IMG/VR virus record: IMGVR_UViG_3300021431_000005
Location: 1 to 64,000 of that record
Length of the DNA stretch: 64,000 bases
Reading direction: 5' to 3' (one strand)
Origin: a virus
Taxonomy: Duplodnaviria; Caudoviricetes
Shown here: positions 1 to 64,000 of the stretch, piece by piece
Position numbering within the stretch: position 1 is the first letter of the stretch
Layout: each line of letters starts with the position of its first letter
Translations under genes and position numbers: made by a program
The notes under the pieces: model-generated
Database searches by the model: none
Told to the model about the DNA's origin: nothing
What the model saw: only the letters and a program-made list of their open reading frames with translations

Positions 1-1
1 T

Positions 2-190
2 TCAACAGTAGAAGCTGAATCTACGTGGGTAATTAACAAATGGCAAGTTAAAAAGGTGCTTGGCTCCTTTAACGATGAACAACTTGACAAGATAGCATAT
101 GCTATGGTTTTTGCGGAGCCGATTGTGGCGAGAGCATTTTCTATTGGCATTCAGGACGACGAGAATTTTGTAAGAGTTCTTAGTTCTTGA
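2..190 (+). CDS. 3' end of a PemK/MazF-like protein (partial, runs off window start)
   Basis: Not in the ORF track. Frame 2 reads STVEAESTWVINKWQVKKVLGSFNDEQLDKIAYAMVFAEPIVARAFSIGIQDDENFVRVLSS*, resembling the MazF/NdoA C-terminal pattern (S.vl.Eqi.tIdK..l...ig.l..e.m.kv..Al). Confidence 0.55.
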   Translation, partial: STVEAESTWVINKWQVKKVLGSFNDEQLDKIAYAMVFAEPIVARAFSIGIQDDENFVRVLSS

Positions 191-215
191 CAATAATCTT
201 TAATGATGTTATAAT
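187..215 (+). promoter_or_regulatory. Consensus sigma-A promoter for the MrpR-like gene
   Basis: TTGACA (187-192), 17 bp, TATAAT (210-215), with an extended -10 TG. Confidence 0.85.
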
Positions 216-261
216 AATAGTGTCCGATTGTTGGGATAAAAATGCAAAGGATGAATTACTT

Positions 262-1200
262 ATGACATTAATAGAGTGCTTAAACAACATAGAACAGAAT
301 TGTTATAATCCAAAATTAAAAAAAGAATTCATAATCTCCCAATGCGCCGATAATGAAGGGGTAGCATGGGATTATTATTTGACTTTTAAAGGGCTGAGTA
401 GATTTGAGAAATTCTTTTCGAGAGACCTTCTTTGGTTTACACGAAATCAACTATTGTCGGTGTTTGAAACTATTACAAGTACATCGTCGTCATTTGAGGA
501 AACTTGTAGGAGACTTAAGAATTATTATTCGTTTCATGAAAGAGCATTCCCAAATATTAGCTACGATTGTCTTGATATGAGTGAGAGTCTAAGAGCAAAC
601 TCTATTCGTGACAACGGCGAATTTAGGACTTTACTACAAACAGAATTTCAAGACGACTCTAAAAACACTCTTGATATTATTCGTAAGACGTGTCTGATCC
701 TGTTGTACTTAGGGGTCAACAAAAACGATATTGTCAAGATAAAGAAGGACGAAGTTGATTGCGACAATGGAACAGTATTTGTTTCTTCAAACAACAAAAC
801 GATAGATATTCTGTATATATTGCCTGACGATTGTGTAGACACGATTAGATTGTGTAAGTCTATGACAAACTATAACTCAATTTTCGGAGAGAAGAAATTG
901 ATTGATTCAGATTTGCTGATCAGAAGAGATTCGTCTAGCAGTGCAGATTCTTCGCCCACATTGTTTGTTGAAAAGATATTTGCTAACCATTTTAAAAGTT
1001 GCGACAAGAGATTAAACCCAACGAGAGTTGTTGAATCCGGCTATTACTATTGGATGTATAAGAAAGAAACTGAACTTGGTAGAGATTTTGAAATTAACGA
1101 ATTTAAAGAGTATACCACTATATTCTTTGGTAAATCATTAAAAAAATATATGCACTATTTTCAGAATTATGTTTCATGGAAAAGAGCATATTATAAATAA
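262..1200 (+). CDS. Tyrosine-recombinase-fold protein, likely MrpR/YopR-like phage master repressor
   Basis: N-terminal YN..LK.EFI / FEKFFSRDL..F pattern and an integrase-like core (LILLYLGV..DIVKIKKDEVD). The catalytic R and HxxR are absent (LNPTRVVESG). Start moved to ATG 262 because the tracked TTG overlaps the -35 box. Confidence 0.65.
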   Translation: MTLIECLNNIEQNCYNPKLKKEFIISQCADNEGVAWDYYLTFKGLSRFEKFFSRDLLWFTRNQLLSVFETITSTSSSFEETCRRLKNYYSFHERAFPNISYDCLDMSESLRANSIRDNGEFRTLLQTEFQDDSKNTLDIIRKTCLILLYLGVNKNDIVKIKKDEVDCDNGTVFVSSNNKTIDILYILPDDCVDTIRLCKSMTNYNSIFGEKKLIDSDLLIRRDSSSSADSSPTLFVEKIFANHFKSCDKRLNPTRVVESGYYYWMYKKETELGRDFEINEFKEYTTIFFGKSLKKYMHYFQNYVSWKRAYYK

Positions 1201-1206
1201 TTATTG

Positions 1207-1243
1207 CAGGGATTGTTCAATATGACAGTCCCTGTTTTGTTTT
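1207..1243 (+). terminator. Rho-independent terminator
   Basis: cagggattgt...gacagtccctg hairpin followed by ttttgtttt. Confidence 0.7.
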
Positions 1244-1264
1244 GCAAGAAGAAAGGGGAAGCGT

Positions 1265-1867
1265 ATGGCTAATAACGAAAAAGAAAAGAATTATTTTCAG
1301 AGTCTGTATGACGTTGATGTCTCAGACAAGGCTCGTGAGAAAGGAAGTCTAACCTATTTACCGTGGAGTTCGGTTTGGGCAGAAGTAAAAAAGAGATTTC
1401 CAAATTCCAACTATGTGGTCTATGAGAACGAAAATGGTCGTCCGTGGTTTGACGACGGTCACACAGCTTGGGTCAAGACAGGTGTTACAATTAATGATAT
1501 TGAACATATTGAGTATCTGCCAATCATGAACTTTAAAAATCAGTCTATAGAATCCGAAAAGGTTACTTCGATGGACGCAAATAAGGCTATACAAAGAAGT
1601 ATAACGAAAGCCTGTGGTCGCCACGGCCTCGGTCTATATGTCTATGAGGGAGAAGACATTCCTGAGGCGGTATCAAAGTTACAGGTTCAAAACGAAACAA
1701 ACTTTAAACTTGCTCAAAAGATAGCAGAAGGTGGCGACGAGAAAACGAAGCTTGTGTCCGAAGCCATTCGTCAATACGAGCCTTCTGGTAATCCAAGAAA
1801 AGTAGAAGATATAAACGTGTCCATGCAGATTTATGATGCACTAATGGCGATTAAAAGAAATAAATAA
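1265..1867 (+). CDS. Single-strand annealing protein (Sak/DUF1071-like)
   Basis: LTYLPWS.VWAEVKK, WVKTGVTI..IEHIEYLPIMNFKNQSI and DANKAIQRSITKACGRHGLGLYVYEGED motifs; adjacent to SSB. Confidence 0.85.
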   Translation: MANNEKEKNYFQSLYDVDVSDKAREKGSLTYLPWSSVWAEVKKRFPNSNYVVYENENGRPWFDDGHTAWVKTGVTINDIEHIEYLPIMNFKNQSIESEKVTSMDANKAIQRSITKACGRHGLGLYVYEGEDIPEAVSKLQVQNETNFKLAQKIAEGGDEKTKLVSEAIRQYEPSGNPRKVEDINVSMQIYDALMAIKRNK

Positions 1868-1883
1868 AGAGAGGTAATTACAT

Positions 1884-2381
1884 ATGATTAACTTTAACAG
1901 TGTTTATGCAAGCGTATTCAGACCTGATACCGACAACGACAAGTATGTCAAGGCAAACATTTCAACAAGTAGAAAGGATCAGAACGATGAGTATATCAAC
2001 TCAAACTGGTTCGGATATTTCCTTGGAAGGGCAAAGGATAAGGCGGCGAAACTCAATGACGGAGCGCGTATTTTTATCGTGTCTGGCGGTGTAACAAATG
2101 AAAAGTTTACAGATAAAAATGGTGACGACAAATACTTCGTGTCCGTTAAGATTTTCGACTTCGTAATCCTTGACAATAAAGAGGACGAAAGTGGTGGTAG
2201 AAAGAAGTCAGCCAAGAAGTCAAAGAAAAGAAGTGTTGACGACGAGGAAGATTTTCTCGAAGACATAGACGATGAGGATGAAGTATCGTCCAAGAAGCCA
2301 GCGAGAAAGAGTGCGGGAAAGAAGCGAACCAAGAAAGCTGAAGATTTTGATTATGATGATGACGACGGAATTCCGTTTTGA
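1884..2381 (+). CDS. ssb: Single-stranded DNA-binding protein
   Basis: OB-fold-sized N-terminus and acidic tail ending DDDDGIPF. Confidence 0.8.
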   Translation: MINFNSVYASVFRPDTDNDKYVKANISTSRKDQNDEYINSNWFGYFLGRAKDKAAKLNDGARIFIVSGGVTNEKFTDKNGDDKYFVSVKIFDFVILDNKEDESGGRKKSAKKSKKRSVDDEEDFLEDIDDEDEVSSKKPARKSAGKKRTKKAEDFDYDDDDGIPF

Positions 2382-2407
2382 TTTGAATAAAAAATAATTA
2401 ACATAGG

Positions 2408-2436
2408 AGGGTGTTCTGAAAGGAACACCCTTTTTT
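2408..2436 (+). terminator. Rho-independent terminator
   Basis: agggtgttc-tgaaag-gaacaccct followed by a T run. Confidence 0.75.
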
Positions 2437-2454
2437 ACTATTATGGAGGTAATC

Positions 2455-3057
2455 ATGATTACGGTAGATATTGAAAAGGAAACAAAACGTTTTGACGAAA
2501 TGCTATTAAGTACTGAGAGAGAGGGCGTGGATAAGTTAATCGCTTATCTGCATACAACAGATTTTTATTCGGCTCCTGCAAGTACACGATTCCATATGTC
2601 TTGTCCGGGTGGACTTCTTAAACATTCGTTAAATGTTGCCGAACTTCTTTTATCAAAGTTCAGCGACGACAAAGAACCGTGGGGAGATATGGGCGTAACC
2701 AAGGAAACCATTATAATAGTGGCTCTTTGTCATGATTTATGTAAGGCAAATTTTTACAAGGTCGAAATGCGTAACCGTAAAAATGAAAAAGGGGCTTGGG
2801 AACAGTATCCTTTCTATGTGATTGACGATCAGAGTCCATATGGTCACGGAGAAAAATCGGCTATGATTGCGGCAAACTTTATAAAACTTTCCGCAGAGGA
2901 GCGATACGCTATTCGTTGGCACATGGGATTTAGCGAACCCCAGTCCAATTATCAGTATGTAGGCAAGGCGATGGAAAAATATCCGCTTGTACTTGCTTTA
3001 AACGAAGCCGATTTAGAAGCAACTTATATTTTAGAAAGCGAGTCGAACGATGGCTGA
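2455..3057 (+). CDS. HD-domain phosphohydrolase
   Basis: FYSAPASTRFH...GGLLKHSLNV...ALCHDLCK...GHGEKS...AIRWHMG...EAD. Confidence 0.85.
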   Translation: MITVDIEKETKRFDEMLLSTEREGVDKLIAYLHTTDFYSAPASTRFHMSCPGGLLKHSLNVAELLLSKFSDDKEPWGDMGVTKETIIIVALCHDLCKANFYKVEMRNRKNEKGAWEQYPFYVIDDQSPYGHGEKSAMIAANFIKLSAEERYAIRWHMGFSEPQSNYQYVGKAMEKYPLVLALNEADLEATYILESESNDG

Positions 3058-3511
3058 GAAACTTGTAAAATGTAGATACTGCCACTGTAAACATCCAGAA
3101 GATCGGAGACCACCCGAAGAAATGATAAGAGGCAATGGTTTTACATATTACCATGCCGAATGTGCAAAAGAACGAGATTTGATAAACAGGATTGTTGAGT
3201 ATTACACCACAAACGTTGATGACAGGGTTACGATCGCACAGCTGCGTAGCGTTGTAAATAATATAATATTCAAGAAAAAGGTTCCTGCCGAAGAACTCTT
3301 GTTTGATCTTACATATGTTCATCAGCATGGCAGTAAGATAAACTCTCCATATAGTTTACATTATATAATAAGCAATAAAAAAGTTCAAAATGAGTATAAG
3401 AAATATTTAGAAACTAAAGCTCCCATAATAGATATATCATCTATTGAGACAAGTGAAGAAACTCAATTTGTATATAACAAAAAGAAAACAGGATTTGGAG
3501 ATATTTTTTAG
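3050..3511 (+). CDS. Hypothetical protein with N-terminal Cys/His motif; possible helicase loader/initiator
   Basis: CRYC...HAEC motif; directly upstream of dnaB. Confidence 0.45.
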   Translation: MAEKLVKCRYCHCKHPEDRRPPEEMIRGNGFTYYHAECAKERDLINRIVEYYTTNVDDRVTIAQLRSVVNNIIFKKKVPAEELLFDLTYVHQHGSKINSPYSLHYIISNKKVQNEYKKYLETKAPIIDISSIETSEETQFVYNKKKTGFGDIF

Positions 3512-3525
3512 GAAGGTGATAACGT

Positions 3526-4863
3526 GTGGCAAAACTATCTCTAAAAGATGATTTAGCGGAAGCGGGTGTAATAGCCACACTCGTTTGTCATCCAGATTAT
3601 CTTTTCAAAAGCACCAGTTTAAAAGCAAGACATTTTTATAACACAGATAACGGCTGTATTTTTTGGGCAATATCGGAACTGATTAAGAGTGGCGTAACAA
3701 ATATAGACGCCATTAACTTGGAGAATATGATTAGCTCAAATAAATCTGTCACGAGGATTCTTAAAGAGAGTAACATAACGGATATGAATGAATATATTCG
3801 TCTTTGTTCCAAGGCTTCTCGTGGTTCGATCGAAGAGTATGCGCTCTTGGCTAAGAAAGTCAAAGAGCTTGCTTTCAAAAGAGAGTATTACAATATGCTT
3901 TCCGAGTTACAAAATGATTGCACTAATGACACCGATCTTAACAAGATAAGTGCGGAAACATATTCAAGGCTTTCAAAGTTGACTCAGAACTTTGTTGTTG
4001 ATGAAAGCGTAGAACTTTTCGGGACAAAAGTCGATTCGTTATGGGAAGAGATTGAGAGCAGAAGAACAGACAACGGATTGTTCGGCATTCCCTCAAAGTT
4101 TAACTTACTCAATAACTATATCACATATGAACCGACAGAATTGGTTCTGCTAAAAGCAAGAATGAAAAAAGGTAAGTCGGCGTGGATGATGAACGAAGCG
4201 ATTCATAAAATCAAGATGGGTATACCAACTGTTTATTTTGATACTGAAATGGCTGACAGATTATTCTTTGAAAGAATGCTTGCAAATATATCCAATGTTG
4301 ATTTAAAGAAGATAAAGTCGGGTTTATACGATGCAGAAGAATCGAAAAGAATCGGCTTAGCAAGAGAGTGGTTAAAAGAACAGCCATTCGTTCACATATA
4401 TGATCCGCAATTTACGAATGATAAGATTTACGCTACTTGCAATATCCTTATGTACAAAATGGATTTGCAGTTTGTAATATTTGATTATATGAAATCAAAC
4501 ACGCTAGATTCTTCATCTCAATACAACGAGTTGGGAGGTAAGTGTGATTTCTTGAAAAACAATATAGCAGGAGACTTAGACCTTTCTGTATTGGCTGCTT
4601 GTCAGTTAAACAGAAATAACGAGGTTGCCGACTCTGATAAAATTGAAAGATATTGCAGTGCTTCGCTTTTATGGCGAAACAAGACCGTAGAAGAGCAATC
4701 TGTTGACGGTCAAAACTGTGGCAATTACAGGCTTTCAGTAACACTAAATAGACTCGGCGAACAAATGCAGGAGAATGAGTATATTGATTTTGTTTTCGAT
4801 GGAAGCAAGATGCGGATAGATGAATCCAAGAATCAGCATAAGATTGAAGAGGCAGATATTTAA
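3526..4863 (+). CDS. dnaB: Replicative DnaB-like helicase
   Basis: N-terminal AEAGVIATL domain, variant Walker A ARMKKGKS, FDTEM, VIFDY, AACQLNR, ADSDKIE. Confidence 0.9.
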   Translation: MAKLSLKDDLAEAGVIATLVCHPDYLFKSTSLKARHFYNTDNGCIFWAISELIKSGVTNIDAINLENMISSNKSVTRILKESNITDMNEYIRLCSKASRGSIEEYALLAKKVKELAFKREYYNMLSELQNDCTNDTDLNKISAETYSRLSKLTQNFVVDESVELFGTKVDSLWEEIESRRTDNGLFGIPSKFNLLNNYITYEPTELVLLKARMKKGKSAWMMNEAIHKIKMGIPTVYFDTEMADRLFFERMLANISNVDLKKIKSGLYDAEESKRIGLAREWLKEQPFVHIYDPQFTNDKIYATCNILMYKMDLQFVIFDYMKSNTLDSSSQYNELGGKCDFLKNNIAGDLDLSVLAACQLNRNNEVADSDKIERYCSASLLWRNKTVEEQSVDGQNCGNYRLSVTLNRLGEQMQENEYIDFVFDGSKMRIDESKNQHKIEEADI

Positions 4864-5865
4864 ATGAGAAGATATGATAGCGATACGCTTCGGACAATTA
4901 AAGAGCGTTTACCATTAAGCCAATACATCAGGAATTATATGGACGTGATACAAAAGAAAGACAAATTGTTTTCTATCTGCCCTTTCCATCACGAAAACAC
5001 TCCCTCATTTATGGTCGATCCAGTAGAGCAAAGATACTATTGTTTCGGTTGTCATTGTAGCGGTGATATATTCGCTTTTATAATGAAGATGGATAACATT
5101 AGTTTTTACGAAGCTGTTGAAAAAGCCGCAAGTTTAACTGGTCAAGATATTCACTGTTCGTCTGATTCGTCTACGCTATCATTCTTAAAACGCTTTGACA
5201 AAAAAGCTTCTGCCAATATCATAACGCATGAACCACTAAGTAAGAGTGTTTATGATTCTTATGATAATTGGATTGAAGAATCATGGGTCAACGAAGGAGT
5301 ACCCTCGGATATGTTTGGGCGGTATGAAATAAAAATCGACCGCAAGAACAACAGAGTGATTTATCCAGTCTATGATACCAATGGCAATTTTATAAACATA
5401 AAAGGTCGGACTCGGTATTCAAATTTTAAGGAACGTGGTGTGCCAAAATACATCAACTATTATAAAGTTGGTGGGCTTGACTATCTGCAAGGGCTACACT
5501 TGACACGTAACGAAATCATAAAGAAAAAAGAGATAATCGTGTTCGAGGGGGTAAAGAGTTGTATGAAGGCGGAGGGATATGGTTTCCACAATGTTGTGTC
5601 TGCCGAAACGTCGTCGTTGACTCTGAATCAAATTGAACTTTTATTGTCACTACAAGTTGCTGTGGTCATTGCATTTGATAAGGATAAAACATTGAATGAT
5701 TTTTGTAATAAAAATCTTCGTCGGCTTAGACAGTTTGCGCCACTTTATTATATAGACGATGTTGACGGTTTGCTTGGAGATGCGTCAGAAAAAAACTCGC
5801 CAGTCGATTTGGGAATGGAAACTTGGATAAAGCTGTACGAAAGCAGAAAAGAGGTGAAAAAGTGA
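4864..5865 (+). CDS. dnaG: DNA primase (CHC2 zinc finger + TOPRIM)
   Basis: CPFHHENTPSF...YYCFGC; VFEGVKS; AFDKD. Confidence 0.9.
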   Translation: MRRYDSDTLRTIKERLPLSQYIRNYMDVIQKKDKLFSICPFHHENTPSFMVDPVEQRYYCFGCHCSGDIFAFIMKMDNISFYEAVEKAASLTGQDIHCSSDSSTLSFLKRFDKKASANIITHEPLSKSVYDSYDNWIEESWVNEGVPSDMFGRYEIKIDRKNNRVIYPVYDTNGNFINIKGRTRYSNFKERGVPKYINYYKVGGLDYLQGLHLTRNEIIKKKEIIVFEGVKSCMKAEGYGFHNVVSAETSSLTLNQIELLLSLQVAVVIAFDKDKTLNDFCNKNLRRLRQFAPLYYIDDVDGLLGDASEKNSPVDLGMETWIKLYESRKEVKK

Positions 5866-6641
5866 GCAGTTACAACTTTCTACTGGACGGTATTACTTGG
5901 AGTTATAGTAATCTCAAATGCTTTGAAGATTGTCCTCGCGCATGGTATTTAAAATACATAGAGTGTAGGAACACAGACAGCGATAATATTTATGCACAGT
6001 TCGGGACTTTTTGTCACAAGCTGCTTGAATACTATTTTAAAGGCATATATCAAAAGGATGAACTGATAAATATTTACGAAAGAGATTTTTATGATTACGT
6101 CGAAGATGCTATTACTCTAAAAAACAATCCAACAGAAAAACTCTATGGATTCGGATACAAGTATTTCTCTAACATCAATCTTGACAGGGATCTTATTAAG
6201 CCTATTTACATAGAGCAAGAAGTGAAATTTAAAATAGACCGATATTCCTTCAGAGGTTTTATCGACCTAATGCACAAAGACGAAAAAGGTAGCTTGATAA
6301 TACTTGACCATAAAACAAGTGAATACCCTGTGGGTAAAAAAGGAGCGATAAAAAAATCCAAAGAGCAAATGATGAAGGGATATACAAGACAACTCGCATT
6401 ATATGCTTACGGAGTTGAACAGAGTGTCGGGAAAAGACCTGAATATATCGGTTGGAATTTTATTCGTGAGGGGAAAGAATACATAATTAAATTGAGTGAC
6501 AGCATCATACTCGATGCCTTAAATTGGGCTACCGATATAATACGTTCGATTTATCGAAAAGAAGACTTCGAGAAAAAAGAATCGTACATTATGTGTTCTG
6601 TCTTGTGTGATTCCAAAAGGGCTTGTTGGGAGGATAGTTGA
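5862..6641 (+). CDS. PD-(D/E)XK nuclease, Cas4/AddB-like with Fe-S cysteines
   Basis: WSYS..K.F..CP..W, GTFCH, GFIDL...ILDHKT, QLALY and C-terminal CSVLC...C. GTG start after a GAGGTG RBS. Confidence 0.8.
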   Translation: MSSYNFLLDGITWSYSNLKCFEDCPRAWYLKYIECRNTDSDNIYAQFGTFCHKLLEYYFKGIYQKDELINIYERDFYDYVEDAITLKNNPTEKLYGFGYKYFSNINLDRDLIKPIYIEQEVKFKIDRYSFRGFIDLMHKDEKGSLIILDHKTSEYPVGKKGAIKKSKEQMMKGYTRQLALYAYGVEQSVGKRPEYIGWNFIREGKEYIIKLSDSIILDALNWATDIIRSIYRKEDFEKKESYIMCSVLCDSKRACWEDS

Positions 6642-9600
6642 TGTCTGTCAAAAATTATACAGCTTATCATGTCCATACAATGCTTAGTTCTGGAATAACA
6701 AATGTGGACAGCGTATCCACTTATAAAGATTATGTGGAACTTGCCAAAAGCTATGGCATGAAAGCGCTGGCGTTCAGCGAACATGGTTCGGTTCTTGAAT
6801 GGGTTCATAAAAAGAATGCAATCGAAGCAGCGGGAATGAAGTATATTCATGCCGAAGAGTTTTATCTCACCGAAAGCATTGACCCTGAGATTCCTATTCG
6901 AGACAATTACCATTGTGTATTGATAGCAAAAAACTATCAGGGTGTTCGTGAATTAAATAAATTATCGTCCATTTCTTTTCGGAGAGATGGACATTTTTAT
7001 TATGTACCAAGAATTTCTTTTGAAGAACTTGAAAATACTTCTGACAATATAATTGTCACATCTGCTTGTATCGGCGGAGCGTTAGCATCTGATAATAGAA
7101 CGGCAGCGAACAGATTCATGACTTTTATGAGAAAGAATCGTTCTAGGTGTTTCTTAGAGATACAGCATCACAACGTTGATAGACAGAAGAAGTATAATAA
7201 GTGGTTGTATGAACAATCGAGAAAATGGGGGATACCTTTGATTGCGGGAACCGATAGCCACGCCCATACGTTTACTTCGGTTCTTGGTCGAAAGATATTA
7301 CAGCAATCAAAAGACATCAGTTTCGATAATGAGGATGGTTGGGATTTAGTGTTTAAAAGTTACGACGAATTGGTTGAAGCTTATAAAGAACAAGGAGCCT
7401 TACCAATAGAAGCCTGCCTCGAAGCAATCGAAAATACAAATGTAATGGCTGATATGATCGAGCCATTTGAACTTGATTATTCAAAGAAGTATCCAGTGTT
7501 GTATGATGACTCGCTAAAAACTTTGAAAGAGAAGATTTGGGCGGGAATCAAGGAACGCGGAATTGATAAGCTGCCGAACTATGACGAGTACAAAAAGCGG
7601 ATTGTGTACGAGATTGATACCTTTGTACACAATGGCGCAGTTGACTTCCTATTGCTTGAAGAAGATTATAAAAAAGCAATGAAAGAAAATGGAGTTAAGT
7701 ACGGTTATTCAAGAGGATCGGTTTCTGGAAGTCTTGTAGCATATCTTTTGGGAATAACCGAGGTTGATTCAGTTAAGTACAATCTAAATTTCGAGCGCTT
7801 TATGAACATCGAAAGGGTTAGCCTTGCTGACGTAGACACAGACTGGTTCGATACAGACAGGGACAAAGTAAGAGACTATCTATTCGGCAAAGAAGGACTC
7901 TCTTGCTGCAACATTATTACATTCAATACTATCAAAATGCGTGGTGCTATCAAAGATGTGGGCAGGGCTTTGGGATACACACCCGTCGAAACCCAAGAGA
8001 TATGCAACCAAGTATACGAAGAAGATAAAAAGGAACTAATCCCCGACGAGATTCGGGAAAAGCACAAGAAACTGTTTGAGTACGTTGACATTCTTCAAGG
8101 TACGATAACAAGCCTTGGCAGACACGCGGCGGGTCTTGTAGTCTCTCCATACGATGTGGAAGAAGAGTTCGGAACGCTATATATATCAAGCAGCGACAGA
8201 CCAATCTCACAGATAAACATGAAAGAGATTGATTCTCTGAACTATGTAAAACTCGATATTCTTGGGCTTGACTGCGTTGGTCTAATTAGTCGAACTTGCG
8301 AAATGGCAGGGATTCCATATCTCACTCCTGATAACACGAACTACAATGATATGAATGTGTGGGACGATATTGCAAAGGATACCACAATGATTTTCCAATT
8401 TGAATCGGGGTACGCAAGCGATTATCTCAAGCACATTCTGCAACCCGAAATCATCGAGAGAGTCAAAGAACAAAACCCAAACTTTAACTATCTTGACCTT
8501 ATGAGCATGGCGAATGGAGCTATCCGTCCTGCTGGCGCTTCATACAGAGACCAACTTAGTGAAGGAATATTCCGAGACAACGGCAACGACGAGCTGAATA
8601 AGTTTCTCGCGCCGACTCTTGGATACTTAGTGTATCAGGAACAGATAATCGAGTTTTTGCACAAGTTCTGCGGGTTCACAATGGGCGAAGCAGATATTGT
8701 CCGCCGACATTTTAGCAAGAAGACTGGTACAGAAACCGACATTCCTATTATAAAGAATGGAGGGAATCTTACCGTATCTCATGACATAAAGGGTTTTGTT
8801 CAAACCATGGAGGACGATTACGGCGTCGCACCAAAAGAGTCAGAGAAGATAATTGAGTCGTTCCTTCAAGTGATCGAGGACGCAAGTGATTATCTCTTTT
8901 CGTATAACCACGCTTTGCCTTATTCATTTATGGGTTTTGCAGTTGGTTATCTGAGGCATTATTATCCATTAGAAACTTGTACAACAGCTTTAAATATCTA
9001 CAAGGATAAGGAAGAAAAGCTAAAAGCAATAACGGAGTACACACTCAGGCAAGGCATTAAAATAGCACCTATCAAATTCAGATATTCGAGAGCCAACTAT
9101 ACTTTGGACAAAGACAACAGGACGATATACAAGGGATTGTCATCGGTCAAATTCTTAAATAACTCAGTCAGTGAAGCGTTGTATCGGCTTAGAGACAAAA
9201 AGTTTGACAGCTTTATTGAATTTCTCAAAGTCAACCCATGCGATGCAAGACAAACAAATGTTCTAATCAGGCTCAACTTCTTCTCGGAATTCGGAGAGAT
9301 AGGAAAGTTGTTAAGGGTATACGAGATTTTCGATATGTTGAACGGCAGAAAGATTATAAATAAGGGTTCACCCATAGACTTCGGGTCGGAGATAATGAGC
9401 GAGTTCTGTACCGAAACAGATAAACAGTATCGCAATATAAAAACAGATGAATTCATGTCGTACTTAGAAAGAAATATTCCTGAGACAAAATGGTCGGTAA
9501 AGAAAATAATAAATGACCAAAAGGAGTTTTTGGGATACATTGATTACGTTGATCCTGAATCAACAAAACAAGTAATAGTGCTTGATGTAAACACTAAATA

Positions 9601-9817
9601 CACTCCAAAACTAACAGTGTATTCTCTTTCTAAAGGAAACACAATCGACATGAAGATAAAGAACACCTTGTTTAAAAAGAACAAAATATGTGAGGGCATG
9701 ATAATAAAAATAAAGGAGTGCCAAAAGAAACCCGCTTACAAGAAAACGGATGATGGTTTTGAAATAATACCAAATAAATTCAATTGGTGGATTCAGGGAT
9801 TGGAGGTGGTTGAATGA
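6638..9817 (+). CDS. dnaE: DNA polymerase III alpha subunit (PHP + family C polymerase)
   Basis: YHVHT PHP motif, SRGSVSGS, FERF, ADVDTD, GRHAAG, KLDILGL, YQEQ. Confidence 0.95.
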   Translation: MMSVKNYTAYHVHTMLSSGITNVDSVSTYKDYVELAKSYGMKALAFSEHGSVLEWVHKKNAIEAAGMKYIHAEEFYLTESIDPEIPIRDNYHCVLIAKNYQGVRELNKLSSISFRRDGHFYYVPRISFEELENTSDNIIVTSACIGGALASDNRTAANRFMTFMRKNRSRCFLEIQHHNVDRQKKYNKWLYEQSRKWGIPLIAGTDSHAHTFTSVLGRKILQQSKDISFDNEDGWDLVFKSYDELVEAYKEQGALPIEACLEAIENTNVMADMIEPFELDYSKKYPVLYDDSLKTLKEKIWAGIKERGIDKLPNYDEYKKRIVYEIDTFVHNGAVDFLLLEEDYKKAMKENGVKYGYSRGSVSGSLVAYLLGITEVDSVKYNLNFERFMNIERVSLADVDTDWFDTDRDKVRDYLFGKEGLSCCNIITFNTIKMRGAIKDVGRALGYTPVETQEICNQVYEEDKKELIPDEIREKHKKLFEYVDILQGTITSLGRHAAGLVVSPYDVEEEFGTLYISSSDRPISQINMKEIDSLNYVKLDILGLDCVGLISRTCEMAGIPYLTPDNTNYNDMNVWDDIAKDTTMIFQFESGYASDYLKHILQPEIIERVKEQNPNFNYLDLMSMANGAIRPAGASYRDQLSEGIFRDNGNDELNKFLAPTLGYLVYQEQIIEFLHKFCGFTMGEADIVRRHFSKKTGTETDIPIIKNGGNLTVSHDIKGFVQTMEDDYGVAPKESEKIIESFLQVIEDASDYLFSYNHALPYSFMGFAVGYLRHYYPLETCTTALNIYKDKEEKLKAITEYTLRQGIKIAPIKFRYSRANYTLDKDNRTIYKGLSSVKFLNNSVSEALYRLRDKKFDSFIEFLKVNPCDARQTNVLIRLNFFSEFGEIGKLLRVYEIFDMLNGRKIINKGSPIDFGSEIMSEFCTETDKQYRNIKTDEFMSYLERNIPETKWSVKKIINDQKEFLGYIDYVDPESTKQVIVLDVNTKYTPKLTVYSLSKGNTIDMKIKNTLFKKNKICEGMIIKIKECQKKPAYKKTDDGFEIIPNKFNWWIQGLEVVE

Positions 9818-10347
9818 TTGAAAAATTCAAGTACACAGACTCGGAGCTTAAAAGCATTATTAATAGTATAGTGATCTTGGTGGATACAAGAGAAAAAAAG
9901 AATCAGCATATCACTAACTATTTTGATGAGCATGGTGTAAAATACGAGCAACGTGCGCTGACTTCGGGAGACTATAGTTTTTATATAAGTCCGAATCCGG
10001 AACTCTCAATTCCAAGACCGTTATATATGGACAGAGAGATAATTATAGAACGCAAGGCGAGCCTCGAAGAATTGTCTGCTAATCTTACTACTGGAAGAAC
10101 TCGTTTTGAAGAAGAGTTCGCCATTAGTAACGCAAAGAAGAAGTATCTTGTGATAGAAAATGCTAATTATTCAGATGTAGTCGAGGGGAATTATAACACT
10201 CAATACAACAAGAAATCCTTTTTGGGAACGTTACACAGTTTCAATCACAAGTATAATCTTGAATTGTGCTTTCTGCCCGATAATAGCTACACACCTATTT
10301 ACATATTATGTGTTTTCAAATACTATCTAAAACACATAATAAAATAA
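9814..10347 (+). CDS. ERCC4/XPF-family nuclease
   Basis: VDTREK...GDY...IERKASLEEL. Confidence 0.85.
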   Translation: MIEKFKYTDSELKSIINSIVILVDTREKKNQHITNYFDEHGVKYEQRALTSGDYSFYISPNPELSIPRPLYMDREIIIERKASLEELSANLTTGRTRFEEEFAISNAKKKYLVIENANYSDVVEGNYNTQYNKKSFLGTLHSFNHKYNLELCFLPDNSYTPIYILCVFKYYLKHIIK

Positions 10348-10364
10348 TTTTAAGGAGGGATCGC

Positions 10365-10523
10365 ATGGATATTAAACCGTGTCAGATCGTTGACGGGAAG
10401 CCGTGTGCCGACCGTGGTTTCGTTTGTTTAACAACCCAAGAAGAAAGAGAAGATTTTAACAGACAGCTCGATATGCTTATCAAGATTCTCGAATCTTCTA
10501 AAATCAAAGAAACAAGCGAATAA
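10365..10523 (+). CDS. Small hypothetical protein
   Basis: AAGGAGG RBS upstream of ATG 10365. Confidence 0.6.
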   Translation: MDIKPCQIVDGKPCADRGFVCLTTQEEREDFNRQLDMLIKILESSKIKETSE

Positions 10524-10531
10524 CAAAGAGA

Positions 10532-10560
10532 GAAATGGGGGACACGTTCTCCCATTTTGT
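10532..10560 (+). terminator. Probable terminator hairpin
   Basis: aaatggggga...tctcccatttt. Confidence 0.5.
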
Positions 10561-10575
10561 TACATAGGAGGAAAC

Positions 10576-10779
10576 ATGGGAAACAAATTAGGGCTGCATC
10601 AGAGGTATATGGCTGATTATGAATATCACATGATGCTTGAAAGATATGAAACCGACAGTAAAGATTTGGGTTCATACTATGAAAGCGAAGAGGAACACGC
10701 AAGACGTGTTAGAAAAAAGCCAAGGTACGATCCCGAGGCGGCATTAAAGAGAACAATGAAAGCAATAAAAGGAGAATAA
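10576..10779 (+). CDS. Hypothetical protein
   Basis: AGGAGG RBS; in the co-oriented gene run. Confidence 0.6.
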   Translation: MGNKLGLHQRYMADYEYHMMLERYETDSKDLGSYYESEEEHARRVRKKPRYDPEAALKRTMKAIKGE

Positions 10780-10784
10780 TTATT

Positions 10785-11024
10785 ATGACAAAGAAGATTA
10801 AGATTGACGTAATTAGCGATGTAAAAGAGTTTGTTGCCAGAGCTGAGAAGTATGGCGACAATATAATTGTTAAGGGAGTAAACTCCGCTTGCCCCGCTTG
10901 TTCACTCATGTCTATGCTGTCGCTGGTCGATGTAAGCAACGGAGCTAAGATTGTGTTTAACGAGCATCTTCTCTCAGAGGTCTTAAAGGATTTCTCGCCG
11001 TGGATAGTCAGAGATGGTGAGTAA
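10785..11024 (+). CDS. HPr/Crh-like protein
   Basis: 79 aa; DVKEFV..A...I.V...(PAC)SLMSMLSL matches the HPr Ser46 motif (nAKSimgvlsL); no His15. Confidence 0.6.
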   Translation: MTKKIKIDVISDVKEFVARAEKYGDNIIVKGVNSACPACSLMSMLSLVDVSNGAKIVFNEHLLSEVLKDFSPWIVRDGE

Positions 11025-11829
11025 AATGGGGGAATTTAATAAAATGGTTATTATTGGAAAGTCAATAACATCAATTGTTCTTGGAATTGTAACACTTGCG
11101 GCTTGTCATAAAGTTGCTATTATAAGCGAATCACTCCCAACCAAACCTGACGATTCCAGTTCAGAGATTACATATTATTCGTCCTCGTTGGTTGAATCGA
11201 AACGAGTTAAGTTTGAACCAAAAGATAATTGTGCAGTAAGGGAATATGCAAATTCAATTTCAAGTGACGAGAGCTACGTTCTTCCAGAGGTAATTATCCC
11301 GAATATAAAACAAGAAATAGCCGAAGTGTCAGATTGTGATGTTTCCAAAGCTGTCGAGTCTTCGCCTGAAACGGACGAGGACTTTTTCTATTGTTCCGAA
11401 TCGCTTGATATTCCATCGGGCGAAACCGATTACTATGGATTTATGGACTATCGGACATTGACAGATACAAGCAGTAAACAGTGGGAACTCCAACAGTCTG
11501 CGTGGACTGATTGGCAAGGATTCAGAAGAATAGGCAATGACTATTGCGTTGCGCTCGGAACATACTATGGTGAAATTGGCGACAGATTTATTGTCACTAC
11601 CGACAAAGGAAACAGCTATTCTGTAATCATGAGTGATGCCAAAGGCTATGATGCCGTTAGTTATGATGGCTATAAAAGTTGGTATCATGTCTGTGGAGAC
11701 GGCAGATTGAACGTGGTGGAATTTATATGCGATACAGATTGCCTTGATTCTTTTGCTTGGACAATGGGAGATTGCGGAGTGCTTGACAATATAGGTGGCA
11801 ATGTCGTAAGTATTGAAAGGATTGATTGA
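11014..11829 (+). CDS. Putative membrane/lipoprotein with C-terminal 3D/DPBB-like domain
   Basis: Hydrophobic N-terminus ending LAAC; S/E-rich linker; YCVALGTYYG.IGD.F.V...D motif. Confidence 0.5.
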   Translation: MVSKMGEFNKMVIIGKSITSIVLGIVTLAACHKVAIISESLPTKPDDSSSEITYYSSSLVESKRVKFEPKDNCAVREYANSISSDESYVLPEVIIPNIKQEIAEVSDCDVSKAVESSPETDEDFFYCSESLDIPSGETDYYGFMDYRTLTDTSSKQWELQQSAWTDWQGFRRIGNDYCVALGTYYGEIGDRFIVTTDKGNSYSVIMSDAKGYDAVSYDGYKSWYHVCGDGRLNVVEFICDTDCLDSFAWTMGDCGVLDNIGGNVVSIERID

Positions 11830-13465
11830 TATAGGAATTAAAGTTTTATCATTATTTGATGGAATGAGTTGTGGGATGATAGCGTTTCAAAAAATGGGTA
11901 TTGATATAGACGAGTATCATGCCTATGAAATTGACAAGTATGCTATTAAGACTTCAAAGCATAATTTTCCTGAGATAATACATCATGGCGATGTGTTTGA
12001 AGGTGATTTTAAAGAGTATAAGGGATTTGATTATTTAGTCGGTGGCAGTCCTTGTACCTTTTGGTCGATCGCTCAGTCAAAAGATAAAAGAGAGACAACC
12101 GCAAGCGGTATAGGCTGGGAACTGTTTTCACAATATGTCAGAGCGTTACACGAGGCACAGCCCAAATATTTCTTATATGAAAACAACAAGTCGATGTCTA
12201 AGGATATTTATAAGTCAATCTCTGACACTTTTGGATTCGAGCCAATCTGTATCAACTCGGCGTTGGTTTCTGCACAGAACAGACAGCGTTTATATTGGGT
12301 CGGGAAAAGGAACCCCGATGGCACATACAGCAAAGCCGATATTGAACAGCCCAAAGATAGAGGCATTCTTTTGAGAGATGTCCTTGACGGAATGACAGAT
12401 CGTGAAAAAGGACGAGCCGTTATTGGCAGTACAGGCAGAACAACTGACAGAGAATACTTCAAAAAGTCACAGGGCAATATGACATTTGAACCTGTCGGAA
12501 CTACTAAAGAGGAAAAGGCATACTCGATGACGGCAAATTATTCTTATGGGAGTGGCGAGAATATAGGCAATTATGTTGCCCATACTCTTACAAAAGGTTG
12601 TAAAAGCATGGTTGCCGAACCTGTAAAAGAACTATCGGAAAAAGAAATGGACTACATGGTGCGAGAAACCAAGCCGACTTTTGATGGCAGATGGAATTAT
12701 TGTCAGCGTCCCGCACAAGACGATAAATCCAAGTGCTTGGTTGCAAATGTTTCAAAAGGTGTGCCTTACAATGTTGTCGCCGAACCAGTAAATCTAACCA
12801 AAGATGATAAGGCTCAGTGTATAAGAGCCACTTGTTATAAAGACGGTATAAGGAATATCGTGGGTAACAATGTTGACAAGCGAACAGGGGTTGCCGAACC
12901 TGTTGTGGTTGGAGTGGCACAACGAGGCAGATATAAGTCTGACGGTGATACCGAACAACATTATGAAACCAGAGAGGACGACAAGGCTAATTGTATTACG
13001 ACTGTTCATAAAGACTCTATGGTGTGTCAGCAGATTGGAGCCTTGCCAAGACCAAATGGAGAATTAAGCACGTCTCAGGCGTTTAGGATATATAGTCCAG
13101 ATGCTAAAGGTGTAACGTTAAAGGCTGGTGGCGGTGGCGCAGGCGGAAAAACTGGACTGTATGCAATTCCAGTTGAGTTTGAAAATGGCATACCTACAAA
13201 AGCTATTAGCTATGCAGATGGCAAAACATATAGAGTCTACAGGGTTAAGAACGGTCTAATTACTATTAAAGACAAAGAGTATCCCATTAAATTAATAGAC
13301 GGCTATTACATAATACGAAAGTTGACAGTAAGTGAGTGCAAGAGGTTACAGACCGTTCCCGAATGGTTTGATTTCCCCGTAAGCGATACACAGGCGTATA
13401 AGTGTTTAGGGAATGGTTGGACGGTTGACGTGATCGTGCATTTGTTAGAAGCGACTGTGAATTAA
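11813..13465 (+). CDS. DNA cytosine-5 methyltransferase with tandem target-recognition modules
   Basis: LSLFDG (motif I), GGSPC (IV), YENN (VI), QNRQRLY (VIII), RKLTVSECKRLQ (IX), LGNGW (X); long repeated variable region. Confidence 0.9.
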   Translation: MKGLIDIGIKVLSLFDGMSCGMIAFQKMGIDIDEYHAYEIDKYAIKTSKHNFPEIIHHGDVFEGDFKEYKGFDYLVGGSPCTFWSIAQSKDKRETTASGIGWELFSQYVRALHEAQPKYFLYENNKSMSKDIYKSISDTFGFEPICINSALVSAQNRQRLYWVGKRNPDGTYSKADIEQPKDRGILLRDVLDGMTDREKGRAVIGSTGRTTDREYFKKSQGNMTFEPVGTTKEEKAYSMTANYSYGSGENIGNYVAHTLTKGCKSMVAEPVKELSEKEMDYMVRETKPTFDGRWNYCQRPAQDDKSKCLVANVSKGVPYNVVAEPVNLTKDDKAQCIRATCYKDGIRNIVGNNVDKRTGVAEPVVVGVAQRGRYKSDGDTEQHYETREDDKANCITTVHKDSMVCQQIGALPRPNGELSTSQAFRIYSPDAKGVTLKAGGGGAGGKTGLYAIPVEFENGIPTKAISYADGKTYRVYRVKNGLITIKDKEYPIKLIDGYYIIRKLTVSECKRLQTVPEWFDFPVSDTQAYKCLGNGWTVDVIVHLLEATVN

Positions 13466-13491
13466 ATCGAGGTTTTATAAAGGAGATTTGA

Positions 13492-13692
13492 ATGATTTGT
13501 GTAATTAAACATGGGTGTCCCGTTGAGAACGGCTACAAGATTATATGCAGTAGGTGCGGTTGTGAGTTTCGGTTTGATAAATACGATGTGACTATTAGAC
13601 CTGATACGTTTGACTTTGTTGAGTGGACTAACCACTACTATATTCATTGTCCTGATTGTAGACATGAGATGTATCTTGGTGATAAGTTATAA
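13492..13692 (+). CDS. Small zinc-ribbon protein
   Basis: CSRCGC...CPDC; AAGGAG RBS. Confidence 0.7.
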   Translation: MICVIKHGCPVENGYKIICSRCGCEFRFDKYDVTIRPDTFDFVEWTNHYYIHCPDCRHEMYLGDKL

Positions 13693-13699
13693 ATAAGGA

Positions 13700-14011
13700 G
13701 TGATTTTTTTGAAAATTCTTGAATTAAGAACTGGCTCTCGTTATAGCAGAAGAATAGAAATCAGATTCTTAGACGATAATAAACCATTTGGTACAAATGA
13801 TCTATATGTTGGTTTTTCTAAGAATGACGAGAATTATGTTTTTGAAGTGAAAACTAAAATTACACATCCTGCGAACTGTACTTACGAATATGTGGCTACG
13901 TTCTTGGGCTACCATTGTCCTTTAGAAGAAGATATACTGTCCGCTCAATTTGATTGGATAACAGATCAAAATATTATTCGTCAAGCGCATAAAGAAGCTG
14001 GTTATACCTAA
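13700..14011 (+). CDS. Hypothetical protein
   Basis: ORF in the gene run with an RBS-like AAGGAG. Confidence 0.55.
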   Translation: MIFLKILELRTGSRYSRRIEIRFLDDNKPFGTNDLYVGFSKNDENYVFEVKTKITHPANCTYEYVATFLGYHCPLEEDILSAQFDWITDQNIIRQAHKEAGYT

Positions 14012-14040
14012 ATACAAAAAAGTTGAAAAGAGGTTTTATT

Positions 14041-14490
14041 ATGGACATTGAAGAAATAGACAATCTTGTAAAAGAAGGAATATTTACTACTGTTGATAAA
14101 ACAAAATTTCTTGAACATCTTACCGTTCGTGATGACGGTACTTTAATAGGAGTAATGACTAATGATAAAGACTTGATTGTAAAATACGGATATAAAAAAG
14201 TACCATCAGAAAAGGAACCATTATGGAAATATGTTTATGAAAATATTTCTCCCACGTTGGGAGCAGAAGATCATTCCCCCATATTTTATAAATATGGAAT
14301 GACGGTGTGCGGAGTATGTGATTATTGGTGTTGGTTTACGTCTGATAAGATTACAGATTATGCACGACAAAAAGGTCATGTACCTATTGACGAAGCTCCC
14401 GAAGCTGACCTGTGGCAACTTATAGCCTTATGTGAAAGATATTGGAAAATACAATATATGAGATGGTATCATAATGCAGTAAACAAGTAA
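14041..14490 (+). CDS. Hypothetical protein
   Basis: GAGG RBS before ATG 14041; Trp/Cys-rich. Confidence 0.6.
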   Translation: MDIEEIDNLVKEGIFTTVDKTKFLEHLTVRDDGTLIGVMTNDKDLIVKYGYKKVPSEKEPLWKYVYENISPTLGAEDHSPIFYKYGMTVCGVCDYWCWFTSDKITDYARQKGHVPIDEAPEADLWQLIALCERYWKIQYMRWYHNAVNK

Positions 14491-14512
14491 AAAAGAGGAA
14501 AGGAAATAGAAA

Positions 14513-14905
14513 ATGATCGTTCTATCTAAAGGTGAAAAATGGTATAGTGAAAACTACACACATTACGAACCTATGAAGTTCCGTGATTTTGAACGTTTTG
14601 GTCGAGGGGAATATGAATATGCAAAGATGGCACAGGTCGAGCATTATTCCGCTGATGTTTGTTATAGTTATTTTCCTGTGGGTTTAAATAGTGGCATTTC
14701 AATAAATCAAAAAATGCGTTGGTGCTTTTCTCTTACAAGAATGGTATCTAATGAAGCAAGATGTCACGCAGGGGAGCAACGTTCAAAATATGTTTACCTT
14801 ACCATAGAAGAAATAAAAGAGTTGTACAAAGACCCCAAAAGCATTTGGGATAAAGCTGATAGATGGTGCGAAAATAACGATGACGAGGAGGAAGATAACA
14901 AATGA
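14513..14905 (+). CDS. Hypothetical protein
   Basis: RBS; ATGA-type overlap with the next gene. Confidence 0.6.
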   Translation: MIVLSKGEKWYSENYTHYEPMKFRDFERFGRGEYEYAKMAQVEHYSADVCYSYFPVGLNSGISINQKMRWCFSLTRMVSNEARCHAGEQRSKYVYLTIEEIKELYKDPKSIWDKADRWCENNDDEEEDNK

Positions 14906-15132
14906 AAGACTATTTTGGAAATGAAATCCACATGGGCGACACAATCCTTTTCTCTGGCAGAAATTCTCGCGGTTATCGTGCTTCTTTTGACGAATGTGTT
15001 GTTACGGAATTTAAAGGAAACTCGAAAGTCTTAGTTAAAGCAGCTCCATATACTTTTCAAAATGATTATCGCATGAGTGACAATGTGGTTAATCTTACTG
15101 CGTTAGGGTTAAGACAAAGACAAAAGGAGTGA
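14902..15132 (+). CDS. Small SH3/KOW-like (YopX/YorP-like) protein, paralog of 16458-16724
   Basis: DYFGNEIHMGD...VNLTALGL. Confidence 0.55.
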   Translation: MKDYFGNEIHMGDTILFSGRNSRGYRASFDECVVTEFKGNSKVLVKAAPYTFQNDYRMSDNVVNLTALGLRQRQKE

Positions 15133-15136
15133 AGTT

Positions 15137-15859
15137 ATGATAAGATTCGGAATAACAGAAGCTGGTGATGCTGGACTTGATTTTTCTTGGGAAAATAAAT
15201 TACTTGATGGGAACATTATAATCACCAAACATATGACCACAAACAATCAAAAATTAAATAAAGCTCTTTTAAAAAATAAAGATAAAATAATCCTTCATGC
15301 TACTTGTACAGGATATGGAAGCACTAAAGTAGAACCCAATGTTCCGAAGCCTTATGAAATTTATCAAGGAGTAAGGGAATTGATTAAGGCTGGATTTCCC
15401 AGCAGGCAGATTGTTCTTAGAGTCGATCCAATTATTCCTACAGAAAAAGGGCTTAAAACAATAATTCAACCTTTAACTCTGTTTAAAGATACAGGAGTGA
15501 CAAGGGTCAGGTATTCGATTATAGATATGTACCCCCACGTGAAAGATAGGTTTTTAAAAGAATATGGAAATCTTCCATTTAAGACTTTTAAAGCTCCTAA
15601 AAAAATGGTTGATGATTTGTTGTCGTTTATAGAACAATACAGAAAGTATTACACCTTTGAGGCTTGTGCAGAAGAATTGCCTGACAAAGTTGGATGTATT
15701 AGTCAAAAGGATTTTGAAATTCTTGGTCTTGATACTTCGCAGATTAAAGAAGGGGGATTTCAAAGAAAAGGTTGCGCTTGTTGTGCGGGAAAAACCGAGT
15801 TGCTTAAAAACAAAAAAAGGTGTCCATCGGGATGTATTTATTGTTATTGGAGAGATTAA
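15137..15859 (+). CDS. DUF1848-like / radical-SAM-related protein
   Basis: TK, ATCTGYG...EPNVP, LRVDPI, QRKGC.C and C-terminal CPSGCIYCYW (CxxxCxxC). Confidence 0.7.
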   Translation: MIRFGITEAGDAGLDFSWENKLLDGNIIITKHMTTNNQKLNKALLKNKDKIILHATCTGYGSTKVEPNVPKPYEIYQGVRELIKAGFPSRQIVLRVDPIIPTEKGLKTIIQPLTLFKDTGVTRVRYSIIDMYPHVKDRFLKEYGNLPFKTFKAPKKMVDDLLSFIEQYRKYYTFEACAEELPDKVGCISQKDFEILGLDTSQIKEGGFQRKGCACCAGKTELLKNKKRCPSGCIYCYWRD

Positions 15860-15878
15860 ATAATAAAGGAGTTGTACT

Positions 15879-16130
15879 ATGGATCAGAGAGCGATTGATA
15901 TAGTAAGAGATTACATAAACGACCATCTTGACGTTACCAATTTTACAGTCAATGCAAGTTTTGAGGTTTATACAGTCTGGAAGTGTAAGGTTTTGCAGAA
16001 TTGGAAGTATCTCATTTCAAGTACGCTTTTGGACGGAATGTATTACGAAGTAACCTACAATGGTGACAAGAAGGAATGGTATCTCGATGCTTATAAGAAG
16101 TTTGAAAATCGAGTAATCAAGGAGATATAA
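15879..16130 (+). CDS. DUF6275-like phage protein
   Basis: VYTVWKCKVLQNWK.LISSTL.DGMYYEVTYNGDKKEWYLDAYKKFEN. Confidence 0.75.
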   Translation: MDQRAIDIVRDYINDHLDVTNFTVNASFEVYTVWKCKVLQNWKYLISSTLLDGMYYEVTYNGDKKEWYLDAYKKFENRVIKEI

Positions 16131-16132
16131 TA

Positions 16133-16468
16133 ATGAACATTATTAACAAACCTCGTGGCACAGGTAAAACAGTTGAACTTATTTATGCCAGCGAAGTCAC
16201 TGGTGCAAGAATAATAACGGAAACCAAATCCGGTGTTGACTATATTCTTCAAAAAACGAAAGAACTTGGTTGCAATATTCCTACTCCTTATTCGGCATAC
16301 GAGTATATGCAGGGCAAGTATACCGAGCAAAATGAAATAGGCAAAAGCATTTTAATTGATGATATTAGTTCCAAAACTCTTAAAAATGTTTTTGAGAATT
16401 ATTTTGAACATCCTGTGATTGCGATTACAATGAGTTTAGACAATAATAAGGAGAATAGTGATGACTGA
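16133..16468 (+). CDS. Small P-loop protein
   Basis: PRGTGKT Walker A and ILIDD Walker B in only 111 aa. Confidence 0.6.
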   Translation: MNIINKPRGTGKTVELIYASEVTGARIITETKSGVDYILQKTKELGCNIPTPYSAYEYMQGKYTEQNEIGKSILIDDISSKTLKNVFENYFEHPVIAITMSLDNNKENSDD

Positions 16469-16724
16469 TTATTTAGACAATGAAATTAATATAGGAGATG
16501 CTGTTCTTTACGTAGATGGAACCACAACTGATTATCCTTATTCAAAAGGCATTGTGACGGAATTTATCAAGCGGAAGGGTTATAGTCGGTTTAGAGGAAA
16601 CACTCTTATAGATTATGTAGTATATCAAGGGGTTTGTGGAAAGGGTTATCGGCAAGGACATAGTTTAATCAATCTTACAGCCCTTGGGCTAATACCAAGA
16701 CAAGAGGTAAAGGACAATGAATGA
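16458..16724 (+). CDS. Small protein, paralog of 14902-15132
   Basis: DYLDNEINIGD...INLTALGL. Confidence 0.55.
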   Translation: MMTDYLDNEINIGDAVLYVDGTTTDYPYSKGIVTEFIKRKGYSRFRGNTLIDYVVYQGVCGKGYRQGHSLINLTALGLIPRQEVKDNE

Positions 16725-16887
16725 ACAGATTTATAAGTTAACTGATAAGGGATTGGCTAAATTTCAAGAGCGAATCGGTGGTTGTTGTGAACTACCTATT
16801 CAGTGGGCTTTTGATATTCTTCTTGAAGTCATTGACTGGGATAAGAACAATGTGAGAGAGATTGAAGAAAGGAATAACATTGAATAA
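16717..16887 (+). CDS. Small hypothetical protein (56 aa, not in ORF track)
   Basis: MNEQIYKLTDKG...RNNIE*; overlaps both neighbours; AAGGA upstream. Confidence 0.5.
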   Translation: MNEQIYKLTDKGLAKFQERIGGCCELPIQWAFDILLEVIDWDKNNVREIEERNNIE

Positions 16888-17728
16888 AGAAAAGTTTGTC
16901 AAGTCTCCATTGAATTACATCGGTGGAAAACATAAATTATTATCAGAGATTCTTCCTCTATTCCCAAAGCAAATCGACACATTTATTGATTTGTTTACGG
17001 GCGGAGCAAATGTGACAGCGAACGTAGTTGCAAATCGTTATATCTGTAACGATGTCAATCGGTCGGTCATAGAAATACTCGAACGTCTTGATTCGGATCG
17101 TGTAGAAGTGCTGTTAAGCGAAATTGATTATTACATAAATAAATATAAATTGTCCAAAGAGAATCGTCAGGGCTATTTGGAGTTAAGGGACGATTATAAC
17201 AACACCGCCTATAAACAGCCTATGATGTTATATACGCTTATATGCTATTCTTTCAATAATCAATTAAGATTCAATTCTAAGGGAGAGTTTAATATGCCAT
17301 TCGGCTGTGGCAGGAGTTCATTCAATCCAACTTTAAGAGAAAAATTTGTTGATTTTTGTCAAAACCTACAAGACAAAGACATATGTTTTAGTGCTAATGA
17401 TTTTATAAGATACTCGAACCTCGAACCAAGCGAGGGTCTTTTTGTATATTGTGATCCGCCATATCTTAATAGTTATGCTCCATACAACGAACGAGATGGT
17501 TGGACTATTGAGGACGAGAACGAACTGAGAAAAATGTTGTGTGATTATAATAGTAAGGGTATCAAATGGGCTTTATCAAACAATGTAGCAGTTAATCAAA
17601 CACTGATTGAATGGGCTAATAGTAACAGTTTCAAAATTCATTATCTGTCTGCTTCCTATAATAATTGCAATTATCAAAAGAAAAATAGGGACAAGAAAGA
17701 TATGGAGATTCTGATTACCAACTATTGA
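16880..17728 (+). CDS. dam: Dam-family (D12 class) DNA adenine methyltransferase
   Basis: KSPLNYIGGK, IDLFTGG, RFNSKGEFNMPFG, YCDPPY, EILITNY. TTG start after AAGGA. Confidence 0.9.
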   Translation: MNKEKFVKSPLNYIGGKHKLLSEILPLFPKQIDTFIDLFTGGANVTANVVANRYICNDVNRSVIEILERLDSDRVEVLLSEIDYYINKYKLSKENRQGYLELRDDYNNTAYKQPMMLYTLICYSFNNQLRFNSKGEFNMPFGCGRSSFNPTLREKFVDFCQNLQDKDICFSANDFIRYSNLEPSEGLFVYCDPPYLNSYAPYNERDGWTIEDENELRKMLCDYNSKGIKWALSNNVAVNQTLIEWANSNSFKIHYLSASYNNCNYQKKNRDKKDMEILITNY

Positions 17729-17858
17729 TTAAAGAGAATGGTGGTGATACATATGACAAAATACAAGTTGGTTTGGTCTGACAAAGATTTAAATATCTTG
17801 CAGAAGATAGGTTCTACGATTTGTCTTTTCTTCAAAAGTATACATGACTGGATAAAGT

Positions 17859-18398
17859 ATGAACAGTAAAAAGGAGTTGGTAGAATTGCTCGTGCCTGCA
17901 CAGCTTTACAAAGAAGAACTTAAACGCAAGATGATTTCTTGTTGGTATGATCCGAAATATCAGTGGTATTTTGCAAACGACAGAAATGAGTTTGAGATAC
18001 CCGACAACGCTTATTGGCGCAGAGACTTCGTTCACTTAAACAACGAAGGAGAGGTCGATGGTTATTTCACCTACAACTACGAAGATGGTAATAAGTCGCT
18101 CAGGAACTTTGGGCTTATAGGATTCAACGAGAACAATATACCTTTTTTAATTGACGTGCTTTCTAACATCAAGACCATGTTTGAGCAGGGAGCGCAGCGA
18201 ATGGAGTTCTTTGCATTTGCCGACAATCCTGCTGTTAAACTGTACGATAGGTTTATCAAGAAGTTCGGTGGTAAGAAAGTTGGTACTCTGCGTAGAGTAG
18301 CTTGGTTCAACGGTGGGTATCATGATTCGGTGATCTATGAAATTTTGAGAGAGGATATAATCATGAAGTCAAGTGGGGGCGACAAAAATGGATGTTAA
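17859..18398 (+). CDS. GNAT/RimJ-like acetyltransferase, paralog of 28983-29474
   Basis: GYF.Y...NFGL..F...DNPAVKLYDRFIKKFGG...YHD..IYEI. Confidence 0.65.
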   Translation: MNSKKELVELLVPAQLYKEELKRKMISCWYDPKYQWYFANDRNEFEIPDNAYWRRDFVHLNNEGEVDGYFTYNYEDGNKSLRNFGLIGFNENNIPFLIDVLSNIKTMFEQGAQRMEFFAFADNPAVKLYDRFIKKFGGKKVGTLRRVAWFNGGYHDSVIYEILREDIIMKSSGGDKNGC

Positions 18399-19440
18399 TA
18401 CAGTAACTCTCATGTACCATGATGGCATAAATTCCCACAGTCTGCGTCCACATATAGCAGATGTAAATTCTAAATTTAAGCAGACAAGAGAATTGGCTTT
18501 TAGTAAAGATGACTTGGGGAATATAGTACATTATGTAACAACGAATGTCTCATACTACATAGATGACACAGAAGTCAGTAGGGAAGTGTTTGAAGAAGTG
18601 TCCCGAAAGTTATCAGATATTGTAGAAACAATAACAAATAAAGAATGTAAGTACAAGACCATTCATGATATGAATGGCGTGACAGTTTGGCAAATTGATT
18701 TAGAAGGAGCAGACAGTATGGGTTGGATTGATTATCTTACAGCAGACACAAAATGGCGCTATCCTTGGGGGAAAGATTGGGCTGATTGCTACATGAACGG
18801 AATTATAGCAGATATAAATGCTAGGCAGGCTATAAACAATACATATACTAAGGAGAAAATCGAAATGAAAAACACAAATAACAACAAGAAAAACATGATT
18901 ACAATAAGAAACTATACATACGAGGTTGCTACTGGTAAGACTACGATCTTTTGGTCTGACAACACTCAGACAACAGTTGTCGCCGAACCGAATACCGAAT
19001 CCTCTCAGTACGTTGGTTTTGTTTCGGCTTGTGCAAAGAAGCTCTTTGGTAACAAGTCTACATATCTTAATCAGTTTGACAAGTGGGCTGTAAAGATTCC
19101 TGCAAAGAGAAAAGCAGAAGCAGAAAAGAAAGTGGCAGAAGAAAAGGCTCGTGCAAAAGCAATGGCAGAAAAGAAGGCAAAGCAGGAGGCTCGTGCCGAA
19201 AAGAGAGTAATTGATTCTTATGCAAAGGAAATTATGAATGATTTCGAGGAAGAGATGAAGCGTCGTAGGGGTGAAGATGTATACAGCAAGGCAGAGAAGA
19301 TTGCTGTTGAGAAACTTGGAGTCCCGACAGAGTATATAAATCGCTTTAAGAATCCGGAAGCTTTCGATAAATATGTTAACGACTCTATGAACAAGGAAAA
19401 GGACGAGACCAAGACCGAGACTGAGGGGAATAAAATATGA
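18389..19440 (+). CDS. Hypothetical multi-domain protein with K/A/E-rich coiled coil
   Basis: TTIFWSDNTQTTV...GF..A.AKK phage domain followed by a charged helix. Confidence 0.55.
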
Positions 19441-19607
19441 AAATAGGAATACCGCAGATTATTATGCTATTCATTTATGTGTGTGCTTTTGGTATCAACT
19501 TAGCAAAACATGGTGAAAAAGAGGAAAGTACATATGACGCAGGCAAATCGTTGGTGGTTACAATAATCAATATTGGGCTACTTTGGTGGGGAGGATTCTT
19601 TTCATGA
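19437..19607 (+). CDS. Small two-TM membrane protein (56 aa, not in ORF track)
   Basis: MKIGIPQIIMLFIYVCAFGINLAKHG...LLWWGGFFS*; ATGA overlaps on both sides. Confidence 0.7.
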   Translation: MKIGIPQIIMLFIYVCAFGINLAKHGEKEESTYDAGKSLVVTIINIGLLWWGGFFS

Positions 19608-19849
19608 AAGCAAAAATTATTAAAACAGAACAGAATGATTATAGTCAGAGAGTACCAAAGAAGGTTCTGTCAGATCCCGAGTTTGCAAGAACTTGCTACG
19701 ATATGTTGGTTGCTGAAAAGCCTAACGAAAATAATGCTTCGTTTGAAACATGGTATGACAATGTAAGAACCATTGCATTCGGACAGCGAATTATTGACAT
19801 AGACGACTTTTATCAAACCATGAACAGAGTTAAGAAAGGGGGTGTTTAA
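19604..19849 (+). CDS. Hypothetical protein
   Basis: GGGAGG RBS; ATGA coupling. Confidence 0.6.
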   Translation: MKAKIIKTEQNDYSQRVPKKVLSDPEFARTCYDMLVAEKPNENNASFETWYDNVRTIAFGQRIIDIDDFYQTMNRVKKGGV

Positions 19850-19850
19850 T

Positions 19851-20198
19851 ATGGCAAAAGAATATTACTCCAAGACTATTTACATAGCTGGTGCTTACGG
19901 CGGCTCGGAAAGTGCGAAGGAATACTTGGAAACGTGTTGTCGCAGGCTCTCCGTAGAATATCCTTCTTATTGCTTTATTAACGGTGTCTCAGAATTTTCA
20001 CATTGGTATGGCGAGTCTGATTCTATAATGGAAGATTTAAAAAGGTGTGTGACACTTCTTAAAAAGAGTGACGAAGTTTGGGTGATGACACAGAGCGACT
20101 GGGAGGAATCTCAGGGAACTATGGTTGAGATATTTGTGGCGATGGAAAACGACATCCCAGTGGTGTTTGGAAAAGACAAAGACCTATTTTTAAAGTGA
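19851..20198 (+). CDS. DUF4406/nucleoside 2-deoxyribosyltransferase-like protein
   Basis: IYIAGAY...LL..SDEVW...WEESQGT..E..VA....IPV. Confidence 0.7.
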   Translation: MAKEYYSKTIYIAGAYGGSESAKEYLETCCRRLSVEYPSYCFINGVSEFSHWYGESDSIMEDLKRCVTLLKKSDEVWVMTQSDWEESQGTMVEIFVAMENDIPVVFGKDKDLFLK

Positions 20199-20223
20199 TA
20201 AAGATACTAAGGAGATGATAAAC

Positions 20224-20556
20224 ATGACGAGAACACTTATCTTGTTAAAAGTAAAAAAGCGTGACGGAGAAATAGTTTCATTTGATAGTAGCAAAATACG
20301 GAGTGCTGTTCAGAAAGCGTTTAAAGAAGCAGGAGTCGAAAATGATTTGAACGCTGCCGAGTATATTGAAAGAAAGATTATAAGCTATGCGCTCAATGAG
20401 TATTCAGATGACAGTACTCCAATTGACACAGAAGAAATTCAGGATTGGGTGGAAGATGCTCTGCTTGATTTCGATAAAAGAACAGCAAAGGCGTACATAA
20501 AAAACAGGTTTTATCAGGAAATTGAACGCCGATTTCGTTACCTTTTTGAAGTGTGA
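20224..20556 (+). CDS. Stand-alone ATP-cone domain protein
   Basis: VKKRDG..V.FD.SKI..AV.KA...EEIQD.VE..L......AKAYI. Confidence 0.85.
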   Translation: MTRTLILLKVKKRDGEIVSFDSSKIRSAVQKAFKEAGVENDLNAAEYIERKIISYALNEYSDDSTPIDTEEIQDWVEDALLDFDKRTAKAYIKNRFYQEIERRFRYLFEV

Positions 20557-20565
20557 GGTGAGGAT

Positions 20566-20766
20566 ATGAGTGTGATTCTTTATTCTACCGGGTGTCCGAA
20601 ATGTAAGGTGCTTAAAGCGAAGCTTGATTCTAAGGAGATCAAGTACGATGTCGTTGACAATGTAGACGAAATGCTGAGACTGGGTATGACAACTGTGCCT
20701 TGTCTCGGTGTTGATGGAGAAGTGTTGAACTTCAAGGAGAGCGTTGACTATATTAATAGTCTTTAA
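20566..20766 (+). CDS. NrdH/glutaredoxin-like redoxin
   Basis: LYSTGCPKC...TTVP.L.VDG. Confidence 0.85.
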   Translation: MSVILYSTGCPKCKVLKAKLDSKEIKYDVVDNVDEMLRLGMTTVPCLGVDGEVLNFKESVDYINSL

Positions 20767-20788
20767 TTAAGAGAAGGGGATGGTTTAA

Positions 20789-22711
20789 ATGAACATAGAT
20801 ATAAAAACAGACAGAGATTTTGACACGGCACTAAATAGTATGCGTGTTAAGTATGGTGAAGATTTTGAAATACTAAATGGACTTCACCCTTCTCAGATAG
20901 ATTTTTCCAGTTTCATCAAAGGCTTTGTTGATAGCGATGTCGTTGCAAACACCACTATTGATGGCAATGCCAACGCTTCTCATAAAGACATTGTAAGTCT
21001 TGAAGCAGAAAAGGATAAGTCGCTGGATAAGCTGTTCGCTTTTAATAAAATATTTTATGAAATTAAAAAAAAGTATGGCTTGCAGACAGCGAGAGATTGG
21101 CTTGAAACAGAATGGAATGGCGGCTTTTATCTTCATGACGCACCGTCCAGTTCTTACCGACCGTATTGCTATGCGTTCGATTTAACAAGGTTAGCCACCG
21201 AGGGATTGTTCTTTTTAGACGGTTATAACAACCAAGCCCCAAAACATCTAACAACGTTCTTTGACGATGTTATTGAATACATATCATTTTTTTGCAACAG
21301 ATCGTCTGGTGCAGTCGGGCTTCCGAATATATTGATTTGGTCTTTTTATTTTTGGAAGAATGATACTAAAAATAACTATTGCATGAAAAATCCTGAGTAT
21401 TATTTAAGACAAAACTTCCAAAAGTTTATTTACCGACTTAATCAGCCTTTCCTCAGAGTAGACCAGTCTGCTTTTACCAACGTATCTATATTTGACAGAA
21501 ACTACATCGAGGGTTTGTTTGGCGGTGTAGAATATCCCGATGGAACATTTGTTATAGATTACATTGATGAGATAATTGAACACCAGAAAATCTTTATGGA
21601 AGTGGTTTCTGAAATAAGAAGTGAGTGTATGTTTACATTTCCTGTACTTACATATTCTCTACTTTATAAAGATGATAAATTTGTTGACGAAGATTTTGCT
21701 CGTTGGTGTTCGGATCATAATACTAAGTGGAATGATAGTAATTTCTTTATCAGTGATAACGTAGGGGTGCTCTCAAATTGTTGTCGGTTGCTTTCTGATA
21801 CTACTAAACTCGATGCCTTTATTAACAGTATTGGCGGTACAGCTCTTTCAATTGGTAGTGTTAAGGTCAATACAATCAATCTTATGCACATTTTCTATGA
21901 AGTAGGAAACGACGAAAACAAGTATCTTGAACAGTTATCTAAAAGAACAAGTCTCTGTTGTAAGGTATTGGATAGAGTTCGCCACATAATAAAACGCAAC
22001 GTAGAAAAGGGCTTGCTTCCTAATTACTGTGACGGCGGTATAGAAATGTCAAAACAGTATTGTACAGTTGGTATGCTTGGATTATATGAGGTCATTAAAG
22101 CGTTTGGCTATACCAAGATTGATCAGTTTGGCAATATTTCATATACAGATAAAGGACTTGCATTTGCCGAAAAGATTTTTGAAACAATCAATTCAGTAAA
22201 AGATGCTTTTACAAATCAATACTCATTCAATCTTGAGTCAGTCCCTGCGGAGCGAGCTGCGGTTGTGCTTTGTGCGAAGGACAACCTGTTATACAGCACC
22301 GACACCGATACGTTTATTTATTCAAATCAGTGGATTCCGCTTACTGCTAAATGTACCATTCAGGAAAAGCTAAGACTATCTTCTATTCTTGATAAGAAAT
22401 GTGGTGGTGGCGCTATTGCTCATATCAATATTGAGAGTAACTTTCCTAACACAGATGTTGCGTGGGATATGCTTAATGAAATAGCAAGGCAGGGAGTAAT
22501 CTATTTTGCGTTCAATACGAGGATAAACGTATGTAAAAACAGACATGGTTTCGTAGGGACAGATACTTGTCCAAACTGTGGTGAGCCAAAATACGACTCT
22601 TACCAGCGCATAGTTGGATTCCTTGTACCTTCAAAAGCATATTCAAAAGATAGGCTTAAAGAGTTTAATGCTCGTCAGTGGTATTCTTATGCACAACTTA
22701 GAGGTGAATGA
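20789..22711 (+). CDS. nrdD: Anaerobic (class III) ribonucleotide reductase
   Basis: YLHD, PYC, SNCCRL finger loop, VPAE, CKNRH...CPNCG zinc site, RIVGFL glycyl-radical motif. Confidence 0.95.
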   Translation: MNIDIKTDRDFDTALNSMRVKYGEDFEILNGLHPSQIDFSSFIKGFVDSDVVANTTIDGNANASHKDIVSLEAEKDKSLDKLFAFNKIFYEIKKKYGLQTARDWLETEWNGGFYLHDAPSSSYRPYCYAFDLTRLATEGLFFLDGYNNQAPKHLTTFFDDVIEYISFFCNRSSGAVGLPNILIWSFYFWKNDTKNNYCMKNPEYYLRQNFQKFIYRLNQPFLRVDQSAFTNVSIFDRNYIEGLFGGVEYPDGTFVIDYIDEIIEHQKIFMEVVSEIRSECMFTFPVLTYSLLYKDDKFVDEDFARWCSDHNTKWNDSNFFISDNVGVLSNCCRLLSDTTKLDAFINSIGGTALSIGSVKVNTINLMHIFYEVGNDENKYLEQLSKRTSLCCKVLDRVRHIIKRNVEKGLLPNYCDGGIEMSKQYCTVGMLGLYEVIKAFGYTKIDQFGNISYTDKGLAFAEKIFETINSVKDAFTNQYSFNLESVPAERAAVVLCAKDNLLYSTDTDTFIYSNQWIPLTAKCTIQEKLRLSSILDKKCGGGAIAHINIESNFPNTDVAWDMLNEIARQGVIYFAFNTRINVCKNRHGFVGTDTCPNCGEPKYDSYQRIVGFLVPSKAYSKDRLKEFNARQWYSYAQLRGE

Positions 22712-22712
22712 T

Positions 22713-23195
22713 TTGTTAGTAAAGTTAATACAAGACGAGGACTTCATAAATTATCGCAAAGCCTCAATGTTTATTGCCCTCGGTCACTGTGATTGGAAAT
22801 GTTGCAAAGAAGCCAATATACCAATTACGGTTTGTCAAAACTCTGAACTCGCAAAGCAAAAAGAGATTGAAGTATCTGTGGATGAAATATTCCGCAGATA
22901 CATTCAAAATCCAATAACCAAGGCGATTGTTGTCGGAGGACTTGAACCTATGAGTATGGCTGGTAAAGTTCTTGACTTGATAAAGCATTTTAGAGAGAAT
23001 GGCTGTGATGATGACTTTGTGATTTATACTGGCTATTATGCGACAGAAATACCCGCAATCATGACTCAGCTTTTAAAGTATAAGAACATAGTGGTTAAAC
23101 AGGGGCGATTTATCCCTAATCGTCCAAAGCGTTACGATGAAGTTTTGGGAGTAACATTGGCAAGCGACAATCAGTACGCAGAAAGGATAAGCTGA
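22713..23195 (+). CDS. nrdG: Class III RNR activase (radical SAM)
   Basis: CDWKC...CQN, GGLEP, IYTGY, K.GRF, LASDNQ. TTG start after GAGGTG. Confidence 0.85.
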   Translation: MLVKLIQDEDFINYRKASMFIALGHCDWKCCKEANIPITVCQNSELAKQKEIEVSVDEIFRRYIQNPITKAIVVGGLEPMSMAGKVLDLIKHFRENGCDDDFVIYTGYYATEIPAIMTQLLKYKNIVVKQGRFIPNRPKRYDEVLGVTLASDNQYAERIS

Positions 23196-23196
23196 T

Positions 23197-23403
23197 ATGA
23201 ACCTAAAAATCATTCCTAACCCCGATAAAGAAAAAAGAATGGAAGTAGCCAAAGCTGTAAAAGCAAACGACGGCTACTGTCCGTGTGAGTTACAAAAGAA
23301 TCTCGATACAAAATGCAAATGCAAAAACTTCCGTGAACAGGATTATGAGGGAGAGTGTTGTTGCGGCTTGTGGGTAAAGGTGATAGACAATGAAGAACCG
23401 TGA
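23197..23403 (+). CDS. Ferredoxin-thioredoxin reductase catalytic-subunit-like protein
   Basis: GYCPC...CKC...G.CCCGLW: the CPC/CxC/CxC triad of the FTR beta chain. Confidence 0.75.
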   Translation: MNLKIIPNPDKEKRMEVAKAVKANDGYCPCELQKNLDTKCKCKNFREQDYEGECCCGLWVKVIDNEEP

Positions 23404-23581
23404 CTGGTTTTTGAAAACCGCAACGATAGATCGACTTATGAAAATGAACGACAATCTTGTTAAATCAAGTTGTAATACTTCTTGTATCATGAAATGTCTC
23501 GAACCCGAACGAGGCTGTCTATATTACTCATGTTACGAGTGTGTCTGCTCTTGGCTTAACGAAGAACGTAAAAGTAATTGA
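23390..23581 (+). CDS. Small Cys-rich phage protein
   Basis: MKNRDW...C..C...WLNEE. Confidence 0.55.
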   Translation: MKNRDWFLKTATIDRLMKMNDNLVKSSCNTSCIMKCLEPERGCLYYSCYECVCSWLNEERKSN

Positions 23582-23614
23582 TTGTTAGTAGTGGTGGGTG
23601 GGTAGGCAAATACA

Positions 23615-23968
23615 ATGAAAAATATTTATAAATCAAAAGTAGCCAAAGCGTTTTATTTACACAACTTACTCTACAAATTGGAGTATCGGTTGCTCATAAT
23701 TCCGTTTCTAATTACCATTTTAGTTATTATCCCGATAATAGGAGGAGTAAGAGCGAACGAGGACATTTCAGAATTACAATTTGCAATTATATGTCTCAGT
23801 GTACTTTCAGTCGCTATTCTCATTGGAATTATTCCGGGTCTGTATAATGCCAGCTACACAGAAACCGAATTGTCCGACTTTCATTCATTTGCAAGAAAAT
23901 ATTTTGCCAAGCAGAACAAGCGTAAATATAAACGCAGAGAAAGGAAGTATAAGAAATGGCTGACGTGA
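23615..23968 (+). CDS. Two-TM membrane protein
   Basis: Two hydrophobic helices and a basic C-terminus. Confidence 0.6.
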   Translation: MKNIYKSKVAKAFYLHNLLYKLEYRLLIIPFLITILVIIPIIGGVRANEDISELQFAIICLSVLSVAILIGIIPGLYNASYTETELSDFHSFARKYFAKQNKRKYKRRERKYKKWLT

Positions 23969-24159
23969 AATTCTCGACGGATTACGAGAAATTCAAAAAG
24001 CTGTTCAAAGAGATAGATTGTAGGTATCTTATTCATCTCGAACCTGACCGTATTTATATTGAGATTGATCCAATATTAGCCGAGGGCGATTTAGGTGTTG
24101 AGTTTGATAAACAGGGTAAGTTTAAGAGATTTGTGGTAGGGTGGAAAGATAGAAGATGA
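23956..24159 (+). CDS. Small hypothetical protein, homologous to the C-terminal domain of 26058-26822
   Basis: DYEKFKKLFKEID...IEID...FDKQGKFKRFV. Confidence 0.6.
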   Translation: MADVKFSTDYEKFKKLFKEIDCRYLIHLEPDRIYIEIDPILAEGDLGVEFDKQGKFKRFVVGWKDRR

Positions 24160-24192
24160 TACTTTTCACGGACGATACAAAATAAAAGGAGC

Positions 24193-24960
24193 GTGATTCC
24201 AATTAGTCATTACCAGTTACAACAAGGCGACTGTCTTGAACTAATGAAAGAAATTCCAGACAAAAGCATTGATATGATTTTGTGTGATTTGCCTTATGGA
24301 GTGACAAATAATAAAAAAGATTGCTGTTTGCCATTTGACAAGTTATGGAATGAATATCATAGAATTGTTAAAGATAATACTCCGATAGTTCTATTTTCAC
24401 AAGGAACATTCTTCATTGATTTAGTCAATAGTAATCGCAAAGAATTTCGTTATGATTTAATTTGGAACAAAGTTCTTAAAACTGGATTTCTCAATGCAAA
24501 AAGAATGCCATTGAGACAGCATGAACAGATAGCCGTGTTTTATAAAAAGTTGCCTACTTACAATCCTCAATTTACACAAGGTTCTCCATTACATAGCAAA
24601 GGTTCGGCATACAAAAATAAAACATTCACCAATAATAATTATGGAGATTTTAACATAACCGATGATGAACGACAGGGGAGTACAGAAAAATATCCAAATA
24701 GCATCTTAACATTTTCAAAGCCTCATCCGTCAACCTGTGTACATCCGACTCAAAAGCCTGTCGCTTTATTGGAATACTTAATTAAAACGTATACAAACAA
24801 GGGAGATTGGGTGTTGGATAATTGCATGGGGAGTGGTTCAACGGGGGTCGCTTGCGTAAATACCGACAGACCTTTTATAGGTATGGAATTAAATGAAGAT
24901 TATTTTGAGATAGCAAAGGAAAGAATATTCACAACACAAAAGGAGCGTGATTTTAATTAG
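24193..24960 (+). CDS. N6A/N4C DNA methyltransferase (beta class)
   Basis: GDCLELM, DMILCDLPYG, HPTQKPVALLEYLI, VLDNCMGSGSTG. Confidence 0.92.
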   Translation: MIPISHYQLQQGDCLELMKEIPDKSIDMILCDLPYGVTNNKKDCCLPFDKLWNEYHRIVKDNTPIVLFSQGTFFIDLVNSNRKEFRYDLIWNKVLKTGFLNAKRMPLRQHEQIAVFYKKLPTYNPQFTQGSPLHSKGSAYKNKTFTNNNYGDFNITDDERQGSTEKYPNSILTFSKPHPSTCVHPTQKPVALLEYLIKTYTNKGDWVLDNCMGSGSTGVACVNTDRPFIGMELNEDYFEIAKERIFTTQKERDFN

Positions 24961-25030
24961 GTACATGGGTTCAAAGAGCAGGATAGCAAAATACATAGTT
25001 CCTATTTTACAGAAAGAGATTGGGGCAACT
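24947..25030 (+). pseudogene. N-terminal remnant of a D12-class adenine methyltransferase
   Basis: RYMGSKSRIAKYIVPILQ matches the D12 MTase start; similarity is lost after about 25 codons. Confidence 0.55.
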
Positions 25031-25077
25031 GACAAGAGCAGGGCAGTAAAAAAATCAGATACAAAGGAGAATAAATT

Positions 25078-25281
25078 ATGGACACTTATGAATTTAAAGT
25101 CGCACGCGATGAAGTTCTCAAAGGCTTTGTTGAAGCTGAAAGCAAGGCACAGGCAATACAAAAAATATTTAATTTAAGTTGGAATGAAATTATTGATTTG
25201 TATGATTGCGAAGTGTTGTCCAATGGTTATGAGATTTTAGAGATACGGAAGGGTGACTGTGTGACTAATGAGCGGATATAG
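25078..25281 (+). CDS. Hypothetical protein
   Basis: AAGGAG RBS; VEAESK.QA motif. Confidence 0.6.
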   Translation: MDTYEFKVARDEVLKGFVEAESKAQAIQKIFNLSWNEIIDLYDCEVLSNGYEILEIRKGDCVTNERI

Positions 25282-25549
25282 AAGTGTTACATATGACACA
25301 AATCAAGGTGGCTATTATTGGTGTAGTCTGACCGATAATGAATATTTGTCATTTGGATTTGAGGATTATACTCATCGTGCGGGAGAAGTGTTTTTATGCA
25401 GAGGTGATTTTAAAAATGAACTTGAATATAACGATGCCGCTTTGAAAATGCTCGACACTATCAAAAAACAAATGCCAGATTTTTACAGGTCGATTTACGA
25501 CATGGTGTTCGATGTCCCGAGCTGGGACATATTAAAATATAAAAATTAG
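25268..25549 (+). CDS. Hypothetical protein
   Basis: Overlapping co-oriented ORF. Confidence 0.55.
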   Translation: MSGYRSVTYDTNQGGYYWCSLTDNEYLSFGFEDYTHRAGEVFLCRGDFKNELEYNDAALKMLDTIKKQMPDFYRSIYDMVFDVPSWDILKYKN

Positions 25550-25554
25550 GAGGA

Positions 25555-25809
25555 GTGTGGCTGATGGATAGGGTGTATATCATTCCTACAGATGATAAGC
25601 CAGTAAAGATAGTATATGAAAATGATTCTTGTGATAACAAACTTGAAGTCGATGATTTAACCGGAGAGGTGTTTGTAGAAAGACCGCTATCGCCCTCTGA
25701 GAGAGAGTCGTTGTTAAAGCTAATCAATGATGGAATGATAGTTATGCCAAATTTCGGAGCTTATACGTTTGAAACTGATGGGACTACGTTATCCATAAAA
25801 GGAGATTGA
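25555..25809 (+). CDS. Hypothetical protein
   Basis: AGGAGG RBS. Confidence 0.55.
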   Translation: MWLMDRVYIIPTDDKPVKIVYENDSCDNKLEVDDLTGEVFVERPLSPSERESLLKLINDGMIVMPNFGAYTFETDGTTLSIKGD

Positions 25810-25812
25810 TTT

Positions 25813-26061
25813 ATGAACGAAGATAATAGCTTTGTTGTTGATATAGACAATTGGTTTTCTAATGATCCAAGATTAAACGAATACCTCAAAACACACGATT
25901 CTATTTCTATAAGAAAAGAGCTTATAGATAATGGTGAACGTAGACAAGGAGTGTTTACTTTTTATAAAGACAGTAAGGATTGTATGTATACATTAACCAT
26001 TGAAGATTATGAACCATTAGCAATAGAGTTTGGAGATAAAGAGAAAGGGTCGAGAGTATGA
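25813..26061 (+). CDS. Hypothetical protein
   Basis: AAGGAG RBS. Confidence 0.55.
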   Translation: MNEDNSFVVDIDNWFSNDPRLNEYLKTHDSISIRKELIDNGERRQGVFTFYKDSKDCMYTLTIEDYEPLAIEFGDKEKGSRV

Positions 26062-26822
26062 GAGATAATAATACTATAATTACAGTACGCCTTGCCGATA
26101 ATGAAACAGATAGAGATTACGAACGTTTTAGTGTATCAGCCTTACATGATATGGCTAAGTTATACGCCGGGAGAAACGGAGTCATTGGTGAAGATATAAA
26201 TGAAAAGACACAAAGGGGTCGTATTCTTTCATGTGAGGTCAGAACCAACCCCAATAAACTCACAAGGTCAGGTGAAATATACACATACCTTGAAGCAAGA
26301 GTGATTATTCCAAGAACAAATGAAAACGACAAGCTGCTCAATAAATTAATGAATAAAACTCAGAAAGGTTCAATATCTTGTTCGGTTCGGAATAGAGTGT
26401 GTTCGTTGTGCGGTGAAACCGATTGTACGAAACATAAGAAAGGTACATTGTATCATGGTCAGCTTGTAGAGAAAGTACTTAACGATATTATAGAGGTATA
26501 TGAATGGGCGATAGTTAAGCCGTGTGATAATGAAATCACAGAAGATAACTCAAAAGACAGAAGAATTAAACCATCACAACTTAAACCTACAAGACACCCA
26601 CCGATGCCCGATACGACAATCCCTAAAGCAACAATGCCTGATTACGATAAAGTCTGTATGTTGCTTAATGAAATAGGTTGTAAATTTACAAAACAAGGAA
26701 CGATGGAGTCGGGAAACATTCTTACTATAGAAATAGACAGTGAATCCATAATAAGTTTTGGCGGCGTTGCAATAGACTTCTATAACGACGGTTCTTTCAA
26801 GGGGTTTGTTGCTTGCGAATAA
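26058..26822 (+). CDS. Prohead-protease-like domain fused to a small C-terminal domain
   Basis: LADNETDRDYERFS..AL..MA.LY.G...SISCSV..R.CS.CG...C.H..G..Y...YEW, resembling clostridial phage head-maturation protease-like proteins; Pro-rich linker. Confidence 0.5.
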   Translation: MRDNNTIITVRLADNETDRDYERFSVSALHDMAKLYAGRNGVIGEDINEKTQRGRILSCEVRTNPNKLTRSGEIYTYLEARVIIPRTNENDKLLNKLMNKTQKGSISCSVRNRVCSLCGETDCTKHKKGTLYHGQLVEKVLNDIIEVYEWAIVKPCDNEITEDNSKDRRIKPSQLKPTRHPPMPDTTIPKATMPDYDKVCMLLNEIGCKFTKQGTMESGNILTIEIDSESIISFGGVAIDFYNDGSFKGFVACE

Positions 26823-26835
26823 AGGAGATTGAATT

Positions 26836-27108
26836 ATGAACCCAAACGATTTTGTATTTAATAATTATGATTCTGAACACAAAGACTATTGGTTCGATGT
26901 CAAGTCAGGAAGCGAGTCTGAAAAATACCTGACTAAAAAATACATGGAACAGTGTATGGTTTGCATATCGAAAGTCGTTTACTCGAAAGGTGATGGGGCT
27001 TTAGGAGTTGAAAAGTTTTTTCCATTTAATAGATATGTTAGCTTGGTTGAAGATGAAGAATTAAGAGGCATTCTCACTTCACTCATTAACGAAAATCAAT
27101 ACGAATAA
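26836..27108 (+). CDS. Hypothetical protein
   Basis: AAGGAG RBS. Confidence 0.55.
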   Translation: MNPNDFVFNNYDSEHKDYWFDVKSGSESEKYLTKKYMEQCMVCISKVVYSKGDGALGVEKFFPFNRYVSLVEDEELRGILTSLINENQYE

Positions 27109-27133
27109 AAGAAATATTTTATGAGGGATCAAC

Positions 27134-27325
27134 ATGATTAAAACACCAAAGAATGAAATTTTGTGGGTTCAGATATTCGATTTACAGGACAAGCTGACCC
27201 ACGTTATAACCTCAGACCTACACCGAGAAACATACAAGCTCTATCAGGTCAACGGCGATAACTTGACTTACACAAAACACAAGACGACGAATCCATTGGA
27301 TTTAGAAAAATACATACAGAGGTAA
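27134..27325 (+). CDS. Hypothetical protein
   Basis: GAGG RBS. Confidence 0.55.
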   Translation: MIKTPKNEILWVQIFDLQDKLTHVITSDLHRETYKLYQVNGDNLTYTKHKTTNPLDLEKYIQR

Positions 27326-27329
27326 TAAT

Positions 27330-27668
27330 ATGGAATGGTATGTTTATTATGAAAACATAAATCGTAGAACCATTGAAAAGTACAACATTTTCGATCACTA
27401 TATGTTTACGCGAGAATGTATCAAGGCGTTAGAAAACAATCCGACAGATCGTAACGCTTTTGCAGAAGCTGTTAAACATGAACTCATGTTTTACTTTTGG
27501 TCTAAGTGTGAATGGGAAGTGCTAATAACCAGTTGGTTACAGCCATTGGCAAGAAAAGAAACGTGTTTAAAAATTGATGTGTATGAACAGGTAATGCTTA
27601 ACTTTTCACAGTTCATAGATTATCTGTGGTCGCATCAGTTTGAACTTAAAAAGTTAAAAGGAGAGTAA
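27330..27668 (+). CDS. Hypothetical phage protein
   Basis: WYV...YNIF...LMFYFWSKCEWE...KIDVY.Q. Confidence 0.65.
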   Translation: MEWYVYYENINRRTIEKYNIFDHYMFTRECIKALENNPTDRNAFAEAVKHELMFYFWSKCEWEVLITSWLQPLARKETCLKIDVYEQVMLNFSQFIDYLWSHQFELKKLKGE

Positions 27669-27672
27669 TAAA

Positions 27673-28761
27673 ATGAGTTTGTATCTTGATAATTCAGCCA
27701 CAACACCAGTGACAAGACCTGTGCTTGATGCCATGCTACCATATTTTTCTAGTTTGTACGGCAATCCAAGTTCGTCTTACAAATATGGACGAATCGCTAA
27801 AGCGGCGATAAGGCAGGCGAGAAAACAATTTGCAAAGGCTATCAATGCCGAGCCTGAGCAGATATTCTTTACAAGCGGTGCTACTGAAAGCAATAATCTT
27901 GTAAGGCGGTTCTTTGGTAAGAATACTATTTACGCTTCAATATATGAACACCCTTCAATGAGAACTGAACATATTGTGTCTGGTGGAGATGACTTTACAG
28001 CTCAAATAACATCTTGCGCCCATGTAAGCAATACACTTTTGTCATGGCAGTATGTCAATAGTGAAACGGGAATGATATTTCCAATAAAATATATATCAGA
28101 CCTCGCCCATAAAAACATTTCATATTTTCACTCTGACATGACAGCCGCTTTCGGCAAAGTCCCAATAGACGTTGAACATCTTGATGTTGACTTCGCTTCA
28201 TTCAGTGGACACAAGTTTCACGCTCCAAAAGGAATTGGGGTTCTTTACATTAAAGAACCTAAGAAATTCCACTCAGATATTATTGGCGGTGGTCAAGAAT
28301 TTGGTTTGCGTTCAGGAACAGAGAACGTTCCTGCGATAGTAGGAATAGGTAAAGCCGCGGAACTCTATAATTACAGTGAAGAAAAAGAAAAGGCTTGCAA
28401 AATAATCAGAGACAAACTTATCACTCAGCTATGCGCCAAGATGCCATGTGATTTCAAGATTCTTGAAAATAAAAACTTCAACGTTCCAAGCATTTTGAAT
28501 ATTGCTATTCAGGGCGTTGAGGGCGAAAGCGTTGCTCTTATTCTTGACAGCAAAGAGATATTCGTGTCAACTGGTTCTGCCTGCCATAGCAAAAGTCTTG
28601 AAGCAAGCCCAACAGTAAAGAGTTTCAATCTCCCGCCTGAATATGAACATGGAGTAATTAGAATTTCGTTCGGTGACGACTTGACATATTCTGACATAGC
28701 TTATTTTGTAGATGAACTTGCTAGAATTTGTGGAATCCTAAGTAGCATAAGAGGTGAGTGA
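27673..28761 (+). CDS. iscS: Cysteine desulfurase (IscS/NifS family)
   Basis: YLDNSATT, GNPSS, FTSGATESNN, SGHKF (PLP Lys), RSGTENV, STGSAC (catalytic Cys). Confidence 0.93.
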   Translation: MSLYLDNSATTPVTRPVLDAMLPYFSSLYGNPSSSYKYGRIAKAAIRQARKQFAKAINAEPEQIFFTSGATESNNLVRRFFGKNTIYASIYEHPSMRTEHIVSGGDDFTAQITSCAHVSNTLLSWQYVNSETGMIFPIKYISDLAHKNISYFHSDMTAAFGKVPIDVEHLDVDFASFSGHKFHAPKGIGVLYIKEPKKFHSDIIGGGQEFGLRSGTENVPAIVGIGKAAELYNYSEEKEKACKIIRDKLITQLCAKMPCDFKILENKNFNVPSILNIAIQGVEGESVALILDSKEIFVSTGSACHSKSLEASPTVKSFNLPPEYEHGVIRISFGDDLTYSDIAYFVDELARICGILSSIRGE

Positions 28762-28989
28762 ATGAAAGTTTGGATAATCGCTAGACCAAAAGATGGATCA
28801 TGGTTGACTGGTGTTGAATATATGATAAATGACGAAGGTGAATATTTTACCTTTAATACGAAACAGGAAGCCATAGATACTATGAAGAAATACTGCTCAG
28901 AGTCAGAGATTCGCAGTCAAGGAATAATTGTAGCCGACGTTGATTTAGAAGAACTTAAAAACCTAGATGAATTTGAGGTGTTGTGTTAG
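28762..28989 (+). CDS. Hypothetical protein
   Basis: GAGGTG RBS. Confidence 0.55.
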   Translation: MKVWIIARPKDGSWLTGVEYMINDEGEYFTFNTKQEAIDTMKKYCSESEIRSQGIIVADVDLEELKNLDEFEVLC

Positions 28990-29474
28990 TGCTAGTTCCT
29001 GCAATATCAAGAAAAGACGAACTTGAAAAGTTGTTCGCTGAACACATCTATGACGATGATATGTTTTTATATAATGGCTATGCGTTTTGCACCGAACTGC
29101 CTGACTTAACCCCATGTGATTGTTGTTATAGGTGGGCGATTGTAAGCAATATAAATAACAAGGTGATTGGTTACTTTGCGTATATGATTGATTGTCGGAA
29201 CGATTGTGTTAATAACTTTGGTTTGTATTCGTTTGAACCTAACTTTACAGTAGGCTTAGACGTTTACCGCAAGATGAAAGAATTAGTAAGAACTCATCGT
29301 AGAGTAGAATGGAGAATGATTGATGGAAACCCCGTACAGAGACATTACGATAAGTTCTGTGCTTGTCACGGTGGAAGAAAGGTTATTCTCAACGATGTTA
29401 TTAAAGCTCCGACAGGAGAGTATCTTAACGAACACATCTACGAAATCATCAATTACAACTCGATAAGAATATAA
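28983..29474 (+). CDS. GNAT-like protein, paralog of 17859-18398
   Basis: LVPA...EL, IGYF.Y, NFGL.SF, GNPV...YDKF....GG, IYEI. Confidence 0.6.
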   Translation: MLVLVPAISRKDELEKLFAEHIYDDDMFLYNGYAFCTELPDLTPCDCCYRWAIVSNINNKVIGYFAYMIDCRNDCVNNFGLYSFEPNFTVGLDVYRKMKELVRTHRRVEWRMIDGNPVQRHYDKFCACHGGRKVILNDVIKAPTGEYLNEHIYEIINYNSIRI

Positions 29475-29485
29475 GGAGAACGAAT

Positions 29486-30073
29486 ATGAGACCTATTGTA
29501 CTTATTCTAGGAGCCAGCGGATCTGGTAAGTCAACCATCGTAAATGAACTTGAAAGACTCTATGGGCTAAAAGCAATTCCGTCATATACCACAAGACCAC
29601 CACGAACGCCTGATGAGAAAGGTCATACTTTTATTACAGAAGATGAGTTTGATAATCTTGAAAACATCATAGCCTACGCCGAAACCGATAACTATCGCTA
29701 TGCTGTTACTACGGATATGTTAGAGGATGAACAGTATTCACTTTATGTAATTGACCTTTCTGGTCTTAAATATTTATATGAAAACTATCAAGGACGTAGA
29801 CCTCTGGTTTCTATTTACATAGATGTTGACACATATGAACGATTCAATAGAATGATTGACCGTAAGGACGATAGAACTCCACTGGATAAGGTCAAGGCTG
29901 CACTGAGCAGAATCGAACAAGATGCCGTGGAGTTCAATAAGGCTGAGATAGCCAAGAACGTAGGCTTTGTCGTACACAACCCGAAGGACAAGTTTGAGTC
30001 TGCTGTTAAGCACGTTAAGCACATCTGCGATCTTTATGGTGTAATAGACGAATACAGCAGAGTAAAGGAATAA
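29486..30073 (+). CDS. gmk: Guanylate kinase-like nucleotide kinase
   Basis: GASGSGKST, SYTTRPPR...E..H.F. Confidence 0.85.
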   Translation: MRPIVLILGASGSGKSTIVNELERLYGLKAIPSYTTRPPRTPDEKGHTFITEDEFDNLENIIAYAETDNYRYAVTTDMLEDEQYSLYVIDLSGLKYLYENYQGRRPLVSIYIDVDTYERFNRMIDRKDDRTPLDKVKAALSRIEQDAVEFNKAEIAKNVGFVVHNPKDKFESAVKHVKHICDLYGVIDEYSRVKE

Positions 30074-30100
30074 TTTTGACAACGAAAGGAAATAATAATT

Positions 30101-30544
30101 ATGAATATAAAGATTAAGAAGATATATGAAGATGCAGTAATCCCCACAAGAGGAAGTGAGTATGCCGCAGGATATGACCTGTATGCTTATATAGGCGAGG
30201 GTAATTTAGTTGCTATTAAGCCTCACGAAACAGTAATGATTGGAACAGGTGTAGCTATTACACCACCCGATGGGACGTTCGGAGCAATATTTGCGAGAAG
30301 TGGTCTGGCAACAAAAAACGGATTAGCACCAGCAAACAAAGTTGGAGTCTGTGATATAGACTACACAGGAGAGTACAAGGTCGCTTTACATAACCATTCC
30401 GACAAGATTGCAACTGTGCATCACGGTGACAGAATAGCACAGGTTGTATTTATCCCCTATGTAACAGGAGATTTTGTAGAAGTTGACGAACTCACAAAAA
30501 CCGAACGTGGTTCTAATGGATTCGGTTCTACCGGAAAGAATTGA
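30101..30544 (+). CDS. dut: dUTPase (trimeric)
   Basis: AAGYDL, RSGLA, GVCDIDYTGE, RIAQ, RG..GFGSTG. Confidence 0.95.
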   Translation: MNIKIKKIYEDAVIPTRGSEYAAGYDLYAYIGEGNLVAIKPHETVMIGTGVAITPPDGTFGAIFARSGLATKNGLAPANKVGVCDIDYTGEYKVALHNHSDKIATVHHGDRIAQVVFIPYVTGDFVEVDELTKTERGSNGFGSTGKN

Positions 30545-30563
30545 GCAAAGGAAGGAAATACAT

Positions 30564-30812
30564 ATGTACAAATGTGCTAATTGCGAGTACGTTTTTTCAG
30601 AACCCGAAATAGAAACCGAAGATTATGGGTATAACGTTGACTTAGGATTCCGTTCAGCGGTTCAGGAATTTGAGGTTTGCCCCGCTTGTGGTTCTGAGTG
30701 TTTTACAACAGCGGTATTATGTTGTGAATGCGGGGAATACTTTTTTCAAGAAGAATTAGTTGATGGTTACATATGTGGAGATTGTTTTGGAAGGAGAACG
30801 AGTAATGATTAA
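30564..30812 (+). CDS. Multi-zinc-finger small protein
   Basis: CANC, CPACGS, CECG, C..C; GAAGGA RBS. Confidence 0.65.
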   Translation: MYKCANCEYVFSEPEIETEDYGYNVDLGFRSAVQEFEVCPACGSECFTTAVLCCECGEYFFQEELVDGYICGDCFGRRTSND

Positions 30813-31605
30813 GGTTGAATTGATCGCCAATACACCAAATCCAGAAGAAGTGATAGCAACAGCTGCGAAGCTGTGCTATTCGCCAACAGACATAAACACT
30901 TTAAGAGAGGGGCTTACACCTGAGAAATCAGCGGAGTTTGTAGAAAAATTGATGAACATGGGGCATGAAAGTCCTATCGAACACGTTAGCTTCACGTTCG
31001 CAATCGAGGGGATTTCACGCGCTTGTAGTCATCAGCTGGTAAGACATCGTATAGCAAGTTACTCACAGCAGTCTCAACGCTATGTGAATATGAACAACTT
31101 TGATTACATAACACCGCCTGTAATACTATCTGATGAAAAAGCAAATAAAATCTATCAAGAGCTAATAAAGCAAATCTCAAACGGGTATAATGAACTTGCA
31201 GACAGACTTACTATAATCCATACAGCAAACCTTCTGGAACACGAGGGGTTAAGTTGTGAGAAGGCAGTTGCAAAGGCTAAAAAGTTGGCTAACGAAGATG
31301 CTCGATACATATTGCCGAATGCCTGCGAAACAAAAATAATTGTTACAATGAATGCTCGTTCACTTTATAACTTCTTTGCTCATCGCTGTTGTAACAGAGC
31401 GCAGTGGGAGATACGAGAAGTCGCAGAACAGATGTATAGAATCGTATACAAAATTGCTCCGACTTTATTTTCTCATGCAGGCGCAAGCTGTGTCGTAAAC
31501 AACAGGTGTCCCGAAGGTGCAATGAGCTGTGGACATATGAGAGATATGCAGGAACGTTACAAAAGAATAAGAACAGAATGTAGAAAGGACGATTCTAATG
31601 ACTGA
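30805..31605 (+). CDS. thyX: FAD-dependent thymidylate synthase
   Basis: GHESPIEH, RHR..S.SQ.SQRY, EDARYILPNA, RAQWEIR. Confidence 0.95.
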   Translation: MIKVELIANTPNPEEVIATAAKLCYSPTDINTLREGLTPEKSAEFVEKLMNMGHESPIEHVSFTFAIEGISRACSHQLVRHRIASYSQQSQRYVNMNNFDYITPPVILSDEKANKIYQELIKQISNGYNELADRLTIIHTANLLEHEGLSCEKAVAKAKKLANEDARYILPNACETKIIVTMNARSLYNFFAHRCCNRAQWEIREVAEQMYRIVYKIAPTLFSHAGASCVVNNRCPEGAMSCGHMRDMQERYKRIRTECRKDDSND

Positions 31606-31808
31606 TGAATAATAAAACTTCAAAGTACAAGAATTACAATCTGTCGAACCTCATGACCGCAAAGGAACTCCAAGAATATTTACACATTGGAAAAAACAAG
31701 GCGTATTTCCTTATTAACCATAATGAAGTTCCGACAGTCAGGATAGGCGGCAAAACGTATGTGGTAGTTGATAAACTTCAAAAATATATCGACAATCACA
31801 CAATCTAA
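31605..31808 (+). CDS. Excisionase-like HTH protein
   Basis: LMTAKELQEYLHIG...AY.LI....PTVRIG; convergent with the integrase. Confidence 0.85.
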   Translation: MNNKTSKYKNYNLSNLMTAKELQEYLHIGKNKAYFLINHNEVPTVRIGGKTYVVVDKLQKYIDNHTI

Positions 31809-31853
31809 AAAATAAGGTATGCTCATTAACAATCATGGGTATACCTTATTTTT
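31808..31853. terminator. Bidirectional terminator between xis and int
   Basis: aaaaataaggtat...ataccttattttt inverted repeat. Confidence 0.75.
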
Positions 31854-31893
31854 ACTATTACATTGACTTGTATCAAATATGAATTTGCAAATG

Positions 31894-33066
31894 TCAAATG
31901 TCTATCTGTGCAATGACTTTCGCTTTTTCTTCTTCAAGCAAATGGACATATGTGTTGTATGTGAACGATACACTTGAATGTCCAAGCATTTCAGAAATGA
32001 TTTTTATATCGACCCCTTTGCGAATCATCAAACTAGCAAACGTGTGTCTCAAAGTATGAAGTCCCTGTGGGTCGTCTATATTTGCTCTTTTACAGATTCC
32101 TAGATATGAATTTCTAACAGCAGAAACCTCACGTTTTCCATTTGTTGTAATCACAAAATCATCATTATGAGGTTTGGTATTCTCTTTTAATTGAGTTATA
32201 TAATAAATTGCCGATCCTGTTAGGTATACGATTCTACTTTTTCGAGTCTTAGTGCTGTCTTGTATTAAAACTTGTCTTTCATTATTTTTATGCGTGACCG
32301 CAATATTACTATGAACTTTTATAAATTTATTGTTCAAATCTATATCTTTCCATTTTAGAGCTAACAATTCCCCAATTCGTAGCCCCGTATAAATGAGAAT
32401 AATAAAAGCATATCCATTAGAATATTTAAATCTGCCATTTTTGTATTTTGATAGAGCAACCTCTTTAAATGCGTTAATCTCGTCATCATCAAAAAAACGT
32501 ATTTCTTTAATTGGTCTACTGATAGATGTTTTAGATGGCTTAGCGACAAATTCACAAGGATTTTTTTCAATCAAGCCTTGATAACAAGCATATTTTAAGC
32601 ATTCGTTTGTCAATACATATGCCTTATTGATTGTTGAAAAACTATAATTGGTTTCCTGTAACCTATTTACAAGTTGTAATTGTATAATACTTGTAGTCAA
32701 TTCGCTGAGATCGTAGCCACCAATATATGGAACAATATTGTTATTTGCTGTTGTGGAGTCACGGTCATAACTCGCAGGCTTTAATTTGTTTTTCTTTACA
32801 TTGTTCAGATAACTATTTAAAAAGTCTTTAAATTGAATATTATTTTTTACGTTGTTAGTATTGGTACTATTCACCAATGTTCCTTGATTCACAAATTCTT
32901 TCATCTTATATATAACTTCATCTTGTGACGAGTTAAGGAAACGTTTGTATTTGACTCTACCATTGGAATATTTTCCATTCTCTACCTGACCTATCCACAC
33001 TTGTTTAGTATTGTCATAATACACCGAGCCTAAACCTTTGACGTGTCTAACTTTTTTGTTAGCCAT
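31894..33066 (-). CDS. int: Tyrosine integrase (lambda/Tn916-like, with arm-binding N-domain)
   Basis: TGLRIGELLAL, HTLRHT, LGH, TYNTYVH; adjacent to attP. Confidence 0.95.
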   Translation of the reverse strand: MANKKVRHVKGLGSVYYDNTKQVWIGQVENGKYSNGRVKYKRFLNSSQDEVIYKMKEFVNQGTLVNSTNTNNVKNNIQFKDFLNSYLNNVKKNKLKPASYDRDSTTANNNIVPYIGGYDLSELTTSIIQLQLVNRLQETNYSFSTINKAYVLTNECLKYACYQGLIEKNPCEFVAKPSKTSISRPIKEIRFFDDDEINAFKEVALSKYKNGRFKYSNGYAFIILIYTGLRIGELLALKWKDIDLNNKFIKVHSNIAVTHKNNERQVLIQDSTKTRKSRIVYLTGSAIYYITQLKENTKPHNDDFVITTNGKREVSAVRNSYLGICKRANIDDPQGLHTLRHTFASLMIRKGVDIKIISEMLGHSSVSFTYNTYVHLLEEEKAKVIAQIDI

Positions 33067-33138
33067 TGAGACCTCCTTTAGTTATAAAGATAGTTTTTAT
33101 TTGTCAAAAATACATCAAAGCAACGTCGTTCTATTATT

Positions 33139-33167
33139 AGTATAACAGAAAACTAGCAATTTGTCAA
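33139..33167 (-). promoter_or_regulatory. Sigma-A promoter for the integrase
   Basis: Minus strand TTGACA, 17 bp, TATACT. Confidence 0.75.
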
Positions 33168-33350
33168 GGCGATGAGGTGTGTAAAAAGTGTGTAGATTTT
33201 CGGTACAGGCAGGGAAAAATGGGGACAAACAGTGAAACATCAAACTTCAATTTCAACCTGAATTTATATCAATATTGTTTTATACTGTTGTAATATTCTT
33301 GCATATACCATAGAAAAAACTACACAATACTGTACTTTTAAAAAAAGGCA

Positions 33351-33386
33351 AAAGAAAAAGGAGACATGAATTTCTTCATATCTCCT
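33351..33386 (-). terminator. Terminator downstream of the tRNA 3' half
   Basis: Minus strand aggagatatgaa-gaaa-ttcatgtctcct followed by ttttctttt. Confidence 0.75.
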
Positions 33387-33389
33387 CAG

Positions 33390-33436
33390 AGGCGTCACCC
33401 AGATTTGAACTGGGGATCAGGGAGTTGCAGTCCCGT
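33390..33436 (-). other. attP core: 3' half of tRNA-Cys(GCA)
   Basis: Minus strand ACGGGA-CT-GCA-AC-TCCCTGATC-CCCAG-TTCAAAT-CTGGG-TGACGCC-T: anticodon arm, T arm, acceptor 3' strand and U73. The 5' half is absent. Confidence 0.88.
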
Positions 33437-33599
33437 ATTATATTATTATATAACCCTTGAAAATCAATGGTTTAAAAGATTTATTATTTTTAAGGTGTGT
33501 AAAAGTGTGTAAAATTTCTGAAACCAATCTTGTCTGAGCTTTGTCTGAGCAAAATTGTAAAATTATTGTAACTTATATAATTAAGAATCGTAAAAAATT

Positions 33600-33647
33600 A
33601 GGGGCATACATTTAGCAATCAGCTATTTGTATGCCCCTGTTTTTTTT
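33600..33647. terminator. Long hairpin terminator at the end of the late operon
   Basis: aggggcataca...tgtatgcccct flanked by A and T runs. Confidence 0.75.
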
Positions 33648-33672
33648 GTATATCAGTTAGCAAAAACTAACA

Positions 33673-34743
33673 TTATAAATCATTTAATCCTTTCTGTTCG
33701 ACTTTCTTGATTCCTTCTTCTCCAAAATACTGTTCGAGCATTTCAGAGGTATCTCGATCATCATAGCAATTGACCATCTCGATACTATTCCATCCTAATA
33801 CTTGCTGAACAATACTCTCGGGTAATCCTTGTTTAAGTAAGTTCGTAGTAAAGGCATGACGAATTGAATGCCAATAGAACTTAGTCTCAATCCCCAACTT
33901 CTTCGATAATATTGTATTAAACGTATCGCCCCATGAATCAATTGTATTAGTTTCAACCTTTTCGTCAACGCATTTTCCCTCTCTGTCTATCTTCGGGAAT
34001 AGCCATTCGCTTTCAATGCCCAGTTCGTTTCTTTTGCCTAGCCATAATTCAAGGTAAGGACTAAAAGGTTTCGCAAGCGTGTAAAGGTCAAGAAGTTTAC
34101 CTCGTGAACCTCTGCCTTTTGTCACTACCTTTTCAGGTGTCTTATACAACGAACCCCCACAAATTAAATTGCTGTCGTCAAAATAACCCACCTTAAATCT
34201 CGGCAATTCAGCTTTGCGCCTGCCACTATACATAGCAAGTGCAAGTATGCAAGCCTTTTCAATACTCTGCCAATCGCCCTGTCCAACAAGATAATCAAGA
34301 AGCTGTTGGAGTTCTTCTTCTTTGAACACTGATTTGTCACGAACTGCCACATTCTCGGGTGATTCAATCTTGCGAACAATAGGTCTGTAATCTTCATACT
34401 CATCGTCTAAAATATTTTCAATATAGTTTGACCATGAAGAAATCGTTGCCTTTACTGTTCGCAATCTTTTAGGCGACCAACCCCACTCATTAAGAGCGTG
34501 TGACTGAAACTTTGCTATCTCTCTCTTAGTCAGATCAATGAAGAACTTGTTCTTGTTATACTCTAAGTTCCAACAGAGAAAAACTTTAAGGTTCGCTTCA
34601 TACTGTTTAATGGTACTCGCAGCTTTGTCAACCGAGCGCAGATATTCGAGAAAGTCATTCATCAAATCTATGTTCTCAGAATTGACCTGTACGAGTTTTT
34701 CGGGGGAGGTAATGCTGTTGTAAACTGTTTTTCTGTTTGCCAT
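33673..34743 (-). CDS. Second tyrosine recombinase (XerC/D-like)
   Basis: SGRRKAEL, TKGRG, HSIRH, LGW and Y (NCYDD); last gene of the late operon. Confidence 0.88.
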   Translation of the reverse strand: MANRKTVYNSITSPEKLVQVNSENIDLMNDFLEYLRSVDKAASTIKQYEANLKVFLCWNLEYNKNKFFIDLTKREIAKFQSHALNEWGWSPKRLRTVKATISSWSNYIENILDDEYEDYRPIVRKIESPENVAVRDKSVFKEEELQQLLDYLVGQGDWQSIEKACILALAMYSGRRKAELPRFKVGYFDDSNLICGGSLYKTPEKVVTKGRGSRGKLLDLYTLAKPFSPYLELWLGKRNELGIESEWLFPKIDREGKCVDEKVETNTIDSWGDTFNTILSKKLGIETKFYWHSIRHAFTTNLLKQGLPESIVQQVLGWNSIEMVNCYDDRDTSEMLEQYFGEEGIKKVEQKGLNDL

Positions 34744-34762
34744 TTATTTTCACCCCTCTCAT

Positions 34763-35398
34763 TTATGTAAACCTTTGAGCATCGACTGCACGATTCACTG
34801 TCATTTCGGTAGCAGAAAGAATCCTGTTATAGTAACGTCCGCTGTAAACATTGCCTTCAAGCACTCGATCACTCACCGAACCGCAGCCTAAATAGATATA
34901 ACCGCCTCTGTCTGTCATTCCGCTGGTATTATTAGGTATATTAGTAAAAGTATCAGCCAATTCGCCATTAACAAAAACATAAGCAATTCTGTTGGGAATG
35001 TCGACTACCACTGATATAGTGATAAGTTCTCCAACTAGCCACGAATAGGAACTATGATTATGATACCATTCGCCGTTGATTGCCATATCAATTTTTCCGT
35101 AATTCATTGATGCTATGACAGTTGCAGAACTTATGTCATAACCATATGGCGCAAATTCAAGAAAACGCATATACTCGTTGTTGGTTGATGTGATTTTTGC
35201 ACATACCTCAAACGTGTAACCGTTTGAAAAATCAAGTCCTTCGCCGATGAACGCCTGACTGCCGATCTTGCCGATGTCCCTGTCGGTGTAGTAGAACAAG
35301 CCGTTTTGAACATACTCAGGAAGTGTACTACCGCTGCCTTTTATAGCGATATTGGATATATCAATTGACTCTCCGTCTTTGTAATACTTTACGCTCAT
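34763..35398 (-). CDS. LamG/concanavalin-A-like receptor-binding protein
   Basis: YTFEV..K...AYVFVNGE...LG...G.VYSGRYYNRILS..E...N...D..RF. Confidence 0.7.
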   Translation of the reverse strand: MSVKYYKDGESIDISNIAIKGSGSTLPEYVQNGLFYYTDRDIGKIGSQAFIGEGLDFSNGYTFEVCAKITSTNNEYMRFLEFAPYGYDISSATVIASMNYGKIDMAINGEWYHNHSSYSWLVGELITISVVVDIPNRIAYVFVNGELADTFTNIPNNTSGMTDRGGYIYLGCGSVSDRVLEGNVYSGRYYNRILSATEMTVNRAVDAQRFT

Positions 35399-35557
35399 TT
35401 TATCATCTCGCTTTCCTTATAAATAAAAATCCTCCGCAGAGAGTTGATCTCCACGGAGAATAAAATGCAATTTATTGAACACTATATATTGTGTTCCATG
35501 CGTTGAAAATGTACAATATATAGGTATGTAGTGCCGATAAAAAGTTGGTTTTATTGG

Positions 35558-36460
35558 TTAGGCTTTGGTGTATTCGAGAATAAGTGTCATTAACTTATTA
35601 TGGTAACTGTTATCTGCTGTTGTAAAGTACCATCCTTTGGTATTTGGATTCCAGTTAAGAAAAATACTACTAGTGTTTGATTGATACGAGTTTATTCTTG
35701 TATTCCAACCACTGTTATTGATAAAACCGTCTAATAGAATTATAGTTCCTATAGTTTCTGTTCCTGCAATTGCAAAAGATCCATCCGTTGATGGAGAATT
35801 TTGAGTTATCACTTTCCTATAAATCTTCTTTCCATCAATCCAAACCTTACCAGTATCAACTTCATCGGTCGAATACCTATCGCCTTCTTGCTGAATGTCG
35901 GCTTCGTTGGAAACGACTTTGGCTTTGATTATGTAGTTGACGGATGTATTAGTTGGACGAATTGCATACATACTGTTACGAGTGTCATCAAATGTAGCTG
36001 GAAAACTTGTATATCTTCCTTTTGCGGTTGTATCATATTCAAAATCTGCATTAATTGAATCTTTATTAAATATTCCTCCATAATATGGAAATGTTGAATT
36101 ACCTGAAGGGTCTGTTCCAGCAATTGCTATTTTCGTAGCATCTTGATGCTCGCCCACAGTTCCACCATTACCCTGCCCAGTATGTGAGTTCGTTCCTGCA
36201 CCACGCAGAAACTCACCTCTCAAATCAGGAACATTAAAAGTCGTACTTCCATCACCCGCTCCAAAACTCGTCCCAATAACCGCAAACAATGCAGAATAAT
36301 CAGTTCTTGAAACCGCTGAACCATCACAAAGCAAAAACCCCTTTGGAGCAGTTACACCACCGAAAGAAAGAATTGTACCGATAGGGCAAAAGGCGTTTAT
36401 TGTGCCGCCTGCCGCCCAAACCCATTCGCCCGTTGTTTTATCTTTAATTGAAACTGACAT
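35558..36460 (-). CDS. Tail fibre protein with phage tail collar domain
   Basis: PIGTI..F.G..AP.GFLLCDGS.VSR.DY..LFAVIGT.FG.GDG.TTFNVPDLRGEFLRG; YSTDE..TGK.WIDGK.IYRKV; LEYTK. Confidence 0.85.
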   Translation of the reverse strand: MSVSIKDKTTGEWVWAAGGTINAFCPIGTILSFGGVTAPKGFLLCDGSAVSRTDYSALFAVIGTSFGAGDGSTTFNVPDLRGEFLRGAGTNSHTGQGNGGTVGEHQDATKIAIAGTDPSGNSTFPYYGGIFNKDSINADFEYDTTAKGRYTSFPATFDDTRNSMYAIRPTNTSVNYIIKAKVVSNEADIQQEGDRYSTDEVDTGKVWIDGKKIYRKVITQNSPSTDGSFAIAGTETIGTIILLDGFINNSGWNTRINSYQSNTSSIFLNWNPNTKGWYFTTADNSYHNKLMTLILEYTKA

Positions 36461-36477
36461 ATTATTCCACCTCCATA

Positions 36478-37572
36478 TTAAGCCTTAGCATAAATTACAG
36501 TTAAGAACAAATATCCTTGTGTATCTTCGTGATTGCTCCAAACCTTACAAGCGCCACTTTCTTCAACCCAACAACGCAAAGAAGAACAGCCTACACTGGA
36601 ACTACCAGTTGCAAGAGCAGTTCCCTCTGCGGAATACTTAGGTTTATAACCTGTTGGTAAGGTAAAGATAGTAACATTACCCTTTTCACCAGCGGTATTA
36701 AAGATCAGCATTCCAGTACAGATTTGTAAATTTCCAATCGTTTGAATACGAATATTATTTGTTTCTGTGCTTACTACATCAGTGTTTAATGCGGAAGTAG
36801 GAAGTCGGTAATAGCCAACGGTTTCTAATGCTTCAACCCTATTTTCAAGTCCGCTACTTCCTTCATCGTCTGTAATAAGCCGTACCTCGATTTTCGCAGC
36901 TTTTTCAGGATAGTCTGATTCAAATTGTTCCCATTCTGCGGTAGTTCCGCTCCAACGCTTATTCGGTTCTCCTACAACAGTTGTACTTCCATCTGTACTA
37001 TCAACTGCATTAACGTTAGGCTTGTCTGTGAGAATGGCAACCTGATAGTCGGTTTTAGAAGTCTCGCTTTCCCACTCAGCGGAAGTTCCAATGAATACAG
37101 AACTTGCGTTTTTAATAGCATCGTATACGCCACCCGAGGTTACAAGGTTTGTAGAGTTCTCAGTAGGAGTAGAGTCGGGGTTGTTTACTTTATTTTGAAG
37201 TTCAGTATAGCCTTCAAGTTCCACAAGACGAATGGCATACCAATGAACCTGTAATCCTAACGGAGTATGCGAAAGATTACCTGTGTAAGTTACAAAAAAA
37301 GTAAAACCAGTTGTTGATTTTGTGCTTACATTTACATAGTTATAACTTTCTCCATGACCAGTAACAGGCTTATCAAAAACCACCATATAATCGGTATCTG
37401 GCATCGGAACATCAAACGTAACGTTGGCTTCTATACGAGTATCACCTGTTGCTGCGTCAACTTCTGTGTTAATCCATGTACCTTCTCTTATCTCAGAAGC
37501 AGTAGCATCAAGGATAACAGTAGAGCCAGCAATACGTCTTAATGCCCCGTTTTCTTTTATATTTAAGCTCAT
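36478..37572 (-). CDS. Tail fibre protein (H-type lectin/gp53-like domain + repeats)
   Basis: VTFD.PMPD.DY.V...KSTTGF; PTENSTNLVTSGGV; (F/W).GT.AEWE repeats; TLPTGYKP C-terminal domain. Confidence 0.7.
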   Translation of the reverse strand: MSLNIKENGALRRIAGSTVILDATASEIREGTWINTEVDAATGDTRIEANVTFDVPMPDTDYMVVFDKPVTGHGESYNYVNVSTKSTTGFTFFVTYTGNLSHTPLGLQVHWYAIRLVELEGYTELQNKVNNPDSTPTENSTNLVTSGGVYDAIKNASSVFIGTSAEWESETSKTDYQVAILTDKPNVNAVDSTDGSTTVVGEPNKRWSGTTAEWEQFESDYPEKAAKIEVRLITDDEGSSGLENRVEALETVGYYRLPTSALNTDVVSTETNNIRIQTIGNLQICTGMLIFNTAGEKGNVTIFTLPTGYKPKYSAEGTALATGSSSVGCSSLRCWVEESGACKVWSNHEDTQGYLFLTVIYAKA

Positions 37573-37592
37573 AGTCTTATTTCACCTCTGCT

Positions 37593-38519
37593 TTATGATA
37601 CAAACCATGATATAGGCTGAATTGTAACATTTTGAACGTACCAATTTTCACCATTGCCATCGCTGTTTATTGTAATTGAGTCTCCCGCCCTAACAAAAGC
37701 AATTAACACGCCAGTTGTAATTGGGTTTTCTACATCTGATGCTGGACCAGTATAATTAGGAACGCTATCAACTGCTCGTCCATTTACTACTAAAGTAATA
37801 GTGTTTCCGGAATATCGTTTAAGAAAATGAACTCTAAGAAGTCCAGTGTGAGTGGCGGTATATGATTTTGCTGTAGTCAAATCCCCTGCCTCATTTTTTA
37901 AAACTACCTGTGCTGATGGTGCTGTTGGCTTTAAATTATTTACAACTTTCGTGTATAATTCCTCATCAGCATTAGCCACCGCATTACTTGTAACAGGATT
38001 CATATTATCTTCTTCAACAACATCTACTAATTCATGCGTATCAATATCATCTAAAATGGAAACGTAAGTGCCATCTTCAATATTATCCTTTTGTGCTTCA
38101 TATTCAGCTCTCGTACCAGACCAATGCGGAACGTCCTCGTTCTTCTGAACCTCTTTCTCGACCCAGCTATAAGAACCGCTATCCTCAACGCATTCATAGA
38201 AGTAGCCATTAGTAAGTGTAGTAGTTGTAGCACCGATATACTGATAAATATTACCTACCTCACTTGTGCCCGCAGTAGGAAGTGTTTCAACCTGAATAGT
38301 ATCGCCGCCATCGGACACTTGCATTTTCTCCCAAGAATAGGCGGGAGTTACCCCGCCATCAGATACACACTTATAAAAATAACCATTGGTATAATTTGCA
38401 TTTGTAGCACCAACGTACTGAACTATCGCTCCTGAATTATCAGCGGTTGCGGTAGGCATAATAGAAACCTGTGTGGTTTCGCCTACGTTATAACCTTTAT
38501 AAACTATTTTGTTTCCCAT
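37593..38519 (-). CDS. Tail fibre protein with two GYFY.CV repeats
   Basis: GAGGTG RBS before ATG 38519; PTA...G.I.QY.G.T....TNGYFY.CV...W repeats. Confidence 0.7.
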   Translation of the reverse strand: MGNKIVYKGYNVGETTQVSIMPTATADNSGAIVQYVGATNANYTNGYFYKCVSDGGVTPAYSWEKMQVSDGGDTIQVETLPTAGTSEVGNIYQYIGATTTTLTNGYFYECVEDSGSYSWVEKEVQKNEDVPHWSGTRAEYEAQKDNIEDGTYVSILDDIDTHELVDVVEEDNMNPVTSNAVANADEELYTKVVNNLKPTAPSAQVVLKNEAGDLTTAKSYTATHTGLLRVHFLKRYSGNTITLVVNGRAVDSVPNYTGPASDVENPITTGVLIAFVRAGDSITINSDGNGENWYVQNVTIQPISWFVS

Positions 38520-38532
38520 AATATCACCTCTC

Positions 38533-40410
38533 TTACAGAAGTTTAACCATAATTGATACGCCCTGATGATACAGATTGTAAGCAGTGGCTCTCTCGGTAG
38601 CATCATTCATTGAATACTCTTCTTCATTAATACAAACAGACGTTGCACCTGAACTAGTGTAAGCATAACCAGTAGACATACTATCCGTGCCTTTAAATAA
38701 GATTGTATTGATTCCTGCAAGTTCACACTTACCTAACGAAATGTTTAATCGCCAGTTTATATCAATAAAACCAAAACCATAGCCATCACAGTGCGTACCT
38801 GTAGCTGAACCATATGGAATCCTTATACTATAATCTTCACCGATAGAAACCTCATCGGGTATGATACAGATTAAAGTCGGACTTGACCCACCTGTGTCAT
38901 CATCAGAGAATCCGAAATTACACTGGTCAATTGTTATTATAGCCAGTCTGCCTTTGTTGTTGTGCATAAAAACAGCAAAATCATTCCATCGTGATTTTAA
39001 ATCTGCAAAGTCGCCAACAGAAAAGACATCCGAATCCCATTCAAAGGTATAGTCAGCGTTTCTTCTAACGTCTGATTTAGCGGTTTCAAATTCTGTCTTA
39101 TAGTCGGAAACATCAGGAGTTCCTGTAACCACCCATACAATATCGAGTGTATCTAATACAGTTTTATTATCGTTGTATAATACATAGTCGATCAGACAGG
39201 TATCAACTTCCTTGTTGCTGTCAGTAGCCGTACCATCGGCTATTTCCTTTAACTGATAAATCGGTGTAGCAGTAGAATCAATAAGTAAATAGAAACCGTC
39301 TGCAAGTCCCGAAAGAGATGTTACAGCGATAGCATTAACTTTGGCTTCACCATCAGTACTTTCCTGTACTTCCTGATTTACCCACTCATATTCCGTAGGG
39401 TCTGTATCGGGGATAGACACGCACCGATAAAAGAATCCTTTTATGAAATTGCTATCAGTCTCGCCTACATACTGAATAACCTTATTAAGATATTCTGCGC
39501 CCGCCGTGGGGACTACGCTGTACTGTATCTTCTCAACCTCTATTTCATCGCTAGAAATCTTATAGGTGGTTTCACGGTCAGAATCACCCACATAAAACTC
39601 ACGCTTGACTGTGCGATAATAGAATGTATCTGTACCGCTTACAAGAGGATATGTACCGTCAGCTTGTACAAGGTTGAAGTCGGGGTCAGCAAATGTTAGA
39701 GATATAAAGTCACTCCATGTTACTCCGTCTGTGCTTGACTGTATTTCTACTCCGTCAACAGCAGTGTATACATTATTGTTGTACTCAAAATTAGTATCGT
39801 CATCAAGGAATCCCTCACTTGTCAGTTTCGATACAACATTCGAGTAATTACGCAGACCGTAAATAACGTCCTCAATATTGTTTCCAGTAGGCAGAGTGTC
39901 AACATATTTCACGACTTCTCCAAAAGGCTGAACATCTTTTCTGACCCAAGCGTAGGTAGCAGGATCAGTCGTAGAATCTTCTACGCATTCATAGAAATAG
40001 CCGTTTGTATAGTTGGTATCGGTCGTGCCAATAAACTGATAAATCTTGCCGACTTCATCTTCGTTCGCTGTTGGTAACTCTGCTACCTGAAAGACATCCT
40101 GCTTCGCTTGAAGTGCAGTCCAGACACCGCCCGAATAAACAAGATTGGTTGAGTTTTCAGTAGGCAGATTGTCAACGTCAGGCTCATCGGTTATAATGAT
40201 TATTGAACCGTCCTCGATCTCTCCTGCTTCGATTGCCGCATCATATTCCTCTCTCGTACCTATCCAATGAGGAATCTCAGAGTCTTTTATTTCCTGAATC
40301 GCTTCGGCGATAGCACGGTTTTCAACAGGATTTGTGGAATCCAAAAGCAATTCCGTATCAACCGTTGGAACACCGCCATACACTTTGCCATTACGTATGA
40401 TAACAGGCAT
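38533..40410 (-). CDS. Tail fibre/structural protein with GYFY.CV repeats
   Basis: HWIGTREEY, PTENSTNLVYSGGV, two QY.G..D..G.FY.CV repeats. Confidence 0.7.
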   Translation of the reverse strand: MPVIIRNGKVYGGVPTVDTELLLDSTNPVENRAIAEAIQEIKDSEIPHWIGTREEYDAAIEAGEIEDGSIIIITDEPDVDNLPTENSTNLVYSGGVWTALQAKQDVFQVAELPTANEDEVGKIYQFIGTTDTNYTNGYFYECVEDSTTDPATYAWVRKDVQPFGEVVKYVDTLPTGNNIEDVIYGLRNYSNVVSKLTSEGFLDDDTNFEYNNNVYTAVDGVEIQSSTDGVTWSDFISLTFADPDFNLVQADGTYPLVSGTDTFYYRTVKREFYVGDSDRETTYKISSDEIEVEKIQYSVVPTAGAEYLNKVIQYVGETDSNFIKGFFYRCVSIPDTDPTEYEWVNQEVQESTDGEAKVNAIAVTSLSGLADGFYLLIDSTATPIYQLKEIADGTATDSNKEVDTCLIDYVLYNDNKTVLDTLDIVWVVTGTPDVSDYKTEFETAKSDVRRNADYTFEWDSDVFSVGDFADLKSRWNDFAVFMHNNKGRLAIITIDQCNFGFSDDDTGGSSPTLICIIPDEVSIGEDYSIRIPYGSATGTHCDGYGFGFIDINWRLNISLGKCELAGINTILFKGTDSMSTGYAYTSSGATSVCINEEEYSMNDATERATAYNLYHQGVSIMVKLL

Positions 40411-40427
40411 CAGCTATCACTCCTTTC

Positions 40428-40577
40428 TTAATGTGTTATTCCCAATCTCCTGAGAATTTCTTCCTTTTCGTCCTCAGTTAATTTGGGATAATCTTCAAAA
40501 ATTTCTTCGATGGTTTCGCCTTTTGCAAGCCTGCGTTCAATAACTCTCACAAACAGCTTTATCATTGCTTCCGACAT
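40428..40577 (-). CDS. XkdX-like small tail assembly protein (49 aa, not in ORF track)
   Basis: MSEAMIKLFVRVIERRLAKGETIEEIFEDYPKLTEDEKEEILRRLGITH*; TAATG coupling. Confidence 0.65.
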   Translation of the reverse strand: MSEAMIKLFVRVIERRLAKGETIEEIFEDYPKLTEDEKEEILRRLGITH

Positions 40578-40834
40578 TAGAAACCACCCCCTATCATGTC
40601 AGCCAAAATATCTTCGATGTCCGAAAGTCGATCGCTATTCTCTGAACTTGTGAGGAAGATAGCATAGTTCTCTTTCGGAATTTTCTGTTCTTCATATCTG
40701 TATGTGACGTGTTCATTTCCGAACTCATCAACCTCTGTTTTTGAAACTACATTTCTGCGAATATACACCCACTTCTTTGAAGAAAGTGAGTCTATCATAA
40801 TAGGTGATACCATTGATTCAACTTTATACCACAT
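40577..40834 (-). CDS. XkdW-like tail fibre chaperone
   Basis: ES...P..ID..SS...VYIRRNV...Y.YEE; ends DIED.LADM.GG. Confidence 0.6.
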   Translation of the reverse strand: MWYKVESMVSPIMIDSLSSKKWVYIRRNVVSKTEVDEFGNEHVTYRYEEQKIPKENYAIFLTSSENSDRLSDIEDILADMIGGGF

Positions 40835-40849
40835 ACTCTTTTCCTCCTT

Positions 40850-42865
40850 TTAGAAACGTGAAGCGAGCGGTTTACACGAAAGTGTTGTCGATACACTCCA
40901 ATCTGACGAACCAAATAAACCATACGCACCAAGAGCAGAGCAACCCGCATTATAAACAGTCATTGCTCCACATATAGCACAGTTAGCCTGAGAATCACTA
41001 CGATACTGGTCGGTATAATAAGTCGAGCTAGAACCTCCTGTTGCAACTGGAATACAGCCAAAATCTCCCACCATCATTTTGGTTATCCAACCTACTGTTG
41101 GTTTGCTTACAACTATTTCTGTGTAACCTGTACCAGCATGATTATATGGCGCAGTCATTTTATACAAATAACCATTAGCAGTCGGCATGAATCCAGCAAT
41201 ACGTCTCCAAGCTGTACCCCACCAATTCTCCATTCCAAAAGTTTTAACGCCCATATCTCCATTAGACAATTTACCAAAGAACAGTCCTCTATTGTTTAAT
41301 GAACCAGAAACATATTGGTCTTTTAAATCTTTTAATTCGCTGATACTGCTCATTTCGTTATTGCCTACTAAACCCATTCCAAATTTGCTTTGAGAATCAA
41401 ACGAATGAGAAATAAGGAAATGGAGTGCGTTTATCAGCATTCTGTCACACCATACATCTACATACCACTCAATATCAGATGTTGTATTATTTGCGACCGC
41501 TCGTTCAAGCTCTTCAAAACCAGTAGTATTTCCGCAACCACTATCATCATTCAAAGTTACACCTGAAAGCGATCTGAGTTTTGTAGTCCCTGTACCATTA
41601 TAAATGGCTGTATAGAAATGAGGGATAATATCCCCGTTCACATCTTTATTACAGGGACAGTCATACGTGCTGTCGACCTGCTTATTGGCAACATAAAAAC
41701 TCCATTCGCCGTCAACAGTTCCTGCTTCAAACTTAAACCAAATCAATCCCCACTCCATCATAGCATTACCGTCATAAGCAGTATTGTTAATATCAGAGGG
41801 AGTACCGTCTATTTTTTTACTGTAATCATTAGGATTCAGATAATAGTCTACCGTACCATTTGATTTAAGCATACAAGGTTTCGGCATAAAGAAAGCATTT
41901 TTCCATGAACCATAATTGAATGTAGCAGCCCCCATACCAGCAGGAGTCATGCCAATAGCACTTTCCAAATATGTAATTTTTTCGTAAGGATCGCTTTCGT
42001 CCGGGTCAACACTAAATCCGTAAACAATTTCAGGCTCGACATCTTCACCGTCTGTAATAAAATAAACTTTATCGTCAGTGAACTTACTATCAGGTAACGC
42101 TTCGTATTCGTCCATTGTTAAGTCGATGTGTTCGGGGTCATTCTCCTGCACTTGTATTTCTATCCACTCATACCCATTTTCACCCTCGACACATTTATAG
42201 AAATATCCGTTAGTATAAGTATCATCTGTGTCACCTATAAACTGATATATCTTATTGGCATAATATTCAGCGGCTTCGGGTATTGTTTCAATCTGTGTAG
42301 CCTTGACGTATAATCCATCGTCAATATACACCTCTATTGCATTGTCGGGATAATTAGCAATAGGAATACTCTGAACGCCAATCTCTTTCCAATTGTAGCT
42401 AACCACACCCGTGTCAGGGTCAGTCAACTTGTAATTGCGATAAAAGTGTCCCGTTAGTAGAAGTCCTGTAGTATCACCGATGTACTGATAAATGATTCCC
42501 TCATTATCCTCAGTTGGTTCGGGAAGCTGTTCGATCTGTACCGTCCTAGAATAAATGCCGTCAGACAGTTCAACGATTGAGTTATCCCCTTTCTCAGAAA
42601 TGTGTGTGGAGTTTTGTATCTCAACAGGAATCCATTTATAAATAGCATCACCAGTGTCCTCGTCAATTTCCGACACACACTTATAGAAATAAGCGTTGGT
42701 GTAATCGGTATCGGTGTCACCAATATACTGACTAACCTCTCCTAGCAAATCAACCGAAGCGGTCGGCATTACCGTATAGTGAGTAATCTTTTTCACAAGT
42801 CTTGCATGGATGGTGTTGATGAGATTTTGTAAAGTATTCTTATTAGTCCAATCAATATTAGGCAT
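40850..42865 (-). CDS. Tail fibre/receptor-binding protein: three GYFY.CV repeats + C-terminal CLec/FGE-like domain
   Basis: VYGF...ESDP...TYL, FNYGSW..AFFMPKPCMLK, VKTFGMENWWG, ends LSCKP. Confidence 0.75.
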   Translation of the reverse strand: MPNIDWTNKNTLQNLINTIHARLVKKITHYTVMPTASVDLLGEVSQYIGDTDTDYTNAYFYKCVSEIDEDTGDAIYKWIPVEIQNSTHISEKGDNSIVELSDGIYSRTVQIEQLPEPTEDNEGIIYQYIGDTTGLLLTGHFYRNYKLTDPDTGVVSYNWKEIGVQSIPIANYPDNAIEVYIDDGLYVKATQIETIPEAAEYYANKIYQFIGDTDDTYTNGYFYKCVEGENGYEWIEIQVQENDPEHIDLTMDEYEALPDSKFTDDKVYFITDGEDVEPEIVYGFSVDPDESDPYEKITYLESAIGMTPAGMGAATFNYGSWKNAFFMPKPCMLKSNGTVDYYLNPNDYSKKIDGTPSDINNTAYDGNAMMEWGLIWFKFEAGTVDGEWSFYVANKQVDSTYDCPCNKDVNGDIIPHFYTAIYNGTGTTKLRSLSGVTLNDDSGCGNTTGFEELERAVANNTTSDIEWYVDVWCDRMLINALHFLISHSFDSQSKFGMGLVGNNEMSSISELKDLKDQYVSGSLNNRGLFFGKLSNGDMGVKTFGMENWWGTAWRRIAGFMPTANGYLYKMTAPYNHAGTGYTEIVVSKPTVGWITKMMVGDFGCIPVATGGSSSTYYTDQYRSDSQANCAICGAMTVYNAGCSALGAYGLFGSSDWSVSTTLSCKPLASRF

Positions 42866-42870
42866 TTATA

Positions 42871-44373
42871 TCACACTCCTTCTGCGTTAGCCCACATAGC
42901 GTTAATCTCAGCTAACGTTATTTCAGTCAAGTCCTCATACTTTATATATCCTGAGAGGTCAAGCTCAGTGTCGCCAATTTTTTCCCAACCCGAAGTTGTA
43001 CCATCGAGGTTAATATATTCGGTTTTGATATTTTGGTTTTCTCTACTAACTGCGTTTACAGTTACAGCGGAATATGTATCATCGTCAATATACCCCTTAA
43101 TGGTTTCTGCATCGGCTCCTGTAACGTTCTCAGCGAATATATAATATCCCGCAGTAGAGTCATAGGTGTACTTGTCATATGCGGGAGTAGTATCGTCACC
43201 AGCAGAAACATACACATCACTATTTGCTGTACCATTGTAATAGCCATTTACAGCATTCAACTTAGGCACAAGATAAATAGCGTTAGTTTTAATATCCGTT
43301 GTTGGCAGAGTTGGCACAACGATAAAGTGTCCCGCAAGTTCGATAAGTTCATCAATCTCTTCTTTATTGTAAGTTAGCTTAGTCCAAGCTGCACCAGTAG
43401 TAGAATCATAAGTTCCAATGTAGTAGTCGCCTTGAACATAATCAACGGTTGTTGCGCCAGTGTACATTAAAATTTTCCCTGTATATGCCACATCGGGTAT
43501 CGGCATTACACTTGCCTGAGAAGCAGGAACATACAAGCCATCTGCCACTTCAACAAGAGCATTGAAGTCATCCGCTGAAATATGTGTCGAGTTCTGAACT
43601 TCTACGGGTTTCCACGAATAAGTAGTTATACCGCCCTCACTTTCGGCTACGCATTTATAAAAATAACCATTGGTAAGACTTGCCGTTGTAGCCCCTGTGT
43701 ACTGTACGATCGTTCCAACCATACCCAAGTTTGCTATCGGGAGCGTATCAGACTGTATACTGAACGAATATAACTTTCCGTCCCTGTATACCAAAGAATT
43801 AAACACATCGTCCGAAAGTTCCAGTGGGTCAGCAATTTCTTTTTCAACCCATGAGTATGTACCACTATCGGAATCGTAAACATTCTGATAGAATTTACCG
43901 TTTGTATACTCAGCCGTTGTTGCGCCAACGTACTGATAAATTCTACCAATGTTAGTAGCCATTGGTGTAGGGAGAACTGAAACCTGAACCTCGTGTTCTT
44001 TCAAGGTAACATACAAACCGTTGCTTGTCACAGCATTTAAACTATCAGCGGTAGGCTCGCTGTCCATATTCATGATAGTAGTCGTACCATCGTTATTAGT
44101 AAATGTCCATGTGCCAGTCGTAGCATTCTTTTCAGCCTTTACAATAAAGTCTGTATTAGCTATTTTCCAATATGTACTGTTTTCGACAGTTTCATCACCA
44201 TTGATGATTTCAATATTTTCAGTATTGGTATTTACTCGTCCAAACAGAGTATCGAGATCGTAACTCTCAATATCACCCATGAGTTCTTTAAGTTCTTCAA
44301 TTATACGGTCGACCTCAGATAAACCACCAACTGCTTTAAGTCCTAAGATTCTCGCAAAATTATCCGCTGCCAT
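42871..44373 (-). CDS. Tail fibre/upper fibre protein with GYFY.CV repeats
   Basis: Three QY.GATT..G.FY repeats; C-terminal LPT..I....IYLVP...EYI.....WEKIG.T..DLSGY. Confidence 0.7.
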   Translation of the reverse strand: MAADNFARILGLKAVGGLSEVDRIIEELKELMGDIESYDLDTLFGRVNTNTENIEIINGDETVENSTYWKIANTDFIVKAEKNATTGTWTFTNNDGTTTIMNMDSEPTADSLNAVTSNGLYVTLKEHEVQVSVLPTPMATNIGRIYQYVGATTAEYTNGKFYQNVYDSDSGTYSWVEKEIADPLELSDDVFNSLVYRDGKLYSFSIQSDTLPIANLGMVGTIVQYTGATTASLTNGYFYKCVAESEGGITTYSWKPVEVQNSTHISADDFNALVEVADGLYVPASQASVMPIPDVAYTGKILMYTGATTVDYVQGDYYIGTYDSTTGAAWTKLTYNKEEIDELIELAGHFIVVPTLPTTDIKTNAIYLVPKLNAVNGYYNGTANSDVYVSAGDDTTPAYDKYTYDSTAGYYIFAENVTGADAETIKGYIDDDTYSAVTVNAVSRENQNIKTEYINLDGTTSGWEKIGDTELDLSGYIKYEDLTEITLAEINAMWANAEGV

Positions 44374-44406
44374 TTACAATCACCTCGCTTTTCGTTTATC
44401 AATTGA

Positions 44407-44598
44407 TTATCCTCTCTTGTGCCATATCTGATTTTCAATATCGAATATGTAAAAATGTCCAGTATCGACCTCGTAGAAAATAGAAAACTGAGGGACAAGA
44501 CATCCGCCCCATTTGAGTGGTTTTTCATCTGTCGAAAGTCCAGTCAGAAACAACTCTTTCTGATTTTTGTCGTCGCCCTGTGCGTTAAGCTGTACCAT
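44407..44598 (-). CDS. Small structural protein
   Basis: GLSTDEKP...S.F.E.DTG..Y.FD....W; AAAGGTGG RBS. Confidence 0.65.
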   Translation of the reverse strand: MVQLNAQGDDKNQKELFLTGLSTDEKPLKWGGCLVPQFSIFYEVDTGHFYIFDIENQIWHKRG

Positions 44599-44622
44599 AT
44601 TATTCATACCACCTTTCATAAC

Positions 44623-44652
44623 AAAAGGCTCTCATAGTTTCCCATGAGAGCC
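44623..44652 (-). terminator. Terminator after endolysin
   Basis: Minus strand ggctctcat...atgagagcc followed by tttt. Confidence 0.7.
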
Positions 44653-44667
44653 ATAGCTTTTGATTTG

Positions 44668-46035
44668 TTACTTTAATTCTTTGTATATCTTATTGATAAA
44701 GTTCGTGCCTGCAATACCAGTCTGCTTATACCCCCACTTTTTAAGCAGAGCATTTATTACCTTGATACAACCATTGCCAATACCACTTGTATCGTCCATC
44801 TTGCCTTCAACTATTTTTCGATCGACCGCAAGTTTAAGCAGAGATTTGAGAGCAAGCGCCTGATAACCCTTGTCCCCTTTCTTGACTCCTGCGCTATCAA
44901 GAGTTTTGAGTTCTTCGGTTGCACTTGTACTATTCGTAGTTGTAGTAGTCGCTGGTTTAGCGTAGCCGTTAAGTCCTGCGTTTTTAATAATTGTTGGATA
45001 ATCGACATAGCAATAATCCACGTCAACATCTCCACTAATACCACTGACTCTGCCACTTGAACTATATTGCCACATACCATAATCACCTTTATAGTTACAA
45101 GACGGAGCGTATTCAGCAAGCCAAAGAGCGTATCTCGATGCTACATCTTTAGTAAGATAAGACTGAGCAGGGGAGCGTGAAATGTAAATGCCTGCAAAAT
45201 ATCCTGCCTTTTCAATAACATCACAAAACGCTTTGCATTTTCCTGACACATCTCCCGACAAAGCAGAACCTTCAATATCAAAGTAAATCGGATATTCAAA
45301 CTGTTTTCCTTTAATTACTTCAAGGCAGGCCTTAGCTTCTCTCTTGGCATCCTCAACTGATGATGCGTAACTAAACCAGTAAACCGAGCATTTTATTCCA
45401 TGTTTCTTGCATTCAGCATAGTTGCGTTCAAACGAACTGTCCACCTGATTGGTATATCTACCATAGCCTGCCTGCATAATAACGAAATCAACATCTTTCT
45501 TTACTTTTGCAAAATCGGGATTTCCCTGATAACGAGAAATGTCGACACCTTTAGTCGTACTCATTTTCCTGTCTCCTTTTGTTTCTGTGGTTTTCTTCGT
45601 CTTAATCATCGACTGGTCTTTTGGTCTGAGAACGCCGAGGACATGATTATAGTTGTGTCTAACCCTTTCAGTTGGGTGACACATCCCGTCCCAATTTTCT
45701 TCAAAGCTATAAAAATATGTAGTGTCGCCAACACCATCACAAATAGCTACATGACCAGCCTTTCCGTTGAGCGACTTCGCCCAAACAATAATATCGCCTT
45801 TCTGTGGGATAAATTCGGGTGTATTTGGTATGCGTGTAAAAAGATTTTTACTAGGCTGATTTTCAAAGTTTTCGTAAATCTCCCATGCGTACATACCTAC
45901 AAATGCCTTACCGCCAAGTACATTTACGCAATAATGGTTTGCAAGGTCAAAACATTGATAAGACCATTTTTTGTCATAGTCTATTCCGACACCATTGTAC
46001 TTCTTAAAATATTCATCAAATGTCATAAGTGCCAT
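44668..46035 (-). CDS. Endolysin: CHAP + GH25 muramidase + C-terminal binding domain
   Basis: QCFDL...GHVA (CHAP); GVDISRYQG, YFDIE, WLAEY, WQYSSSG.V.GI.G.VD (GH25). Confidence 0.9.
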   Translation of the reverse strand: MALMTFDEYFKKYNGVGIDYDKKWSYQCFDLANHYCVNVLGGKAFVGMYAWEIYENFENQPSKNLFTRIPNTPEFIPQKGDIIVWAKSLNGKAGHVAICDGVGDTTYFYSFEENWDGMCHPTERVRHNYNHVLGVLRPKDQSMIKTKKTTETKGDRKMSTTKGVDISRYQGNPDFAKVKKDVDFVIMQAGYGRYTNQVDSSFERNYAECKKHGIKCSVYWFSYASSVEDAKREAKACLEVIKGKQFEYPIYFDIEGSALSGDVSGKCKAFCDVIEKAGYFAGIYISRSPAQSYLTKDVASRYALWLAEYAPSCNYKGDYGMWQYSSSGRVSGISGDVDVDYCYVDYPTIIKNAGLNGYAKPATTTTTNSTSATEELKTLDSAGVKKGDKGYQALALKSLLKLAVDRKIVEGKMDDTSGIGNGCIKVINALLKKWGYKQTGIAGTNFINKIYKELK

Positions 46036-46045
46036 AATCATCACC

Positions 46046-46465
46046 TCATTTTCCAAATATAGTCGGAGCGATTGTTCCAAGAATGAACGCTGCGATTCCT
46101 GTAATAATCAGTCCGACCACTTTGTTCTTTATGTCGTCATAGGTCTTAGCTTTTGAAAGAATGCTTTCGTTTTTTACCTCTGATAATTCTGTTTTCATCT
46201 CCGAACGCACTTCCGATAATTCAGTTCTCATTTCCGACTGTGACGTTTTCATTTCCGACTGCGATGCTTTCATATCATTTATATCATTTTTAAAATGTGT
46301 CATGTCCTGTGCAATGAGTTCTACCGAAGTTGCGATTTTGTTAAGAGCTTTGTTCTCTTCCTTCAATCCTTTTATATCTTCCTTGATTTCTTCTATCTGA
46401 TGAGTGTTGCTTTTTGAGCGTTCACTAGCTTCTGTAATCATCTGTACGTACTGTTCTTCCATCAC
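46046..46465 (-). CDS. XhlA-like coiled-coil + C-terminal TM lysis protein
   Basis: RSKSNTH.IEE, heptad repeats, one C-terminal TM helix; lies between holin and endolysin. Confidence 0.65.
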   Translation of the reverse strand: MMEEQYVQMITEASERSKSNTHQIEEIKEDIKGLKEENKALNKIATSVELIAQDMTHFKNDINDMKASQSEMKTSQSEMRTELSEVRSEMKTELSEVKNESILSKAKTYDDIKNKVVGLIITGIAAFILGTIAPTIFGK

Positions 46466-46794
46466 TCGTCACCGCCTTTATCCTTTAAGGCGTTGTTGAG
46501 TTCGTATACCGCCGATTCAATGAGTGTTCTCAATTCGTCAGCATCAAGATAAATTCCTTTTTCTTCCAAAATCTTTGACACCTGTAATTCTGCTGTTGCA
46601 AGCTTGTCCTCACCATGAATATCTTTACAAGTCTGTTCGACAAACTTAACAGTGTCAGTTACAAATTTTCTTATCTCATCATTCTTTACACTCCGCTTTA
46701 TAGCAGAAGTAATTACACCAACACAGATTACCAGCATGAAATTGAGTAACGATGGTGCGAGAACTTTTGCTATTTCAATAATTATATCTTTCAT
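46462..46794 (-). CDS. Holin (LL-H family)
   Basis: One N-terminal TM; VKFVEQ...G.DKL..A...IESAV.EL. Confidence 0.8.
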   Translation of the reverse strand: MKDIIIEIAKVLAPSLLNFMLVICVGVITSAIKRSVKNDEIRKFVTDTVKFVEQTCKDIHGEDKLATAELQVSKILEEKGIYLDADELRTLIESAVYELNNALKDKGGDE

Positions 46795-47516
46795 TTGATA
46801 ATGCTCCTTTCCAAATTTTGAGTGACTATCTTTTTGTTATTGGTTTTTCCGAATGGATTATTTTTTATAAGTATGGTTTGTTCAGGAGGACTGCTGTACT
46901 TAAATCCCAATTGAATCCAATGTGAACCTGATGTGAGTGGTTTATATATTGGAACAACATTTGCAATCAATATCGAATGAGGCGGTTCAGTTTGAAAAAT
47001 GTCAATTAAACCCATTGATGCAGAATTATCATAAGGAGTTATTATAGACGTTCCTGAAACTTGTAATGCCAAATTATTCAACCCTAATTGCTGTGGCGGA
47101 TCATTGACACGATACTCCTGATATGCTGACCTCCCGTCATCATAACTGGTGCGCTTAATCCAATAAATAATATATTCGCCTGTTTGATAAGGGTCGATCT
47201 CCAATGATATTCTAACCGTGGCATACCCCCCACTACTGGCAGAATCATCATAAATATTATACTCATATGGTTCAAATATCCTATACTCTAATTCCTGATA
47301 TGCTCCCACATCTTCAATATAATACGGAGATATGTTATAATACAACATATCGTCCAAACCATACAACATTACAGTATGTCCAGAAACACTCGGTAATACA
47401 TTCCTTTCTGCTGTAACAGCACTATCTTCAACAGAGTACGTATATTTGATTTTATATTCATGTTCATTCTCTTTTAAAAGATAGGAGCGTTCAATGTCTA
47501 TCGGTAAATAATTCAT
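46791..47516 (-). CDS. Hypothetical tail-region protein
   Basis: Tyr-rich beta-type ORF in the late operon. Confidence 0.55.
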   Translation of the reverse strand: MNYLPIDIERSYLLKENEHEYKIKYTYSVEDSAVTAERNVLPSVSGHTVMLYGLDDMLYYNISPYYIEDVGAYQELEYRIFEPYEYNIYDDSASSGGYATVRISLEIDPYQTGEYIIYWIKRTSYDDGRSAYQEYRVNDPPQQLGLNNLALQVSGTSIITPYDNSASMGLIDIFQTEPPHSILIANVVPIYKPLTSGSHWIQLGFKYSSPPEQTILIKNNPFGKTNNKKIVTQNLERSIIK

Positions 47517-47532
47517 ATAAATCGCTCCTATC

Positions 47533-48525
47533 TCATGTTGGATTTAATTCCGATTTCGTCAACGTAGTGATCGCGTAATTGTATTCCGCTTCATTCTTAA
47601 ATGGTATGTTAAACGTTCTTTGAGAAATTACGGAAACCGCAGGCTGAGAACCTTCATTGTCATTTCGAGCCACGCCAACCGCTCTACATACAACATATCC
47701 ATACGGATAGTATGTTGTAGGAGCGCATATTTGCTTTGTTAAAAGCGCAACGCCCAAATCATCAAAAGTAGTAAAATACGCCTTGTCACCGTTTGCCTTA
47801 CGCAATGTATACTGATCCGCACTTGTCGAGCCGCTTAAACATATATTATATATTTCATTGCCCTGTATCGGATCAGTATCTGCTTGCATTGTTATCTTAG
47901 TACACAACAAAACGTCTGCTCCCCAATTCCAGTTGACACCGCTTGGAGAATAAGTTGTATCACAAGTTCCAATAACAGCAGTATAAACACTTTGACTTCC
48001 CCATTTCCTTTCTGTACTAAGCAGGGAAGTAGGAATAGCAGTAACCCAATCATAAATATCAGAAACGCTATAGGTATTGTCATACGCTGTAACAAGTATT
48101 GGAATCTCGCTTGCTATGATAATATTCTTGGGATCGCCATATTTTACTTTAATGCTATTTTCAACATCAACATCGAACACCTCGGTTGACACCGTAAAAA
48201 TATCACTTTGATTTTCAAGCATTGCAACAGCATTAGTTATACTAAGCTGTCCCCTCTTAACATTCGGCAAACCATTTCGGATAGCAATATATCCGTTAGC
48301 AAGATTCGTCCAATAGTGAACCCACACCGAATCGCCCTCATACAAGTTCTCGCCAGTTTTATTCAACAGCGTAAGTGAACGCCCCATGCACTCGACAACC
48401 GCTTTGCCTCCGTCACCGATCACACTCGTTACTTTACCCGAGCATCTTTTAAGACTGTCTATTTCAGAAGTCTTGTCGCCAATCATAGAGGATAGGTAGT
48501 CGGTAAAATTTTTTATATCACTCAT
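47533..48525 (-). CDS. Baseplate/tail spike-like protein with N-terminal OB-like domain
   Basis: G.V..V......V.......LNKTGE.L..GD.V.V.Y. Confidence 0.6.
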   Translation of the reverse strand: MSDIKNFTDYLSSMIGDKTSEIDSLKRCSGKVTSVIGDGGKAVVECMGRSLTLLNKTGENLYEGDSVWVHYWTNLANGYIAIRNGLPNVKRGQLSITNAVAMLENQSDIFTVSTEVFDVDVENSIKVKYGDPKNIIIASEIPILVTAYDNTYSVSDIYDWVTAIPTSLLSTERKWGSQSVYTAVIGTCDTTYSPSGVNWNWGADVLLCTKITMQADTDPIQGNEIYNICLSGSTSADQYTLRKANGDKAYFTTFDDLGVALLTKQICAPTTYYPYGYVVCRAVGVARNDNEGSQPAVSVISQRTFNIPFKNEAEYNYAITTLTKSELNPT

Positions 48526-51362
48526 AAATCATCGACTCCCTCAATTTCAGCTTCTGTAAGAGCAACAAACTGTATGCCCAATCTTTCAGCAAGAGCCTGA
48601 ACTGCTCCGTCAGCGACCCCATGTATTTTTAAATTCGCATTATTTCCGACAAATAATTTGTCAATGTAAGTATCGTCACTAATTGTAATATTGTCAGAGT
48701 AGAAATAAATATCTGTCAAAGAAGCATTACCGCATATAAAATTTGTATTATTTGTAGGAGCAATATATACAAAATCTGTAACCCTTAAAATTCTTAAATC
48801 TGCATTGCCACAAATTGTATAAGATGCCTGTGCGTTATGAACCAAGAAACCTTTTATAACAATTTCCTCAGTGCCGCTGATTCCCGCCCCGAAACCGCCG
48901 CTGTTGATAAGAGTTCCGATTTTCAAAACGCTACCAACAGACGAACCATTAAACATACTTGCGTTGTTGACCGTCTGTCCTGTGATCTCAACAGATTTTG
49001 CGGAGCTGGTAGAAAACATACTGCCAGTATTTTCAACACTTCCAATTTTTACAATTGTATTGGGAGAAGTTGTACCACAATAGAAGCTGTCTCTTGCCGT
49101 CTGAGTAGTAAGTTTACCGCTGACATCAATCGTGTTTTCATCTTCACTGTCATTCACAAACGAACTATAAACGTAACAGTTATTCATCGTGAAGTCGCCA
49201 TTGATAATTATAGTTGCGTGAATATTACTCATAACCATATATCCATTACTTGAAGCGGTATTGTTAATAGTTAAATTATGTTTAAACCAAACCTTTTCAA
49301 GACTTTCACAATGATAAATAAAGTACGCACGATTAGACGCATTATTAGACGATGGGCTATACGCACTTACAGTTAATGGAATTTCACCGAACACAATTTG
49401 CTTACAATCAGGAAGATTATAAAACGCATTCGCACTGTTGCCTGTTCCGACCCTTGTAAGAAAAGAAGCCAAATATTTCGGATAGTAAATATAATTAAGA
49501 CCATTTTTGTTTGACATAGCAGAATAATATAGATTTATTTCGTTGATGACATTCGGGTAGCTTAAACTATAAACATATCCGCTATAAACATTTGTGAGGT
49601 AAGTGTCTAAGTAAGCAGAATACGTTCCCTCAGTGGTGTAATTTTCTACCTCAAAATCTCCCTCGACAGTCTGGTTTACACTGAGCATAGAAGCGTTGTA
49701 ACCTTTTCCCATCGTGTAATATGTTTTGCCATCAATTACTGTTTTATCAACAGCTAATGGTGAATAGTTTTGAATAATTCTTTGTACATAATACAGTCTT
49801 TTACTCGGACAATTCCTAATACTCATTTTAAAAACTCTGTTTGCAGTACTCGCCCAATTAGCTTTTAGTTTTAGATTACCATGAGGATTCTCATGTGTAG
49901 AGTTGGCATAATAAATATTATCATCTTTGTCAGTCCAATAAGTGAACTCGTAACCCTCTTTTGAAAAATCGTCCAGTCGGTTTCCTTCGTCATATCCTCT
50001 TGATACCACAAAATTTTCGTCATTAGAAGAAACTAGGGTCGAGGGTACGAATCCAGTTCCACCGTTAGTATCATAACTTACAGAATACACAATCTCCCTC
50101 TTTTCTGTATACAGTGAATCTATGTAAATATCAGTATTCAGATATTTTAAGTTGGTTGCTTCTATGCTTATCTCACCAGTGTCCAGCGGATAAGTTATAG
50201 AATCAATAATAAATCCGTCACCATCCAAATTAAACTGTGGATCAGTAATCACGATGACATCACCACGGTTGAGATGTAGATACGGAATAGTGTTGAAGTG
50301 AACCTTTAAAGCCAAACAGGTTTCTTTCAACATTCTGTATTCGGCATAATCCTTACACCTTTTTTCAACCGAACCCTCACTGGGGTCGCCTGCATTTATG
50401 GTGATTACACCGCCATTTTCGGGAAGTGTTCTCGCACCTATTTTATCGTAACAAAGCGGAGAACGAGGATTGTGATTTATTGCCGTATATTGGGCGTTTT
50501 CGGTTTCCGTGTTATCCGTTGAAACAATTATTTTATTGACACCTTTCATGTCTGTCGATAAGCTGGGAGCAATGTAACCATGAATGTTACTGTCAAATTT
50601 ATGAGCAGGAGATTTAAAAGCATACCAATAAGGTATATCATCATTAAACACTCTTGTGATAACCAATCTTCCAAGAGCATCATAGAAAATATCGCAGCCG
50701 AAGCAAGTAGCAATTTCCGTAAAGAAGTCTCCGAAATAACTTCCTGCGCTCATAGTAAATTCTTTATATAAACATTGTTTTGCTATGTCAGGGTCAATAA
50801 GCGGTTCAATCGGGTCGAGAACAAATCCGTTTCCCAAGTCAAGCATCAGAATACTCTTGACACATTCTTCTATGTTTGTACCGATTTCAAAAACCGTGTC
50901 CATTTCGTCAGCCTGTAATACGTTTAAGTCACCGTTAAGCTGTGCATACTTATCAACTCCGCTTATGTCAACCGTGTGTGCCACACTGTCACAGCTTGCA
51001 GAAGAAGTGATGAACACACCTTTTGTAAACCAAAAAGTATTGGTATAATCAGTCAATCCAAGATACAATTTGAATTTTCGGTTGAACCAAAAGAAATTAT
51101 TTTCATCAATAGTGTATTTTTCGTTAACATTAATTAAAGTAAAAGAGCAGGATCGCTGACAACCCTGCTCATTATTTACAACTATACTGCCTGCGCTGCT
51201 GGAATCAATGTCTTGCTCTATCGAATCAATACAGTTCTCGAAATGGTCTAGTAATTCAATCTTCATTCTCATTGAGCGCACAGGCTTTTCAACCATATCA
51301 TAGTAACTCACGTTGCCATCGTTAGTAGTATCGTAGTATTCCAATAGACCACTTCCTTTCAA
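48522..51362 (-). CDS. Tail hub/Tal-like protein with InlB B-repeat and beta-solenoid C-terminus
   Basis: RSCSFTL, FKLYLG, GVF, FYD..GRL; VSYDTNGG.G...GYEF..W.......Y.......L.LKA.W. Confidence 0.65.
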   Translation of the reverse strand: MKGSGLLEYYDTTNDGNVSYYDMVEKPVRSMRMKIELLDHFENCIDSIEQDIDSSSAGSIVVNNEQGCQRSCSFTLINVNEKYTIDENNFFWFNRKFKLYLGLTDYTNTFWFTKGVFITSSASCDSVAHTVDISGVDKYAQLNGDLNVLQADEMDTVFEIGTNIEECVKSILMLDLGNGFVLDPIEPLIDPDIAKQCLYKEFTMSAGSYFGDFFTEIATCFGCDIFYDALGRLVITRVFNDDIPYWYAFKSPAHKFDSNIHGYIAPSLSTDMKGVNKIIVSTDNTETENAQYTAINHNPRSPLCYDKIGARTLPENGGVITINAGDPSEGSVEKRCKDYAEYRMLKETCLALKVHFNTIPYLHLNRGDVIVITDPQFNLDGDGFIIDSITYPLDTGEISIEATNLKYLNTDIYIDSLYTEKREIVYSVSYDTNGGTGFVPSTLVSSNDENFVVSRGYDEGNRLDDFSKEGYEFTYWTDKDDNIYYANSTHENPHGNLKLKANWASTANRVFKMSIRNCPSKRLYYVQRIIQNYSPLAVDKTVIDGKTYYTMGKGYNASMLSVNQTVEGDFEVENYTTEGTYSAYLDTYLTNVYSGYVYSLSYPNVINEINLYYSAMSNKNGLNYIYYPKYLASFLTRVGTGNSANAFYNLPDCKQIVFGEIPLTVSAYSPSSNNASNRAYFIYHCESLEKVWFKHNLTINNTASSNGYMVMSNIHATIIINGDFTMNNCYVYSSFVNDSEDENTIDVSGKLTTQTARDSFYCGTTSPNTIVKIGSVENTGSMFSTSSAKSVEITGQTVNNASMFNGSSVGSVLKIGTLINSGGFGAGISGTEEIVIKGFLVHNAQASYTICGNADLRILRVTDFVYIAPTNNTNFICGNASLTDIYFYSDNITISDDTYIDKLFVGNNANLKIHGVADGAVQALAERLGIQFVALTEAEIEGVDDL

Positions 51363-53498
51363 TTATTTAATTTTGTATTGTATAATGTCTATATCTTCGG
51401 GCTTCATGATTTCTACCCAAGAATACGATGCAGTTGTTAGTATCGGATTAAACGTTTCATCATACGAACGTGAAGGATTGTCTGAAATAGCAACGATCCA
51501 AACATCGCCCTTGTCAGAACGCAGAATAAACGCGTTGTCACCCGTGATAAACTTGTTCCACCTGTCAACCTTTTCAATGTCATCGTATATCTCACCCGAA
51601 GGACATTCAAGCGACAAAAGCCTTGTTCTGAAAGTTCCCGACTGATAAATATTATTAGTGCGTGTAACAGTGGGGTATGCAGAAGTCCCGACATGAATGT
51701 TGAGTCCAAGATTATGAGCGATGTCTCCCGAATCAATTTCAGAAATAAAATGCCATGTTTCGCCAACTACATACGGTTCTTTAGCGAATACAAAAGAGTA
51801 TGCGCTTATATCCGAAGCGGTTCTAACCTTTTCCTTGGATAAGTGCCTAACATACTTACCGAACGCCATTTCTGCCCTACCATACTTTTCAAGGTAGCCC
51901 GTGTAGGGGTGAATAGAAGTTATCGTCCACCCATCCCACGCAGTCTTGACAGGAGTTATTGTGTAAGGTTTGTAATTATCTTCGGGAACGTAAGTTGGAA
52001 CTTCTTTGATGGTTCTCGAAATTAGATATTCATATTCCCGATTGTTTCCCGCAGTATAATCAATATACTGCATTACTGTTCCAATTGGTATAAACCCTAA
52101 TCGTCCCCAAAGATAATCTCCAACCTCTCGTCTAAAAACATTATAACCATCAGTGTCAAAATGCACTAAGCTACTTTGTCCGGTAAGTCCAATAACAACA
52201 TTCTGATTCTCTCCGTCAACAATAACATTATGTCCAGTAATAGGAGAATCCTGTGTAGGCATATCAACCTTGATATGCTTAGTGACTGTCAACTGTTGCT
52301 TTTCATAGGTTGTTAGGGTTGTTTCAACATTTATATCCTCACCAAGAACATACTGAGGGAAATTATATCCTAAGTCATAGCTGTATATTTCACAGCTGTC
52401 ACCAATCAAAGTATCTTCGCCAAGATAAATCGAATATTTTGCTCCTGTTTCGGGAACAACAGGCAATGGGTAGGCAAGTGCTGCAATTCCGTATTCACTG
52501 TTATAATTGATAATTGTAGAACTATATCCCTCGTCAACAGTACCCGAATGAGAACCAACGATTCTTTCTATGATGATTTTCTTACCTACAATATTCTGTT
52601 CGATCTCAGTACCGATAAGAATATTTTTGGAATCAACATACGCTTCTGTGTCGGAAGTTTTCGCCTGAATCGTTCCACTCATAGTAGTATTGCCCTCAGT
52701 CTGATACAATCTCATACGATAGTTTTCAAGTCCCACACTATTGGGGTGGAAGTAAGTGTTTGTTACTCTTAGCCCAAGAGGACAAGGGATTGTTTCAGTT
52801 GCTGTCTGCACTTCATCTCGAATGTAAAAATCATAAGAACCCTCGGTTTCAGAACCACTTGTACTTATGAAATTGCAGTTCAGAAAATACTGAGCATTGT
52901 TTATGTTGTCAGCAACGTCTGTCGAAAAATCTGCTTCAACTGTCACCATTCCAGTAGCAGAATCATAGTCAACAACCATGCGCTCCTCGTCACCGATTCT
53001 CATTTTGGTACAACCGATTATATCACCCGTGTCCCCCCATTCCGAGGGTGCTTCGAGTTTAGGTATTCCAGTTGCGATTTTAAATTGATGATAGTTTTGC
53101 GCCCACTCAATTTTACCCGAAGCATAAGGCACACAACAGTTTGGAATGTTTTGAAATGCTCCTGTAATATCAGCCATATTTGCATACAGTGTCAGACTAA
53201 GTTTATAATGCTTACCTGTGTACAATACTGCGCCATCATCATCGCCCGAAGCATTTATAAATATCTTCGGCACACTGCCTTTTTGCCATGCGTATTTTCC
53301 GTCATTGAACCAACGGTAAACAGTTTTTTTGACTAGCTTATTATTAGTGCAATTAAAAATACTCACAGTACAATACGCCAGCGTGTCACACCAGTTCGTA
53401 AACGATAATACGATCTGATTATCCGAATCTATCGACACAACTTTACCATTTCTCAGATTTACGTCTGTTGGTGTTGCCAGTGCTGTTCTTCCTGCCAT
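51363..53498 (-). CDS. Distal tail/baseplate protein with FnIII-like domain
   Basis: Directly follows the TMP; YNVFRRE...YIDYT..NN..YEY; LR.DKG..W.V.I. Confidence 0.6.
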   Translation of the reverse strand: MAGRTALATPTDVNLRNGKVVSIDSDNQIVLSFTNWCDTLAYCTVSIFNCTNNKLVKKTVYRWFNDGKYAWQKGSVPKIFINASGDDDGAVLYTGKHYKLSLTLYANMADITGAFQNIPNCCVPYASGKIEWAQNYHQFKIATGIPKLEAPSEWGDTGDIIGCTKMRIGDEERMVVDYDSATGMVTVEADFSTDVADNINNAQYFLNCNFISTSGSETEGSYDFYIRDEVQTATETIPCPLGLRVTNTYFHPNSVGLENYRMRLYQTEGNTTMSGTIQAKTSDTEAYVDSKNILIGTEIEQNIVGKKIIIERIVGSHSGTVDEGYSSTIINYNSEYGIAALAYPLPVVPETGAKYSIYLGEDTLIGDSCEIYSYDLGYNFPQYVLGEDINVETTLTTYEKQQLTVTKHIKVDMPTQDSPITGHNVIVDGENQNVVIGLTGQSSLVHFDTDGYNVFRREVGDYLWGRLGFIPIGTVMQYIDYTAGNNREYEYLISRTIKEVPTYVPEDNYKPYTITPVKTAWDGWTITSIHPYTGYLEKYGRAEMAFGKYVRHLSKEKVRTASDISAYSFVFAKEPYVVGETWHFISEIDSGDIAHNLGLNIHVGTSAYPTVTRTNNIYQSGTFRTRLLSLECPSGEIYDDIEKVDRWNKFITGDNAFILRSDKGDVWIVAISDNPSRSYDETFNPILTTASYSWVEIMKPEDIDIIQYKIK

Positions 53499-53526
53499 GA
53501 GGTCATCTCCTTTCATATTATAATTA

Positions 53527-53549
53527 AGAGGGGTTGTTACACCCCTCTA
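53527..53549. terminator. Hairpin after the tape measure gene
   Basis: agagggg-ttgttaca-cccctct. Confidence 0.5.
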
Positions 53550-53560
53550 TATTAATAGTA

Positions 53561-56500
53561 TCATTTCTTGCCAACCAAACGATTCATGTTGGCTTCACGG
53601 ATATACCTATCCATATATCCCCTGAACTCATCATAATTCTTCGCTCTGATGTCGTTACCAGTAAATACAATAGTTGTAGAATTATCTATGCTTCCAGTAG
53701 TTCGCTCGGTAATTCTATCTATGGTTTTGTTATTCATGTAATTCGGAGTTCCGTTAAAGGCACTTGGGTAATTCATAGAACCCGAGAATACACTTGGCGC
53801 ACTATTCATAAACCTGTTCATCTGTTCTGTTTGTCCTGTACTCAATAATTTCCACAGCGTTGAAATCTGCTTATTGTTGAGAACCATTTCAGGATTAGAC
53901 GGTGTTCCATGAAGCATCGCAGGCCCCGTAAAGTCTACAATGCCGCCCTTAGAAAATCCTCTGAATGCCTTTAAAACACCTTCAAACAGAGAACCGATTA
54001 CACCAGATTCTCCACCTTCCCTCAATGCAGAGGTAAATGCTTTTAATGCAAGAGTTTGTTTCTCGGTTGCATTAGCAAATCTTACAGAGTATTCTTCGTA
54101 GAAATCAAGGTATCCCTCTTGTTCCTTCTTTAGCTTTTCATACTGGTCGATTTGCTTGTCATACTCTTTGATTACGCTCTGTGCATCTTCGATTTGAGGT
54201 TCGATAATATAGTGTAACTGATTCTGGAATCCTGCATAATTCAGTGCAAAGGAGTTAATAAGTCCAGTGTCTTTTGCCATAACAGCATCACGCCAGCCAT
54301 AACCAAGTATAGCTGCGGCATTGATTTCGTCCTGTGCATTTTTATACGAGTCGATTGCTTCTTGCCATGCTTCCTTATACTTTTCGTATGCCTCGATCTT
54401 CTCGTCAATCAAAGCAGTTTCTGCATCCCGCTGGCTTTCAAGTTCAGCTATACGATTATTATTGAGCGCATCATCATATTCTCGCTGTGCCTGTTCGAGT
54501 ACCGATTTGTCGCTTTCTATTCTGAATCCGCCACGTTCTTTATCGTAAACTCTGACTTGGGTGTTCCTTGCTTTTGCGAGTGCCAGTTCTTTTTCTCGGA
54601 GTTCGTTAGCACGATCACGTTCTTCATTTTCAGATTTAAGAGCGTCGATCTCGGTGTTGTATCTATCTTCAATTAACTTCTTCTCGTCTTCGAGAGACTT
54701 GATTTCTCGGTCGATTGCGTTCGATACCGCACTTGCCGCACTTTCATAATTAGAGATGATTGTTTCAAGAGCTTCTTTTTGCTCATTGAGGGATTCAAGA
54801 ATTTCATTCTGCTTATCTTTCTCTTCTTCAATAGCCTTGATTTTATCATCGTACAACTTAATTTGATTTTTGAGTTTAATAATAACATCGTTATACCCCG
54901 TGATAGATTCGGGTAACTCTTGTAATCTTGCTATAAGATTGTCAATGGCTTTGATTTGAGATTTATCAGTAAGCGTAGTCCTAATACTTCGCAGAGTTTC
55001 AACCAAATTGTCAGGCGCATTATCTCTAAGTTCAACAAGTTTTCCACGGAGTTTATCTGTATCGTCTATAACAGATATAAGCTCAGGATGGGCAGTAACT
55101 AATCCCCACGCTTCGTCATTATATGTACCTTCGTCAATTGAGTCGATGATCTGTTGTATAGATTCTACATCGCTCTTAATTGCATCTGCCTCATCAGAAT
55201 ACGAAGAGTAATCAAAAGACCCAGACGCAGCCTCCCAAAACTTCTTCGTCAGTTCGTTTATTTTGCTCGCAGCATTTTTAGCCGCTTCTTCTGCACCTTC
55301 GCCGGTAAATTCAAAACCGACCCTAAGTTTGAGATAGTCTTCTCCACCGCTAAGTACCTTTTGTGCATAATCTCTGACTTCTTCGTCACTAAGGAATCTA
55401 GGTGTGCCGTCCTTATCGTATGTTCGAGAAGAAAAGTTTGCCGCACCATTTCCTGAATTAGAAACGATAGTGGTAACTTTACCACCATTTTTAAGCCAAG
55501 CGTTGCCGCCTTTTTCGTATTCTTTAAGGGTATCAAAATACTCCTTGACCTTTTCAGCAGGACTTCTCGTGTCAACATTAACAGGTTGGTTAAACAATAT
55601 ATCAAGCAGGGTTTTCCAACTTGCCGTATTTTCTTTCGCTTTAAGAATATCGTCGTTGAGTGCCTTGACTTTCTTAGTATAATCTGCATACTCAGCCGCA
55701 TCACTCGGAGAACTGATATTATCAGGGGAAGTCACAGTATAGCTTTCTTTGATTGTATCAAGCTGTTTCTCTTTATCTTCCGCCCATTTCTCATTCGCTT
55801 CAATTTCTTTCTGTATGGTTTCTTTGGTTGACTTAAAGAAATTGTTTCTTGCTGTTTCAATATCAGAAAGCGCAATGGTGTAGCCGTCTGCGGTTTTAGT
55901 AAACTTGTCGGCGAGACTAGCATCAATATCAATAAGTTCTTTAACGTCAGCCGCTGAAAGACTCTCGCCTTGTAATAGAGCAGAGCGAGCGGAATCAAGT
56001 CTCGAAAGGCTTTCATTGGTTTTACTGTATGTTTCGTCCTTGAACTTTTTGAGATTCTGATTATAACCATCAAGCAGACTGTTGATTCCCACGGTCTTTT
56101 CAGCAATCATCGACTCAATATCATTGAATGTGGATTCTACGGTGTCCTTTGTAGCCGTATCATTATCGTCAATGCTTTTAAGAGCTACGTCCTTTAACGT
56201 TTTGATTGTTTCAGACCATGTATAAATCTCGGCGCTGTTGGATGAGCCGACGATGTTTTGAGCGTAATTGTAAGCGTTGTTTAGAATCTGCTGAATATCC
56301 TCGGGAATTTCACCCTCGTTGGATTCTCCACCGTCAATCAATTTCTGCATTTCCTCAAACGAAGAAATCAATTCTTTGTCGCGAGATATTTTTTCTTTGA
56401 GTTCTTTGCGCTTTTTATCAATCGCAGTTAACCACGCCATCTCGTTCTTGTTGCTCTTATCTATTGCGCCATCCAAGTCTTTCCAGAGTTTATCAAGAGT

Positions 56501-57613
56501 ATCTGCCTGTTCTTCAAGAGTACCAAATATACCGATATAATTGTAATTTTTGCTACCTTCTATTCCTTGGCGATACCCAATGTTTTGGTACTTCTCAATA
56601 GTTTCTTTATATTTTTCCCAATTTCCCCAACCACTTGCCTTTATTTCTGTTATACCTTTTGTTCCAAAAGAAAGATAAGTGCCGCCGTTGGACATTGTAA
56701 AATCTTTGCCAGCAAATTGACTCTCCTGTTTTAATTCATCTTTGGCATTATCATACCCTGTTTGATTCTCGTTAATAAATTCCTTGGCTCTTTCATAACG
56801 AGCCTTCTGTATCAGGTTAAGATTCTCAACATATTTGCCGTTGACTAAATCAACAGCCTTAGCTTCGTCACCCAGTTTTTCAACCAGCTTATCCTGAATA
56901 GAAGTCAGTTCTTCCTTCGACTTAGTTAAGTCTTCGCCGCTTAAAGCAAGTTTGTCATAAGTGTCAATCAGTTCTTCAATGGCTTCCTGTTCGTTTTTAT
57001 ACTCTTCGACATTTTCTTTGAGCTTTTCAATAGTCTCTTCTATATCAGCTTGTGCTTCTTTTTCTTTGTTGATAAACGTGGTTATTCCAGCGATTATACT
57101 AGAAATTGCCATAGAGACACCAAATGTTAATACTGCATTGAGTGCTACGTTCGCCGCTGTATAAGCCACAGTCTTAGCCGTTGCTCCGACAAGCTGTTTA
57201 GCGCAATCTCCAAATCCCATCTTTGCGCCGTTAAGCCCCTTAATAGTTCCGCCGAGTTTTCCATCAAGGTCTGAAAGAGCATTGGTGTATGCAGTTACCT
57301 GTTCGGGTGCGCCATGTTTTACTAGGTCATTATACTGCTTGATAGCTTTAAAACGCCCTACGATGCCGTTAGACAAATCAATCTGGGACTTATAGAAACT
57401 CTCCATGCTTACATTGGCGGCGTCAGTGTTTTTAGCAAACTCAATAAGGTCTTTGTTTACGTGTTTTAGAGAGTCGAGATTGCCACCCCGATATATTGCA
57501 GTATCTATTTCTTTAAAATCATCAACAGAATATTGAGAAAGTTTATTATATTTTAACCCTTTTAAAAATTCTATCCTTTTTTTATTTGTTGTTTTGTCGT
57601 TTATATTTACTAT
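53561..57613 (-). CDS. Tape measure protein, exon 2 (1350 aa)
   Basis: Long coiled coil with a TM-like segment (AANVALNAVLTFGV..AIS); C-terminal GFSKGG.VDFTGPAMLHGT...PEMVLN; no RBS at the tracked start. Confidence 0.85.
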   Translation of the reverse strand: MVNINDKTTNKKRIEFLKGLKYNKLSQYSVDDFKEIDTAIYRGGNLDSLKHVNKDLIEFAKNTDAANVSMESFYKSQIDLSNGIVGRFKAIKQYNDLVKHGAPEQVTAYTNALSDLDGKLGGTIKGLNGAKMGFGDCAKQLVGATAKTVAYTAANVALNAVLTFGVSMAISSIIAGITTFINKEKEAQADIEETIEKLKENVEEYKNEQEAIEELIDTYDKLALSGEDLTKSKEELTSIQDKLVEKLGDEAKAVDLVNGKYVENLNLIQKARYERAKEFINENQTGYDNAKDELKQESQFAGKDFTMSNGGTYLSFGTKGITEIKASGWGNWEKYKETIEKYQNIGYRQGIEGSKNYNYIGIFGTLEEQADTLDKLWKDLDGAIDKSNKNEMAWLTAIDKKRKELKEKISRDKELISSFEEMQKLIDGGESNEGEIPEDIQQILNNAYNYAQNIVGSSNSAEIYTWSETIKTLKDVALKSIDDNDTATKDTVESTFNDIESMIAEKTVGINSLLDGYNQNLKKFKDETYSKTNESLSRLDSARSALLQGESLSAADVKELIDIDASLADKFTKTADGYTIALSDIETARNNFFKSTKETIQKEIEANEKWAEDKEKQLDTIKESYTVTSPDNISSPSDAAEYADYTKKVKALNDDILKAKENTASWKTLLDILFNQPVNVDTRSPAEKVKEYFDTLKEYEKGGNAWLKNGGKVTTIVSNSGNGAANFSSRTYDKDGTPRFLSDEEVRDYAQKVLSGGEDYLKLRVGFEFTGEGAEEAAKNAASKINELTKKFWEAASGSFDYSSYSDEADAIKSDVESIQQIIDSIDEGTYNDEAWGLVTAHPELISVIDDTDKLRGKLVELRDNAPDNLVETLRSIRTTLTDKSQIKAIDNLIARLQELPESITGYNDVIIKLKNQIKLYDDKIKAIEEEKDKQNEILESLNEQKEALETIISNYESAASAVSNAIDREIKSLEDEKKLIEDRYNTEIDALKSENEERDRANELREKELALAKARNTQVRVYDKERGGFRIESDKSVLEQAQREYDDALNNNRIAELESQRDAETALIDEKIEAYEKYKEAWQEAIDSYKNAQDEINAAAILGYGWRDAVMAKDTGLINSFALNYAGFQNQLHYIIEPQIEDAQSVIKEYDKQIDQYEKLKKEQEGYLDFYEEYSVRFANATEKQTLALKAFTSALREGGESGVIGSLFEGVLKAFRGFSKGGIVDFTGPAMLHGTPSNPEMVLNNKQISTLWKLLSTGQTEQMNRFMNSAPSVFSGSMNYPSAFNGTPNYMNNKTIDRITERTTGSIDNSTTIVFTGNDIRAKNYDEFRGYMDRYIREANMNRLVGKK

Positions 57614-57641
57614 CGGACTTATAAATATATGTGGGAATATA

Positions 57642-57670
57642 TTGACAAAAATATAATTGCATGATATAAT
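57642..57670 (+). promoter_or_regulatory. Perfect sigma-A promoter inside the intron, antisense to the TMP gene
   Basis: TTGACA (57642-57647), 17 bp, TATAAT (57665-57670), then AAAGGAG RBS. Confidence 0.9.
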
Positions 57671-57681
57671 AATCAAAGGAG

Positions 57682-58149
57682 ATGATGAGAATGTCAGAGA
57701 AATATGTATTTATATGCCCAAAGTGTGGTCAAGTGGAGGGAATTACTTATCCTCATGGAACCATCGTTAATTGTTGTTTCTGTGAAACTCAATTATTAGA
57801 AACCAGTCTTACATTACATGAATCGGCTGAAGCAATAAGAAATGGTACGATTGAAATTATTGACCGCAAACTGTTCGAGCAGTATGTAAAAAACAATCCC
57901 TTGTATGACCAAAATGAGGCAGAACTTTCAAAGCTTAAAAGAGAAACTAATAAGATAGCGAACGAGATGCGGTACGCCGCCGAACGTGCTGTCAAAGAAG
58001 CAAACAAACCGCATTGTCCAGTATGCAACTCAACCAATGTTGAGCGGATCGGCGCAGTCCGCAAAGGTGTTTCAATTGCCGTTTTCGGATTGTTCAGCGG
58101 TGATATTGGAAAGACGATGGTTTGCAATAATTGCGGATATAAGTTCTAA
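57682..58149 (+). CDS. Intron-borne antisense cargo: double zinc-ribbon protein with a hydrophobic segment
   Basis: CPKC...CCFC and CPVC...CNNC; GVSIAVFGLFSG between the last two Cys pairs; no GIY-YIG, HNH or LAGLIDADG motif. Confidence 0.85.
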   Translation: MMRMSEKYVFICPKCGQVEGITYPHGTIVNCCFCETQLLETSLTLHESAEAIRNGTIEIIDRKLFEQYVKNNPLYDQNEAELSKLKRETNKIANEMRYAAERAVKEANKPHCPVCNSTNVERIGAVRKGVSIAVFGLFSGDIGKTMVCNNCGYKF

Positions 58150-58503
58150 AAACATTGTATTGATTTCGCCCTTTTCCCACTATGGCGGCGTGACCATATA
58201 TGATTTTTCAGTATTAAATACTGTTGTCCAGAGTACCCCATCACGATTTTCTACATATCGTTGTAGTTGACCGTGCTACCATTATACTCGTTGAACCTTC
58301 CTTTTCCAAGGCTTGGCTGCGGATTCGATAGCATTTCAGCTATCCTCCCCGAGCGAGAATCATAAAACTCGCTGTGCTATGCACCATGTTCGGTAGTTTT
58401 TCCAAAGCTCTCTTGTTGATATTACGAATACAATATCAACTCGTTCCGTGTTACCACCAGAGCTTACTCGGGCATATTCGCTGAGGGCAAACATTTTAGC
58501 CCT

Positions 58504-61500
58504 ACCCGAGCCTGTTTTCATTTGCAGTCCAGTTAAACCGAACGCAGTCGCTATTCCTGCGCCTGCCGCCGCACCATTCTTGGCGATTCCGTCTAATAAT
58601 TCAAGAAGTGTCTTTGCGCCGTCAATGAGAAATTTGACGGCTTCGCTGTTTACGGTATCAACTGATAACTGCTGCCATGTGGACTTCAACTGATTAAGTT
58701 TTCCGTCTATAGAATCAAGAGAAGATTCTAACTCCTTAGAAGCCGAACCTTCTGCAAGTCCCTCGTTCAAATCTTCAACAACTTTTTCTGCTGTCTCGAA
58801 GTTTCCAAGGATCGCCTGAACTGTATTAAGACCAACTTTACCACCAAGCATTTCGGCAATATCTGCTTGCTGCGAATCAGTTAACGTGTCATACACCCCA
58901 GAGATTTCTTTGAGTATCTGGTATGTAGATTTAAAAGTATTTTCGTCTTGCATAATGTCAATTCTTGTAATACTTTTTATCTTATCACGCAGTTCAGCAG
59001 TAGTAATTGTCATTTCTTCTGCATCTTCGCCAAGCTGATCCGTTGTGCCTCGGATTCTTGCAGAAATAGATTTAAGTGCCGTGCCAACAGTTTCCGTATT
59101 CTGTACGATAGTATTGGCAGAAGTAATAAGACCTATGGATTCGTTGAGATCGTTGCCTGCCGCATTCAAGGATGCCGCCGACCTCTGTAACGCATCGCCT
59201 ACTCCCTTGCTTGTGATTGCGAAGTTGTTGCCAGTATAATTGAACTTATCAACAATTTCTTCTGCGGTTACGCCGATTTTCTCATAAGCCTGCATTGTCG
59301 AAATAATGCTTTGGCTCGCTGTCTGAATATCTAAATCGTCGCCGACGGTTTTATAAACCGTTGCAAGTTTACCAAGATTTTCAGCTTCATTCAACGATTT
59401 ACCTAATCGACTGAACTCAGAGGTTGCATCAACATAATCCGTGAGTGTAGCACCTATATCCACAGAACGACCGCCTGCTGTATCTAAATACTGTTTGAGC
59501 TGTCTCTCGTTTGCATCTGTAACCTTTCTAAGATTCGTCATTGCAGTATCAACTTCATGAACCTGAGTAACCATATCTTTGAGCAATCTCACAGTATAGT
59601 TCAAACTCTTGGTAACAAACGCCCAACCGCCGTACTTCTTATACAATTCTCCAAGTACGTTACCGAAAGTCTTGCCGGACACGCCAGCTTCTTTAACGGT
59701 TCTGTCAAGTGCCGACATATCCGCTCTTAATTTATTCAGGTCTTTATCACTTTGAATTGCGCCCATGCTTATCCTATTAGTTAGTTCTTCATAGGCTTTT
59801 GCGAAATAAGGGTCTTTAAGCGCCTTAGAGTTATCGTCACCCCATTTTCCGAGTCGCTTTACTGTTTCTTCGTATTTTTTCTGAAAAGCAATTGCTGCGT
59901 TATCTGCCTGCTCCTGCTCTTTCATCGCTTTATTACTTTCTTTTTGAGCAGTTGTAAAATTATTTACGGCTTCGGTAACTTCGTCAAGTCTGTTAATATA
60001 TTCTATTAAAGGCTGAATTGAATTACCAAAGTATTGTTCTTTAAGAAAATCAGCGTCTTTTCCCTGAGCAGATGCCGCATTCACGATATATTCATTCTTT
60101 CGGCTCTCAAAATTGTTTGATAACGCTTCGAGCTGATTATTGTCAAGATTACCGATATTTGCCAGAATCTTTTGCGTTTCCCCACCGCTATCTCTGAGTT
60201 GTTTTAATAGCTTTTTAAGTTTTTGAACCTTTTTAGAGAAGTCGTCTATCTCGATATTACTACCATCGAAATTAAACATTGTTAGTCTTGCATCGTCATA
60301 ATCCTCGTATGCTTTGTGAATCTCGGATTCGTATACTTCAGGTTCTTCGGCTAAATATGGATTCTTTGAATAATTGCTTATTACCCCAAGTCTATATTCG
60401 AGAACTTTGAGTTTTTCTGTGTTACCGCCTGCAGCTTCAACCATTTTAATTGTACTACGCAATGTCTCTAACTTCTCATTTGCTTTCTCAGATTCAGAAA
60501 TGATCTCTCTGAGTGAAATAGCTAAGTCAGAAACGGTTTGAATATCATGAGATTCTTTTTGTAAATAATCAGTAAATCCCTGATCTTGACTATACAAATC
60601 TTCTTTGATTTGATTAACTGTATTACCAGATAAATTGGGTCGTTGAACCTTTTTGAGCATACTTTCGGCATTTGTATAAAAAGTAAGTATTTCATTAAAC
60701 TTATGTTCAAAATCATCTATTGGTTGAGATGTGGCATTAGGATGATTATCAAAATACCGTTTTATGTATTCAAATGAATCAAATACTTTTTTTACCGAGT
60801 CAAAATAAGTTGTAATATCTTGCCCAAGAGTCGCAGCTCTTTTAACAATTGCAGGATTGCCATTGGTAGTTATGGGAAGAGTTTGGGAATACGACAAGAG
60901 AGTATTTATGTCACTAATGTTTTTTTTCTGCCAATTCCCGAAGGATCTATTGTGTTCTTCCAACTCCTCCATTAATTCTTTGCGTTTTTCTTCAGATAAG
61001 TTTGCCTTGTTTATCTTCTTCACAACGTCTTCAATGTTTGAATAGATAACACGCATCTGTTCATATAATTCATTAAAGCCAGCTGTTGTGTGTGGCAATT
61101 GAGAATTGGTTTCTTTTAAAGATTTATCGAGAAATTCAAATAAATCATAATTCTCTTTTACTGTTGAAGATATTTCAAACGCTCTCTGTCTATCAGAGGC
61201 GGCGTTTTCAATTCCGCCAACGGTATTATCCTGAGTTTTAGAAGCGCCGCTGTTAACTATAGTTGGTTGATTTTTTTGTAACAGCTGCATAAGCTGTGCG
61301 AGCTGCGCTTGTGTCAGAAGACCACCGCTTGAATTTACTAATGCACTAAAATTAGTAACCTCAGTTTTAAACGTCTTGCCAAGTTGCGCTATTATATTAT
61401 CCAACTTCTTGCCAACGACATCAGCGTAATTGTCTTTGTTGTTAGCATTAGCAATCGACTTGTTGATTGAATCCGCCAAGGTTGCAATCTGTGTTTTGTA

Positions 61501-63297
61501 GAACACCTCGTTCACAGACTGTTCGTTGTCAACAGATTCAACTTGTATAGGCGAGTCAAACTTAGAAATCAGATTGTTGATAGCTTCTATTATTGTGTTA
61601 AGAAGATTGTTTACTTCGGGGGTCGTAGTATCATTCTGCTCTGTGTTTTCTTTTGTCTCAATAGCTTCGCTGATAAAGTCGTTTGTCCATTCGAGCCTGT
61701 TTTGTATATCCACGATACGCTCTGTTAACGATTCTTCATAAATGGGTTCTACACTTTCATCATTGTGCATTAACTGAGACTTTAAAAGACTATCTTCTGC
61801 AAAATCAACATTGATAGTTTGATTAAGTTTTTCGTAAATCGAATTAAGTTTTGTGCCAATAGAAGCAAGATTATTTATAATGTCAGGATCCACTGGTGTC
61901 TCAGGGGGAGGAGGTGAAGTTGTTGTGTCAGGATTTGATTCTTTTGGTTTATTGTTTTGCTTAATTTCGATATGTTTTGACAAAACATCACTCTCGACGC
62001 TCTCTATCTTTTTGAGTCCGTCAGCAATCATCTTTATAGATTTTGCGATTGTATCAAGTTTATTTGGAACTACAAAATCAATGTTGATTTCATGAGTCTT
62101 ATTGTCTATTTCATTGAGTATATCAGACAAAACTTTTAGTCCATTATCTTGTATATCAACTTTAATCTTAACGTCCTTGGATTCTACATTTGACAACTGT
62201 CCAATTGTTTGATCCAATTTGCCGACTTCTTTATTTACGTTCCCAACATTGCTTTCCAATGCTCTGATTGTATTATTGGTTGCATGAATATATTCTTGTA
62301 AAACAGAAACAGTTTGGCTCATTGGCGAAAGCGTAGTTTCGTTTACCGAATCAAAAGTATCCTTAAATATTTTTACAACCTGTATCATTCGTTTTATAAC
62401 ATCTTCAAGATTTTGAAAAGGAGAAGCCATTCCTTTTCCCGCATTTTCAATCGCATCAGTTGTTTTAGTTAGTTGTTTTATTTCTTTTGGTACAGGGAGT
62501 ATATCGCTTGCTTTTATTGTGTCTTGGGTTAGTTTAAAATTATTATTCCATGCCCTTCCAAAGCTTGATGCTGAAACCCCTATTTCAGTATACAGGGCTT
62601 TAAAGTCATCTTTATATTGTTTAGTTTCATCCGAAAAAGATTCGAGAGTTTTAATACTACCCTTAATATTTGAATTGAAGTCTAAACTGGGATCAATTTT
62701 TAATAGTGTTTGAAGTTTATTTAATACACCATAGGCTTTATTTGCAGTATCAGACAGCATTCCAATTTCATCAACCATCGCTTCGTATGCTTCCTTTGTT
62801 GTCTTGCTGTCTTTTCTGCCGGATTGCATGGCGCGTTGTAGATTACCGAAACTTTCTACCGCCTCTGGATCGCCAAGAGTTTCGTACATATTGGTTATTT
62901 CACTATTTAAATTAAGAAACTCGCTTTTTAAATTATCAAATGTTTTTTGAAGCGTTGCCTGATCCGTCATAATATCAGGTCTAATTTTCGAGAGAGTCCT
63001 AAGTCCTTCGAGAACTTCTTTGCGAAGTCCCTCGGAATCAAACTTGACTTTAAAAGTCTTGTTTATTATTTCGCTTCTGCCACCCATATTGAGTATGCGT
63101 CCAATAGCTTCGTTTACTTTGTTTAATTTTGAAGCTTCAACTGGACTATCGTTTTCTTTGATTATATAATTTGCCGTAATATTTACGCCTTTGGACTCAA
63201 GCTTTTGTATCTTTTTTTCTAAATCATCCAGTTCTCCGTTGTTGACTTTTGTATCAAACACTATATCAAAATTGCTATTTTCATCCATTTGTCTCAC
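58504..63297 (-). CDS. Tape measure protein, exon 1 (1598 aa)
   Basis: TP901-type core: VDTAMTNLRKVTD, IVDKFN..GNNFAITS, LQRSAASL..AGN, VGTALKSISARIRG, FKSTYQILKEIS, SLDSIDGKLNQLK. Confidence 0.9.
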
Positions 63298-63298
63298 C

Positions 63299-63799
63299 TC
63301 ACTTCAATGTTTTCTTTATTGATTTTGCTACGGCTTCTTTTAATTTATGATCGGAGTGCAATTCGTTATATACCTTTTCGGTCAACCCCATACGCGCCCT
63401 TCTCCAAGAATAATGGTTTATCTGAGGTATTGTAGGAATCATACCAATACGTCCTTTATCCATCCATTCATATAAAAGCCCTTTTTTATTTTCTGATATA
63501 ATAGGCGTACCAATTAGACTCTCGTTAGGTTCGGCTATGTTTCCTGCAATTATTTTATTACCATCAAAGTTAACTTCGGTATTTTCTCTATCTATCAATC
63601 CGTCATTGTCACCACGTCTTTCATACATAGTTGGAGAATAACTGTCGTATACATTTTCTTTGATTATATTATACATTGCATCCTTTATAATTTCTGTTGC
63701 TTTGTTACGAAATTCCGAATCCCGAGACAGCTTTTGTGTTGCATCATCTACTGTTTCTTGAAGTATTTTACGAACTTCTTTTGCAGAAAACTTAGCCAT
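63299..63799 (-). CDS. Tail completion/neck protein (HK97 gp10-like)
   Basis: VYDSY.P.MYERR....GL.D; directly upstream of the TMP. Confidence 0.6.
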   Translation of the reverse strand: MAKFSAKEVRKILQETVDDATQKLSRDSEFRNKATEIIKDAMYNIIKENVYDSYSPTMYERRGDNDGLIDRENTEVNFDGNKIIAGNIAEPNESLIGTPIISENKKGLLYEWMDKGRIGMIPTIPQINHYSWRRARMGLTEKVYNELHSDHKLKEAVAKSIKKTLK

Positions 63800-63806
63800 T
63801 TATAAA

Positions 63807-64000
63807 TCACTCCTTTGTATCTTCGTTTTCTTCAAGCGCTTCTATGGGTATCTTGTTGAGCATTTCGATAAATGCTTCATTGGAGAAAAGCGTATAGAGC
63901 GTGTCGATTACCTGTGTATTTATATCCTTTATACCCTTGCGCACCTTATAAAGTTCATCGTCAATATACTCATTGATAGTTGCACAAAGTTCATTATAGT
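63807..64000 (-). CDS. 3' end of a hypothetical late protein (partial)
   Basis: Open frame YNELCATINEYIDDEL...EDTKE* to the window edge. Confidence 0.55.
   Translation of the reverse strand, partial: YNELCATINEYIDDELYKVRKGIKDINTQVIDTLYTLFSNEAFIEMLNKIPIEALEENEDTKE

What the first reader, a model, noticed from the sequence alone, without database searches (positions are those of the whole stretch)
57614..58503. Group I intron splits the tape measure gene, and splicing restores a ~2948-aa TMP exactly in frame
Seen on the minus strand. P1 pairs exon CUCGGGU (58510-58504) with GCCCGAG (58473-58467) and ends in the U.G wobble that marks a 5' splice site (58504|58503). P2 is AAGCUCU/AGAGCUU. P3 is CUACC (58396-58392)/GGUAG (58280-58276). 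The P4-P6 region contains AAUCCGCAGCCAAG..CCUUggaaAAGG..GGUUCAAC. P7 is A(C)GAGUA (58291-58285)/UACUCU (58235-58230): it has the bulged nucleotide and G-C guanosine-binding pair, and covaries from the usual GACUA/UAGUC. P8 is CACGG/UCGUG. P9.0 is GGAC (58229-58226)/GUCC (57618-57615), immediately before the terminal G at 57614. The guide UAU can pair with exon-2 AUA (P10). Both junctions are phase 0, giving ...KTGSG|IVNINDK... (1598+1350 aa). Established: phage group I introns are best known in DNA-metabolism genes, with some in late genes. Inference: tail assembly here depends on splicing, and standard annotation would wrongly call two TMP genes.
Basis: partly seen in the sequence, partly recalled or inferred. 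Interest (0 to 1): 0.93.

Follow-up and report, generated by a model that had tools for sequence, protein, structure and literature searches.

The report
Group I intron splits phage tape-measure gene
A self-splicing-type (group I) intron of 890 bases really does interrupt the tail tape measure gene of this 117-kb gut phage, and its removal rebuilds one 2,948-residue protein. Such introns in tape measure genes are already known, so the main novelty is its unusual cargo: an oppositely oriented gene with its own promoter instead of a homing endonuclease.

Summary

**Evidence that it is a group I intron**
- The element carries an exact Q-P6-R core, AATCCGCAGCC..GGTTCAACGAGTA. This occurs once in the 117-kb genome and is shared with more than 100 viral group I introns.
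- Its P7 variant GAGUA/UACUC is a natural class.
- Homologous introns sit at the same tape measure (TMP) codon in at least eight other gut-phage contigs.
- On seven of these sequences, 98.4% of 574 pair cells are standard pairs, against 30-41% when partners are slid. Sixteen pairs carry compensatory double changes, against 0-1.
- P9.0, which fixes the 3' splice site, covaries: GGAC/GUCC, GGAC/GUCU, GGAC/GUUC, AGAC/GUCU.
- Uninterrupted TMP homologues (for example 3,144 aa) align across the spliced junction ...KTGSG|IVNIN without an indel.

**Limits**
- Rfam RF00028 misses this whole intron lineage.
- P3 is invariant, so covariation cannot test it.
- No RNA evidence for splicing exists.

**Novelty**
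Group I introns in TMP genes are already published (B. cereus prophages, phiCD211), so this is a new member of a known kind. The unusual part is that the P9 region holds no homing endonuclease. It holds an antisense zinc-ribbon gene under purifying selection, behind a perfect sigma-70 promoter.

The parts
58504..63297 (-). TMP exon 1 (1,598 codons; the ORF reads on into the intron to a stop at 58360)
   Evidence: PF10145 PhageMin_Tail 71 bits, phrog_4211 1.8e-71; 51% identical to residues 1336-1878 of the uninterrupted 3,144-aa homologue P0009
57614..58503 (-). Group I intron, 890 nt
58467..58510 (-). P1 (exon CUCGGGU 58510-58504 with internal guide GCCCGAG 58473-58467; U.G at the 5' splice site). 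It encloses hairpin P1a (AGGGC 58503-58499 / GCCCU 58488-58484) and the P10 guide UAU 58476-58474.
   Evidence: P1a closing pair is C-G / U.G / U-A in relatives; in the diverged intron L171, P1 is AAGGGU/GCCCUU, following its own exon
58405..58465 (-). P2 (AAGCUCU/AGAGCUU) enclosing P2.1 (GUUGAUAUU 58440-58432 / AAUAUCAAC 58423-58415)
   Evidence: P2.1 is replaced by CCGCAC/GUGUGG in L166 and GUCGAU/AUUGAC in L168
58392..58396 (-). P3 5' strand CUACC (partner GGUAG 58280-58276)
   Evidence: invariant in 7 relatives, so untested by covariation
58352..58384 (-). Two extra hairpins between P3 and P4: hpA GUGC/GCAC (58384-58374) and hpB AGCGAG/CUCGCU (58373-58352). The hpB loop UAUGAUU 58364-58358 can pair with AAUCAUA 58205-58199.
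   Evidence: compensatory changes U-A>C-G in hpA and G-C>A-U in hpB; the loop-loop pairing is kept with different letters in L171 (GGUAAU/AUUAUC)
58294..58351 (-). P4-P5-P6 domain: P4 CGGG 58351-58348 / UCCG 58323-58320; P5 GAUAGC/GCUAUC; Q element AAUCCGCAGCC 58325-58315; P6 AGCC/GGUU; P6a CCUU-GGAA-AAGG
   Evidence: four compensatory pairs in P5; P6a loop GGAA>GAAA in relatives keeps GNRA
58230..58297 (-). R element GGUUCAACGAGUA, P7 GAGUA 58289-58285 / UACUC 58235-58231, P3 3' strand GGUAG 58280-58276, P8 CACGG/UCGUG
   Evidence: (almost all of about 45 metagenome introns with GAGUA have UACUC or UAUUC in the S element)
58181..58229 (-). P9.0 5' strand GGAC 58229-58226, P9 CAGUAU/AUACUG 58223-58209, P9.1 UAUGGU/GCCAUA 58198-58181
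   Evidence: 4 (P9) and 3 (P9.1) compensatory pairs
57614..57618 (-). P9.0 3' strand GUCC and terminal guanosine G57614 (3' splice site)
   Evidence: P9.0 covaries: GGAC/GUCC here, GGAC/GUCU (L174, L175), GGAC/GUUC (L179), AGAC/GUCU (L166, L168, L177, L178), GGUC/GACC (L171)
57642..57670 (+). Antisense promoter TTGACA-17 nt-TATAAT with TG extension, inside the intron's 3' part
   Evidence: 12 of 12 consensus; TTGACA..TATAAT also present at the same place in L166, L168, L170, L174
57682..58149 (+). Antisense cargo gene: double zinc-ribbon protein of 152-155 aa (likely start ATG 57691, 9 nt after GGAG)
   Evidence: dN/dS 0.17-0.19 against the L174/L175 copies; no homing-endonuclease family hit
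53561..57613 (-). TMP exon 2 (1,350 codons plus stop)
   Evidence: collinear with phrog_4211 profile 958-1640 and with P0009 residues 1923-3144; no Shine-Dalgarno sequence or start codon near its 5' end

Best explanation
An 890-nt group I intron (minus strand, 58503-57614) interrupts the tape measure gene of a 117-kb siphovirus-type gut phage.

Proposed mechanism:
1. In the late tail-operon transcript, the last seven exon-1 bases pair with the internal guide to form P1, with a U.G wobble at the cleavage site.
2. A free guanosine bound in P7 attacks after U58504.
3. The terminal G57614 is then brought into the same site by P9.0 (GGAC/GUCC) and P10 (UAU/AUA).
4. The exons are ligated in phase 0, giving an mRNA for a single 2,948-aa TMP with junction ...KTGSG|IVNINDK.

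The roughly 550-nt stretch between P9.1 and the 3' strand of P9.0 holds no homing endonuclease. It holds an oppositely oriented zinc-ribbon gene with its own consensus promoter. In the pre-mRNA this stretch is simply a large loop.

Shown: the anatomy, its conservation and covariation, and the continuity of the protein in intron-less relatives. Inferred: that splicing takes place, and whether it is autonomous.
For: - **Coordinates and frames:** reproduced.
- **Core motif:** the Q-P6-R motif AATCCGCAGCC..GGTTCAACGAGTA is unique in the genome. It is the motif of more than 100 viral group I introns; of the 14 loci re-scanned, 9 scored 56-106 bits on RF00028.
- **P7:** the variant GAGUA pairs with UACUC. 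Almost all of about 45 metagenome introns with GAGUA carry UACUC or UAUUC in the S element.
- **Homologous introns at the same TMP codon:** L174 and L175 (core 99.1% identical); L166, L168, L169, L177, L178, L179 (about 80%); and the diverged L171.
- **Covariation on 7 sequences:** 82 pairs, 98.4% of cells paired against 30-41% slid, and 16 pairs with double changes against 0-1 slid.
- **3' splice site:** P9.0 covaries through G.U intermediates over 0.6-2 kb of intervening sequence.
- **In-frame splicing in relatives:** every relative splices in frame to K-x-(T)-G-(S)-G|I-(V/L/F).
- **Intron-less homologues:** uninterrupted TMPs P0009 (3,144 aa), P0008, P0006 and P0007 cover both exons and align across the junction without an indel.
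- **Profile collinearity:** phrog_4211 matches exon 1 at profile positions 549-951 and exon 2 at 958-1640.
- **Precedent:** TMP introns in B. cereus-group prophages (PMC2504315) and in phiCD211.
Against: - RF00028 gives no hit at E<=10 on this element and none at E<=0.1 on its relatives.
- P3 (CUACC/GGUAG) and the other catalytic-core helices are invariant in the relatives, so they rest on consensus only. In the diverged L171 intron the equivalent P3 strands (CAACC, GGGAAG) do not pair.
- About 45 nt with two hairpins lie between P3 and P4, where canonical introns have about 3 nt.
- P10 is only 3 bp in this phage.
- The seven aligned introns fall into two clades, so many of the double changes trace to one deep split.
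Confidence: 0.88

Rival explanations
1. Decayed or non-functional intron. The ribozyme-like sequence is a relic, and the phage makes two separate TMP polypeptides: exon 1 with its 47-codon read-through tail, and exon 2 from an internal start.
For: No RNA evidence for splicing. No homing endonuclease. Rfam does not recognise the element. The J3/4 region is atypical.
Against: The core is 99.1% identical between copies whose cargo and exon 2 are only 72-78% identical. All core substitutions but one are loop changes or pair-preserving. There are 16 compensatory pairs. Exon 2 has no ribosome-binding site, and its first in-frame ATG is about 70 codons into exon 2. Intron-less homologues are single proteins.
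Confidence: 0.07
2. A real intron, but with a different 3' splice site. The only other in-frame G is G57674, which would add 20 residues (IIISCNYIFVNIFPHIFISP).
For: The reading frame of exon 2 is open from 57676.
Against: G57674 has no preceding P9.0 partner. P9.0 next to G57614 covaries in relatives, and G57614 is followed by AUA as in all relatives. The junction at 57613 aligns without an indel to intron-less homologues.
Confidence: 0.02
3. Chance resemblance. An ordinary intergenic region with a divergently transcribed small gene lies between two independent tail genes.
For: Gene callers annotate relatives in exactly this way.
Against: The exact 19-base core motif occurs once in the genome. 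Pairing is 98.4%, against 30-41% in the slid controls. The phase-0 junction reproduces the sequence of single-gene homologues.
Confidence: 0.01

Closest known systems
TMP-IVS1/IVS2/IVS3 group I introns in tape measure genes of Bacillus cereus-group prophages (Tourasse and Kolsto 2008, PMC2504315)
   Same: Group I introns inserted in frame in long TMP genes of Firmicutes phages. Different introns can occupy one site; here L171 and L173 carry diverged introns at or near the same site. Several of the B. cereus introns lack a complete homing endonuclease.
   Different: Those introns are IA1/IA2, with P7.1/P7.2. This one has none (J7/3 is UAAU), and it has two extra hairpins between P3 and P4. The host phage clade differs (ruminant and other gut metagenomes). 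It carries an antisense self-promoted gene.
Intron_gpI annotated in the TMP gene of Clostridioides phage phiCD211 / phiCDIF1296T (NC_029048.2)
   Same: A large (131 kb) Clostridia siphovirus whose TMP, 33% identical in the core, is split by a group I intron.
   Different: The insertion site differs: it lies inside the PhageMin_Tail core, upstream of ours. That intron is a 265-nt ORF-less intron detectable by RF00028 (41.7 bits).
IStrons (group I intron fused to an IS200/IS605-type element, e.g. CdISt1 of C. difficile). From my own knowledge; not tested here.
   Same: A group I ribozyme whose 3' part carries non-endonuclease cargo genes, in Clostridia.
   Different: No transposase or IS ends are seen here. 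The cargo is a zinc-ribbon protein on the opposite strand with its own promoter.
Classical phage introns with homing endonucleases (T4 td/nrdB/nrdD, SPO1 DNA polymerase)
   Same: Same ribozyme class. Same logic of an ORF parked in a peripheral loop.
   Different: The ORF there is a sense-strand endonuclease that mobilises the intron. Here no endonuclease family is detected.

Membership tests
Group I intron | P1 helix formed by the exon end and an internal guide, with a U.G wobble at the 5' splice site | tested here: met
   CUCGGGU/GCCCGAG with U58504.G58467. Invariant in 7 relatives. The L171 intron at the same site has AAGGGU/GCCCUU, matching its own exon.
Group I intron | Conserved catalytic core elements (P4/Q, P6, J6/7, P7/R and S) | tested here: met
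   AAUCCGCAGCC..GGUUCAACGAGUA is identical in form to more than 100 viral introns. The S element GGGGUACUC pairs with the GAGUA variant, as in almost all of about 45 metagenome introns of that variant.
Group I intron | P3-P7 pseudoknot (P3 pairs a strand 5' of P4 with a strand between P7 and P8) | tested here: inconclusive
   CUACC/GGUAG (5 bp) is present and in the right order. It never varies in 7 relatives. The equivalent strands of L171 do not pair. Two hairpins lie between P3 and P4.
Group I intron | Terminal guanosine at the 3' splice site, positioned by P9.0 and P10 | tested here: met
   G57614 is preceded by GUCC, which pairs with GGAC 58229-58226. There are five covarying P9.0 states in relatives. 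P10 is 3 bp here and 5-6 bp in L168, L170 and L171.
Group I intron | Match to the curated covariance model RF00028 | tested here: not met
   No hit at E<=10. The model also misses L166, L168, L171, L173 and L174, and 5 of 14 other loci holding Q-R introns at gathering score. This is a known sensitivity limit, not a structural test.
Group I intron | Guanosine-dependent self-splicing | not testable with these tools
   No RNA run holds the stretch. The metatranscriptome of the source sample gave no cover.
Group I intron | Removal restores a continuous host gene | tested here: met
   The phase-0 junction aligns without an indel to the uninterrupted TMPs P0009, P0008, P0006 and P0007.
Phage tail tape measure protein | PhageMin_Tail / TP901-type core followed by hydrophobic segments and a long helical region, in a tail module | tested here: met
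   PF10145 at 71 bits, above the cut-off of 33. phrog_4211 and six other TMP PHROGs match. Relatives lie downstream of YomV/YomU/YomN-type tail genes.
Intron-encoded homing endonuclease | LAGLIDADG, GIY-YIG, HNH, His-Cys box, PD-(D/E)XK or EDxHD domain in the intron ORF | tested here: not met
   P0001 hits only generic zinc-ribbon models, all below cut-off. The cargo ORFs of relatives also lack such domains.

The most novel reading that the evidence does not exclude
This intron lineage is not a homing element. It acts as a stable docking site for accessory genes, at one codon of the TMP gene of SPbeta-like gut phages.

The P9 terminal loop carries interchangeable, independently promoted cargo in either orientation:
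- a zinc-ribbon protein here
- membrane proteins in L166 and L168

Introns at or near the same codon that are diverged or of a different type also carry antisense cargo: 358-aa and 146-aa genes in L171, and a SLATT-domain protein in L173.

A conserved consensus promoter fires antisense into the ribozyme and TMP exon 1. The intron would therefore let a phage insert early or lysogenic genes in the middle of an essential late gene at no coding cost. Cargo transcription could also antagonise TMP expression.
Probability: 0.35. Interest if true: 0.7.

Novelty: new member of a known kind. Interest (0 to 1): 0.5.

Why it matters
**Annotation.** This phage has one 2,948-aa tape measure protein, which predicts a tail of roughly 0.44 micrometres at 1.5 angstroms per residue, and not two genes. 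The same mis-annotation is present in at least eight related public contigs. The standard Rfam model does not flag any of them.

**Biology.** This adds a well-supported, covariation-backed case of an essential virion gene that depends on RNA splicing. It also defines an intron lineage with two unusual features:
- two extra hairpins between P3 and P4, one of which forms a loop-loop contact with the P9 region
- a non-endonuclease, antisense, self-promoted cargo gene under purifying selection

This makes it a tractable system for asking how introns without homing endonucleases persist, and whether they serve as carriers for accessory genes.

Tried and rejected
**Rfam**
- No hit on the window at gathering score, at E<=10 on 57300-58800, or for RF00028 on the whole genome.
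- No hit on five relatives.

**Searches that found nothing**
- blastn of the intron against 50,697 phage records: no match.
- tblastn of the exon-2 N-terminus against phages: no match.
- The search for related loci with either exon in IMG/VR: nothing confirmed.
- Word-based search for long homologues of exon 2: none. The exhaustive search then found them.
- Exact 41-mer of the core in IMG/VR: none.

**Sequencing runs**
- No RNA holder is listed. The metatranscriptome of the source sample (X21) laid no contig on the stretch.
- The three DNA runs laid (X2-X4) all carry the intron. No contig joins the exons, so no intron-less allele of this phage was seen.

**Other negatives**
- PADLOC has no hit for any cargo protein.
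- Pfam and PHROGs did not identify the neighbouring tail genes.

**P3**
- I looked for alternative P3 pairings: ACCG/CGGU, UUAU/AUAA and GUGC/GCAC.
- I also looked for a P3 in the diverged L171 intron. No alternative fits all relatives, and L171's P3 stays unresolved.

**Not attempted**
- I did not build a covariance model of the roughly 360-column core, because calibration would exceed the tool's time limit.

**Rejected readings**
- IStron: rejected because there is no transposase.
- Intein: rejected because there are stops in all frames of the intervening sequence on the gene strand.

Full report
**Context.** The window is the first 64 kb of a 117,052-bp IMG/VR phage genome with 127-bp direct terminal repeats. 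Near-identical or related DNA occurs in sheep, bovine and other gut metagenomes. On the minus strand, two long ORFs lie head to tail: 63297-58360 (1,645 aa) and 57676-53561 (1,371 aa). The first carries the PhageMin_Tail core (PF10145, 71 bits) and matches TMP PHROGs (phrog_4211, 1.8e-71). The second matches the next part of the same 2,625-position profile: exon 1 maps to positions 549-951 and exon 2 to 958-1640.

**Checking the observation.**
- P1 CUCGGGU/GCCCGAG with U.G at 58504
- P2 AAGCUCU/AGAGCUU
- P3 CUACC/GGUAG
- P7 GAGUA/UACUC
- P8 CACGG/UCGUG
- P9.0 GGAC/GUCC next to G57614
- UAU opposite exon-2 AUA

The intron is 890 nt. The exons are 1,598 and 1,350 codons, and both junctions are phase 0. 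A minimum-energy fold of the 5' 300 nt recovers P1, P2, P2.1, P4-P5, P6a, P7 and P8, with z = -3.1. Only two G residues upstream of exon 2 would keep the frame (57674 and 57614), and only the second has a P9.0 partner.

**Is it a group I core?** Rfam's RF00028 does not report it, even at E<=10. The element nevertheless contains AATCCGCAGCC-(P6a hairpin)-GGTTCAACGAGTA, the classical Q and R elements with P6 between them. This occurs once in the genome. A scan of IMG/VR for AATCCGCAGC..GTTCAACGA returned more than 108 loci with the same layout and a covarying P6. I re-scanned 14 of these loci; 9 score 56-106 bits on RF00028 and 5 fall below the gathering score, so the model is known to miss introns of this kind.

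The unusual G in P7 (GAGUA, not GACUA) is matched by UACUC in the 3' strand. In about 45 metagenome introns selected only for GAGUA, the S element almost always reads GUACUC or GUAUUC. This is therefore a natural P7 variant.

**Relatives and covariation.** An exhaustive phmmer search with the first 600 residues of exon 2 gave 720 hits. Fetching their contigs revealed the same intron at the same codon in other gut phages, together with searches using two 22-28-nt core words, the antisense protein, and the peptide encoded by read-through into the intron:
- L174 and L175: core 99.1% identical
- L166, L168, L169, L177, L178 and L179: about 80% identical
- L163-165 and L170: 3' ends only
- L171 and L172: a more diverged intron
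- L173: a different intron at or near the same site

On seven aligned sequences with my 82-pair structure, 98.4% of 574 cells are standard pairs. When the 3' partners are slid by 1-3 columns, this falls to 30-41%. Sixteen pairs have changes on both sides, against 0-1 in the slid controls (three-sequence version). The compensatory changes lie in:
- P1a (C-G, U.G, U-A)
- P2.1
- two hairpins between P3 and P4
- P5 (four pairs)
- P8
- P9 (four pairs)
- P9.1 (three pairs)

P1, P2, P3, P4, P6 and P7 never vary, so covariation says nothing about them. The seven sequences form two clades, so many of the double changes go back to a single split.

**The 3' splice site.** P9.0 joins strands 0.6-2 kb apart. 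It appears as:
- GGAC/GUCC (this phage)
- GGAC/GUCU (L174, L175)
- GGAC/GUUC (L179)
- AGAC/GUCU (L166, L168, L177, L178)
- GGUC/GACC (L171)

It is always followed by G and then exon-2 AUA (GUA in L163). P10 is 3 bp here but 5-6 bp in L168, L170 and L171 (GAAUAU with AUAUUC). In L171, P1 is AAGGGU/GCCCUU, tracking its own exon sequence. All copies splice in frame to K-x-(T)-G-(S)-G|I-(V/L/F).

**The protein is one protein.** P0009 (3,144 aa, one ORF in L167) covers exon 1 residues 1016-1573 at 51% identity and exon 2 residues 14-1350. P0008, P0006 and P0007 also run through the junction. In a MAFFT alignment the spliced sequence QMKTGSG|IVNIN lines up with RRQTSG-NILGF, KKVTNG-GILGY and KKTIGG-SILGI without any indel at the junction. 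Exon 2 has no ribosome-binding site near its 5' end. The purine run there is the complement of the antisense gene's own GGAG.

**What is unusual.**
1. About 45 nt lie between the P3 5' strand and P4. They fold into two hairpins, each backed by a compensatory change. The loop of the second hairpin (UAUGAUU) can pair with AAUCAUA after P9, and L171 keeps such a contact with different letters. This insertion and the P7 variant probably explain the Rfam miss. It also leaves P3 as the least secure helix.
2. There is no homing endonuclease. Instead, the region between P9.1 and the P9.0 3' strand holds a plus-strand gene: a 12-of-12 consensus promoter at 57642-57670 with a TG extension, GGAG, and a 152-155-aa double zinc-ribbon protein. 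Its homologues are 81-44% identical, with dN/dS 0.17-0.19, so it is a real gene. The promoter is kept at the same place in L166, L168, L170 and L174, while the cargo differs: membrane proteins, a larger antisense pair in L171, and a SLATT-domain protein in the unrelated L173 intron.
3. Between this phage and L174/L175, identity drops from 96-99% (exon 1 and core) to 72-78% (cargo and exon 2) at the end of the core.

**Comparison with what is known.** Group I introns in TMP genes were described at three sites in B. cereus-group prophages (IA1 and IA2 types, several without complete endonuclease genes) (PMC2504315). Phage phiCD211, whose TMP core is 33% identical to ours, carries an annotated Intron_gpI at another site in the gene. 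Introns in other late genes (terminase, capsid, tail) are also on record. Gut jumbo phages have dozens per genome, about half of those tested being confirmed by metatranscriptome reads (PMC12880540). The central claim is therefore a new, well-supported member of a known kind. The antisense self-promoted cargo, the extra hairpins and the invisibility to Rfam are the parts a specialist might find new. I found no paper describing such cargo in a phage intron, but the searches were limited.

**What is not shown.** No RNA data cover the locus: no RNA holder is listed, and the source sample's metatranscriptome laid nothing on it. Splicing, its autonomy and its efficiency therefore remain inferences. 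The three other metagenomes laid on the region all contain the intron, and no intron-less allele of this phage was seen.

**Verdict.** Observation confirmed; interpretation supported (confidence 0.88). Novelty: new member of a known kind. Interest 0.5, mainly for the cargo and the structural variant rather than for the existence of an intron in a tape measure gene.

Noticed in passing
window 57642-58149 (+): Antisense cargo gene inside the intron. It has a perfect TTGACA-17-TATAAT promoter with a TG extension, a GGAG ribosome-binding site, and a 152-155-aa double zinc-ribbon protein. Homologues are 81-44% identical, with dN/dS 0.17-0.19. There is no endonuclease or defence-family hit. A homologue in an Anaerovorax chromosome (L176) also lies next to an oppositely oriented 1,170-aa gene of unidentified family.
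   Followed up: partly
own genome 82904-83247 (-), outside the window (L112:1501-1844): A second group I intron candidate. RF00028 scores 25 bits over the full model, with E 1.4e-5 for the genome. It looks IA-like, with an insert after P7, and lies between two minus-strand ORFs (the upstream one matches phrog_8308).
   Followed up: partly
L166:2330-3995, L168:870-2140 (-), L171:1560-3345, L173:1580-3455, L174:2345-2806: The cargo of the intron at this TMP site differs between phages:
- L166: sense 49-aa and 194-aa ORFs behind their own TTGACA..TATAAT promoter, plus an antisense 190-aa protein with a zinc ribbon and apparent membrane segments
- L168: a sense 141-aa ORF and an antisense 201-aa ORF, both apparent membrane proteins
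- L171: antisense 358-aa and 146-aa ORFs
- L173 (a different intron): an antisense SLATT_1/DUF4231 protein

Intron lengths range from 890 to 2,433 nt.
   Followed up: partly
window 57200-58900 compared with L174 and L175: There is a sharp mosaic boundary at the end of the ribozyme core. Exon 1 is 96-98% identical and the core 99.1%, but the cargo region is 77-78% and exon 2 is 72%. The intron appears to mark a recombination junction between the N- and C-terminal halves of the TMP.
   Followed up: no
window 58352-58384 and 58199-58205 (-): Two covariation-supported hairpins occupy J3/4, which is normally about 3 nt. The loop of the second hairpin can pair with a conserved single-stranded AAUCAUA after P9. 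The diverged L171 intron keeps this contact with other letters (GGUAAU/AUUAUC). I know of no standard subgroup with this feature, but I did not check the structural literature.
   Followed up: partly
L174:3017-5806: In this relative the N-terminal TMP part seems to be split once more. A 1,378-aa PhageMin_Tail ORF is followed by 59-aa and 319-aa ORFs, and then by a 252-aa ORF that holds the end of exon 1. This may be a second insertion in the same gene.
   Followed up: no
L177, L178, L179:1-3000: The tail modules upstream of the related split TMP genes carry YomV, YomU (tube) and YomN Pfam families. That places this phage group near the SPbeta-like siphoviruses.
   Followed up: no
window 58284-58325: In other gut metagenomes, several unrelated contigs match only these roughly 40 bases (the Q-R core) and then diverge. 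They are other group I introns of the same samples (tables 7 and 8).
   Followed up: no
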